A program made the position numbers and the translations under genes. Shown here piece after piece: positions 1-64,000 of a stretch of DNA of 64,000 nt. The DNA is from Novakomyces olei. Taxonomy: Eukaryota. The stretch covers positions 434,001 to 498,000 of the forward strand of contig JADEYG010000003.1 in NCBI GenBank assembly GCA_016906335.1. The letters run 5' to 3'. The notes beneath the pieces are model-generated. The model did not search any database and was not told the DNA's origin. It saw only the letters and a program-made list of their open reading frames with translations. Position 1 is the stretch's first letter; the number at the start of each line of letters is the position of its first letter.

Positions 1-1
1 A

Positions 2-1084
2 CAGACACTCTTTTTCGAATACCCCTGGAACAATTTTCTTCACAATGTTGTATACGACGTGATCCAGCAAGTATTCGGAGGCCCGATGGCCAAAGGTTTC
101 AATAGAAGTTTAGCTATTGATGTATTTGTGGAGGGCCGAATATGTGAGCTTATTGTTGAGGGCCAAAAGAAAAACGATGAAGCAATGGCAGGCTCTCCCG
201 GCGTTCGTCTCGGCTACATGGGCCATTTAACCCTAATTGCGGACGAAATTGTCAAATTTACAGAGCGCTACCACCCAATAGAGCTCTTTTCCGCACAAGT
301 CCATGAGCGTGTAATGAACGCAGAGTGGATAAATTTTGTGGACGACGTCTTGCAGGCAACGAGGGCACGGGACAACCTTATCCTCGGAGGCGAAAGACCT
401 TCGACTCCGCTTATACGGACATCCAGCCCAGATTTGTCCCTGCAAGAGACTGACCCTTACTTGTCTGGCAAATCGTTCATGGAGATGTCATTGGACAGCA
501 ATTCGCACCTTATGAACTTTGATGATGACGATGATGAGGAGGAAGACGAAGATGAAGACGATGAAGACGAAGAAGATGAAGAAGAAATAGATCAAGGAGA
601 CCAAGGCACAGGACCCCGGCACGGTCGGAGACGAAGACATGGTGCGAGTGAGGATACAGACGAGATCTCTCAGCGAATGCTATCAGCGTCACTTGGAGGG
701 GACGATTCCGGGGACGAGGACCGGCTTGTTCGGCAGCCGAGCCATGCTTTTGACGATGCTGGACAAGACGGGGATCCGGATGTATTGAATAGACAAGGCG
801 ATGGTGTTGACTTGGGGGACAACTACTCTCTTTTATTGAACAGGCACGAAGCAGGGCCGCCTGCCTATGATACGTCTGACGAAGAAGAGGATGAAGAAGA
901 GCAGGAAGAGGCGAACCCGTACAGTGTACAGTTAAGTGACGATCATGGCGAGTTTGGCTTGCAGAGTCCACGGCCGGCGGAGGAGGCTCAGGATCACAGT
1001 GGGCAACTACCACAAGAACCAGAGAGCCAGACTGATCAGTATGGTCTGCGCGTCTCTGAGCATGAACTAGGAGAGGAACAGTGA
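2..1084 (+). CDS. SIT4/PP6 phosphatase-associated protein (SAPS family), 5'-truncated by window edge
   Basis: Frame open from base 2: FFEYPWNNFLHNVVYDVIQQ and RLGYMGHLTLIADEIVK are SAPS-domain motifs. Acidic C-terminal tail; stop at 1084. Confidence 0.9.
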   Translation, partial: QTLFFEYPWNNFLHNVVYDVIQQVFGGPMAKGFNRSLAIDVFVEGRICELIVEGQKKNDEAMAGSPGVRLGYMGHLTLIADEIVKFTERYHPIELFSAQVHERVMNAEWINFVDDVLQATRARDNLILGGERPSTPLIRTSSPDLSLQETDPYLSGKSFMEMSLDSNSHLMNFDDDDDEEEDEDEDDEDEEDEEEIDQGDQGTGPRHGRRRRHGASEDTDEISQRMLSASLGGDDSGDEDRLVRQPSHAFDDAGQDGDPDVLNRQGDGVDLGDNYSLLLNRHEAGPPAYDTSDEEEDEEEQEEANPYSVQLSDDHGEFGLQSPRPAEEAQDHSGQLPQEPESQTDQYGLRVSEHELGEEQ

Positions 1085-1876
1085 TCCTGGCAGTTTGGTC
1101 ACATTGCTTGTGGCAATGCTTTTGCTCGTCAAAACTTTTCTACTTTATCTCTTGTCTTTATCCTTTTATATTCATGTCATTTCATGCTTTATTCCATTTT
1201 CAATCAGGCATTATTTCTATTCAAGTTTGCCCGGCGTTTTATTGTCAGAACACGAAAATGGGAAGAGGCAAGACAATGTGTAAAGGTATTATTCCCTTCT
1301 CATTTATCCGTGTTTGCTTTTCAGTTCGATGGCCAGATTGAGATGGGCTGTTTTGATACATGGACGCTTGGCTTGAAGGCAAACGGTGGCCTAGAGTTGA
1401 ATGGAATTTCCCTCTTATATATATGAATCTACGTAGAGCGGGTATGTCAGAATGCCCTTTGGCATTGGTGTAAATTGTGTCATCAAATAATGTACATTAT
1501 TGTCAAACGTGTTTCTGCAAATATGCTCTTATGGATAGAAATTGGCTGTCTGCTCTGCAAGTTGCCTCGCGTCCAAGAGTAGTAGAATCATTTTACATCG
1601 ATGTCATCATCGGGCTGTATTTTCTATTTTCCTATACATACTCTGTATATTCTGTATATTCTGTATATTCTACATAATCAATATAATCAGTATATAACCG
1701 TATTTATTTTTCTATACATACTCTGTATATCTGTATTCCTATTTCTTTCATGTATACCCATATTATATACTTTAAACTTGCATTGCAATTCTCGCCAATC
1801 ACAAATCACAAATATAAACACTACAATAAACCGGCGAGATCCATCCAAAGACGGAGCAAAAGACTGAGCAAACGCA

Positions 1877-3447
1877 ATGCTTCACGCGGCTCGCCGTAGC
1901 AGTCTCGTAAAGAGCAGTCAGCTCAATTTACGTACATTTGCTACAGTAACAGATCCGCCTGCCCCGCCAAAGCGAACATCGTTTGGAAACTTGTCGGATC
2001 AAGATCGCATCTTTCAAAACTTGTACGGCAAATATGGACACGACTTGAAGAGCGCCAAGCGTATGGGCGACTGGTACAAGACCAAGGAGATTGTCCTCAA
2101 AGGCCACGAGTGGATTGTAAGTATTCGCTGTCTCTCTGCCACAGCAAATTCCGCCACTACAAGTTTCGTGGCTCGGTCTATCTGCTTCTTTTGCAAAAGC
2201 CTATTTGTAAAATCCTAAACTAACTCTTCCAGATTAGCGAGATGAAAGCTTCAGGCCTTCGAGGCCGGGGCGGTGCCGGGTTCCCCTCTGGACTGAAATG
2301 GTCGTTTATGAATAAGCCCGGGTGGGAAAAAGACCCGCGTCCACGGTACCTGGTGATTAATGCCGACGAAGGCGAACCTGGAACGTGCAAGGACCGGGAG
2401 ATCATGCGGAAAGAGCCTCATAAACTGTTGGAGGGCTGCCTTATCGCTGGCCGGGCAATGAACGCTACTGCTTGCTATATATATATACGCGGAGAGTTCT
2501 ACAATGAAGCCAGTACTCTGCAAACAGCCATAAACGAGGCATACAAGGAGGGCCTTTTGGGCAAGGATTGCTGTGGAAGCGGATACTCGTACGATATCTA
2601 CATCCATCGCGGAGCAGGAGCTTATATCTGCGGAGAGGAAACAAGCCTTATTGAGTCTCTTGAAGGCAAGCAGGGCAAGCCGAGACTGAAGCCTCCTTTC
2701 CCGGCTGACGTGGGTCTTTTTGGATGCCCTACTACCGTAACAAATGTGGAGACTATTGCCGTGGCCCCTACAATCCTGCGCAGAGGCCCGCAATGGTTTA
2801 ACGCGCTTGGACGGGAGCGTAATTCTGGCACTAAGCTGTTTGCCATCTCTGGACACGTCAATAAGCCGTGTACAGTGGAGGAGGAGATGTCCATCCCACT
2901 ACAAGAGCTGATTGAAAAGCACTGTGGTGGTGTTCGAGGCGGGTGGGATAATTTACTGGGAATTATTCCCGGAGGCAGTTCTACCCCAATCATCCCACGG
3001 CCCGTCTGCGAGCAAGTGCTGATGGATTATGACTCTCTCAAGGACAATCAAACTTCACTGGGCACAGCGGCAGTTATTGTCATGGATAAATCGACGGATA
3101 TTGTCCAGGCAATTGCTCGTTTATCTGCGTTTTACAGGCACGAATCTTGCGGACAGTGTACTCCGTGCCGTGAGGGAACTGCCTGGATGGATAAAATAAT
3201 GGACAGAATGATTGTGGGCAATGCAAAGGCAAGAGAGATTGATATGCTGTGGGAGTTGAGTAAAGAGATTGAGGGCCATACGATTTGTGGGTTAGGTGAT
3301 GCTGCTGCCTGGCCCGTACAGGGACTTATTCGTCATTTCAGACCTGTTTTGGAGGAGAGAATCAATGCCTACAAGCAGGCTCATCATGGCCACGAAGCCC
3401 TGGCCGGTGGTGATCGGCCAGAGTCGATTGTTGCTCCAGGAATGTGA
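1877..3447 (+). CDS. NDUFV1: Mitochondrial complex I 51 kDa flavoprotein subunit; join(1877..2116,2233..3447)
   Basis: [36 protein letters not shown] and [10 protein letters not shown] motifs. Intron GTAAGT...CTAAC...CAG keeps frame; presequence-like N-terminus. Confidence 0.97.
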
Positions 3448-3583
3448 TAGATACATGCTCTAGTGAATACAAAGTCGTTTGGTAATCAAGAGTTTGTAGA
3501 CGAATAAAGTAGGGTAATCAATTATTTCTTAATTCGTAATTTTTAATTATTAATTATTATTGATTATTTGTTCATATTACATA

Positions 3584-4700
3584 TTATTCGCTCAATTTTG
3601 TTGCCCTGTATATCGCCCATTTTAAATGCTCCATGCCATAATTCAACTTTCCGCTGACCGCAAATACTTCACCGATCGCACTTCCGTATTTTACACTGGC
3701 GAAAGCTTTGAGCAAACTTTTACATTCTTCAGCGGTCCGTTGCAATTGGTCTACTGACTGAATTTTATCGGCCTTTGACAAAATAATCTGATGAGGTACA
3801 GATTTCTCCGCGAGAAAAGATAGTATTTGCTCGTCCGTCTCTTTGACCCCGTGTTCCGCGCTGATCATGACCAAAGCCAGACGAAGCCTTTTGTTAGTGC
3901 CCTGTAATATAATTATAGCTGATCATTATTTCCAGTAATGACTATTGCAACAAATTCAAACTAAATTTTTATGAAAACTGAATTTAATCAAAAGTTCATG
4001 AGACTTACTGCCGCCGCTCTGTCAAGTACTTTTCTGTGATTTCTCCCATTCGCTCTGTAGATCTATGCCCATAACCCGGAGCGTCAACGACCCGTAAGGC
4101 AAGACGGCCTTTGTCACGGCTTAGCGCATAAGCAGAAAGAACACGAGTGTGTCCGGGATTCTGTGAAGTGCGCACAAGTAGCGTTTTCCGACTGTTGGAA
4201 AGGCAGTTCAGTAGCGTTGATTTCTAGTATTGTAAGAATATGTCATACTACCATTTCACGCACTCCACACTAAGATTAGAACAGGCCTCAGAAACTTGTT
4301 TGGACGCCTACATTACTTCTGCCGATAAAAATGACCTGTACGTGAGTAAATGATGGCAAATTGAAAGCTAATATCGAGGAAAATCTCTAAAAAACCAATC
4401 AAATTGAAATGAAAACACACAAAAAATCAGGTAAAAATAAAAACCAAACAAAACTAAAAGTCGTAATGCTGTGGTTCGCCAGCCAAGCTGAAATTGTTCA
4501 GATAATTCAAATAAAAAGTCATTCTATCTTCATACCTCTGGATCAACAGTATTTGGAATTGGCCCCCGACCATCCCACCTCCAATCACGAGTCCATGTGA
4601 CGTTGAAAAGCTTCCGGTACTCACCAATCTGATTCGGCGTTGGCGCAATGGCCGTGCGCCCAAATCTCCAGACCAGTTTGTTTAACTGCTCCTGAGACAT
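3584..4700 (-). CDS. EngB/YihA-family GTPase; complement(join(3584..3887,4009..4223,4264..4269,4312..4335,4536..4700)), ~237 aa
   Basis: Spliced product gives G1 GRSNCGKST, G2 PGHT, G3 DAPGYG and G4 SKAD. All introns are GT-AG with branch-like motifs, and phases are consistent. Confidence 0.85.
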
Positions 4701-5145
4701 CTAAATGTCGTGCAAACCATTATTTAATCATTGTTTTAATTATTATTCAATTATTATTTTATTTATCGGGCGTTTATTATTTAATTTATTTGGTGTTTAT
4801 TATTTTATTTATTCGTTTATTATTAAAACTAATATTGTAAAACACATCGAGTATAAAGATAAAATCATTTGGTGAGATAAAGATTAAAAATAATAATTGC
4901 GATTCTAATTGTAATTCGCGAGCGTAAAAGCAAGCACTAAAGGTTCCAGACCCAAATGTCTGCATTTTCTATCAGCTCTAGAGGGCCAAAAATACACGCA
5001 AAAGAAAAAAGGCTTAACATTAGCTTGGCGCTTACTTCATTCGTGCTAATGCGCCAAAGTCATGTTCACATGCAATCAATATCTTGTGATACGCATCGTT
5101 TTGCTCAAGCTTAACGTATGTACAATAGTCTATTCCATGGGCATT

Positions 5146-5765
5146 TCAAATCAGCGCGCTGGATATTAAAAGCCGTGTATCGTATTGCGCCTGCATTTCC
5201 AGCGACGAAATGCGATTCTGCAGCTAATTAGTCGTTTATACGAATAAATTTGCCTACTCTGACATAGTCCTTTTCGACTTTTCTCTGTATATTGGGCAAA
5301 AGTACCACTGTTGCCTCGGGTAAAATCGTGTCTGATGCAATAATACTATTTGGCGCAAGAGTACAATCGTCGCCAATAACAGAGTTTAGTCCCGTTTGCG
5401 CCATTGCCTCAATGTAAACATCATCTCCAAGCGATTGGGAGCGTAATTTGGCACCCGTCGCTATTTTGCAGTACTGTCCAATAATTATGCCATTAGCGCC
5501 GGGTTGGATAATTGACCTCTCGTAAACAATAGAGTGTTCCCCTATATTGATGCTTTTTGTTAGTTGGAGCCTAGAATAAAGACTTACGGGCCTAATGTCG
5601 CGTCAAGTACGGCGCCAGGATGCACGACAGAATGGCAGCCAATGTTAATCTCGTGGCTGCCTTTAAGTATAGCGTTCTAATGTTAGTGGATTAACAGTAA
5701 TGCATTACTATAGAGACTGTGCAAGGCTGATTGAGAATGATGTTGCTCGGGTAAGAAGGCGCCAT
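5146..5765 (-). CDS. DCTN6: Dynactin subunit 6 (p27), left-handed beta-helix; complement(join(5146..5217,5258..5552,5588..5676,5709..5765)), 170 aa
   Basis: Absent from the ORF track. Spliced: AILKGSHEINIGCHSVVHPGAVLDATLGPINIGEHSIVYE, matching p27 hexapeptide repeats. Introns of 32, 35 and 40 nt with CTAAC/CTAAT branch points. Confidence 0.85.
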
Positions 5766-6017
5766 TCAACGACACTGGTTGGGTTTGGCCCAGTAGAATT
5801 GGCATCTCATTATGTTATATATTATATTATATGATATGATATTATATTATATTATTATACTATGTTATTATATCGGCAATACTGCCCTTTGCCTCTCGTC
5901 GCGAAACAATGGATCAATCCCGACAGGGCGCTAATACTTACCTAATATATCATTTTATTATATTATATTATTATATTATATTATTAATTTAATGTATGTT
6001 CAAGTTTTAGATAAAAC

Positions 6018-6175
6018 TTCTGTCGGTGCAGCCTTCGCGGCTGCACTCTGAGCGAATTCTCATTTCGCTTTGAGTAACGGAGCGACAGTATAGCAGCCGT
6101 TTTGGTCAGCGTACTTTAGCAGACAGGTGGCCATGAATTCTAATATCGGCCAACCTCAGTTGTGCGCTTACAAAA
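6018..6175 (+). ncRNA. Probable box H/ACA snoRNA
   Basis: Hairpin 1 closed by CTGTCG/CGACAG (6020-6088); H box ATAGCA 6090-6095. Hairpin 2 has lower stem AGCGTAC/GTGCGCT and upper stem AGGTGGCC/GGCCAACCT. ACA at 6170-6172 lies 14 nt from the upper stem. Confidence 0.7.
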
Positions 6176-6570
6176 GATTGTAAAGGACTGGGATCGTGCC
6201 TCAAGTTCAGGCTGTGTGTTTGCCACTTCCATAGCCTATCGCCAGAATAATAAAGGCCTAGTCGCCTATTAACAAAAACTCTTGTCTACTTGTTCGTCAT
6301 TAATCAGTAGCTTTCCAGTGATATGGTGTGGAAAATAGCAAAAAGTCTCATTAGATCTTTAACCCAACAGATTGCAATGCCCTCGAATTCTCACCATATG
6401 GATTATTAGGAAGAAAGATAGGTATAAGAGGTAGTCAAATATGTTCATGTCTATAATTTTCAACCATTATTGCAGGCACTGCTTTAATTCGTTTACAGAT
6501 GACATGAATTGCATTGTATAATCGACAATTAACTAACCGTCATAAAGTCTATTGCCCAGTCATTTACACT

Positions 6571-8733
6571 CTAAAACAGATCTCTCACGATGATCTTTTT
6601 CGTCACTAATTATTGTTAGAAAAGAAGTATAAAAGAAGAAAAGCTCACTCTTGCCCATTGCATTTCGTGGTATTTGATCCACCAATTTCATCAAAGTTGG
6701 CACTCTGTACGCTGGCATGACTTTTTTCAGTTCTGCCCTAAGCCATTCAAGCGTCACCGTAGCCTGGGAGTTAGCCCAAATTAGAAATTAAATAAAAGGT
6801 ATTAAGAAAATTCAAAAACAAAATTTGAACACCAATCATGAAATCATGAAACATATATGAACTTGATTCACTCACTCCTGGTTCTGCAACAATAACGGCA
6901 GCCACACGTTGGCCCCATTCCTCATCAGCGACTCCGACAACGGCACACTCTTTAATACCAGGAAGCGATAAGATTTGCCTCTCGATTTCAAGAGCCTAAA
7001 TTTGTGAGTATACAATGCGAGTGACGATTTAAATTAAAAAAAATACACGGCTAAACACGTGAATAGCACGTTAATGAAGGATAAAACAAAGGCTGTAAGC
7101 ACTTTCTTGTATTTGCATACCGATATCTTGTAACCCCCGGATTTTATAATATCCACACTGGCCCGGCCTTGAATGAAGTATGCTCCATCATGCTCGCCAA
7201 ACTTTCTTATGGCAATATCGCCCGTTTTGAACCAGCCGTCTTGTGAAAACTCCTTTGCAGTAACCTCCTCGGGCCGGTTAAAGTAGAATTTAAATACGTT
7301 TTCGCCCTTGACTTGAATCTCTCCCTCAACTCCATCCTTATCAGTGACATCCTGTCCGTCTTGGACAAGCCGTACCTGTACCCCAGGCAAAGGCCAGCCC
7401 ACGGATCCATCAAATCTTTTGGATACATCTCGATAAGGACAGGACAGGGCCATACCTATTTCCGTCATTCCATACCTCTCCAGCAAAACGTGTCCACTAA
7501 TACGAAGCCAACGTGCCTTTATCGGGCTCGGTAAGGCGGCACTTCCGCTCATCATCAGTCTTACCTGCTGGCAAGCTGCCTTGAGCACTTGCGGGTCCTT
7601 TTTGCACGAATGAAGTGCGTATTCTGCCAATTTTGCATACACTGTGGGCACTGCAGTGAAAAGGGTAACGGGATTTAAAGCACGGTCGTCTGCGGTCGAC
7701 AACAGCCGGTTCCATACATCAGCAGCATCGAATTTTGGTAAGAATTCTACTGTTCCACCGACCAAGAGGATAGCCGTTAAGGCATTGACAATCCCGTGGA
7801 TGTGGTGCAATGGGAGTACGTGCAAAACCCGATCTTTCTCACAATACTCCCACGCTTCAATTATACTTTGGCTCTGAGCGAGAATAGTACTGTGTGAGGA
7901 AACGACGCCTTTAGGCCGTCCAGTAGTCCCGCTCGTGTATATAATGAGGGCCTGCCGCGATTTTGAGATCCCTTCACTGCTATCCTGTAGCTCTGGCATT
8001 TGAACGCTGTCACGAGAGAGCCGTGGTACAGTAATCACGCGAGATAATGGTAATTTGCTTTCACTAGCGACTTTTTCGGCTACTTGGCGAAAGCCTTCAC
8101 TGGTAACAAGCAGAGTAGCGATCGAGTCAGTGACGGTGTAGGCCATTTCTGGCACTGGATGGCTTGTGCCTGAATTGTTAGGAAATGAAAAGAAATAAAA
8201 TCGGAAAAGAAATAATAACGGGAAAGAATTAGACGATGAAAGGAGTACGCAACGCATTATCGTTGAATCCCACTCAAATGCATTTAAATAATTGCGTAAA
8301 GTATGTAACGTACAAAGGGGCACACTGATTCCGCCGGCGGCCCAAATAGCCCACTGAGCCACGACATAGCTGTATCCATTTTCCACAATAAAAGCGACTC
8401 TTTGCTCACGAATATCCTCCGCGTCGCCTAAAGCCGATTTTATGTCGGCCGCAAAAGCCGCCGAGTCGGAGAGAAGGCGCTTGTAAGAAAAGGATTCGCC
8501 GCTTTTGCTGTGCACAATAGCAGTGCTTTCCGGTACGCGTGCAGCTGCCTCAAACACGGGCAGCCTCGGAAGTTTCGGCTTCGTTACAGAATCTGTTAAT
8601 GAGAAACAAATACCCCTCAAATTGCCATACTTTGAGTCATAGTGCTCGCTGCAAATGGTCGAACCCACAATGCTCCAATGCGCGAGTAGGGCGTATTAAA
8701 AGCTGAATATTGCTGAGCGATACGTTTCAGCAT
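6571..8733 (-). CDS. Malonyl-CoA synthetase-like (ACSF3/MatB-type) acyl-CoA synthetase; complement(join(6571..6605,6649..6763,6876..6995,7121..8169,8314..8592,8631..8733)), ~566 aa
   Basis: YTSGTTGRPKG, LPLHHIHG, LERYGMTEIGM, GWFKTGD, IIKSGGYKISALEIE and PRNAMGK motifs; five in-phase GT-AG introns. Confidence 0.9.
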
Positions 8734-9230
8734 TGGTTCAAAAGGCCGTTCATTCCCTATGACGCACCACAACTTTGAATATAATTATAATTAGTTTAAT
8801 ATTCACAATACTAAACTGCTCATTTATCCAATACATCTGCCGTATAAAAAGATATTATATGAATAAAAGGATATATGAATAAAAAGATAAATGAATAAAC
8901 AGACGTTAATGATATTAAAATTATTGTGTGCACAGGTCGAAGTATTGTACATTTGCCTATTATTTGTTGTTCGGCATAGTCAAAATGCTATATAGTGAGT
9001 TTTTTATATATAATCTGCTTTACACGTTTCGTACAACGGAATACCCTAACGCGGTGGTCAACAAGCCATATATCAATCGGCCGCGAAAAAGACGTTTGCC
9101 TTGATTCTTTTGCGTCTGCATACATCTGAGCGGGTCAGTATCGTGAGAAAAAAGCCTCAGGCAGGCGGAGCTTCTGCTCTGATAGACACGAGTCCCTTTG
9201 TCTTGGGATTTTTTCGGAACGCGAAAAACC

Positions 9231-12200
9231 ATGTCTTGGGGAGGGAGCTCGGGGGCATTCAGTTTTGGAAACCAGAATCAGAATAACCAAAACACACAGG
9301 CTCCTGGAACCTCAAATACTGGGCTCTTTGGCTCTTCTAATACTGGTGGCGCACAAAGCGGTCTCTTTGGAGGTCAAAACAACCAACAGGGCACAGGAAA
9401 TGGTACAGATCAAGAATTGGTTTTGTTTTTTGTCCTTTTTTTTCTCTTAATTTTCCTTTTTTACTTTTTGTCTTTCGCGTTTTTGTCTGTTCTAGTTCTT
9501 TGGCCGTTTAGGTTATCATCTTCCATGTTGGATGGAATGGCCAATAATGAATTTGGCGTGTACTTGTTTGCCAATGGCTTTTCGATCGCCTCGTTTTGTA
9601 GTTGTAGGAACGTGCTAATCAGGTACTAGCATTCGGCTCTTCAGGTAATGCGTTCGGTACGCCGGCAAACAATTCTGGCGTAGGCCTTTTCGGGCAGCAA
9701 AACAACTCGTCTGGTAATTATCTCCCTTGTCAGCCGTGTGTTTAATTATAATGCTCAACCTTACATGTCTAATTGGAGACTTTGAATATGGAAGTGATTT
9801 TTTAAAAAACAAGTCTATTGTCAAAACTCAATTCCCAATCCTTGATTTGTCTCATTGAGTGTATGACCAGATGGTTCTGGAGCTGTACACCGAGCTGATG
9901 CCCTAGTCTTGTCTATTTCTACATGACAAGTCTATATTGTGTTCATTTGATCTAAAGCTAATAACACAGGCTTCAATGCAAACAACAACTCTGGTTTTGG
10001 TGGCGCTTTTGGTCAAGCGCGACCCGCTTTTGGCGCCGGTTCGACCGGGACTGCCGGCGCTGGTGGCGGAGGACTGTTCGGTTCTTCACAACCCCAGAAC
10101 ACTTCGCCCTTTGGTGGAGGTGGAGCCTTTGGCAGCAACAACACGGCGAGCACTACTCCTGCCTTTGGCCAGTCGGCGCAGGCAAACACTGGAGGGGGCT
10201 TGTTTGGGCAGGCTAAGCCTGCAACTGGTTTTGGTAGCCCTTCGAACACTTCTGGCGGAGGTCTTTTTGGGCAGCAAGCAGGGGCTAGTAACTCTGCCTT
10301 TGGTGGATCAGCATTTGGTGCAGGTAATACTACTTCTCCATCTGCGTTTGGCGGCAATAATGCAGCACAGATAGGGAACGGAACTGCTAATCCTCCGTGG
10401 CAAGTTACCACGGAAAGAGATGCTCAGAAAGGTGGAAGCAATCATTTCCAATCAATAACTTGTATGCCGGCGTACCAGAACTTTAGCTTTGAAGAGCTAC
10501 GGATGCAGGATTACAATCAAGGCCGACGCTTCGGAAACACGTCTGGTGCAGGTGCGTTTGGCCAGTCTAGCGGGTTTGGTGGGTTCGGACAGCCTGCAAA
10601 TACTGCCAATAACACAAGCCAGCCGGCAACTAGTGGAGGCCTGTTTGGAACTCAAACTCCCGGCAATAATACCTCGACTTTTGGATCGGGTTTTGGTGCC
10701 AATACGAATACTGCAGGAACAGGTTCACTGTTTGGGCAGCCACAAGGCCAAACTGCGCCTGGAACTACCGGCGCGGGTACAGGCCTCTTTGGCTCACAAA
10801 ACAATTCGCCCTTTGGCAGTAATACGGGAGCCAATGCTGCTGGCAATAGCTCTTCACTGTTTGGAGCAGCCCGGCCAGGCAATGCCTTTGGGCAGCCTCA
10901 GCAGGGCAATACAGCCTCTTCTACAGCTGCCAATTCAGGCACTGGAGGAGGCAGCCTCTTTGGCTCTCCTCAGACTTCAGTGTTTGGTCAGCAGCAGCAG
11001 AATAAGCCGCTGTTTGGCCAGGGCAGTAATGCTTTTGGCAGTGGCGGTCAAACTGGCGGAGGACTGTTTGGATCAGGCAGTGGCACTTCTGCCTTTGGCT
11101 CAGCCAACCAGCCGGCTCAGCAAACCACGCTTGGCGCAGGAGGAGGACTGTTTAACTCGGGTCAGTCGGGGTTTGGTACTCCACAGAACAATGCTGCAAA
11201 TAACCCTAATCAGCAGCAACAGCAGCCGTTAGGGTTTGGCGGGTTCGGAGGGCAGCAAACTGGCCAGCAAGGCCAGAGCCCTTCTTCCTTTGGGTTTGGC
11301 TCACAGGCTAATCAGGCTCAGCAGAAGCCGCTTTTCAGTTTTGGTGGGGCTAATCAGCAGCCACAGCAACAGCAACAGCAACAGCAACCGTCGGGAACGG
11401 GTGGGCTTTTCGGCCAGACGGCCAACGCCAATAATGCGAGTCAGCAGAAACCTGCTTTTAGCTTTGGAGGCTCAGCCACAACGACTCCACAGGGGTCCAC
11501 GGGTGGAGGGTTGTTTGGAAACACGGGCGGGACTGGAGGAGGGCTTTTTGGCCAGGCACAGCCCAGTCAGACTGGAGGTATGAGCATGATGATTTTGGAT
11601 TATGGTTATATTCATTATGTTTATAAAGATTTATATTTGTCTAGATTATATTTGTCTAGATTTATATTTGTCTATATTTATATTTATCAAGATTTCTGTT
11701 TGTCTAGATTTATATTTATCAAGATTTATATTTATCAAGATTTATATTTGTCTAGATTATATTTGTCTAGATTTTATTTTAATTTTGAATCAATTTCTCA
11801 TTTGATACTAACAAGCAGGCACTGGACTGTTCGGGTCTCCTCAAACCAGCCAAGCGGGATCTACTTTCGGGTCAGGTTTTGGTGGGACTGGTGGTCTTTT
11901 TGGGAACAAACCGGCTCAGCCTTTAGGCTTTGGCAATTCTCAACAGCAGCAGCAGCCTCAATTGCAGCAGCAACAGCAGCAGCCGCCTCAATCGACCGGA
12001 ACAGGTCTGTTTGGTAATACAGGAAGCGGCGGCACTTCTTCGCTATTTTCTAGTGGACTCGCTCAGCCTCAGCAGCAGGCGCCCTTGAACAATCAATCTT
12101 CTTCGCTGTTTGGCTCTCAACAGGCTCGGCCATTTGGCACTCAGCAGCCGCAGCAGATGCTTCAGCAGCCGCAGCAGCAATTTCAGCAGCAGCAGCAGCC

Positions 12201-13584
12201 GCTCCAGGCCTCAATCGATCAGAGCCCTTACAGTACGAATCCGCTATTCAATGCCAGTGGAATCCAGCAAGCTCAGGCTTCAGTGGGACCGATCGCCTCG
12301 CCTTTAAGCACAGGACTGCAGAGGAAAAAGCCGGCAGCAGTGCCCATGTTTCGTCTTTCGCCAAGAGCGTTTGCGTCTCCTAAAGCACAGTTGGGTTCTA
12401 GTAAGCTGGGATCGCCGATTGATGCCTACTCCTCAATGTCCTCCTCCTCGTTACTGTCAGGCATTGCTTCGCCAGCTACTGACGTGCCGAATGGACGAAG
12501 AGGTCTCCGTCTTTACAATGCGCTGGACGATGATGTTGTTCTGAGCCCGGAAGCCTTTACTCCCAGAAAAAACCTAAAAAAGCTGGTTGTTGAGCGCAAG
12601 ATGGCAAATGCCAGTGTTTCTGGGGAAAGTCCAGGTGAAAGTTTCGCCACCAATGGATCAGGTTCACGAGGCATTCAGTCGGGTCCGCCTCGGGATGCAC
12701 CTGTCGGAAGGCAGCCTGAATCGGGGGACACGCCGCTTACACTCGCCCTCCCGAGTCAAAGGCAGAATGCTGAGCCTGATGGACTGGGATCAGAACCAAG
12801 TGAAGGCCGGTTCAATGCCCGAGGCCAAAATGGAGAAAAGCCTAGACTCAATGGTGAACCTATCGCCAACAAGTCTGAATTCAAAACACCTCAGAAACCG
12901 TTTGATTTAACAAACAGCAACAGCAGTAACAATAATAATAATAATAATAACAATAATAACAATAATAATAACAATAATAATAACGGAGGCAGTGCAGAAG
13001 GGTATGTGAATAGAGACTTATTCAAGCCTCATGACCTGTACAAGAGTCCTCCTGTGGTTACGGGCGAGTCTCTCTCGCAATCGCAGTCGCCTTTTGCGAC
13101 TGGAAACGCTCGGCTCTCTGACCTGGACGACGGACTGTATTGGACTTCTCCGTCGCTGTCGAAGCTGCAGGACTATACGCGGGAGAGTCTGAGGCGGGTG
13201 GCCAATTTTAAAGTAGGCCGGCGTGGATTCGGACAGGTCAGTTTTATGCAGGATGTTGATCTGAGCACGATTGACCGGCTCGAGAGCATTCCTGGTGGAA
13301 TCGTATGCTTTGAGCCCAAACTGTGTACAGTGTACCCCGATGAAAGCCAAAAGCCGCCTGTTGGCGAGGGCCTTAATGTCCCAGCGACTATTACTCTTGA
13401 AAAGTGCTGGCCACTGTCTAAAGAGACACGGGAACCCATCTTGGACCCGGATCATCCACGGTTCCAGCAGCATATCAAGCGGCTCAAGCGTATGTCTGAG
13501 ACAGAGTTTATCGACTTTACTGCGGATAACGGTGGGTGGATATTTAGGGTTAAGCATTTCAGTAAATACGGGTTGGAGGGAGAC

Positions 13585-13616
<32 letters not shown>

Positions 13617-16600
13617 GATGGAGGTGGAGAAAGGTACTGTAAAGGCTTCTAGGTTAGATTCTAGAAAAGTAGTAGATTCTGGAAAAGTAGTAGATTCTAG
13701 AAAAGATGCAACGCAAGGCGCTGTTCAAGGGTCTGTACCTGTACCTGTACCTTTGTTAGAGACAGCGCCTGCTAAAAAACGAACACTGGCAGAGCAGCAA
13801 ACGTCCTTTGGCAAAGTCTTTGACTCGCCTAATTTATCACAAAAGTACCAGAAACTGCCGGGAGCTTTTCCTCTCGCTGACTCGGATACAGATTACTACC
13901 AAGGGCGTCAGCTCTATCCCTTTGCCGGCAACGATGCGGCAGCCAGTGACGACAGGCAAGAACTTGGTCTAAAAGACAACTCTCAGCTGGTCAAGTCTCA
14001 GGCTTATGCTAGCAGCAGTGTCGGGTCTGCGTCCAGTCCGCCCGAGCTTTTTACGGACGACTATGAATCGGACCATGGCTCTTTGGCCTCGTCCCGTCCC
14101 GGTTCCCTGCTACGTTATGATAGCAAGTCGGCAATCAGGCAGCAGCAAAATGACTCGGAAACAGAGTCAGGAGGCAGTGCCAGCGTAAAAGACGATATTT
14201 CAATGGGCATTGCTGATAGCAATTTGCCTCTGGCTCAGACTTGGTCAGAGCAAATCAATGCGTCGATGGAACGCGCTTCTTACCTTGCCGCTCCAGTTTC
14301 TGCTCTGACGCATACTGATTCGGATTATTACTTGCGCATCAGCCGGTCTAATGATGCATCACGCACTCTGCGCAGAGCAAAAAGCACAGCGGTCTTGGAT
14401 TTGTCAGAGGTATTTTGAGACCTTATTTATTTATTTATTTTTTTTTTTTTTTTGAGCGAATCGAATAGTTCTAGTCCAGTGTTTGTCTATCTAAACTTAC
14501 CTGTCTTTGTACTTTTGCAAATCAATTTTTTCTAATTGCTCTAGAGTAACCAGGCTCCGTCTTTTGCAAAGTTTGCAACAAGCACTCTACTACTCGGGAA
14601 CAGTGCAGGTGAAGTATCATTTCACTCCCTGCAGTCAAAAGAGGTACGGCGAGTAAAAGACAGATTGTTCAGTGGCGCAAATTGTAGAATTTAACAACAG
14701 CAGTCTAGTGCAATATTTTTGTAATTGATTGTTTCTGCTCTTTATTATCTGGTCTTTATTATTATTTATTATTTATTATTTATTATTTATTATTTATTAT
14801 TTATTATTTATTATTTATTATTTATTATTTATTATTTATCATCATGTTTAATCTACTGTATATATAAATATACTGACCCCAAAGTTTTCTAAACAAACCC
14901 CGTACTTTTCCGCCTCGCTTGAGGCTCAAATTGCACAGAGCCAAATTTCGACAGACAAGGACGGGCTGCCAGCCGCTTACCCCCGTCCTTCACTCGATGC
15001 TTCAGTGTACTTGTCGTGTGTGGCTGGAGGCGAGGCGTGCTCGCTATACAGAGATGTATGGAGTGTAGCGCGTCTCCTATTCGACCCTATTCAGTTGAGT
15101 GATGAAGGGCAGTTTTCTCCTGAAACTAGGCAAAGAATCCGGGACGCAATCCGTACGAAATCCTTGGCGGACTGGCTTGAAGCTTCAGCTGCCTCAGCAG
15201 TAGAGACTGATCTGGCCCAGGCTCAGACGGCAGAGCAAGAGATCCTGGTACTTTTGAGTGGGAATCTAGTGCAGGATGCGTGTGCTACTGCAGTAAAATC
15301 GGGCAATCTTCATCTGTCCGCTCTGCTAAGTGTTATCGATGGAGACTCGTCTCTGCGAATGGAGTTTAAGCATCAGCTCGAGCATTGGCGGCTGACGGGC
15401 GATATGGACTATATTTCGCCTAAAATTACAGCCATTTATGAGCTTTTGAGTGGCGAAATTGCTGCGGCCCAGCGAGATTCCTACCTGGCAAGTCTGGACT
15501 GGCAAAGATCTTTGGGTCTGCGCGTCTGGTACACGGGCGCAGACTCGGCCAGCGTAGAGAGCGCTGTTGCTTCCCTCGAGGCAGATAAAAAATCTATAAA
15601 AAACAGGAAAGACGGGGACAGTATTGTGTACAGGCTCATGCTGCTGTACACTGAATCGCTGGACTCTTTTCTGGAACAAGTGCTGCTTCCTGCGAATGAA
15701 GCTGAGGATAGCGGTGGCTTTGTCGGGCTGGCATGGCAGCTTTTCATCTACCTCGCCTACACCAGAAGGGTAGCAGACTTTTCTGATCGCGAAACGAGTC
15801 TGATTGAGGACAAGAGTATGGGAAACGGGCAAGGCGATAAAGAAAAGGAGAAAAAGACGAGTGCCAATTTTGCCAAAAATCAGGCTGGTCAGAGTCAGGC
15901 TGGTCAGAGTCAGGACAGTCAGAGTCAGGACGCGGCTGTTTCCTGTTCAGTATTGGCGGACAAGCTGACTCTGCGATTCTCCAAACTCCTTGATCTCTCT
16001 GGTGCGTGGGAGTATGCAATTTTTGTGTGCCTCCACCTGGAAAACCCTGTTGTTAAAGAGCAAGCAATCCGAGAAATTCTGGCGCAGAGAGTGGTTGTGA
16101 GTGGAACAGAATTCGGCTTGTCTGCCAAAAGTTCCGCAGTGACCTTTTCACCCTCAGAGATGAAAGCGATAGAGCAGTTCCGTGTCCCGAGTGCTTGGGT
16201 GCTGGAGGCAAAGGCCTTGAGAGCTCAGTACGAAGGGCTGTACGAGCAGCAAGTAGTATACCTGCTGGCAGCTGGAGCCACTCGGGAAGCTCACAGTGCC
16301 CTGCTGCACAATATTGCACCTGCCTACGTTATCGAGGGCAAGTATGGCAAACTGGAAGCTCTGCTTGCCCAGTTCAAGGACGTTGCCAGCCTGGGCAACG
16401 CTTGGATGACGGGTGGACAAGTTTACGTGGATTTTTTACGGCTTTTTGCACCTGCTAAATTGCCTGTTTTGCAACTAAAGGGCGCTGCTCCTGCTGCTGG
16501 CGTGCAAGAGACACTTTTACGTTTGCTCGCTAATCTCTCTGGATTCAGAGCCATTGAAATGAAGCAAAAAGTGGCAAAAACTATGCTCTCAGACAGCGTT

Positions 16601-16714
16601 TTTGAAGCGCTGATAAAGCTGCCGGATGCCCGGAGTTTGCACGTCAATTGGCATTCCCTTTGCCCGTCTCAGAGTGGGCGGTACAGGGTGGAACGGTTCC
16701 TCGCTTCTGGGTAG
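9231..16714 (+). CDS. NUP98: Nup98-Nup96 precursor; join(9231..9402,9630..9713,9970..11577,11819..14409,14545..14643,14885..16714), ~2127 aa
   Basis: GLFG/FG repeats, GLEBS (FQSITCMPAYQNFSFEELRMQDY), autoproteolytic domain ending RVKHF|SKYGL, helical Nup96 C-terminus; all exon phases agree. Confidence 0.93.
11625..11780 (+). repeat. Intronic minisatellite, ~15-16 nt unit (GATTTATATTTGTCTA-like)
   Basis: Degenerate tandem copies inside Nup98 intron 3. Confidence 0.85.
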
Positions 16715-17264
16715 TCTTACGAGAATAAATATAATTGTATCAAAAGAGGAATCAAGCAAAACAGAAGCAAACAAAAGAGAATCAAGCAAAAGAGAATCAA
16801 ACAGAATTAAACAAGAATTAAAAAGAAACTGAAACAAGCAAATATTACAATACAACTAGTGTGCATATGGGCTTGATTCATTATGATTGATGGCCACCAC
16901 TGTCTATTATTCATACCCTTGTTGTGTAATAATCATAAACCGCTTTTTACTAGTGGACCTGTGGGACTCTTCACAATTAATATTTACTAGTGGGTCTGTT
17001 TGTCTATTCGACCTGTCTGCGAGTTTCTCGTAGCAATGCCGTAATAATGCGAGCATTGAACGGGCCTTCCAGCCTCCTATAAAACTGGCAAAATAGTGGT
17101 AAAAAAATAAATAAAATAAAAATGAATAAAAATAAATAATTAAATTAAATTAAATTAAATTAAATTAAAACCTAGGCTGTCTGTACAAACGGCACAAGGC
17201 AAGTCTCCAGTATAGCTGTGCCGGGTATCAAATAAGAATTCCAAAACAAATCTTCCAGCCCGAC

Positions 17265-17639
17265 TCACTCGTGTTGAGCCTTCTCCCTCTCCTGCCTTTG
17301 CAGCCTTTTCCGCTCGGCTTTCAGCCGTTTACGCTCGTCCTTATCCACGGGCCTCGTATCGTCAAAAGTAGCTGGTTCCGCAGCGTCATTTCCCGCTTTT
17401 GCTATATTTTCATTGTCAATTTTAAGCGCCTGCGCCTGCGTGTACGACTCGTGCGTCTCGCGTCCCGCTAAATTGTCTTGAACCCTTTGCAGCTGCGCCA
17501 ATATCTCTGTGGCAATAAGCGCTTCATTTCGTACTGTCGCAGACGCGTGAGCGCGTGTGAACCTCGACAGCGTTTTTAACGCGTCGTCCGACGAGATTTG
17601 TTGCTGAGAAATTACTTTTCTGTACGTCGGAACTTCCAT
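17265..17639 (-). CDS. Probable RNA polymerase I subunit A14 (Ker1/Rpa14-like)
   Basis: 124 aa; ISSDDALKTLSRF and LAQLQRVQDNLAG resemble A14; K/E/R-rich tail as in Ker1. Confidence 0.65.
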   Translation of the reverse strand: MEVPTYRKVISQQQISSDDALKTLSRFTRAHASATVRNEALIATEILAQLQRVQDNLAGRETHESYTQAQALKIDNENIAKAGNDAAEPATFDDTRPVDKDERKRLKAERKRLQRQEREKAQHE

Positions 17640-18603
17640 TGCCGAAGGAGATTCGTAATCGCGATGGTCGGCCGGTCAGAGTGTTTCAAGTGATTATGTT
17701 TTTTTTTTATGTTCGGTTTATTTTTGATTTGAATATTAGATTTCTGCTCGTTTTCATATATTACTTTTTTTTGGTATTTTATTTATTTATTATTTATTAT
17801 TTATTTATCATTTATTTATTTATTTACTTATTACTTATGTATTTATTTGATATATATATATATATATATATATCGCTTTTTAATTGTTTAAATTTTTAAT
17901 ATTTTTATTGGTTTGTTTACTGTTCGAGTTACGCATCCAATTCACATTTTAATTCTTATTTACGTTTTCATATATTCTTTTTTGCGTGGTGAGTACGATT
18001 ACAATTGTCCACTATAAAATTCCTATACTTTGAATCCGTATCGGCGCCGTACTGATTACCATCTCGTGCTGTTGAGCAAATATTGTGTCTTTCTTATTGC
18101 CCCTTATAATACCTGCCTTTTCTGGTTCTTGCAGGCATCTGCAATTTCTAGATTTTACCAGTGTACGTTTTGCCGTGTACGCCGTGTTTCAAGGGCCTGT
18201 GTCCATTGTCTATCTCCTGTCATTTTTACGTTCTACAGCAGCTTCATACGGCACGCATGGATCAGGTAAAGCTCTCTAATTTCTGTAATTAATTCCCAAA
18301 AAACAATATATTTGCATAGTGCACTGGCACTGTAGTCTTGCTCTGTGAAACACCATAGAATAACACGTTTGGCCCCAAGACCTTGATGAGCGCTTCAAAG
18401 GATAATATACAATTCTGAACGCGGTTCCGCCTCGTTGACCCAAGCGCTGAGACTGTTCAGTATTGAAAATTCATTATAACCCGAGGTTCGAATAGATATA
18501 CCAAAGGGTGTAAAATGCAGACCAAAAGAATAGATTTTGAAACAAGTTGATAACAAATTTAAAAAATATGTATATGATAAATAAAAATAATAAACAAAAA
18601 TAA

Positions 18604-18634
<31 letters not shown>

Positions 18635-18853
18635 ATTATAAATAATAAATAATAAATAAAATTATAAATAAAATAATAAATAAAATTATAAATAAAATAA
18701 TAAATAAAATTATAAATAAAATAATAAATAATAAATAAATAAATAAAAAATAAAAACAATTTTCAAGTCGATTTAATCTAGTTTAATAAAATCAAACCAA
18801 GTATACCCATCAACGATGGGTATACAGTCCTGAAAACGGGCGGCCGCCCGTTT

Positions 18854-21800
18854 TCAAAGGTCAACGAAATCGTCACTGTTGGGTATGACTATACGATTAC
18901 TCCTCTCTGACTCTGGAACACCGTCCCTTTCAGCTCCAAAATCAAGCACTTCAATCATGGTAACGCTGTCTCGCTGTACGGCGGCAACGCATCTCCGATC
19001 GTCAAACCCAACTTGCCAAACGTTGGAGAGTCCTACCAAGAGATCCCTGAGGAACTGCCCAGTTCTAACGTCCCAGAGCTTTAGTGTTCCATCGCTGCCG
19101 CTAACGACTTTAGACTCGTCGTGCTGGAAGCAGGTGATTGCTCCAAAGTGGGCAGAAAGCACGTGCTTGCATTCGGCAGTATCCGGGTCCCAGATACGGA
19201 GGGAAGCGTCAGCGGCGGCAGATACCAGTCGGCCATATGAAAGACGTAGCAGCCCGACCAGCATTGTATGGCCGTGCAGGACGTGGAGACAGGACCCGTT
19301 TTCCAGACTCCAGATTCTCACATTAGAATCGAGGGAGCCGCTCATGCACCGGCGGGCAGGGTAGTCGAGCACAATACTGTAGACCTTTTGCGCATGGCCA
19401 ATCAGCCGCCAAACACATTCGCCAGTAGATATCCTCCAAACCCTGACTGTGCAGTCGTAACTGCCACTGACGAGGAGGTCGCCGTGTCCCGCGATAGAGC
19501 GCACTGACGCAGTATGCCCCCGCAGAGTGCGGACAAAATAAGGGTTGTTTGGGTTATTGTCGTTGTGGTTAGGGTTAGGGTTAGGGTTGTTGTTATGACT
19601 AGGGTTAGGGTTAGGGTTATCATGCTCAAGTTCAGGAGAGGAAGGTGCTTGCGGAGGAGCGAAATCGGGGTCTCCGTCACGTGGCAGCCGCCATACGCGC
19701 AGGGTAGAGTCACGGGACCCCGTGACTATCAGTGGCTCCCTATGAGGGCAGTTCCCTGAGCTGCTTTCGCCATTAATTGCCCACTCTTCGCCACGCAGAG
19801 GCGGCATAACGATCTGGAGGCAGCGGACGGTGGACGTGTGGCCGTAGAAAATCTGAGTGCACCTGCCAGACTCGAGGTCCCAGACACGGATAGTGCGGTC
19901 CGTTGACCCGGAGACAAGAGTGCTGCCTTCGTACTGAAGAGCCCAGACGCCTCCGTCGTGGCCGACGAGCCGGCGGAGGAGTCTGCCTGTCGTGGTAGAG
20001 CAAACGTTGATAAAGCCATCGTCAGAGCCGGTAACGATCTTGTGCTCGTCAAACTGGAGGCACGTGACAACGTTGTTTGGGTGGGAAGTAAAAGAAATAT
20101 GCCTCGGTTTGGCTGTCGCTTTCATCCAGTTCTCCCTGTTTATATAGTGCCGACGGTAGAGTTCCTTGAACAGCTGCTGCTGGTGTAAAGAGCTGGCAGC
20201 TTTGGTTCCCATATTGTCAGTGGCGGACTGTACATCCTCTCGAGCCGGTCTGTACGCCAAAGCGTCAGCGTCAGTAGAGCCACTCTGGGGTTTTGCCTCT
20301 CTTGAGCTGGAAAAAGTAGGGGAAACAAAAGTAGGAGAAACTCGTACTTTTGTTCTTTCCTGCCATTTGCTGTTGTCACTATTGCTGTTGTTATTGCTGT
20401 TATTATTGCTGTTGTGACTATTATTATTATCATTATTATTGCTGTTATTGCTGTTATTATCATTATTATTGTTAATATTGCTGTTGTTAGCAGCCAGTTC
20501 AATCTCCTCCCTTTCCTTTGGAGTGGCAAAGAACCCGTCACGCTCAAACCTAATCTTCCACAGCCATTCGTCAGCGTTGACGAGAGCCGACCACGTGTGG
20601 GACACCTGTGCCACTCGGCACAACGATCTGGCGTCCAGTTCGTGCAGGATTTTAAGGGACAGCTCGAGCGGCAAAAGACCCAGAAAGTCGCGTCTCTGAG
20701 TGGGCTCAATAACGCTCATTACGCTCTGCAGCGTTGACTTTTGGCAGCGTTTGAGAAGGTGGAACATTAGGTACGACTGCACTGAAGGATGGAGGTGGTC
20801 AAAGGAGCTCAGGATTTGTGGGACACTGAGCAGAGAAGGCATATCGCCACTGCGTGAGGAGAGAGGCACTATTGAGTGGAGAGAAGGGCTCTCCTGTCCG
20901 TTTTTTGGAGGGGTTTCCAGGCTGGTTGCTTCCTCATCCTCCTGCCTTCCTTCACTCTGCAAGCCAAAACTGCCGTCTGCCCGGCCCCGGCTGCCGCTGC
21001 TGGGCGACTGCGTCGGCGAGGGAAGAGGGTGGGGCTCAAACACGTGTCTGCCTGCCTCTGCCTCTGCCAGCCGGCCGCCTTCTTCGAAGGGGTTAGTGTC
21101 CCCAGCCTCGTAGACGGGAGTCGTTAGCGACTCCTCGTTCGTTTCCACACTGCTCGAAAGCCTCTGACAAAAGTTTCGTGAGCCAATTGGGCCTGAATGA
21201 TGAGCGTGCAAGTGCTCAATCGAGGGAGCTGCTGCTGCTGCTGCTGCACTGTCAGACTGTGACATGTTTTGTGACATGTTTTGTGACATGTTTTGTGACA
21301 TGTTTTGTGACATGTTTTGTGACATGTTTTGTGACATGTTTTGTGACATGTTTTGTGACATGTTTTGTGACGTATTTTGTGACATGTTTTGTGACGTGTT
21401 TTGTATACTATGGGCCAAGCTGTCGGCACAGCCGAGGACTCTGCATCCCGCCGACGGCCGGACTGGCTGAGGCGCACAAGTGTCGATAAACGCGGGCGGC
21501 GTAGACGCGGCACTTGACGGTCCCTGACTGTCGACGGCTAAGGATACTTGCCGGCGTTTACGAGGAAACAGTGTGGACGCGTCGTCGGCACTTGAAGCGT
21601 TTGACGCTGGCGCAACTCGTTTGTTTGACCCGTTGGCCTTTTCGTGCGCCTCCACGGTAGCTTGTTTTGCGTCTCCCGTACACTGCTCGCGGACGGTACT
21701 GCGGTTCCCGTTCTTTGCAAGTTCGTTTATAGTGTGTTGCAGCTGGCGATTAGATCAACAGCAGTGAAAAGTAGAATAGGAAACGGGGAAAGTAATAAAA

Positions 21801-22274
21801 TCGCTTGTTGTGCAAATACTGTGCAAAATAAAATTCAAAAATAAAATTCAAAAATAAAATTCAAAAATAAAATTCAAAAATAAATTCAAAAATAAATTCA
21901 AAAAAAAGAGCCAGACTAAAAATCAAAACATTTGTTACCGATTTCATAGACTCTAGAGCGTCTCCGCTCTCAGTGAACCACGAAGTTTTCCCGTCAATAT
22001 CAAATGCAAACCGCTTCAAAGCCTCAGGCGTTTCCGCTTCGAGCAAAGGGTAGAGTTGGTAATTGTCCTCGTCGCGTAACCTGGGCTCCGGAAAAACAAG
22101 AGGCGGGAATTTTGTAGTCGTCATTGTCGTTGTAGTCACCACTGTCGTCTGCAGCGTCGGAGCCAGGCCAAACTCTGAAAAGACCATTCCGCGCCCTTCG
22201 TCTGTATGGACCAGCGCCGGTGCTTCCTCAGGCGTCACCGCTGATCCAGGGCCGAGTGAGCTGGAGGACGGCAT
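18854..22274 (-). CDS. CDC4: F-box/WD40 SCF substrate receptor, Cdc4/Fbw7 family; complement(join(18854..21742,21939..22274)), ~1074 aa
   Basis: F-box RDFLGLLPLELSLKIL; WD40 repeats GHDGGVWAL, GHTSTVRCL, GSRDSTLRVW; fungal N-terminal TTVVTTTT..FPP motif. Intron GTAACA...CTAAT...CAG in phase. Confidence 0.93.
21258..21404 (-). repeat. Coding 12-nt tandem repeat, 12 units, encoding SQNM/SQNT
   Basis: (TGTGACATGTTT)n on the plus strand. Confidence 0.95.
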
Positions 22275-22344
22275 CTGCAAGACTCGTGACCAATACTCGA
22301 GCCAAGTCAAGTCAAGTTATATAGAAGGAAAAAAGTACAAAGCA

Positions 22345-22418
22345 AGTCAGTAAACTGAAAAAGTAGTAAACTGAAAGAGTCAGTAAACTGGAATAGTCAG
22401 TAAACTGAAAGAGTCAGT
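22345..22418 (-). repeat. ~17-nt tandem repeat TTTACTGACTCTTTCAG upstream of CDC4
   Basis: About 4.5 degenerate copies, directly visible. Confidence 0.85.
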
Positions 22419-23551
22419 GCAGCCTTTGGACAAACAAGGACTGGCAGATTTGACGGTAATAAAAGAAGGACAAAATGCACGCGGCCAGTTGGGTCGAGAC
22501 GAACGCGTCACAGACGCCAAACGTGGTACGGAAACAGACCCGTAAAATCACGTCACGTGTCGCGCCGATGCTTCTATGGAATTTGGCGTTTTGAGCGCAC
22601 AGACCTTTGCGTATTAGCAAGACACGGGTCGTCAGTCAGTGCGTGTGTGCTAATAAATCTGTGTTTCCTTATTTACTGCCATTCAGTCTCGGGCCTCAAT
22701 TGCGTTTCTTATGGCTGTGTTTTAACGCATTTTTTACACTGCCTGCCGTCTTACTGGGAAGCAAGCTTACGTGCAAAGTGGTTTACCCTCAAACTGGGTC
22801 TCGTTTTGTGCAATCCGACACAGAGATTAGAGAGTTGTCAAGTCATGCTGCATGCAGAGTCCCGTCGATAAGCGAGGTCGGCGTGCATAGATAAATATAG
22901 AGAGTAAATAAATATCGAGAAGTATATTAGAAATATATATCGAGTAGTAATATAGAAGGAGTGTTGTAATTATAGTCGGAAATTTCGTTTAATTGAATTT
23001 GAATTAGAAACTCGCGAAAGCTTCTTTTGAGCGCTCAAAGATGTGAGAGTTCAATCGAGATATATACGCGACTATGTATTATCATAAAGCAAAGTCATGC
23101 GCAGACTCGCATGAAAGCGTTTCTGAATTAGAAAGAGAGTAAACAAAGGATAGCGTGGATTATAGATTCATATCTCTACCGAGAAATAAATAGATAAATC
23201 GGCAATAAATAATATATATTAGACATTAAACAGAGTCGTATTGTATATAGTTATATTTATATACAACTATATTTATATACAACTATATTTATATACAACT
23301 ATATATAACTATGTTTGTATATTGCATGACATAGCGTAAACGGCCACTTGTCCGGCATTAGTATTGTTCATGCTTCATTAGACTTTTAGGTTTGCGCTGT
23401 ATGCTACTCGGCCTTGTCGCTCTTTCAAGACGCTCGTTCTTTGAAGACTCTGACGTAAGTTTTCCTAGACATTACGTCTTTAACAAGGCGCGTGTGACTA
23501 CTCTGCCTGCCTGACTGCTAAACTCGCAGGCAGTCACCTCTTTCCGCAGCC

Positions 23552-26508
23552 ATGCTAGAGATCGAAGCCCAATACTTCCGCGACAAAAAGGGCCGGCAAG
23601 TGCGTATACGTGCCCTGAATTTCTCGGGCGAAGGCAAATACCCAAGCGTCCCCGATCTGCCGAGCTATGAACGCCGTGACTTCTTCACGGGGGACAACGT
23701 TTCCTTCGTGTCGCGGCCAGTTGCCCTGCAAGACGCAGACGAGCATTTTGCACGGATCAAGTCTTGGGGGTTTAATGCAATTCGCCTTATCATAACTTGG
23801 GAGGCAATTGAGCACTCTGCGCCGTAATAATTAATGGGGGTTTGACTGACGATACTAACGTGCTACAAAGGAGCGTTTACGACGAGGAATATATAGAGTA
23901 CATCGTTTCACTGCTCAAAGTGTGCCGCAACCACGGTCTTTACGTTATCATGGACCCTCATCAGGATGTGGTACGAGTTAATCTGCTATTCACGCTTTTG
24001 TTTTGTTTTGTTTTGTTTTGTTTTGTTTTGTTTTGTTTTGTTTTGTTTTGTTTTTGTTTTTGTTTGTATTTTTATTTTTAATTTTAATTTTATGTTTATT
24101 TTATTTTTGATATTTTACCTGCGTGTGCTGCTTGAAACACGACTCCCAATTGCATCGATTTCCGAGCGATTTACGGGTACAAAGCGTGTTTACCTTTTTC
24201 CGACTGTTTGTTCCTGTCTTGTATCAGCGGCCTTTGTTTCCGAGACCCAATATTTACGTCTCCAGCCTCGCTGCTATCTCTATTTCATTCATGTGATATT
24301 TCTCCTCCAAATACCCGGCTAACAAACCTGCAACTGGTAGTGGTCGCGATTTTGTGGTGGATCTGGTATGCCCCTGTGGACACTGTATGCTGCCGGTCTC
24401 AACCCTCTGTCTTTCCTGGACACGGATGCTGCTCTTGTACAAAACACGTGGCCCGACCCGAGCAAGTTCCCGCGGATGATTTGGGCTACAAACTACCATC
24501 GGCTGGCCTGTGCTACCATGTTTACCCTTTTCTTTGCCGGCCGTGATCTGGCTCCACGGGCAACACTCAATAATGGAGAGAATATACAGGATTTTCTTGA
24601 AACGCATTTTATTGCGGCTATTGCGCATCTGGCAAAGGCAATAGTTGATTGCGAGGACGGAAATTTAGCTGATGATGTAATTCTCGGCTGGGAAAACATG
24701 AATGAGCCTAATATGGGGTATTGCGGCCATCCTAACATTGCGACTATCCCCAAAAGCCAAAAGCTAAGGCTCGGCAGCACGCCGACGGCTTTTGCTCAAA
24801 TGATGCTTGGTTCCGGGTACGCGTGTACAGTAGACGAGTATGAGATTGCTATTACTGGGCCCTACAGGGCGAGGACTGTTACTATAGATCCTATGGGTGC
24901 CTCCGCCTGGCTTCCACGTGGATTTGACGATTCACAGTACGGGTGGACTCGGGATAAAACTTGGCAATTGGGCCGGTGCCTATGGGCCCAGCACGGAGTC
25001 TGGGATGTCGAGTCACAGACGCTTTTGAAACCGGATTATTTTGCGAATGATTCGAGCGGGAAACCGTTCACTGAGCAAGATCTGTTTATGAGGCATTTCC
25101 GCAGGTACCGCGAGGCTATTAGAGCCGTTCAGCCAAAGTGCATTTTGTTTTGCCAGCCGCCGACAATGTCGGTGCCTCCAGTCCTGCAGGAGTCTGACAA
25201 GGATGGGAGGATCGTTTACTCGCCTCATTTCTATGATGGCATAACGTTGATGCTCAAGAAATGGTAGAGTTGTTTACTATATATCTGTTCTCGTAACTAA
25301 CTATTTCCGCAGGAGCCGAATTTGGAACATTGACGTTCTCGGTGTCCTTCGCGGCAAATACTGGTCTCCAGTCTTTGCTCTCAGATTTGGTGAGAGGGCA
25401 ATACGCAATACGCTCAAGTCACAGCTCGAAACTATGCGTCAGGAAGGTCTTGATGCCTTTGGAGACTGTCCTTTTGTTCTTACAGAGACCGGAATGCCGT
25501 TTGACTTGGACGATAAAAAGTCTTACACTACTGGCGACTATTCAAACCAAATAGATGCGCTGGATGCTATTTTTTACGCCCTCGAAGGTGCAAACTTGGA
25601 CTTTGCTCTATGGACATACTCCGCCCTGGTAGGTTGATTGTTCTCTGGATGAAGATTGTTCGCTGTCCCTTGTTTGAATGCTTTTTTTTTTTGGTGGCAT
25701 GCTTTGTCTCTGTCTGCAATCGCTCACTCCTATATTCCAATGGTCTTTCCATCTTTTTCTCTTTTTTTTTCACCTGTTTTACCTTTTTCTATTTTGCTAT
25801 TGCTCTTTTTCTCTCTTCTTTCTTTTCTCTACTTTTCACAATTTAGTCATTATCTTGAATATCAATTCCTAATCTAATGCAAAGAACACCAACGAGTTTG
25901 GGGATAATTGGAACGGTGAAGATTTCAGTCTGTATTCCCTCAGCAATGTACTGGGCTCAGACTCGGAAGATTCAGCTTCTGCACTTGTGGAGACAGGAAG
26001 CACTTCGACCCTCTACCAGGGAAACAATAACGGTGACGGATCTGATGGCAGCAGTATCGGCAAGCAATCTGCTCAGCCGACTGCAGACTTGAACGCTGAC
26101 GCCTTTTATTCATTTCCTCTCCTTGCAAAACCAAACCCCTTTGATGGCTGTCGGGCGCAGGAAGCTTACTTGAGACCTGCGCCTATTTTCACGGTCGGCA
26201 CAGTATGCACTTTTTCTTTCAACATTGTTACTACTGCTTTTGCTCTCGATATTGAAGGCGATGGAGAATCGTTGGCGGACAACCTTAAATCTCCGCCTAC
26301 CGGGATTTACGTGCCCCGGTTCCATTATCCGGGCCCGCTTGAAATCACCATGAGCTCGGGAGAGTGCGTGCATATTCCTTCTCTGCAATTGATCAAATGG
26401 TGGCACGGACCGGGCGAGCAGCACATTACAATCTCGAGCAAATTGGGAGGGTCTGTACAGGCGTCTAGCAGTAGCAGCAGTAGTGCCCTCGACCAGGGTC
26501 AGCAGTAG
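23552..26508 (+). CDS. GH5 endoglycoceramidase-related protein (EGCrP/Egh1-like sterylglucosidase or glucocerebrosidase); join(23552..23823,23871..23970,24341..25263,25313..25628,25885..26508), ~744 aa
   Basis: TWEAIEH, MDPHQDVWSRFCGGSG, catalytic NEP and TETG, GDNWNGEDFS; four in-phase introns. Confidence 0.9.
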
Positions 26509-26996
26509 TATACAGGCCTTGAGTGTTTTGCCGATTTGTTTTACATATCCCGTTATAAGCATTCTGTTGTTCATTGGTCTCTTGTCTAGTGTGTTTATTG
26601 GTTTGTCTTTTTCTTTTTTTTTTTGTGTTCTCTTTTTCTGTTCTTTTCTTCTGTTCTTTTTGTTTTCTCTTGTTTAGGCTTTTGTGTGTTTCTTCATTTA
26701 CCTGTGTATTTTCTACATTTATTACTGTGCTCCTTTACCACTCTACGATATCTGTGAATTATATTTTTGGCTATTTACTCTACAGCTTTGCCCTGTATCT
26801 TTTGTGTCATATACCTCGATCCCCGGGACAACAGTATCCACGAGCCTTCTGGTGTTCTTGGCCGGTTGTTAACGGTCTGTGTTCTACTGTTCATTGCTCT
26901 AGTCCTTTACCTTTTATAAATATATCAATATCAAGTCCGCATTACCCGTCCCCAGACGAATTTTAAATTGTACACTGCCCAAATTTCTTGCCCGCT

Positions 26997-27579
26997 CTAC
27001 CTGATCCGATTCCTGATAGACTCTGGCAGTTCCAGCCCGACGCGCCGGGCAGTAAGTCTTATTTTTTCATCAACTTCGAGACCGGCAGTAGGATTGTACC
27101 GTTCAAGTAGCATCTGATAAGTGCGCTGACTTCTCCAGAAAAGCAAAAGGTCTTTTGCTTGTTTCAGCGACAAGTGCGGATCTTTCGGAGGAGCAGAAAA
27201 CTCTTCACGCAGCCATTTACGGAGCCGTGGGCCGTTGTCACTGGGAGGCTGTAGCCGTGCCAGTTTTTGTAAGGGCGCTGACAACGGCTGTTGCGGTAAG
27301 GCCTTTAAAATGAATTAGCTGTTTGTTCTTTATTTCTAAGCCTAAATCAAAGAAGATATAGTCTTGGCTGTCCGCTGACAAAACGGTCAACAGGTCTTGC
27401 AAGGATCATTGCATACCTTCAAAGAGTCTTGAAAAGGAAGAAGAGTCTTGAAGAACTCGAAAAGGACAAACAATCATGCAAAAAAAAATTGGGAAAAAAA
27501 AAGTCATCCATCGTACCGAGAAATTAAGTTCGCGTAGCAGCGACCGGTAAAGGTGCCTCGCTTCTGGCGTCAAAGACAT
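26997..27579 (-). CDS. FMC1: Mitochondrial ATP synthase assembly factor Fmc1; complement(join(26997..27302,27517..27579))
   Basis: LYRSLLREL (LYR motif) and LLERYNP...IRLTARRVGL C-terminus. Confidence 0.85.
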
Positions 27580-28689
27580 TGGTATCGGAGAGACGTTGAG
27601 GAGATCGATTTAATTACTGTAAATAATAATTATTGTTAGCAGTGGCTATTAATATTAACAATTTTAATATTAATGTTTGCAATATATTATATTTTTAAAT
27701 TTAATATATGCAATATTAATCTTTGCAATATACGGTTGTGCCGCGTCTCATTACTACATATTATAAATTTCCATTGCATTACTTGACCAGAATACGACGA
27801 GAGGTCTACGTACTACTTGCAAGTGTTGGATATCGCGGTCAGAGTCAAAATTTGATGCAATTAGCTTATTGAGAGAAACGAACGGGAAAAGAACCGAAAT
27901 TTAGAAATGCAAGGCTGTAATGAACTGCACCAATTAATATAGACCCAATTGAAAGTCGTAATTGTGCTTTACCTACGACACTGGGAGATCATCTGCAATA
28001 GATCTGGAGAGTCTACAGTGGATCTACAGAGTTCTAAAAAGAGTGTTTAGGCAAAGTATCTAGTTGTAATTGAATAATATAAAAATTAGAAATTAATGGA
28101 ATATGAAAAAAGTAATAGACAAGAAGGTTTAGAAATATTAACGGAGGCATATTAAGGCAAAAAGGCACTTTAGCCAGAATGCGACTCCATATTAATCCCG
28201 GGGAAAGAGGTACCATTTCAACAAACCAGCACGGGAACCATACGGCGGCAAAACATTATTATTTGGTTGTTTAAAGATTATACCACATTAGAACCATATG
28301 CGTTTTGGTTACATTTGCCCCTTTTTCACGAAATGGCCCCGTCGTCGATGTTGTATGAAACGGTTTCTTTCCCGCGCAAATTAAAGGCATATCCAACAAC
28401 ATTAAAAAGGAAATATAAATTATTAATAATAAAATAAAAACGTGTTGAATATGTCATTAACGAGTTTGTATTGTCACACCCTGGCCATAATATTGCTTTC
28501 AACACCCGTCCCATTGTATTTTTTTTAAAGAAATAAAAAACGATCAAGATAACCGTTTCATAACATTAATGGATCACTCCAAATATTCCAACATTAGATG
28601 CTCGCATTCATAAAAATTAAAGACGATCTTTCAAAAGAAAAAGAAGCAAAAAAGGATCAAGGCCTTTTTATACAAAAAAAGATCGCACT

Positions 28690-31473
28690 CTAATGTTCCT
28701 TCTCGTGCTGAGTAGAAGTACGTTGTAGTTGTACAACAAAGTCCTCGAGAGAACGGCCATTCTTCTTCTTGATGGGCTCTCCGTGCATGAGACGGTCGAA
28801 ACCAGACGACTCGGCGAGCAAGTAGTAAGCACCAGCCATAACGCAGAAAATGCCAAAAGAAAACAGCCAGACACGGACAACAGTGACGATAGAGGTCTGA
28901 CGGAATCCACGGGGCATGGCAGAGAACCAACCAAAGATGGTGAAGAAGGTGGCAATGATATCGACGATAAGCACAGCACCAGACAACTGCCATGAGGGAA
29001 TAGACGACCAGAAAGGACCGTTGGCACGGGTGACGAAAATAAGCCAGTTCTCAGTGAGCGAAATTTCCAGGAAAAGAACCAAGTCTTGTACACCAAAGTT
29101 CTGCACGATACCACGGGTGTTGGTTTGCGAGTGAGGATGGTGGGCAATCATGGTAGTGTTACAGATCCAGGTTCCGATGGCCAACAGAATACCAATAAAA
29201 GTGGAGAGACCCCAAAGACGAGGCAAGTTCCACTTGACTGGCTTCATGCTGTAAGGCGCATTGTCGTAGGCAATAGCCAGGGTGGCAACATCAGCGAAAA
29301 TGGCGATAAAGACAATGAGTTCCAGAGTGAGCGATTCATTCAAAATGACAATCCACAGACCCAAAAAGATCTCAAGATGGAGAGACAGAGCGATACGGTA
29401 CACGACATACGAGTACATACGATGGAAAATTTGACGAGAAGTCTTGAGGGCATCGATAATAGCAGACAGACCAGGGGCAAGGAAGACAATATCAGCGGCA
29501 GACCGGGCAGCATCGGAGGCACCCTCCACAGCAATACCAGTATCAGCCTTCTTCAACGAGGGAGCATCGTTTACACCGTCACCAGTCATGGCAACGAGGT
29601 AGCCACGCTGTTGCAAAATCTCCACGACATTGTACTTGTGCTGGGGGAAAACTTCAGCAAAACCATCAGCAGCCTCAACGAAATCATAAACCTCAGAGCC
29701 GGGCATGTCTCCTCCACCACCGAGACCGAGACGTTCAGCATTGTACACATTTGTTCCCATTCCCAGTTGGCGAGCGGTTTCCTTGGCGATACCAACGGCA
29801 TCACCAGTAAGCATCTTAATACGGAGACCAAGGCGGATAGCTTCGTTGATTGTGCGGGCAGTATCGTGACGAGGAGGATCAGAGCAAGGCATAATACCCA
29901 TAATCTGCCAGTTTTCATCACCGACTTTGCGGGCAACACCAAGAGAACGGAATCCACGGGAAGCAAACTCTGCTACTTTGTCCTTGTAAGCGTTGTCAAT
30001 TGCCTCGGGGATAGGATGGTCTTCTTCGACAGTCTTGAGCACGAAAAGGGGAGCACCCTTGACACAGGTAATGCGTACACCCTCAGGCGACTCGACAATG
30101 GCAGTAATCTTCTTGGAAACGGGGTCAAAAGGATGGAAATCAAGAACCTTGTACTTCGTCAAAGCAGCCTTGGGTCCGGGGTAGTACTTGAGAGACTTCA
30201 AAAAGGCCTTGTCAATGGCGTCAAGACCCTTCTTCTTGCGAGAGGCAGCCAAGCAGGCAGTCAACATGAGATCATCGGGAGAAACACCCTCGACAGTGTA
30301 GGGCTCAGCGAGCGACAGCTTGTTCTTGGTCAATGTACCAGTCTTGTCAGAGCAGAGGATTTCCACACCGGCTAAAGATTCAATGGCCGACAGCTTTTGC
30401 ACGATAGCCTTCTTCTTGGCCAAGTAAGCGGCACCGACAGCCATGGTCGTAGTGACGACAGCGGGCAGACCGACGGGGACACCAATGATAGTGATGGCCA
30501 GAGTGTACTCCAAGAGCGTGACAATAGAATCAGAGCGGTAGAACGAGCCGATGTATACAACGAGCAGAGTGGCAATAACGAGAACCAGCAAGATTGTACC
30601 GATACCGTTCAACACTTCCGTAAAGTGACCACTTCCACCAGAGGCCTGGGACACAAGCGAGGCAGCGCGACCGACAAAAGTGGAGTCACCAGTGGCAGTA
30701 ACGACCATGAAGGCCTCACCACGCTTAACGGTAGAAGAAGCAAAAGTCTGGTCGCCTTTGGTCTTTTCAACAGCCAAAGACTCACCAGTAATAGCAGACT
30801 GATCGACTTGCAAGTGGCAGTCTTCGGTGACGAGACGGCCATCAGCGGGGATAATAGTACCTTCCTCGAGCTGGAGGATATCGCCAGGAACAACCTCGGG
30901 AGCCTCGATTTCAACGAGGCCGCCGTTGCGGAGAACAGTGGCCTTGAGGGCAAGAGTCTTCTTCAACTCCTCGACAATGGAACCAGCCTGGAACTCTTGG
31001 ATAAAACCGACACAAGCGTTAAGCATAAGCAGACCGCAGATAACACCGAAATCGACCCAGTCCTGCAGACCGGCAGCGAGAATAGCAGCAGCCTCCATGA
31101 CAAACTGGATAGGACCGACAAAGAACATAACAAACTTAAGGACAAGATTCTCCTTCTCCTCCTTCATTTGATTCAGACCGTACTTGCGGCGGCGAGCAGT
31201 CACCTCCGCATCAGTCAGACCAACACGGGTATCGGTTTGCAAAAGCTCTTCGGGAACTGGACGGGCCATACCGGCACCGACATTCTCCTCATCGTCATCG
31301 TCATCTTCAGCCGCATCCTGAGAGAACAGCTCCTCAATGAGGGCATCCATGTCCTCATCCTCGTCGTCGTCCGCAGCAGGAGCGGGTTTCTTGTTGGCAC
31401 CGCCCTGACCGATATAGTCATGCGGCTGTTGGCCGCCGTGAGGCGCCTGAGCCTTTTCAGCTTCGTGAGACAT
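28690..31473 (-). CDS. PMA1: Plasma membrane H+-ATPase (P3A)
   Basis: 927 aa single ORF; CSDKTGT, KGAP, TGES and [10 protein letters not shown] motifs; strong codon bias. Confidence 0.98.
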
Positions 31474-32924
31474 TATGAATTGCCTGAATTGAATTAGTCA
31501 ATGACACTTGGAATGCTTTGTTTGCCAACGGGTCACAGTCGATTACAGACGACAACACACAACACGGAAAGAGCGGCAATCTTAAATTTTAAAGACGAAA
31601 AGCTGGTGATTACTTGGACAAAATAACCAAGTCTGAATCGGGATTTAATGGGTATATCAAAAGGGTTCCAAACGGCGTAAACGGATGTGTTCCGCGACGA
31701 CCGTTATAAAAATAAACACTGATATAGGGGAAAAAAAGGTACCAATGACGACGATGTTTCAAGTAGAACTAGAGAACATTCAAAATGATAATATTAGAGG
31801 AAAGGGAATATTAGTGGGAACGGAAGCGGCCGGACAAGTAACCTGGACAATCAAGACCAAGTTAATGCATTCTGGACGCCATTGCCTTCATATCAAAAGC
31901 ATCCGGTACACTCCGTAATGCCGTTGAAAGCAAAACACACCTGTCCGGCCCGCAAAAACCCTATAATATTTTGACTGTTTACACGGCAACCCGAGCCAGC
32001 CAATCAGGAGAGAGTATTAAAAGATAGAGAATAGGGGAGACATATAACGGCGAAAAGAATAATAAGCCGATGTTTACCGAAAAGGGTAATGGAATAAAGT
32101 AATAAAAATCCAAAAGAAAGCGAATTTCGCCACTGCAGCCAAACTTGAGCGGCAGAGTGATGACCGCGCGGATGAAGACGGAAAACAAAAGAAGCATATA
32201 TTCTAATCAATTAAAGGTTTAAAATGTTGTGTGTGTGTAGCTGAACATTGATTGAAATCTGTGACCCGCTTCCGCTCAAGTCCGAGCAGACAGCGTAAAC
32301 AGGACAATTGCCGTCGCAGTTTGCGCCGCTGCCCGAAATCGTGAAGCGCCAGATTGACGACGAGGAAATGCCGTCAATCAATCATTAAGCTTACCTTGAT
32401 CAAAGCAAACAATGTCTGCGACCGAGCAAGATTGCGATGGTCCAATGCAACAAAATGCAGGCCTAAGTGCGAGATGGTTAGTCGAGGGTATTTATATATA
32501 AAATTTATGATTGAGCCATGTGTTTCCTAATCCGTGCACCTCCGGTGCAATAATTAAAAAGGACCAAAACAATAAACAGATAAAACAGAAAAAATGTTAA
32601 AACACTTGTATCCATAGTGACGGGTCGATGCCGGCCCTTAATATTTGTAGAACACTGTTCAATGGAATGTAGTCTCTGGCAAATGTATGCATTCATCCCG
32701 ATGACAGGTAACGACAAAATGATACAATAATAATAATATATAATAGAATATCGCATAATAAGCGTCATACTGTACCGGATTCATACACAATGGCTGCAAA
32801 TTGTTGGGCAAAAGCTTACCTTAGAACTACCAACAGTAGCACGAATGTAAAGAAAGGGACGAAGGTACGGAGACCTTGAAGGAAGAGGAACGAAAAGAGT
32901 TGGCTTTGGTCGAGAGGACTCAAG

Positions 32925-32936
32925 ACTTATATATAT
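32925..32936 (-). promoter_or_regulatory. Putative TATA box for PMA1
   Basis: TATATATAAG on the minus strand, followed by a pyrimidine-rich leader and a GTAAGC donor at 32819. Confidence 0.5.
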
Positions 32937-35096
32937 GCTCAGATTGATAGCCCGGCAAACTCAAGCTGTGCACTAACAGGCTAGCAACGGTACGGCGAAG
33001 TGATAAAAACAGAAAGATAATCCTAATAACAAAGGCGTGAGACGGCGAATTAAACCAGATGAAGATACCTGATTAAGTCGTCTAGTGTATCGGCAAGCTA
33101 GCAACGACCTTGTTTATTGTTTACATTTTTATGTAATATTAATAACGAGTTACAGGAGGATTAAACCGTAGAATAGAAAATGTATATTACTTGGGATTTG
33201 CCCTCTAACCGGCTACAGCGCAAGTGGGCAGGCCACTCGTACCTTTTTATTCCGTTGCTATGCAGCTTGCCACGTTTTATATGTAGGAGATATAATCGGT
33301 AGACAAATTGAGAATCTAATGCAATTTTCATAAACTACCCATTTGGGTTCATTACGGCGGTGTAAACAAATCGGCACCGCCGGCGCCAGGTCTTAAACCC
33401 TACCGGTGTCCTCCAGCGTTATTATCAAGCCGGCGCGGAAATAAGTCGCAACTTCCGAGTACATTGTGAGCCCTGCTTTTGTTTACCTCGACAACAGATA
33501 ATACTTTTAAGAGCCAGTAAATGCTAATTGCCACTGCTTAGACGATTTCCATATAAACGTTAGTATAGGAAACTTTAAATGTAGATTAGGGTCCAGCCGT
33601 GTACCTGCTTTCAATACTCATTATCTATTCGCCATTCCACCTATATCTAGTTGCAAATTCAGCACTGCATGTTCACTACGATCATTGAGTTAGTCAGGAT
33701 GTGTTTGTAATCTGATCTCGACTGCTGCTATCTATAAAATCTTCAAAAATATTTCAATGTCAACAAATGACCATGATTTAGATTCAAAGCTTTACGGTAT
33801 CGTAAATAGCGCTATATTGCATCTCAGGCAGAACCTATCGCACATACTCAATTGGCTACGTAATACAGTGTGCAGTTGACGTTTAATTAAAAAATGTCGA
33901 TCCAGGAATACTATTGGCTACGGATGTAAGGCGGACCGTTACCATGGTTACAAAGCCGTGGAATCGGCGTTTATCCAGCCAACGGCAAGCAAACATGCAT
34001 TTATTGGATGTACCAAACTGGCGAAGGTTACCGATGTCGGTCCTAAGAAGGCATTAACTTGTAACGCTCTTTTATTTTATAGCCGCGTTAGATCGTGGGA
34101 GCGTTGCCGCCCTGCACAGATAGGGCCAATTTTCTCCTTTCCGGCTATGATTGGACTAGTGGTCACGGATGAGCCGACCTATTCGAAAATAAATGTCTGG
34201 ATCAATTTTGTTTGCCGATCAACTGCTAAGCTGATTGAATTAGTGTTAAGCTTTTGTAATACAGTAAAGTGATGAAGAGTTCGTGTCGCTACGTCGATCC
34301 AGAAACTAATATTTAATAATCTTATTATCGATTAAACTTTTATTGTAGAGGCCAAAGTCTATTGATGACTATCAGCGATATTTAACTACGCGTACAGATT
34401 CGATTAGTCGTCTAATTAGATTATTGCCATGTCCAACTAGGCTATGGCAAACATATATCAGATCACTGCAAAATTGCCAATGGCAGGTCTGAGACTAATA
34501 GCTTTGTTGTTTCATCGAACGGTCACCCTATCATCCACGAGTTGTGCAGTACGAGGCGTCCCTATCGTAACGTACTAATATGGGGTTCGGTTCGCTGTTT
34601 GTTTACGATAAGAATTTAGATCTAAAGCGCGGCAAAAGCAAATAATCGTGACAATTTATACACCAAATGGATAAAACGTTGGAAAAACGAGTAGAATCCT
34701 GACTCGAGCCAATGGCACATTGTGATAAGCTTTAAACAAATGATTTGTTGCCATCTGACTGAACTTCACTCTGCCGAAAGTCATATGATAGAAGGCCTTC
34801 TGATTGGAGGGTTGGAACTGTTTACAAGGATAGAGGTACAATAAGAGGGTAAAGTAAATTGAACTTGGACCTCTTAGAAATTAAGATGCGTCAATTGTGT
34901 AATATAACTGTCATCAATTTCTGGAGATAAGCAATACAGCCATATAAAAAACAAACTCAATATATTATAGTGTCAAGTAATATTAGTCAAATAATACTAG
35001 TCAAATTGTCCTATGACAGTATTCAAATCATTCCAGTACAACTGTGCAATATTTCCAGACGGTCGTTACGATAGCTAAGTCCACGGCAACGCGCAA

Positions 35097-35631
35097 ATGA
35101 CACAATGGCAAGTCGTTAATGTCGCATATGGAACCCCGGATTGGGATCTGCTTAAACAGCTCCGGTTGGCCGTGTTTGTCCACGAACAGGGTTACAAAGA
35201 AGCCGATGAATTTGATGATTTGGACCAAGACGCGACACATTTGGCTATTTTCCAAGGTAATGGCACGACAAGGCACTGTGTCGCCACTTGTCGGTTGATT
35301 AAAGGGCCGAATTACTACAAGCTTGGGCGAATGGCCGCCGATCGTAGCTTACGTAATAAAGGTCTAGGCTCAGCAATCGTAAAGGAGGCCATACGCGTAA
35401 CTGCACAACATAATTTGCCCTTGATAAAGGCACATTCGCAAGTTCCAGCAATCCCGTTCTATCAAACCTTAGGGTTCCAGCCAGATGGCGACGAGTTCTT
35501 AGAAGACGGTAATTTTGCTTTTTATTGTCCAGAACAATATATATCTTTATTCTTAAATCACTCGCTTACAAACGTGCAAAGGTACCCCGCATAAACTTGT
35601 GACTGCATGGGTGGAACAAGCCCGCAGTTAG
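35097..35631 (+). CDS. GNAT N-acetyltransferase, ElaA/YjcF-like; join(35097..35508,35582..35631)
   Basis: LRLAVFVHEQG, DEFDDLD, KLGRMA, RNKGLG, HSQVPAIPFYQTLGF; splicing restores FLEDGTPH. Confidence 0.88.
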
Positions 35632-36074
35632 AGTGCAGACGTCGTATCGTAGCACAGTAAGCTGTGCTTATTTAAAGGAGGTTGTTGAATTGCCAATTCT
35701 TATCTACGCCAAACTCTAAAAGACAATCAAACAGCTCAGAGTCTGGGGCAGTACGTAAACAGCAATTACATTAGAGCACATGCCGTTACACTTTTAAACA
35801 GCATTTAGCTCAAATATGAAGCTTATATGTGGTGAATCTGTCAACTTCTATAATGACATATACTCATCATAAGATCATGTCTTCTGAGACAACCCAGTTT
35901 ATTTTCGCTAGTTACAATGTTCACCATGATAAATTTAATTATGTACATATGTATACCAAAAATTGTAATATGATTATAAGAATGAATATGACGACGTTCC
36001 CCAAAAACAGAAATATGAATGTATCATATCAAAAAGAAAATGTGAAATGTATCCAATCGAACAAGAGCTTAAAT

Positions 36075-37298
36075 CTAGCACGCTCCGTCCGCATCAATCC
36101 CTCCAGAAAGGTTAAAATTATGCGATGAAGCATTAGACCAGAACCGGGAAAAAAGTCCAAGTTTCTTGCGCATCGGTGTAGTCGGAATCTGTACTGCAGC
36201 AACCATTGACTGTTTTGCGCCAGGAGAAGTGGTCATATACACATTTTCTCCGGGTATCGAGCGCGTAATTTGCTGCTGTTGCTGCAGTGGATTCATTGAT
36301 TCAAAAACAAAACTGCTGCTGCTTTCAATAGACAAAGAAGAGGCAGAAGAAGATGCAGATAGAGACGGCACCATAGCAGGGGGACTAGCATTATGAAGTC
36401 CATAGTGAGTCGCTAAATGAGAAGGGTATCTCGGTGTGGAATATAACATTTCAGGCTCATTCAAGCTTACTGAGGATTTCTGTCGACGATGATGTAGTGG
36501 GATTGATTGTACTTGCTGGGAACAGGAGACAGTGCGACCGTACGATCGAGTATTGTTCGCAGCTTGAGGGTGAGGTTGATGTGATCGAATAATTTGTCTG
36601 ACTGGTGTTAAAGGCGGAGTAGTCTGCTGACGCCGTGGATGCTCAGCTTCAATGCCAGATGGATGATAAACTGGCTGCTGCTGCTGCTGTTGTTGTTGTT
36701 GATAAAGAGACCGCTGTTCGTTCTGAAGCCTTTCTAATTTTGCTGCTTGAATAGGCGCTAAGAACGGAGCAAGAACTCTGTAAAGATCGTCATTGCTCAC
36801 GTGCAAGTCCCAGTCCAGGAGGAAGAGCAACTGCTTCTCCATCAAATTAACCTCTGCTAAAGAAAACAAGTGCGAGTACTTTGACCAGTGCTTATTTTTG
36901 GGCGAAGAATCATTCAAGTACTTTGCAGACAGAATAAGAGCAGCCAGGAAAACTCTGTGGCGCGTGCAAGCCATACCCTTGGCCATGCTTGGTAATTTAT
37001 GCTGAAGCCTCTCCAAGTACACCAACGTGGTCATTAACGTTGGGGTCTGTACGTTACTGTGCTCGCAGATCGTAACGATAAACTGCTCTAGTGAGGGAAG
37101 CATCCCTGCCAGAGGAGAAGCGTAGCATCCTGCTCCAGTAGGGGATTGAGGAGGTGAAGCTTGCTGGTAGCCTGGCGAAGGTACTAGCGTGTCTCCTGGG
37201 CACTTTATAACATTGGCCGCCTTGCGTGCCAAGTACACGACCATTTCGCGACTGACTGGGTACCGCACAAAGGTGTGCAGTGCCTGACGTTGAGACAT
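36075..37298 (-). CDS. Pho85 cyclin, Pcl1/Pcl2 family
   Basis: [51 protein letters not shown] and [10 protein letters not shown] cyclin-box motifs. Confidence 0.92.
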
Positions 37299-38917
37299 GA
37301 TAACTCGTCCAGTACTAATAAAAGATTGGGCCGGTAGGAAAGAGGGGCTTCTAGTAGTTTGACATAGGCCGAATATCTAGACTGTTAGCTATACGCCCAT
37401 TGGTAAATGTATTAGGAAGGTGAAATTAGTATGAACTGCTCATGGTCTCTGCGCTGGGATGCAAGGGCGGTCCGGATAATGACACTGAATGGCAAATACT
37501 GCGAAAAGAGTCGAGAGGTACAAGTTCGTTTTAACGAGAGGACGCTGTACTGAAAAGTTTACAGGACTGGTAACCACACCGTGCTACAACGAATACACCA
37601 ATGATCGCGTAAAAGACTGCAATTCACTGCCAGATCAAAGACGACGTTTGCATCATTTTATGATAAAGACAGAGTTGAAGCCATGCAAACCAAACAATCC
37701 CAAACAGCGCATCCATGGATCCCAAAGCAGAGACAACATGGCCGACAGGTTTTGCCAGCTTACCAAGAGATACTTTAAAACCCGATACCGCTCTTCACGA
37801 ATGATGTCGGAAGAGCAAAGACGAAGAGGCAAGCTCGACGCTAGAGCGGGAGCGCTGCAATTATATGGATTCAGCCATATGACAGAAAATGCCCAACGCG
37901 ACCTCCATGCGCGTTAGAGGGGGCGGGCGGGTTTCATTGACGCGTGTGTGCACACATGTGCATTACTGTATACGGAATATGGAATAGTTATGAAGGGTCG
38001 GAATGGTACTAGGGGTTTTCAGGCGTTGCTTGTCGCTTCCCGTTTCGGTTAAACGCAGGCGAAATATAGTAAGAACAGCAAAACAATTAAAGTATAGGAA
38101 TTAAGACTAATGGCAAGTGCAGAACGCCGGATACGAACTCATTAATAACTCATTACATACGAACAAAAACTTTATAAAAATTATGTAAATAGTAAATTAG
38201 ATTTCAAAACAGAACAAGATCGTCTGCGAGTGCATGAAAGGCGTCGAGGCATAAGACATCTCTTGGATAGCCAGAGCATTTTGCGCGTTCGTTTACAGGC
38301 ACTGCTACAGTCGATATTACTCTACGAACCATACGTTACGCACGATCTTGGGGTTGAGCGCGTGACAGAAGCGTCATTTCCGTTTTGAGAATAGGTCTCG
38401 CCCCCATAAGGCTGCTGGTACGGATATGCATTGTGAAGTGACACTTTTCAGACGTAAACAGTAATTTCAAATAATAATTCCGTTATATAGAGTCTGTGTC
38501 TCGATATCCACATTGCCAAACAGTATTACCTCTTCAACCACTGATGCCTGTAAATATCCTCCCATGCAAGGATAGACGAACTTGCTAGTACAACGGCAGA
38601 CGCTATAAAAATTTTAGTATTGTAATGCGCGTTAAAAATGCGTCCACGTTTCACGCAATAGCGCGTGAATTACACGCTTAGGGGCTGTAGCCCGCCCCCT
38701 CTATGCACATTGTTATCACATATTATTATTCGGTGATCTAAATACGGCAATGGTTTACGTTCGGCTAATTATTCAAAAAAACTACAAATGCTATGGGAAT
38801 ATATGGGTATAACGCACAACGATTAAATCGAAGAGTAATAATTAAAGTATCCAAAGAGTTCAAGTAATCTATGGGTAAGCACTCGTCAGTTTTTGTCATA
38901 TCGAGCACAGTCGCGCG

Positions 38918-38953
38918 ACGCGTAAAGACGCGTAGCAAGTTTGAAGGACGCGT
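38918..38953. promoter_or_regulatory. Cluster of three MCB elements (ACGCGT)
   Basis: ACGCGT at 38918, 38928 and 38948, upstream of the cyclin; another at 37940. Confidence 0.5.
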
Positions 38954-39512
38954 TAGGCGACGAGCAATGCACATGTTGTCGATCAGCCTGCGCCTCGTGA
39001 AAAAGTGTGAATAATTGTGTTGACGGGTTCGAGATTTTAATCCCGGGGATCGTGCAAAAACAATGTGGGACAGGATTGCAGTTACCGTAAATCAGCCGCA
39101 ATCGCTCATCACGTAACTACTGCAATATTTATAGCAGCGTCACGAAGCCTTCTATAGCTTTTACTAGCGTGGGGAAGGTGATGTGTATATTGTGGGCCGA
39201 CCCCTATTACTCAGTCCAGCTTTAGTGTGTTAGAAAATGTTTCGGAATTTAGTGCTACAAAATGTTTCGGAGTTCAGCCGTTTAACACTGCGCAGCTTTA
39301 GGGTATACACATTATCTAATCATAGCCTCTTGTGTAATTTGGAGTTGTTTGTCTATAAATATAGTCGAATAATTTCAATGGTACTTTCGCTTATGAGCAT
39401 ATGTTAAAAGATACTACAATGTCCGTTGCACACAACACGACAAATAATTTGTTAATTTATCTCTAATGCTTTTAAAACTTGTTTATGCCACGCGATCTAT
39501 CTAACCTTATGC

Positions 39513-40616
39513 TCATAATACTGCACCAAACCCAAACGTCATTTTGATAGGCTTGACATAGTATTCGTTGAAATTGTCCGTTACTGTCTCCTCCTGGCCC
39601 ACTGGCACTCCATCAAACTTCATCCGAAGCAATGTAGAATCAGAGCCTTGATCGAATAAGAGTTCAAGACGTGCAAAATGTTTTGCTGGCCACGATTTAA
39701 GTCTCCAGCTCTGAACAATTTTTTTGCCAGGTAAAAGCTCAAGATACTCTCCTTCAACGTTTCCGCCAAAGAGGGAGAACTTTCCGCCCTTTTGGAAATC
39801 ACTTTGAGGAGGAGCCCGGGTCCATGCAGCCAGCCTCGATTGATCTTCAAATACTCGATAAAGTTCGTCAGCTGGAGCTTGGAACTCAATATTATCTGCC
39901 AATGTTGTAGTATTAACAACACCAGGTTTACTGGTCTTTGTACCTGCAGATTGATCAATCTTCGCCGAGGAGGTTGTCGCCTCTGTTTTCTTAGGCTTGT
40001 CCTCAGACGAAATGTACACATCTGGCGCATGTGTATCCATCAAAACTTTAGGCAGCTTAACAAATTCGTCTCGCAATTGTGGAACTAGTTTATTGCGTAC
40101 CACATCCTTGATAGCGTCTTGCTCCGATCCGTTTTCGCCTCCCATTGAATCAATCTCAAAAACAAAGTCGTCCCCTTCTAAATCATGCGAAACTTCGGGT
40201 ACCGTGATAGAGCCAGAGGCTTTTGTGTCGCCTTTTTCGCCCTCGTATCGCAACTGAAGACGCAAGTCGTAAATTGTAATAATTTTGCGCTTGCGCATAG
40301 CAACGTCGACATCTCCTTCACCTAGCATTGCGTCAGAATAGTCGTCTTTTTTCAAGTCTTTTATTTATGATCTTTTCAAATATCCAATATAATTTTTAAA
40401 TCTGAATTACAATTTGTCAAAGACGTTATTTTTGCCGTCGCATCTCCGTCCTTTGCGGAGAGTTTTGTGAGCGTTTTGGTCAAGTAGTCTTTAGTCCATG
40501 CTCTGCAATCTTTAGAAGTCCAATGCCTGATGCATTAGTTTGACGTACGCCGTATTGATGTATGGAGATAAAACGTACCAATTATTCGGATTGATGTTAG
40601 TCGTAGATGAGCTCAT
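39513..40616 (-). CDS. AHA1: Hsp90 co-chaperone Aha1; complement(join(39513..40321,40411..40526,40579..40616)), 320 aa
   Basis: NPNNWHW motif formed across intron 1; CEGDVDV; C-terminal START-like domain ending FGFGAVL. Confidence 0.93.
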
Positions 40617-41261
40617 TTTTGCCCTCCGATACTCCGCACACTTGAGGCCTTGCGTTCTGATGACCGACGAGATTATTGACTAGTTCTTATCTTCATCAGA
40701 TGCTAATATAATTGTGTAGTCCTTAGAAGTTTCCAGTACTTTTGCGCTTCACCTTTCTAATACGCAAAAAAGAAGGCTTTAAAATACTATAGGAAACGCT
40801 ATCTATATGAGATGTAATGACACTGGCGCGTACAAGCAATGCTGCAGATAATTCTGCTTATGAGGCGATGCTTTGATAGATGAATATCGCGCAGATCATA
40901 AAGGTGACGCTAACAGTAGACATAAATCAATACTACAAAGTCGAGGCAATTCTACCGGATCATATCTCTGATACTGGATCCATATCAGAGCGTCGTCCGA
41001 GTACTACAAAATATTATAAAAATGACTATATGCAACAAATTAAATGGTTGAATAGTATTATAAATTCAAGGTCTGCAAGATCCTACATTAAGGGGTTCAT
41101 AATACAACACGCATTTTCAGCTTGGCCGGCTTTCCTTGATCATGCGGCGTACGAATGTTATCGTCGCTCAGATATCAAGAAAAATATATAATAAAGTGAA
41201 AAAAATATAATAAAGTGAAATAAAGATAATGAATAAGGTAGATATATTTAAATAAAATAGG

Positions 41262-42446
41262 CTAGTAGCCCTCAGTATCCGGATAGAGATAAAAAGCGAG
41301 TGCAACAGTCACATAGACGCCAACCAGCTGCGCACCTTCGAGGTAATTTGTCTGTCCGTCCATAATCAAGTAATTAACAACAAGTACAGAGCAAAACATG
41401 ATCACGGTTTCGAAAGTTTTAAAATAGAGCGTCAGCGGCTGGTGAATTATCCAGCCCAGGACAACGAGAAACGGTGTTACAAAGAGCGCAATCTGCATAG
41501 AGCTGCCGATAGCGACTCCCACGGCCAAATCCATCTTGTTCTTGAAAGAAACTACGACTGCAGTAACGTGTTCAGCGGCGTTGCCAACAATCGGAATCAG
41601 AATAAGACCAACAAATGTCTTTGAAATCCCAGTTTTGTCCACCATCTCATCGATACTGTCCACGAGAAACTCTGCACAAATACTCACGGCAAGCGTAACC
41701 AAGACGAGTATACCTGCTGCCACATAAGGTGAGAGCATAGCTTCGTCCTCGTTTGATTCCTCGGCCGCGTAGATAGAGGCATGAGTTTTCAATTGAAAGA
41801 GCAGAAACAGCCCATAGATGACGAGCAAAATTATACTCGTCCCCCGGCTCAGCTCGAGCACGAGCTGATCCGATCTATGGCTCACTGGAAGAGCCAAATG
41901 AAAGGCTGCTGGAATGAGCATAGAGGTCGTAGAGACCGCCATAAGACCGCACATTGTTTGGGCCACGGTTGTATTAAATGAAGGCAATTGGTTCCTTACC
42001 CCACCAGCGATAAAACAGCAGCCCAGAACTAATAGTAAGTTCGACAGGATGGAACCCAGCATGGAAGCCTGTACGATACGCAGCTCGCCCTTTATCAAGG
42101 CCGCAATGGAAACAATCAATTCTACCGCGTTTCCGAAAGTGGCATTCAACAATCCGCCGAGCGTTTGTCCCACATTGACGGAAAGCTCTTCCGTAGCATA
42201 GCTTAGCAGTGATGCGAGTGGTATGATAGCCAGAAAGTTTAGGGTAAAGGTGGCAGTTGCGCTCCAGTGCACATAATGGCTAACAATGCCCAATGGAACA
42301 AAAACAAGCAGGGCGTTTATGTAATTGCTCAAGAGCACAGTCCGTGCTAACTGCCAGGCAGACGTAGCGTAAGATCCGGCATTGGTCACGACCGAGTACC
42401 GTGAAAGGCCCGAGCGCTGACGCGGCAGCAGAGGCGAACGTTCCAT
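41262..42446 (-). CDS. VCX1: Vacuolar Ca2+/H+ exchanger (CAX family)
   Basis: LLNATFGNAVE and PIVGNAAEH repeats; N-terminal ERSPLL dileucine-type signal. Start codon uncertain. Confidence 0.93.
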   Translation of the reverse strand: MERSPLLPRQRSGLSRYSVVTNAGSYATSAWQLARTVLLSNYINALLVFVPLGIVSHYVHWSATATFTLNFLAIIPLASLLSYATEELSVNVGQTLGGLLNATFGNAVELIVSIAALIKGELRIVQASMLGSILSNLLLVLGCCFIAGGVRNQLPSFNTTVAQTMCGLMAVSTTSMLIPAAFHLALPVSHRSDQLVLELSRGTSIILLVIYGLFLLFQLKTHASIYAAEESNEDEAMLSPYVAAGILVLVTLAVSICAEFLVDSIDEMVDKTGISKTFVGLILIPIVGNAAEHVTAVVVSFKNKMDLAVGVAIGSSMQIALFVTPFLVVLGWIIHQPLTLYFKTFETVIMFCSVLVVNYLIMDGQTNYLEGAQLVGVYVTVALAFYLYPDTEGY

Positions 42447-44473
42447 ACCTTCACGATCGTACGAATTGCGAGTAAACAGGGACGGTCTTTGTGATGTGCT
42501 AATAGGCAGTTAGTTATCAGTGGAAAGAACTCGACAGTGTGTTTCTTGTCTTCAATTTCTTTTGCTTTCAGCCGGTTTTTCTTTCCGCTGTTCCGTTTGC
42601 ATTTTATTGTTTCACAACCCTTTTTTTTTTGTCTTTCTTACGGATTTTCGTGGAACGCTCGAGCTGCCGCGAGCCGGTTTTTTGCAGTTTTCAATCTCTC
42701 TATTTTGTGCAAATTCAAGACTCGCACTCGCAAAAAGCCAAAGCACACTCCGCCGCAGCTTTCCGCGTGGAGGTGAAAAGGCCTTTACGATGGCAGTTCG
42801 GCAATTAGAGTCAGTTGATATGTTTTGAAAATGAAAAGGGCGCTTGATCCCTGTCCCCCAAGAGCAACGATGAAGCAAAGCCAATAAAAATCCCCAATCT
42901 TTGTACACTCATATTAAATTATGCCAGCTGCCTAATACGGTGAGGCGTGCAAGGAATATTTACAGAAGCGAAAAAGATAAAAACGTCACATGGATGGATG
43001 GTTGCCCATACGCTTTTATCAGCGTACGAGAGTATTGAATAGTAATAATAATAAAAAGCCATAATAATAAAAAGCCACCATAATATGTGTGTAATGTTGT
43101 GTACAGAATTTCTGGTGATGTAAAAGACGGCGGGGCGGCCGGCATTAAGCGATATTATGCCCAAAAAATAGTAGTGGATAAACGAGTAGAGTATATAAAC
43201 GAATAAAACAATAAAAACAATACAAAATAAAATGTAAAGGATGATTATCCAACAATTTGTTCAATTGGTAGGAATTCTTCTAAAAGAGAGCATTTGATGG
43301 CGTTGAGCAAGTGAAAAGGAATTGCTGGGAATGAAAATCATCTAGTAGCAATAAGCAGGAATCACTGGGCGGGAATGGGATATAAGGCAATGCAGGCAAT
43401 GTCTTGTGAGAGTGAAGAGTGCAGTCCAATGAATTAAGGCTTTCAAAAGCTTGTCTCGATGTGCAAATCCATGTGCCAAGGGGGGTCAAGGAAAGGCTCC
43501 TAGTAGGATTTGGGACTTGGGTACTTACGCATATGTTGGTGGTTTGAAGAGGCTCGGCCCTTGGTCCTGACGAGTTTGTGGGAAACCTGGGAGGAAAGTG
43601 CTAGTTTTATTTTCCAGTAACGAGTAAACTATTGGATCGTATGTCATTTTATGTTAAGTATGCTATACATTTTAATGCTCGAGTAAGGTCCATCACGTAT
43701 GACGAGTTGAGTTTGAATAAATCGTTAATTGATCGCTATCTTGGTTCCATTTACAAATGACTCGCAAAGGAAGTGTACAGCTACAGCTAGAGCATGGACA
43801 CAGTTTAAAAATATGATGACCAAATTGACGTACCCTTGCTTAATTGTTCCTTTCTCTCACATTATTGTGTATAGTAAAGTGCTGTATTACGATGGATCGT
43901 ATACATGAATAGCCCGGCAAAGTATTGCGTTAGCGTTACTTTGGTGTCTCTCATACGCCAAGTCACGTCTATTCGTCTTGTGACAAGCTTAGTGACAATC
44001 TTTTCTGTTCTCATGTTCAGCCGTGTTGGAAGCAGGTACCAGACATAACTAGCTATTTTCTGTCATTTTCGACGGACGACACTTGATGATTTGCTGCTCA
44101 ATTTTTCTATTTATCTGGCATGTAGATCTAATAGCCTATACAAATATCAATGGTATCTGATTTTCTGTCGACATTAGCCGATCCAGATTACCAGAAGGTC
44201 TCCACACAACCCATCAATGAGCAGTAGACCCAAATCGATATAGCCTGTAGCCTCTAATCGACGTATTGGAATAAAACGATGGTATGACAGGCTACCCCCT
44301 TCATTGAATCGTTGAACATTCATATTATCTTTGGTATGCCAGTTACTTATATTTCGCTCTGTGACTAGCTCCTTCAACGATCAATTGGCGTCTGTTCTAC
44401 CAAACAACGACGCGTTCTTTTGATTCGCTTGCCCCTCATATATAAACTGGCATGTTTATACTCCCCCACATTA

Positions 44474-44483
44474 GTCACGTGAC
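44474..44483. promoter_or_regulatory. Palindromic E-box GTCACGTGAC (Cbf1/bHLH-type)
   Basis: Perfect 10-bp palindrome ~200 nt upstream of the citrate synthase-family ATG; a second CACGTG near 44568. Confidence 0.45.
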
Positions 44484-44679
44484 CATCTTCATAACCGGTA
44501 AAGGTATAACCGGCGCCGGAGCGGGGTAAACTTGCTTTCATACTGTAACAATGTAAGCAAAACCCTTCACGTGAAAAACACACTACAAAACCAACAGCGC
44601 TCGTCCATCATGATATAATTGCCAAATATATAATATGACAAATGGCCACACGCAACGCCGACATATACAGTAGACAGAC

Positions 44680-46774
44680 ATGTTTTGTCTAAAGGTATGT
44701 TAATTAGGTCGAAAGACTCGCATTTTCTTTCATGACCTTGACTTTTCTTGCTTGCTGCTATTGATATTGACCTTATTTACTTCCTTCAAATTACCTGTGT
44801 CTAATTATGGTTTCTTTTTACTGGCAAACACCTTCTAACTTCGTGTCAGGCTCGTCCAGCCTCGGCCCGTTTAGCGCGGCGTCCATGGCTCTTACAATCA
44901 AGAACTTTCCGCTCTCATATTAACGAGGTGATCGCCTCTAAAATAAAAGAGGAAAAACGGGTACTCAAAGACTTGGTAGAACAGCACCGGGATACTGTTG
45001 TCGGCGATGTTACGGTGGGCAAAGTTGTTGGAGGAATGCGCGGTCTGGAGGCTATGCTTTGGTACCCATCTGCCCTGGATCCACAGGAGGGTATCCGGTT
45101 CCGAGGGCTGACTATCGCAGAATGCCAAAGCCAATTACAAAAGGACGAGACTCGTCACCATATTCTTCCAGAGGCAATGCTCTGGTTGCTCCTGACGGGT
45201 GACGTCCCCACTCAGGAGCAAGTGGCCGCACTTACCCGGGATTTAGCCACCCGCGGAAATCTACCAGAGAGTACATCGAGAATTATCGATGCTCTACCAG
45301 AGTCGCTGCACCCAATGACCCAAATGTCTATTGCTGTTGCTTCATTAAACAATTATTCAAATTTTGTTTCAATGTACAATGCTTACGACACTCCTAAATC
45401 ACAATACTGGATTGCTACACTCGAAGATGCTTTATCATTAATTGGGAAACTTCCAGCCATTGCCGCTAAGATTTATTGCCGAAGTTGCTCCGAGCCCACT
45501 GAAGAGATGGCCCGGGTCATGAGGAGTCACGTGAATGTCAATACTCAGCTTGATTTGTGTTCAAACATGGCTTCTATGATGGGGTTTACCCATAATAGAG
45601 ATACTATAGCCAGTATGCTGAGGCAGTATGTATCATTGCATGCAGATCATGAGGGAGGCAATGTATCGGCTCATGCGTCTCGTAAGTTTATAGTGTCGAA
45701 ACAGCTTTCACGTCTTTATTATTTATCTAATTTGTTTATTTTATCGACATTATTGCTATTATTTTTGCTATTGTTGTCAGTGTTTTAATTGCTGTCTCTA
45801 TGCTTTTTAAAATATTCGACCAGTATCTGACAAGTAGATTTGGTTGGATCTGCATTATCTGATCCGTTCCTGTCCTACGCATCGGCTCTCAATGGACTTG
45901 CTGGTCCTTTGCATGGGTAAGCCTATTCGTCTCAATGAAAAATTCTCTGGTATTTCTCTGTGACCAATTTGGAATCAAGAGCAAATGACCAGTGACTTTA
46001 CTGCACAAGCCTTGACAGCTATGTACACCTACCTTTTATGAATTGCTTGGTGCACGTATAATGTGGTCACGTATGTGTGGTTCATTTCCGTTTTAAATGT
46101 CCACAAATCTTTTGTGTTGCTCCTGCTTTTATTTCTTAATTTATTTGATAATCGTCAATTCCTTACTTCACTTATCTAATAATCAGACTGGCGGCACAGG
46201 ATGTCCTTCGCTTTGTACAGAGAATGTACGAAGTAGTCGGCGCAAACGGTAGCGACAAAGAAGTGGAAGATTACCTATGGGCTGTATTGAAATCGGGTCA
46301 AGTGATTCCAGGCTATGGCCACGGGGTTTTACGTAAGACTGAATTAATTATTTTCCTTTCTTTTATTTCATAATTTATATGAAATTTGATACTAATTCTT
46401 TTCAAGGCAGCGTGGACCCTCGATTTATAGCGATGCAGCAAACGGCAATAGCCTATCCCTCCCTGGCTAAAGATCCGTTGTTTTGTCTTACACAAAAGAT
46501 CGTAAAGCTTGCACCGCGAGTGCTAAAAGAGCACGGTCGCGTAACAAACCCTAACCCTAACGTAGATGCAGGGTCGGGAGTGATTTTCCATCATTTCGGA
46601 TTAAGAGATCCCAGCTTTTACACCGTCATATTTGGTGTCAGTCGTGCCCTTGGATGCATGTCGCAACTAGTTTGGGCAAGGGCTATGGAGCTTCCGATAG
46701 AGCGGGTAAAGAGCGTGACAGTGGCCGAACTTCAGGCTCGTGTAGACCAAAGTTCAGGGACGAATGCAAATTAA
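44680..46774 (+). CDS. Citrate synthase family, probably 2-methylcitrate synthase; join(44680..44694,44850..45681,45838..45916,46187..46332,46407..46774), ~479 aa
   Basis: HADHEGGNVSAH, LAGPLHGLAAQDV, PGYGHGVLR and PNVDAGSG motifs; Arg-rich presequence. Confidence 0.88.
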
Positions 46775-48605
46775 ATCACAATTTGATGCTATTGATATGT
46801 AATGCGAGCGTCTTTTTGCTTTGATTGACGTTTTTCAAATTCCAGATTTCCTTTTCGTTTTATTATATTCCATTTCTTGACGTTTATTATTGTCAGGACA
46901 GATATCTCTCAAAATCCAGGATTAGTTTAAAGATATGTCTGATGACAATGGTGGTAGATTGACACAATTCTGTGCACGTTAGGCTAATGAACATTGAGAT
47001 GAATTGAGCATTTGAACAGGGGCAAATTATTACGTATTGCGACGAATTAGTGCGTCAAGAGCAAGAACAGCAGGTCAATAAAAAACCAACCGGAAAAGAA
47101 AAGCACATATTAACAAATACAATCCATCATCCACATGGTGTAAGCCATTAATCTGAATGTAACAAAAGCAGACGCGCCTGCAACCCACTCCTGCGCGATT
47201 CAGGCGTATCCCTATTAATAACCGGGGGCACGTGTGCAGTACACGCATTCGGACACAGTTTCCGTATACGGACGAGCCGAGCGTCTCATGCCGACATAAT
47301 GGACAAGTAATGTGAGGGTTTAACGCGATTTTAATAGAGAAACGCCGCAGTGGCCCTGGCCGAAAAGGAAGGGAGCTGTACGGATCGAGTAAGAAACGCG
47401 TAATATTATTCCATTACCTGCACGGAAAAGGCTTATCTACGGTCCCAGTTCTCGTTCCTGTGCGTGACAAGCGTCGAGCCTTGTTGGTTGGACAGTGTAT
47501 ATTTTAATATGGGATTGTTTGGCTGATGTGTGTGCCGCTTAAAGACTTTGCACGCAATGGTTAGAGTGCCGTAGAACGACAGATCCCGTTCCTTTGGATA
47601 GAGAAAAAGAAGCAGATCGGTATAAGCAGATCGGTATATACACGTCTAGCAATGACTCTATGCTTGCAGCGCCTGCTGTTTAATCTTTCCAATTATCCAC
47701 CATTGTGGTGATTATCACCAGTGCTGTGTCAGTACTTGACGCGTTACTGTGACAGTACCCTGAGTGCACATTGTATTACTTTGCATTGCGCAAGCACCTA
47801 TTAGTGTGGTATTATAGTGTGGTAATGACTAGTGACTCGTACTAGTGCTAATCGCCGAATTATTGTATCTCTGGACTCTGAATAATCTCGCGTACACGGA
47901 ATTTAAATTAGCCAGCGCACGCGGTTCACCAATGTGCGGTGAAAATACGGGTTCCAACCCCGTAACTTTTGGTCCCGACTTGCACAGGGATATTGCGCCT
48001 CAACAAGATCTGTTTGCGCTACACGCGTAAACACAAACGCCCAAAAGGACCCTCTAAAGGGGCCGTGACAGGTCGAATTTGACGCGCAGAGTACAGGCCA
48101 AAGCTCTGAAAACGATGGATTATTACTTTGTAAAAAGGCAGTTGCAAGTGCAGTTGCAATTGCAATTGCAGTATGTACAGGAGTAGTTACAAATATAGTA
48201 CGAGTGACTGTGCGATAAATTAAATATAATAATAATAATATCAGTGTATCGTATTAAAATGGTAAACCGATGGATGCAACAAGTAACTGCACTGGCCGAT
48301 CAATACTGAAAACACGCAAATGGAATAATAACGCGGCATACACATAATCGTGCAGCACTCACATATCCACTCGCGACGTACGGCATTTAGAGCACTTGTG
48401 CGTGGGTTTGCTCCGTCCGAAATTGTACAAAAATTGTAAAAAATTGTATCTTTGCAGTCGGCACAATTGCGAATTGCTGCTGCCTTTGAGCGCTGCAACA
48501 CTTGCTGCGTATATACCTACGGGAAGCTCACCGCTTCACTGCGGTGCCGTTCGAGCAGATCAAGTATCGGCTTTTTCTCCCATCTCGTGCAATCGACCGG
48601 CCGCT

Positions 48606-50032
48606 ATGGCAGAAGCACAGTTTGCTGGACTCCCTATGAAATATGTGGCTCTCTTCACGGTAAGCTTTCCCCTCCCACTTGGCCCAGGCTCAGGCAAAAT
48701 GTTCGCCCCGAGATCTCCTTTCTTTCAGAGAGCCAGAGATTGGGATTTTGCGATTATTGGAATTGAAGGTGGTTCAAGTGCTAATTGCTCTAGTTGACTA
48801 TCCAAAACTCGGCCCTTATTATAATCATGCACTACTCCCGAGTCATGCCTGAAGGGCCCAATGGCCGTTACCTCACATCAACTGCCGTGGCCATTAACGA
48901 AGTAATCAAACTGGCCGTCTCCTTACTCGCGGTCATTCGTGAACGCAAAAAGCTGGACGGGCCTAATTTTCGGTTTGCTCATGTCTACAATGAAATATTC
49001 TCGTCTGATAGCTGGAAACTTATGATCCCCGCCGCACTTTACACACTGCAAAACAACTTGCAGTACGTTGGCGCCTCTTATTTGGACGCAGCGACTTTCC
49101 AAGTAACGTACCAGCTCAAGATTCTTACTACGGCGCTTTTCAGCGTTACTATGCTCAAGCGGTCTTATTCCATGACGAAATGGGTTTCGCTTTTCCTGCT
49201 TACAGTGGGCGTTGCCCTCGTGCAATTGCCGACAAGCACTCCTACTCAAAGCTCACATTCCGGCTCTGAGCCAGTAGCCGCACCTGTCGTGGATACGGAG
49301 AACAAGAGCGAGTTTGCTCGAATGCTCCGCCGAGGCATTACCGCCGTTGGCGACTCAAGCAGCAGTAGCACAGTTGGCCTGGTGGCGGTAATAACAGCCT
49401 GCGTTATTTCCGGCCTGGCTGGCGTTTACTTTGAAAAGGTACTCAAGGGCTCCAAGGCATCACTGTGGGTTCGTAATGTACAGCTCTCGTTTTTCTCCCT
49501 TTTCCCGGCTTTTGTACTCGGGGTCCTGATCAAAGACGGCAAGGAAGTGATGGAGAAGGGATTTTTCAATGGCTACAATCTCGTTGTATGGACAGCCATT
49601 CTTTTCCAGGCTGTCGGTGGCATTGTTGTTGCCCTCTGTGTTGCTTACGCGGACAACATTATGAAGAACTTTGCTACCAGCGTCAGTATTCTCATTTCTT
49701 TTGTTGCCAGTGTCTACTTTTTCGACTTTGCCATTACCCTGAATTTTATCATTGGCTGCAGTATCGTGCTGTTTGCCACTTACCTGTATACTCGGCCAGA
49801 CTCAAAGCCAGCTTCGCTGAGTAACCCTCCTGCTGCCGGTGGGGCGCAGTACTCTACCGTTCACCACACTGATGGCACTAGCCGTGTTGAAAACGGTAAC
49901 GATTTAAAGGCTCCTGATGTTGAAATTAAATCCATCCCACACTCAATTACAAACTCACAGCCTCATCACCGGCACAATTCTCTTTCACACGAGGATATTG
50001 AGGCTCAAATTAAGGGACAACGAATTGACTAG
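48606..50032 (+). CDS. gms1: UDP-galactose transporter (SLC35A, Gms1-like); join(48606..48659,48794..50032)
   Basis: GLPMKYVAL..TIQNSAL, PAALYTLQNNLQY, YQLKILTTA, GVYFEKVLK and YADNIMKNF motifs. Confidence 0.88.
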
Positions 50033-51029
50033 GAGGCGTTTCAACACAAGAAGCAATGAGTGTTCTCGCCGACTGATTTCAAATCAAATCAAATGATTAT
50101 TCAATTTACTTTAGATTTGCCGAGGGGCTGATGTGATCATAGTTTTATTACGTGCTTACGTACAGCCTCTAGCATTTCTGACTTTAATCCGTACTATATC
50201 TATACATGAATTTTCAGCAACCCCAAATTTTGCCTTCATATTTCGTTTTTTTTCATTTATTCAAGTTGCTTGATAATTCATATCTTTTGACACTTGATAG
50301 TTTATCCCTTTCCCGACTTGTCTACTCTCATGATATTCCTCTATCCCAATTTGCTCAAATATTTTGTCCATTGTTTTTTGAAAGTCATCATATAAATTCC
50401 AGCAACACTTTTCTACGATATGGCTTTGTCTCTTTTCGTTGATGTTGGTGATATCATCTGTCCTGCATGACGGAGACCAATGTTAATACTTTCACTGTGT
50501 ATGTGACGGCTATATAAGAGAGCCGGAGTTTGTGGGTTCTAGCGGCGGGACTAGGGAATTGCAATAAAAGCAGATACGCAATCAAATAACATCACAAAAC
50601 GCTTTCCAGATTAATCTTGTTTATTTGCCAATTTTGCTTTATTTTTTTTTATTATTAAACTTGTATTTGCAAACTGTATCGAGAGCTGTCAAAAGATAGC
50701 ATGGTACGATTTTGAAGCAACTTTGTTACTTCTCGTTGGCTAGAGTGACAGCCGACCGTGCCTTAAACTTGTACGAATTGACATGTATAGAACAAGTGAA
50801 TTGCAAGACTCATTACCACTTTTTTTTGCTCAGGCAAACTGGTTCAGAATAATTATCCAAATAAATTTCCTGCCCTTTGCTTTTGCAAATATTTCATACC
50901 TCCTGCTATATATCTGTTCCATCGATCGTGATACTTTTAGCGTTACATTGAGTTTCAGTCGCGCAATACAAAACACAGATAAATACGAGGCAAATAGAGC
51001 AAATTGTGACTCTGGAGAGACGATGTTGT

Positions 51030-51030
<1 letters not shown>

Positions 51031-51101
<71 letters not shown>

Positions 51102-51102
51102 A
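51031..51102. repeat. (TAAA)n microsatellite
   Basis: Perfect tetranucleotide run. Confidence 0.95.
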
Positions 51103-51414
51103 TATAAATAATCAATCAATTATTAATAGGACGAACAGCATCGATATTTGTAGGCCATTTATAAATCAAAGCGCGCAGCCACGTCCTCGCGTCCTGCCTC
51201 TAAGGCTTACGCAGGCTATACTGGCGAATAACTACGAACCAGTTGTGATCAGCGATGATTATCGCGATTGATCATGGACACGAGTATGATAATATCCAAG
51301 CGACGCAGTACATCCAAGGGTACTACCCTCGTGTCTATACGAGTACGCATGGCGGGATACAATGGACGGCACTATATTTATGAAAATTTAAGAGCAAAAT
51401 TAATTACTGAATCG

Positions 51415-52738
51415 CTAATGGAAAAAAGACATGGCCTTGTTGACTTCGTCAGTGCTTCCGATAAAAATACCGCTGCGAGAATGAATGTGCTCCGGCACGA
51501 TATCGAGGATACGACGGTGTCCGTCAGAGGCTTTCCCTCCCGCCTGCTCTACGAGCAAAGCCATAGGATAGCACTCGTAGAGCAGCCTCAGTTTCCCGTC
51601 CTTGGACTTTTTGTCTGCCGGGTAGGCAAAAATGCCACCGTACAGCAGTGTACGGTGCATGTCGGCCACCATAGACCCAATGTATCGCGCACTATAAGGC
51701 TTTGCCCCTCCAGTAGGAAACTTGATTGCATGAATCCAGTCCTGAACGCCCTTGTCGTAGTAGACGGCATTGCCCTCGTTTATGCTGTAAATGCTACGGG
51801 ATTTGGGGATACGGATGTTTGGGTGAGAGAGGATAAACTCGCCCAGCGAATTATCCAGGGTGAACCCGTTCACGCCGGCACCCGTGGTCATTACGAGATT
51901 GGCACTGGCAGCGTACATGCAGTATCCGCCGGCAATCATCTCCGTTCCCGGCCGGAGCACGTCGCTGACAGAGCCGGCAGAGCCCTCCGCCAAACGGTAG
52001 ATACCAAAGATAGTGCCGACAGAGACACCGGCGTCCAAGTTGGAGGACCCGTCGATCGGGTCACAGACGATACAGTAGCGGGCAGATCCGTCGTGCTTCA
52101 CGATAATAGCCTCGTCTTCTTCTTCGCTTACAATCACAGCGACCTTGCCACAGGTACGCATGTTCTCCACAAATATATCGTTGCCGATAACATCGAGTTT
52201 TTTTTGGTCATCGCCAGTAGCGTTTGCCGTTCCAGCGAGGCCGACAAGGTTGATGAGCGACGCTCGGCGGATATTGTACGCAATGGCCTTGCACGTGAAC
52301 TGTAGCGCTGCCGAGTTAGAAGAGTCAATATGGCAAGAAAGTGGATCAGTGCTGTACACGAGAAATAAAGGATAAATAAAGAGGAGAAATAAAGTGGAGA
52401 AATGAATAGACAAGAGAATAGACGACAAGAGAATAAAAGAGCAATAAAGGAGGGATAAATAAAAGACAAACTAATAGGGGGAGAGCAATTGGAAAGAGTG
52501 CAAATTGCAAGAGCCCAGGCACAGGCGCTGCCGTGCAGCCCGAGAGCAAACCTAGTGGGCAGATAGGATAAATAGACAGAAAAATGACAGAAAAATGACA
52601 TAAATGACAATGGCCGATACCAGAGAGAAGAATAGAAAAGTCTCCAGACGCTTCGTGACCGAGTTTAGCTTGCTCGTGCAGGATAAACTTGGTCAGAGTC
52701 ATAATCTCCGTCTGCACTTGGGCCGACATGTCCGCCAT
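51415..52738 (-). CDS. FBP1: Fructose-1,6-bisphosphatase; complement(join(51415..52307,52621..52738))
   Basis: GDDQKKLDV, DPIDGSSN, RYIGSMVADMHRTL and GKLRLLYEC motifs. Confidence 0.96.
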
Positions 52739-53207
52739 GGTGAGTGATATGGGATGAGAATGGGGATTAATTGGCTTATTTATACAATACGAAAACCTAA
52801 TCCACAGTGCACATGGCTACTGTGAATAGTCTAATATATGGATGGGCCATACTATTCCGGCACTATACCAAAGATGCGCCTGTATACTTGTTTCTGCCTT
52901 TATACGCAGCACGCCGTACCTGAACCATAGTATGGCTATACATTACTCTAATTCCTTTAAACTTTGTTTAAACTTCTCTTTAACTCCTCTAACTCTGTCT
53001 TTAAGCCCATACATTAATCCCATTTTTAATCCCAACATTAATTCCAGCCTTAATTCCAGTATTTAATTCCAACATTGTTCCAACTTTAATTCCAACATTA
53101 GTATCGGTATTTAATTCCAACACTAAACATTATTCCACCTTTAATTCGTTCATTATTCCACACTACGCAGCATTGCTTGACAAATATTATGTATAAAAAG
53201 ATATAGA

Positions 53208-53232
53208 TCACGTGACCTGGAACGCTTATAAG
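53208..53232 (+). promoter_or_regulatory. E-box TCACGTGAC plus TATA-like element in the divergent FBP1 / snoRNA-host promoter
   Basis: TCACGTGAC at 53208-53216 and CTTATAAG at 53225-53232, ~110 nt upstream of the first snoRNA. Confidence 0.4.
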
Positions 53233-53333
53233 CAGAGTGAAAAATTCTGGCAGGAATACATTAGGCCTTTCCGTCGCGAGGCAAAGTCGCGACAGGCGGC
53301 CAACGAGACGGCCAACGACGTCGTATAACACAT

Positions 53334-53427
53334 TTCGAGGATGATCCAATGACCAATTTCAAACTAGAGTATCTGAGGCTTTTGAACAGCTTGTGATCTC
53401 AAAAGTTTTGCACGTCAGTCTGAGTTG
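53334..53427 (+). ncRNA. snR78: Box C/D snoRNA, snR78 homolog (LSU Um2421 in yeast numbering)
   Basis: Box C AGGATGA 53338; guide CAAACTAGAGT complementary to LSU ACUCUAGUUUG; D' CTGA 53373; D CTGA 53420. Confidence 0.88.
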
Positions 53428-53546
53428 GAAACTGCGCCGTTATCGTCTCGTATGCCGCCTGTCAGAGTGTGCCTGCTTTCACGACGGCCAATGCCTTGAG
53501 ATTAGGTGTTTGCTGTTTAAAAGTTTTAGGTATGTTTTTCTTTTTT

Positions 53547-53640
53547 GGGCAATGAAGAAATCAAACAAAATGGAATTACCGACTGAAGGAGGAAACTCCC
53601 TGACGAAAATTCTGTGCTGCAAATACTCATTCCTGAGCCC
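53547..53640 (+). ncRNA. snR77: Box C/D snoRNA, snR77 homolog (SSU Um578)
   Basis: Terminal stem GGGC/GCCC; box C ATGAAGA; guide TGGAATTACCG complementary to SSU CGGUAAUUCCA; D' 53583; D 53633. Confidence 0.9.
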
Positions 53641-53752
53641 AACTCTTGTCTTTTTTTTTTTTTTTTTTTTTTTGGGTATTTTATATATTTCGTTTTTAGA
53701 TTTTCTTTTACCTCTCTAACTTTCAAGGTAAGTTTGCTTTGCGTTAAAGGCC

Positions 53753-53831
53753 GCCGCAAGATGAAACGCACTGGGCACTGAGTGACTCGTTGAAGAAATG
53801 CTACTGGGCCTAGAAAACCCTGTCTGAAGGC
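53753..53831 (+). ncRNA. snR76: Box C/D snoRNA, snR76 homolog (LSU Cm2197)
   Basis: Box C AAGATGA; guide GCACTGGGCA complementary to LSU UGCCCAGUGC; D' 53778; C' TTGAAGA; D 53824. Confidence 0.88.
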
Positions 53832-53942
53832 TATGGCCTAGCGCTGCTGTATTGCCTTTCTTGTTCTGACAGTATTTAGTTCACTGGGCTGCGTAGTTTG
53901 ATACGGAGGTAAGTAGTAAACTAGAAATTTTACGCGGCAAGC

Positions 53943-54023
53943 TTGGTTGATGATTTCTGATGACGAGTCCGATATTTCGTGACGACAACACATTTTTTTA
54001 CCATTCATGCCTTAGCTGACTCG
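53943..54023 (+). ncRNA. snR75: Box C/D snoRNA, snR75 homolog (LSU Gm2288)
   Basis: Box C TTGATGA; guide GATGACGAG; D' CCGA; C' GTGACGA; extra element CCATTCATGC; D CTGA 54016. Confidence 0.9.
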
Positions 54024-54142
54024 CTTGCCAGCATTTAAAATTGCGTTTTGTCAACGATTTTATTACTTTTTTGCTAATAGTCAAGTCAGATGATTATATG
54101 GTTGGTATGACATTTATGCTCTTCAAAAGGGGGCGCGGCCAT

Positions 54143-54218
54143 AGTAGGATGATAGCATTTTCAAAAGACAAGCATATGTCAGATCTTTGGAAATGAAGTT
54201 AACTTTGAGGTCTGAACT
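54143..54218 (+). ncRNA. snR74: Box C/D snoRNA, snR74 homolog (SSU Am28)
   Basis: Box C AGGATGA; guide AGACAAGCATATG complementary to SSU CAUAUGCUUGUCU; D' CAGA; D CTGA 54212. Confidence 0.92.
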
Positions 54219-54370
54219 TTGAGTAACGCCCTCTTGCAAGTTTATGAGCTTTTTGCTTTGGCATATTAACGACTACAGACACAAATCGTCTCCTTATATA
54301 AATATGTATATATATTGCTTATCAATCACTCGAGGTATGTTTGTGAAATTAGGTATTCAAGGCCTTTAAA

Positions 54371-54465
54371 GCTACAGTGATGAATTACGATTAAAATCTC
54401 ACGACTGTCTTTTGAGTCGGGCAAAAAGCTCGATAGTGAAACAGTCATAATCCAGTAGACTGAGC
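54371..54465 (+). ncRNA. snR73: Box C/D snoRNA, snR73 homolog (LSU Cm2959)
   Basis: Box C GTGATGA; guide CTCACGACTGTCT (one mismatch to LSU AGACCGUCGUGAG); D' TTGA; D CTGA 54460; expected position in the cluster order. Confidence 0.85.
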
Positions 54466-54706
54466 AAGCTTTAAAGGGCTTTTACTCGCCTTTAATATGC
54501 TTTTATGCAACGCTAATATTTCAGGTCTTTAAGCTTGTCAAGTTTAGAAAATGGGAATGGCTTTATTGCTTTGGTCATTTAATAATGAGCTTCGTAACAT
54601 TTGACTGACTTCTAAAACCATTACATTACAACAACAGAAAACAATAAAAACATTAATAAAAGCAATGTAAAGATTGCATCGAATCATAGATATAAACATG
54701 CAGCAG

Positions 54707-55709
54707 CTAACGCTTGACTCTGCCCTTTTCACTCTTTTGCTTTTTTGCCTTTTTCCCACCATATTTCTCTTCTAACCGCGTCACCAAATCGCCCATTGCC
54801 GTTTTATGGCGGGCCTTTATCAAAGCACCCAAGGCTTCAGTATCGTCCTCACCAGCCGCGTGTCCCTTTTTGTGTTTTTGTAGCTTTTCGTCCAATCCAA
54901 GCTCGCGTCGCAGCTCTTCTGCTTCTTCCGCCTCTTTTCGCGCTCGACGTTTACGCGTCTTAATATCGCGATCTGTATCACGACGCTTGTATGCGGTATA
55001 TAAAGGCACTTGAGATTTCTCAATAGCTTCGTCGATAATGCCCCTAAACCGATCATCATCCTGTTCAGCATCGCTGCACATAACAATAGTAAACAGTTTG
55101 TTCATATCGCCTTTACTCGTCTCGTACGCCGCGAGTATATCCTCTTTTTCCTCATCGCTTTCTACAAAAGTCAGTCGCGTCAGTTTTGCTTTTATTTGCT
55201 TTATTTAAAATTCTTTATTTAAATTATTCCCTGTTAATTCTTTTTTATTTTTTTATTGCCAGTATCATGAACTTTTTTGGCTGTGCTAGACTTTTGCCTT
55301 TTGCTCCACAATAGGCATATGCTATTTCAATTTGTATCACTTTTAATCGCTTACCTCTGTAATGTTTGCTGAACTCCGCAATAGCCTCACCGGTCACAAC
55401 TTGATCGTAGCAACCTTTAAAGAAATCCGACCAATCAAAATCATCCTGCTCAAGGGCTTCACTTGTAGATCCTGTCGCGTCATATCGACGTCGCCGCGGC
55501 TCGTCGCTTAGGATCGCGTTGGCCCACGCGACTTGAGCAAACGTATACTCTGTCTTTTGGCTGCTATATTTCTTGTCTGGGTGAGTGAGTAGAGCCTGGC
55601 GCCGGTAAGCCTGCCGGACATCCGCAGCACTAGCATCCCGCGCAATACTTAAAACTGCATACGGATCAAGATCAGACAGGTCTTCAAGCTCAGGCGGCTG
55701 TTTTGTCAT
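54707..55709 (-). CDS. J-domain protein, DNAJC9-like; complement(join(54707..55161,55355..55709))
   Basis: HPD J-domain; DWSDFF; YRESDEEKEDILAAY; KEAEEAEEL and LGALIKAR C-terminal motifs. Confidence 0.88.
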
Positions 55710-56207
55710 TTTCGTGATTTGTATTTATCAATATAATCTGCTTATAAGTGTAATTTATATATTTGTATAATTCATATATACCCGACACGTAAATTTACGT
55801 GTCTTGAAGTAATAAATGGTATGTCAAGAGATATATAAATTATATGTATGTTAATTACGTGTTGATTTTATTATGGCATTAGAAAAGGCACAAGATTATC
55901 AGTCATATTGGATATTAATTTGCTTTCAGATCATTTGCGGATTTTAAGACCGGCGGTCCATGTGCTGAGCGTATCGTGTATTTGTATCAATCCTATTCTT
56001 TAATTCCTATTTCTTTAAACTCATATTTGTTTCTATTCAGATTCACATTTGATATTCCAGTCTATTGTAATTCGGTTTATGATTTATTCTTCAATTAAAT
56101 TCTTTTGCAATAAATATTGTTCGTTTAAATTCTTATTCACATTATTCTTATATACATCATCATGGAAAACATGCCAAAAGCAGCCAGCGCTGGTCACAGC
56201 GAATCCC

Positions 56208-57786
<1,579 letters not shown>

Positions 57787-58181
57787 TAGACCCGAATCGC
57801 TATGAGACAATAGGCATATTGTATTTTTGCTTGGCCATATATAAACTAGTGTATAATAAAGACGGGACGACGGGACTGTCTACTCGCGCGTAATAAGATT
57901 CATGTTATATTATCTACGTATATACGTACAATATTTAATGATATTTAATGTTTGATTAACCATTAGCGTTTTCCTTTGGCAGACGCCACCGCTGTAAAAT
58001 TGTATTAAAATTGCATTAAAATTGTGTTAAAATTGTATTAAAACATTACAACACGAACAGATCTTGTAGATTTAATGTTGAACCATAAAATCGCATACAA
58101 TAGCAAATACTCATAAAATATTCTACTCAAGTCAGAACCAAACTGTCCCGCGGCTCTACGTCATTGGAAATACGACCATTT

Positions 58182-60803
<2,622 letters not shown>

Positions 60804-61298
60804 ACTGAACGATTCAACTTGGGAAAGGTAAAGGAGCTGGTTGAATCAATTATCAATTTTAAATGCTTTTTTGCCAGAGCACGTCAAAATGACGTTGTAA
60901 AGGGGAACGCTTGCCGAGCAGTCTGCGTATCGGCGACGGCCGCCCGCGCGCTCATTATAAATTATGTATTTCCCCATTTTAGCGCGAGAGCGTTTAAACG
61001 AGATTTCGCACGTACCGTTACTTTACCATCTAATCTCCGTCGAAACTGGAGTGAGACAGATTAGCGTATGGGGTTGCGACAGGTGCTGAACGCTCCATTC
61101 AAGCGCGGCAATTTGTTTTGTCCGGAAGTTGGCCAAACTTTGTGATACACGAGCGTGCTGCGTGACGTTTACGCGTTTCCCGCCTACCATTTACGCCTAC
61201 TGTGGATGGCAAATTGTGCGACTGTCTCACTGTATTAGCCAGAATATTATTATTTTTTATTTTATTCTTCGTATTACTATCCCAGCTTTTGGCCAAGC

Positions 61299-61329
61299 GA
61301 TAACGGCAGATAAGCGTGTGTCTGATAAT
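61299..61329. promoter_or_regulatory. Three clustered GATAA sites upstream of the amine oxidase
   Basis: GATAAC 61299, GATAAG 61309, GATAAT 61324. Confidence 0.45.
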
Positions 61330-62107
61330 AGGCTGCCACGTGAAATGCTGATCGAGTCGTTTGCCTCCAAGCAGATGCGATGTAGAAAAGGCTCATAGAA
61401 GGCCCATAAAAGGCTCATTATAGCACTTTATTGTATACATTTGTAGGTCTGTACTTAGTGCTGTATGGCACTGCACACGACACACTTGACGACCGACCGT
61501 CACGGGTCCCGTGCCAATAGAGCGACGAGGTTAGTGGAGTTTGCCTGACCCTCTTCACCACAGTATTGGCGTCTGCGAGCATGGGAATATCAAAGTTCTG
61601 TGCCCTTTGCACTGGATTGGTCCGCAAAACGCGTGACTGGTTCGCTATAATGTTTCAATCACCGAGGTGAGAAGCACGTGCTCTTGGTTTTACCCTGATA
61701 CAGAGGTGGCATTTTTTGGCCTACAGATGCTACAACCTGTGCCTGGTATTACTGTGTAATTATTTACTTTATTGACTGCTGTCGCTTGTATAATCCCTGC
61801 CCTGCGTTGATTGCTGTACCAAACTCTGTACATAAAACACATCCTACTTTAGTGGCAAGAGAGAAGTATAGAGAGCGCATTGTGTAAGAGCGAACCGTGC
61901 AAGAGTGCACGCGGCAGTTTGAGCGAAATATATTAGACACTTTGCATACAGACTGATTCTACAATGCACCCGGACCAATTCGCCCACACTGCACTTTCTA
62001 TCAAGTTGACCTGCACTTTCTATTAAAGTTGACTCAAAGGTTAGAAAGGCATACTTTATTTGTACTGCGACACTACTCTTACATCTTTCCACATTAAATA
62101 GTACTGT

Positions 62108-62132
62108 ACGCGTTAAACAGTAATATACGCGT
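62108..62132. promoter_or_regulatory. Two MCB elements upstream of PSF3
   Basis: ACGCGT at 62108 and 62127, 50-70 nt before the ATG of a replication gene. Confidence 0.6.
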
Positions 62133-62178
62133 TTAATATATACTCGTTCAATGAACATATAGTACGAGCAGCGTGGCA

Positions 62179-63124
62179 ATGAGTCGGTACTTTGATTTGG
62201 ACGATATCGGGACAGAACAGCAGGTAAGCGGGCTGCGTATTTCAAGAATCACTCTGATCACCTGCAGCGTATACCCTGTACCTTCAACGTCGATGTACAA
62301 GGCCTCGGGGAGCTGGAAGGCGCTGGTGAATCTGTTGTAAGTGTATAAAACACGAAAACAATACTTACGGAGCAAGATTAAGCAGGGCACAAAGCTGGAC
62401 TTGCCGCTTTGGATTGCTGACCCGCTGGCAATGCAAGAGTAAGCACACACCGGCCGGTCTTTACTCACAAAATTCAGCGACAGTATCCGTATCGATTGGC
62501 CCTACGCCTTCCAGGGAGAAGTGAGAAACGCGCTACGTGCTAGTGCAATTGCCGTGTCGCTTCGAGACATTTGCCCGAATTATTATGCTCTGGCTAAAAG
62601 ACTGTTGCTATTGTAAGGCCTTTCAAATATAACTCTTCAATGGGAGTTTATTACTATATATTTCATCATTTTTTTTAATTGCCTTATCTGTGGAGTCGGG
62701 CGCTATTGTATTTACACTGTACCGCTCTCTTCATCCTCTCGATTACTCGCCGCCCTCCATACCCATACGTTTAACAGCACTAATTTCAAGGTTTGCCGAC
62801 AACTCACTCGTGTCATTGCTATCCGATGTAAGGAGGAACAACATATCAAATACATGTTATGGAAACACAAGAAAAACCGATACTTATTCTGATAATGTGG
62901 ACTAATTTCAAGACACTGCTTGCACGAGCATGTGAAATAATCGACCATGCCAGCAATCCACGGTCTGCCTTATTTGAAGGACGAGATTTCATTCAGGGGC
63001 TGGATGACAGTGAAGTCATCAGTGAGTATTTAGATTCCTACACGAGCTAATTATCCTAGTCTTTAAATTGGCACACGAGAGCCAAAAAGCTTACAAGAGA
63101 TGGAACGAGCAATCAAGGCGGTAA
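62179..63124 (+). CDS. PSF3: GINS complex subunit Psf3; join(62179..62223,62268..62336,62377..62438,62478..62612,62791..62827,62913..63021,63060..63124)
   Basis: Spliced: MSRYFDLDDIGTEQQRIPCTF, GTKLDLPLWIA, VRNALRA, FIQGLDDSE, HESQKAYKRW; six in-phase introns. Confidence 0.9.
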
Positions 63125-63336
63125 CGCTTGTAAATATCGATTTCTATGCACTCCTTTTAATCGCAGTCTATGATACCAGAAATTAGTCTCGCAAAGTGTA
63201 AATAAATATATATATATAACAACACAAAATCAATCGTCAAAAAAAAAAAAAAAAAAAGAACCAATGTTCAACACCGCATTTGAAGGAGATATATGGATAT
63301 ATGTGTATCGTTGGCCTGTCCAGAAATTCAGACATT

Positions 63337-64000
63337 TTAAGCAACCGTTGCCGGTAGGGAAACTGGAACAGACGCGTACTCTGTCTCCTCACCATTCTCA
63401 TACTCCCACATATCAACAGCGACATCACAGCTTTCTCGTACAATTCTTTCAGCATCTGCCCTAAACGCCACTAAATCTGGCAGAACCTCGTCCGTCCCCA
63501 AACTGCCTAAGGCTTCAGCTGCCTCGTGGCGTACCATACTTTGCTCCGTTGTTCTCCGAAGTGATTCCAACAAGTACTTTGTGCTTTGAGCATTGCTCAT
63601 TTGCCCAAACACAAAGGCACATTCGTGTCTTAAGAGGGCAGAAGGATCGTCCAGTAAAGCACGTCCGATACTGTCAATAGCTGGTCCCGTGCCGATATCT
63701 CGTAAGCGAAACATGGCCCGGTACCGTTTGAAAAGTGGCTCATTCTGATCCTGTAGTATCTTATCGAGTAGCGCAATTTCTGCCTCGGAATCTGAAGCCT
63801 TCACTGGCTGTGCTGACGGAGCCGGATCAATACAATCATAGATAATAGCATCACTTGTAGGGCCCTGAGAGGCTTCCTCAGTAAGCGTCCATTGAATTCT
63901 GTCGAGAGCTAATTCACAAGTCTGCCGAATTACGTCACTTTCTGTTGTGTCATTGCGATATTCTTCCAAAAGGCTTATGCTGCCGCTATCGCCTAATGCA
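63337..64000 (-). CDS. LIA1: Deoxyhypusine hydroxylase, 5'-truncated by window edge
   Basis: DPAP, LFKRYRAMFRLR, LRHECAFVFGQ and VRHEAAEALG HEAT-like motifs. Confidence 0.95.
   Translation of the reverse strand, partial: ALGDSGSISLLEEYRNDTTESDVIRQTCELALDRIQWTLTEEASQGPTSDAIIYDCIDPAPSAQPVKASDSEAEIALLDKILQDQNEPLFKRYRAMFRLRDIGTGPAIDSIGRALLDDPSALLRHECAFVFGQMSNAQSTKYLLESLRRTTEQSMVRHEAAEALGSLGTDEVLPDLVAFRADAERIVRESCDVAVDMWEYENGEETEYASVPVSLPATVA

Follow-up and report, generated by a model that had tools for sequence, protein, structure and literature searches.

Predicted introns for snR77 and snR76 that abut without an exon base between them in a snoRNA host gene of Novakomyces olei

Introduction

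How two introns could each deliver a small nucleolar RNA when no exon base is left between them is the question raised by a short sequence on the plus strand of a Novakomyces olei contig. At positions 53712-53733 of the window, by which we mean the whole 64,000-nt stretch of DNA that was analysed, a direct read of the sequence gives CTCTCTAACTTTCAAGGTAAGT. Within it, at 53714-53733, a branch motif (CTCTAAC), then an AG and then GTAAGT occur with 0 bases separating the two introns, and the site lies between an snR77-like and an snR76-like box C/D snoRNA of fungal cluster I. Fungal non-coding snoRNA hosts retain their introns, since every box C/D snoRNA is excised from a lariat of its own.

Sites at which AG directly precedes GT, with regeneration of a donor, are familiar from Drosophila and vertebrates as ratchet points, where they subdivide introns of tens of kilobases. 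The first-pass annotation of this DNA started from the premise that AG|GT sites are described mainly in long animal introns; that premise is outdated, since a catalogue of 2013 already covers exon-less abutting introns in fungal snoRNA clusters I-III (PMC3596301). In these clusters, Luo et al. (2013; PMC3596301) report at least 61 exon losses that left introns abutting one another as "complex introns," and their ESTs and RT-PCR gave 5'-to-3' stepwise products only. In D. hansenii, Donovan et al. (2016; PMC5033589) describe an exon of size zero between snR41 and snR70; for Candida they report zero- and one-base exons and nested splicing. A zero-length exon was identified from spliceosome-bound RNA ends and RT-PCR in S. 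pombe SPNCRNA.445, the host of snoRNA61 (bioRxiv 10.1101/226894, 2018), and a 375-nt intron of C. neoformans BOT1 is reported to contain a zero-nucleotide exon that divides it into parts of 210 and 165 nt (bioRxiv 10.1101/224170). The evidence given for zero exons in other fungi thus includes RT-PCR, ESTs, RNA-seq and spliceosome profiling (PMC3596301; PMC5033589; bioRxiv 10.1101/226894 and 10.1101/224170). Because these fungal precedents are published, abutting snoRNA-host introns are a feature already established in fungi, and not mainly a phenomenon of long animal introns.

Results and Discussion

The region from 53250 to 54650 on the plus strand is probably a non-coding host gene corresponding to fungal snoRNA cluster I, with an snR78-like snoRNA followed by snR77, snR76, snR75, snR74 and snR73. 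The order of this cluster that is described as conserved among fungi is snR78-77-76-75-74-73-72 (PMC3596301). Matches to the Rfam families snR78, snoR77Y, snoR118/Afu_513 (for snR76), snR75, SNORD27 (for snR74) and Z161/228 (for snR73) follow one another in the cluster I order on one strand, all plus, and snR72 was not found after snR73 in the host cluster. The only member that scores above the Rfam gathering score is snR75 (53945-54021; 57.4 bits), and the names of the other snoRNAs derive from sub-threshold matches, conserved guide words and their order. The snR78-like snoRNA (53334-53430), whose second guide corresponds to that of plant Z122, matches snR78 with 27.5 bits and snoZ122 with 27.6 bits, both below gathering. 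The snR77-like box C/D snoRNA (53546-53644) carries the guide TGGAATTACCG plus CTGA and matches snoR77Y below gathering, with 33.4 bits and an E value of 0.0012. The snR76-like box C/D snoRNA (53754-53830) has two matches below gathering, one to snoR118 (35.7 bits), which is a member of clan CL00071, the clan of the snR76 family too, and one to Afu_513 (26.1 bits). The two remaining matches, also below gathering, are those of the snR74-like snoRNA at 54143-54218 (SNORD27, 28.2 bits) and of the snR73-like snoRNA that begins at 54370 (snoZ161_228 of clan CL00056, 27.7 bits), for which box D was placed by eye at 54460-54463. Five of the six snoRNAs lie in a predicted intron of their own with a canonical donor, branch and acceptor. 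The coding potential of the region is low, the longest ATG-initiated reading frame on the plus strand between 53150 and 54750 being 55 amino acids and located inside the first predicted intron.

In the exon-intron model, all on the plus strand, exon 1 extends to 53529, carries the snR78-like snoRNA and ends with TAG (53527-53529). Intron A (53530-53727; 198 nt), which contains snR77, would use the donor TAG|GTATGT, the branch CTCTAAC (A at 53719) and an AAG acceptor, and it includes an uninterrupted run of 23 T residues. Intron B (53728-53879; 152 nt), which contains snR76, would use AAG|GTAAGT, the branch TTCTGAC (A at 53869) and a TAG acceptor. It is followed by a 29-nt host exon (53880-53908) and then by intron C with snR75 (53909-54085; 177 nt), for which we predict the donor GTAAGT, the branch TGCTAAT (A at 54077) and an AAG acceptor, with an alternative AG at 54089. 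Intron D, with the snR74-like snoRNA (54105-54278; 174 nt), has a predicted donor GTATGA, branch TATTAAC (A at 54269) and acceptor CAG; the corresponding signals of intron E, with the snR73-like snoRNA (54335-54524; 190 nt), are GTATGT, CGCTAAT (A at 54516) and CAG. The predicted exon lengths are therefore 0 nt between introns A and B, 29 nt between B and C, 19 nt between C and D (15 nt if AG 54089 is used) and 56 nt between D and E. The sizes of 29, 15-19 and 56 nt that had been proposed for the host exons are thereby reproduced, and the same is true of the claim that the branch spacing at the junction resembles that of the other introns, the branch A lying 8, 10, 8, 9 and 8 nt from the G of the AG in introns A to E, respectively.

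The five predicted introns share a common build, each having a YTRAY branch 8-10 nt before its AG and exactly one snoRNA. With the box positions read directly off the sequence, the donor lies 22, 30, 39, 41 and 42 nt from box C in introns A to E, and box D lies 82, 42, 58, 55 and 53 nt from the branch. The run of 23 T residues (53651-53673), which is located between snR77 and the branch, makes up part of the 82-nt gap in intron A. Branch-to-AG distances are similarly short, at 9, 9, 8, 6 and 18 nt, in five plausible coding introns of the window, which were selected by eye among 62 loose ORF-joining candidates, most of them surely false.

At the junction of introns A and B, the CTAAC at 53716-53720 lies within CTCTAAC, its branch A is 53719, and the first AG downstream of it is that at 53726-53727. 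This AG is part of the acceptor AAG (53725-53727), which directly adjoins the donor GTAAGT (53728-53733) on the plus strand, so that the abutment of AG and GT and the upstream branch expected of a zero-length exon are present at 53719, 53726-53727 and 53728. The first-pass annotation had described a branch, an AG and a GTAAGT with no base between the last two, and on re-reading its coordinates were exact, as were those it gave for a TTTTTAG ending at 53699 and for TTCTGAC with its A at 53869. The arrangement differs from that of a stwintron, or nested intron, in that each of the six signals is complete in the precursor and none overlaps another. It likewise does not correspond to an animal ratchet point, which subdivides a very long intron, given that introns A and B together measure 350 nt.

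The usual consensus for a 5' splice site already includes an AG in front of GT, and four of the five host donors have it. The informative element at the junction is for this reason the CTAAC at the right distance rather than AG|GT itself. A search of both strands of the 64-kb window for CTAAC-N(2-20)-AGGTAAGT returned 1 match, at the junction, compared with a mean of 0.02 in shuffled sequences, of which 2 of 100 contained at least one match; AGGTAAGT by itself occurs 5 times, against 1.59 expected. When all 19 AG|GTRNGY sites in the window were considered, a YTRAY with its A positioned 6-12 nt before the G was seen at two, namely at the junction (CTAAC) and at 53907 (a weak TTGAT). The chance per site of such a placement is approximately 0.057 for any YTRAY and approximately 0.0033 for CTAAC. 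We conclude that the anatomy of the junction is non-random.

The weak TTGAT (A at 53901) is located in the 29-nt exon, 7 nt before an AG|GTAAGT at 53907-53914. If it were used in preference to TTCTGAC and the TAG ending at 53879, a second zero-length exon would result; at a chance of 0.057, this placement may be a coincidence.

The reading that we consider most likely, with a probability of roughly 60%, is that the junction is a zero-nucleotide exon and that snR77 and snR76 are each freed from a lariat of their own. One alternative is that intron A ends at the TTTTTAG at 53699, with a non-consensus branch and the T run, and is followed by a conventional 28-nt exon (53700-53727), in which CTCTAAC would belong to the exon and its likeness to a branch would be fortuitous. 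The T run and the subsequent TTTTTAG (53651-53699) do look like a polypyrimidine tract and an acceptor, a 28-nt exon would be in line with the other host exons of 29, 19 and 56 nt, and the AG at its end would need no explanation beyond the donor consensus. Against this, there is no YTRAY between 53604 and 53713, and the interval from snR77 to AG 53699 holds only the T run and AT-rich sequence of low complexity, which leaves that AG without a branch. Furthermore, the other four host introns all use a YTRAY 8-10 nt before the AG, and the chance of a CTAAC at the spacing observed here is approximately 0.003. We therefore regard a 28-nt exon as unlikely.

Another scenario is that 53530-53879 constitutes one intron of 350 nt with two snoRNAs, in which case the internal branch, AG and GTAAGT would be unused relics of a recent exon deletion, and the snoRNAs would be separated by a different route, or the production of one would be inefficient. 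The final spliced product would be identical to that of two successive introns, and minor exon-skipping products that span at least two snoRNA introns are reported for cluster I of N. crassa and of C. parapsilosis. However, the internal CTAAC and GTAAGT are perfect and not decayed, and in a single intron snR77 would lie approximately 230 nt from the branch and snR76 approximately 230 nt from the donor, unlike the snoRNAs in the other three introns. Nor does the spacer offer a hairpin for endonucleolytic separation. The sequence between the two snoRNAs (53645-53753) contains no hairpin of the RNase III (Rnt1) type; its folding z-score is −0.54, and it was matched or exceeded in folding by 46 of 200 shuffled sequences. 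The spacer thus appears unstructured and would not provide a hairpin-cleavage route by which the two snoRNAs could be parted. A single two-snoRNA intron seems to us about as improbable as the 28-nt exon.

One could also imagine that the donor at 53530 is the only active one and is spliced either to the acceptor at 53727 or to that at 53879, in which case snR76 would come from a retained stretch or from a long lariat and not from its own. Such a scheme, in which the first donor alone functions and is paired with alternative acceptors, was left open by Luo et al., whose EST and RT-PCR products fit it equally well (PMC3596301). On the other hand, the GTAAGT at 53728 matches the donor consensus in full and is positioned 30 nt before box C, as other donors are, and spliceosome profiling in S. 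pombe is reported to show cleavage on both sides of a zero-length exon (bioRxiv 10.1101/226894). We consider this the least probable of the three alternatives.

If the junction is indeed a zero-nucleotide exon, then the question is how the two introns would be removed. An internal exon that once separated the snR77 intron (53530-53727) from the snR76 intron (53728-53879) would have been lost, with the consequence that the AG of intron A now touches the GT of intron B. The spliceosome would excise intron A by means of the branch A at 53719 and AG53727, and in so doing would join the TAG at the end of exon 1 (53529) to GTAAGT. On the sequence, a donor is regenerated by this first splice, TAG|GTAAGT replacing the AAG|GTAAGT present before it, and the new donor would be equally good. 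Intron B would be excised next, through the branch A at 53869 and AG53879, and each lariat would then be debranched and trimmed by exonucleases down to a single snoRNP, as in the debranch-and-trim pathway for intronic snoRNAs that has been summarised elsewhere (PMC5033589).

Because none of the signals overlap, either order of splicing is formally possible. A mere 9 nt, however, separate the branch A of intron A from the donor of intron B, and joint occupancy of the two sites is thus unlikely, which leads us to expect a 5'-to-3' order; intron A is probably released before intron B. Of the zero-exon reading put forward in the first-pass annotation, the structural part stands, in that abutting sites, one snoRNA per intron and a lost exon best fit both the sequence and the published cases. 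What we infer from this sequence anatomy is the splicing itself, that is, the usage of the sites, the order of the two reactions and the formation of two lariats.

The snR78-like snoRNA seems to differ from the other five in being exonic. Upstream of it we found no donor of the form GTRNG[T/C/A], and there is no YTRAY anywhere between 53200 and 53597, which suggests that it resides in exon 1. This arrangement resembles that of Y. lipolytica, for which one exonic snoRNA in cluster I is reported. The end of exon 1 (TTTTAG|GTATGT at 53529|53530) was considered as a second zero-length exon and was rejected, given that no branch motif exists between 53200 and 53597. The sequence from 53426 to 53529 folds no better than its shuffled versions.

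We also looked at the same junction in metagenomic fungi. A scan of metagenomes with an snR76 motif recovered at least 117 loci, at least 95 of them unique, and none of the matches listed was close to the window, the best blastn matches being 23-75 nt long and located inside the snoRNAs. An snR77 lies upstream of snR76 in at least 11 loci from approximately seven lineages, a number that is the union of two rules, each of which identified 7 of the 118 matches listed. The order snR77 (Afu_300)-snR76 (Afu_513)-snR75 was confirmed with Rfam in five of the seven scanned loci among the matches listed; L008 and L101 gave no Rfam match for snR77 (Afu_300), and the assignment of snR77 in these two is based on the guide motif.

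The lengths of the exon between snR77 and snR76 in these distant, unrelated fungi were read by eye with the same rules. The exon is approximately 49 nt in L008/L033 and 25 nt in L023/L092/L113, and it is also 25 nt in L025. Three readings are ambiguous, with approximately 10-52 nt in L102, 3 or 24 nt in L101, and 0, 5 or 11 nt in L069/L096. In L054 (2078-2057, minus strand) a single nucleotide remains, the sequence being ...CTGACcattggctag|t|GTGAGT. This range of lengths places the zero exon of the host gene at the end of a continuum. A loose composite of a branch and AG|GT was no more frequent on the snoRNA strand, with 9 occurrences, than on the opposite strand, with 11 (95 unique loci among the matches listed; 235,904 nt), which indicates that loci of this kind do not generally carry abutting signals. 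The AG|GT sequences upstream of snR76 in L002/L031 and in L019/L055 were rejected as zero exons; no snoRNA lies upstream of them, and they are ordinary exon ends.

Among the published systems, the clusters of Luo et al. are like the host gene in belonging to the same gene family and in showing one snoRNA per intron, exon loss and an inferred 5'-to-3' order of splicing, although the experimental cases they describe come from clusters II and III (Y. lipolytica, D. hansenii and Euascomycetes), whereas the host gene corresponds to cluster I (PMC3596301). The same work describes Schizosaccharomyces species that lack snR76 in cluster I, in contrast to the host cluster, which has it (PMC3596301). The C. 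parapsilosis group and D. hansenii likewise combine a zero-size exon with recursive splicing in non-coding snoRNA hosts, the RNA-seq support being theirs (PMC5033589). These cases, however, concern clusters II and III, and in some of them the introns share a G (a nested arrangement, with an exon of negative size), while the signals of the host gene are intact and do not overlap (PMC5033589). In S. pombe SPNCRNA.445, as described, a short snoRNA-host intron of similar size (336 nt, versus 350 nt here) is split where a 3' splice site adjoins a 5' splice site, but it represents another cluster in another lineage. C. neoformans BOT1 differs in that it encodes a protein and would have no snoRNA rationale for the split (bioRxiv 10.1101/224170).

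Animal ratchet points share with this junction the regeneration of a donor after the first step. They split long introns, whereas the two halves here measure 198 and 152 nt, and the split in this gene probably serves to provide one snoRNA per lariat.

We tentatively suggest, at somewhat less than even odds, that the exon between snR77 and snR76 was lost independently in a fungal lineage outside the published surveys, and that, with the branch adenosine of one intron 9 nt from the donor of the next, spliceosome assembly on the two introns would be mutually exclusive and strictly ordered. The splice signals of the host gene look unlike those of Yarrowia. If so, the junction would be a compact natural substrate with which to follow the use of an exon-less donor by the spliceosome. 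As it stands, it represents one more cleanly built case of a known trend, in which the exons of fungal snoRNA hosts shrink to a few bases or none; ordered splicing could be tested on it as a small substrate, and it opens no new question. It is also of use in annotation, for gene callers would either fuse introns A and B or invent an exon between them.

Upstream of the host gene, at 53192-53216 on the plus strand, are putative promoter elements, namely TATAAAAA at 53192-53199 and the E-box CACGTGAC at 53209-53216. Just upstream of these two elements, at 53001-53122, units of the TTAATTCCA type form an array that repeats approximately every 12 nt. Its exact 9-mer occurs 5 times compared with 1.04 expected, a count reached in 0 of 100 shuffled sequences, and the array may be a promoter element common to the host gene and a divergent fructose-1,6-bisphosphatase-like gene. 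Elsewhere in the window, a long microsatellite of the type (TTTATTTATT…) occupies 59317-59796 on the minus strand, where the ORF listing shows LFIY repeats. It is presumably intronic and is flanked by two ORF blocks that, by eye, form a putative copper amine oxidase-like gene.
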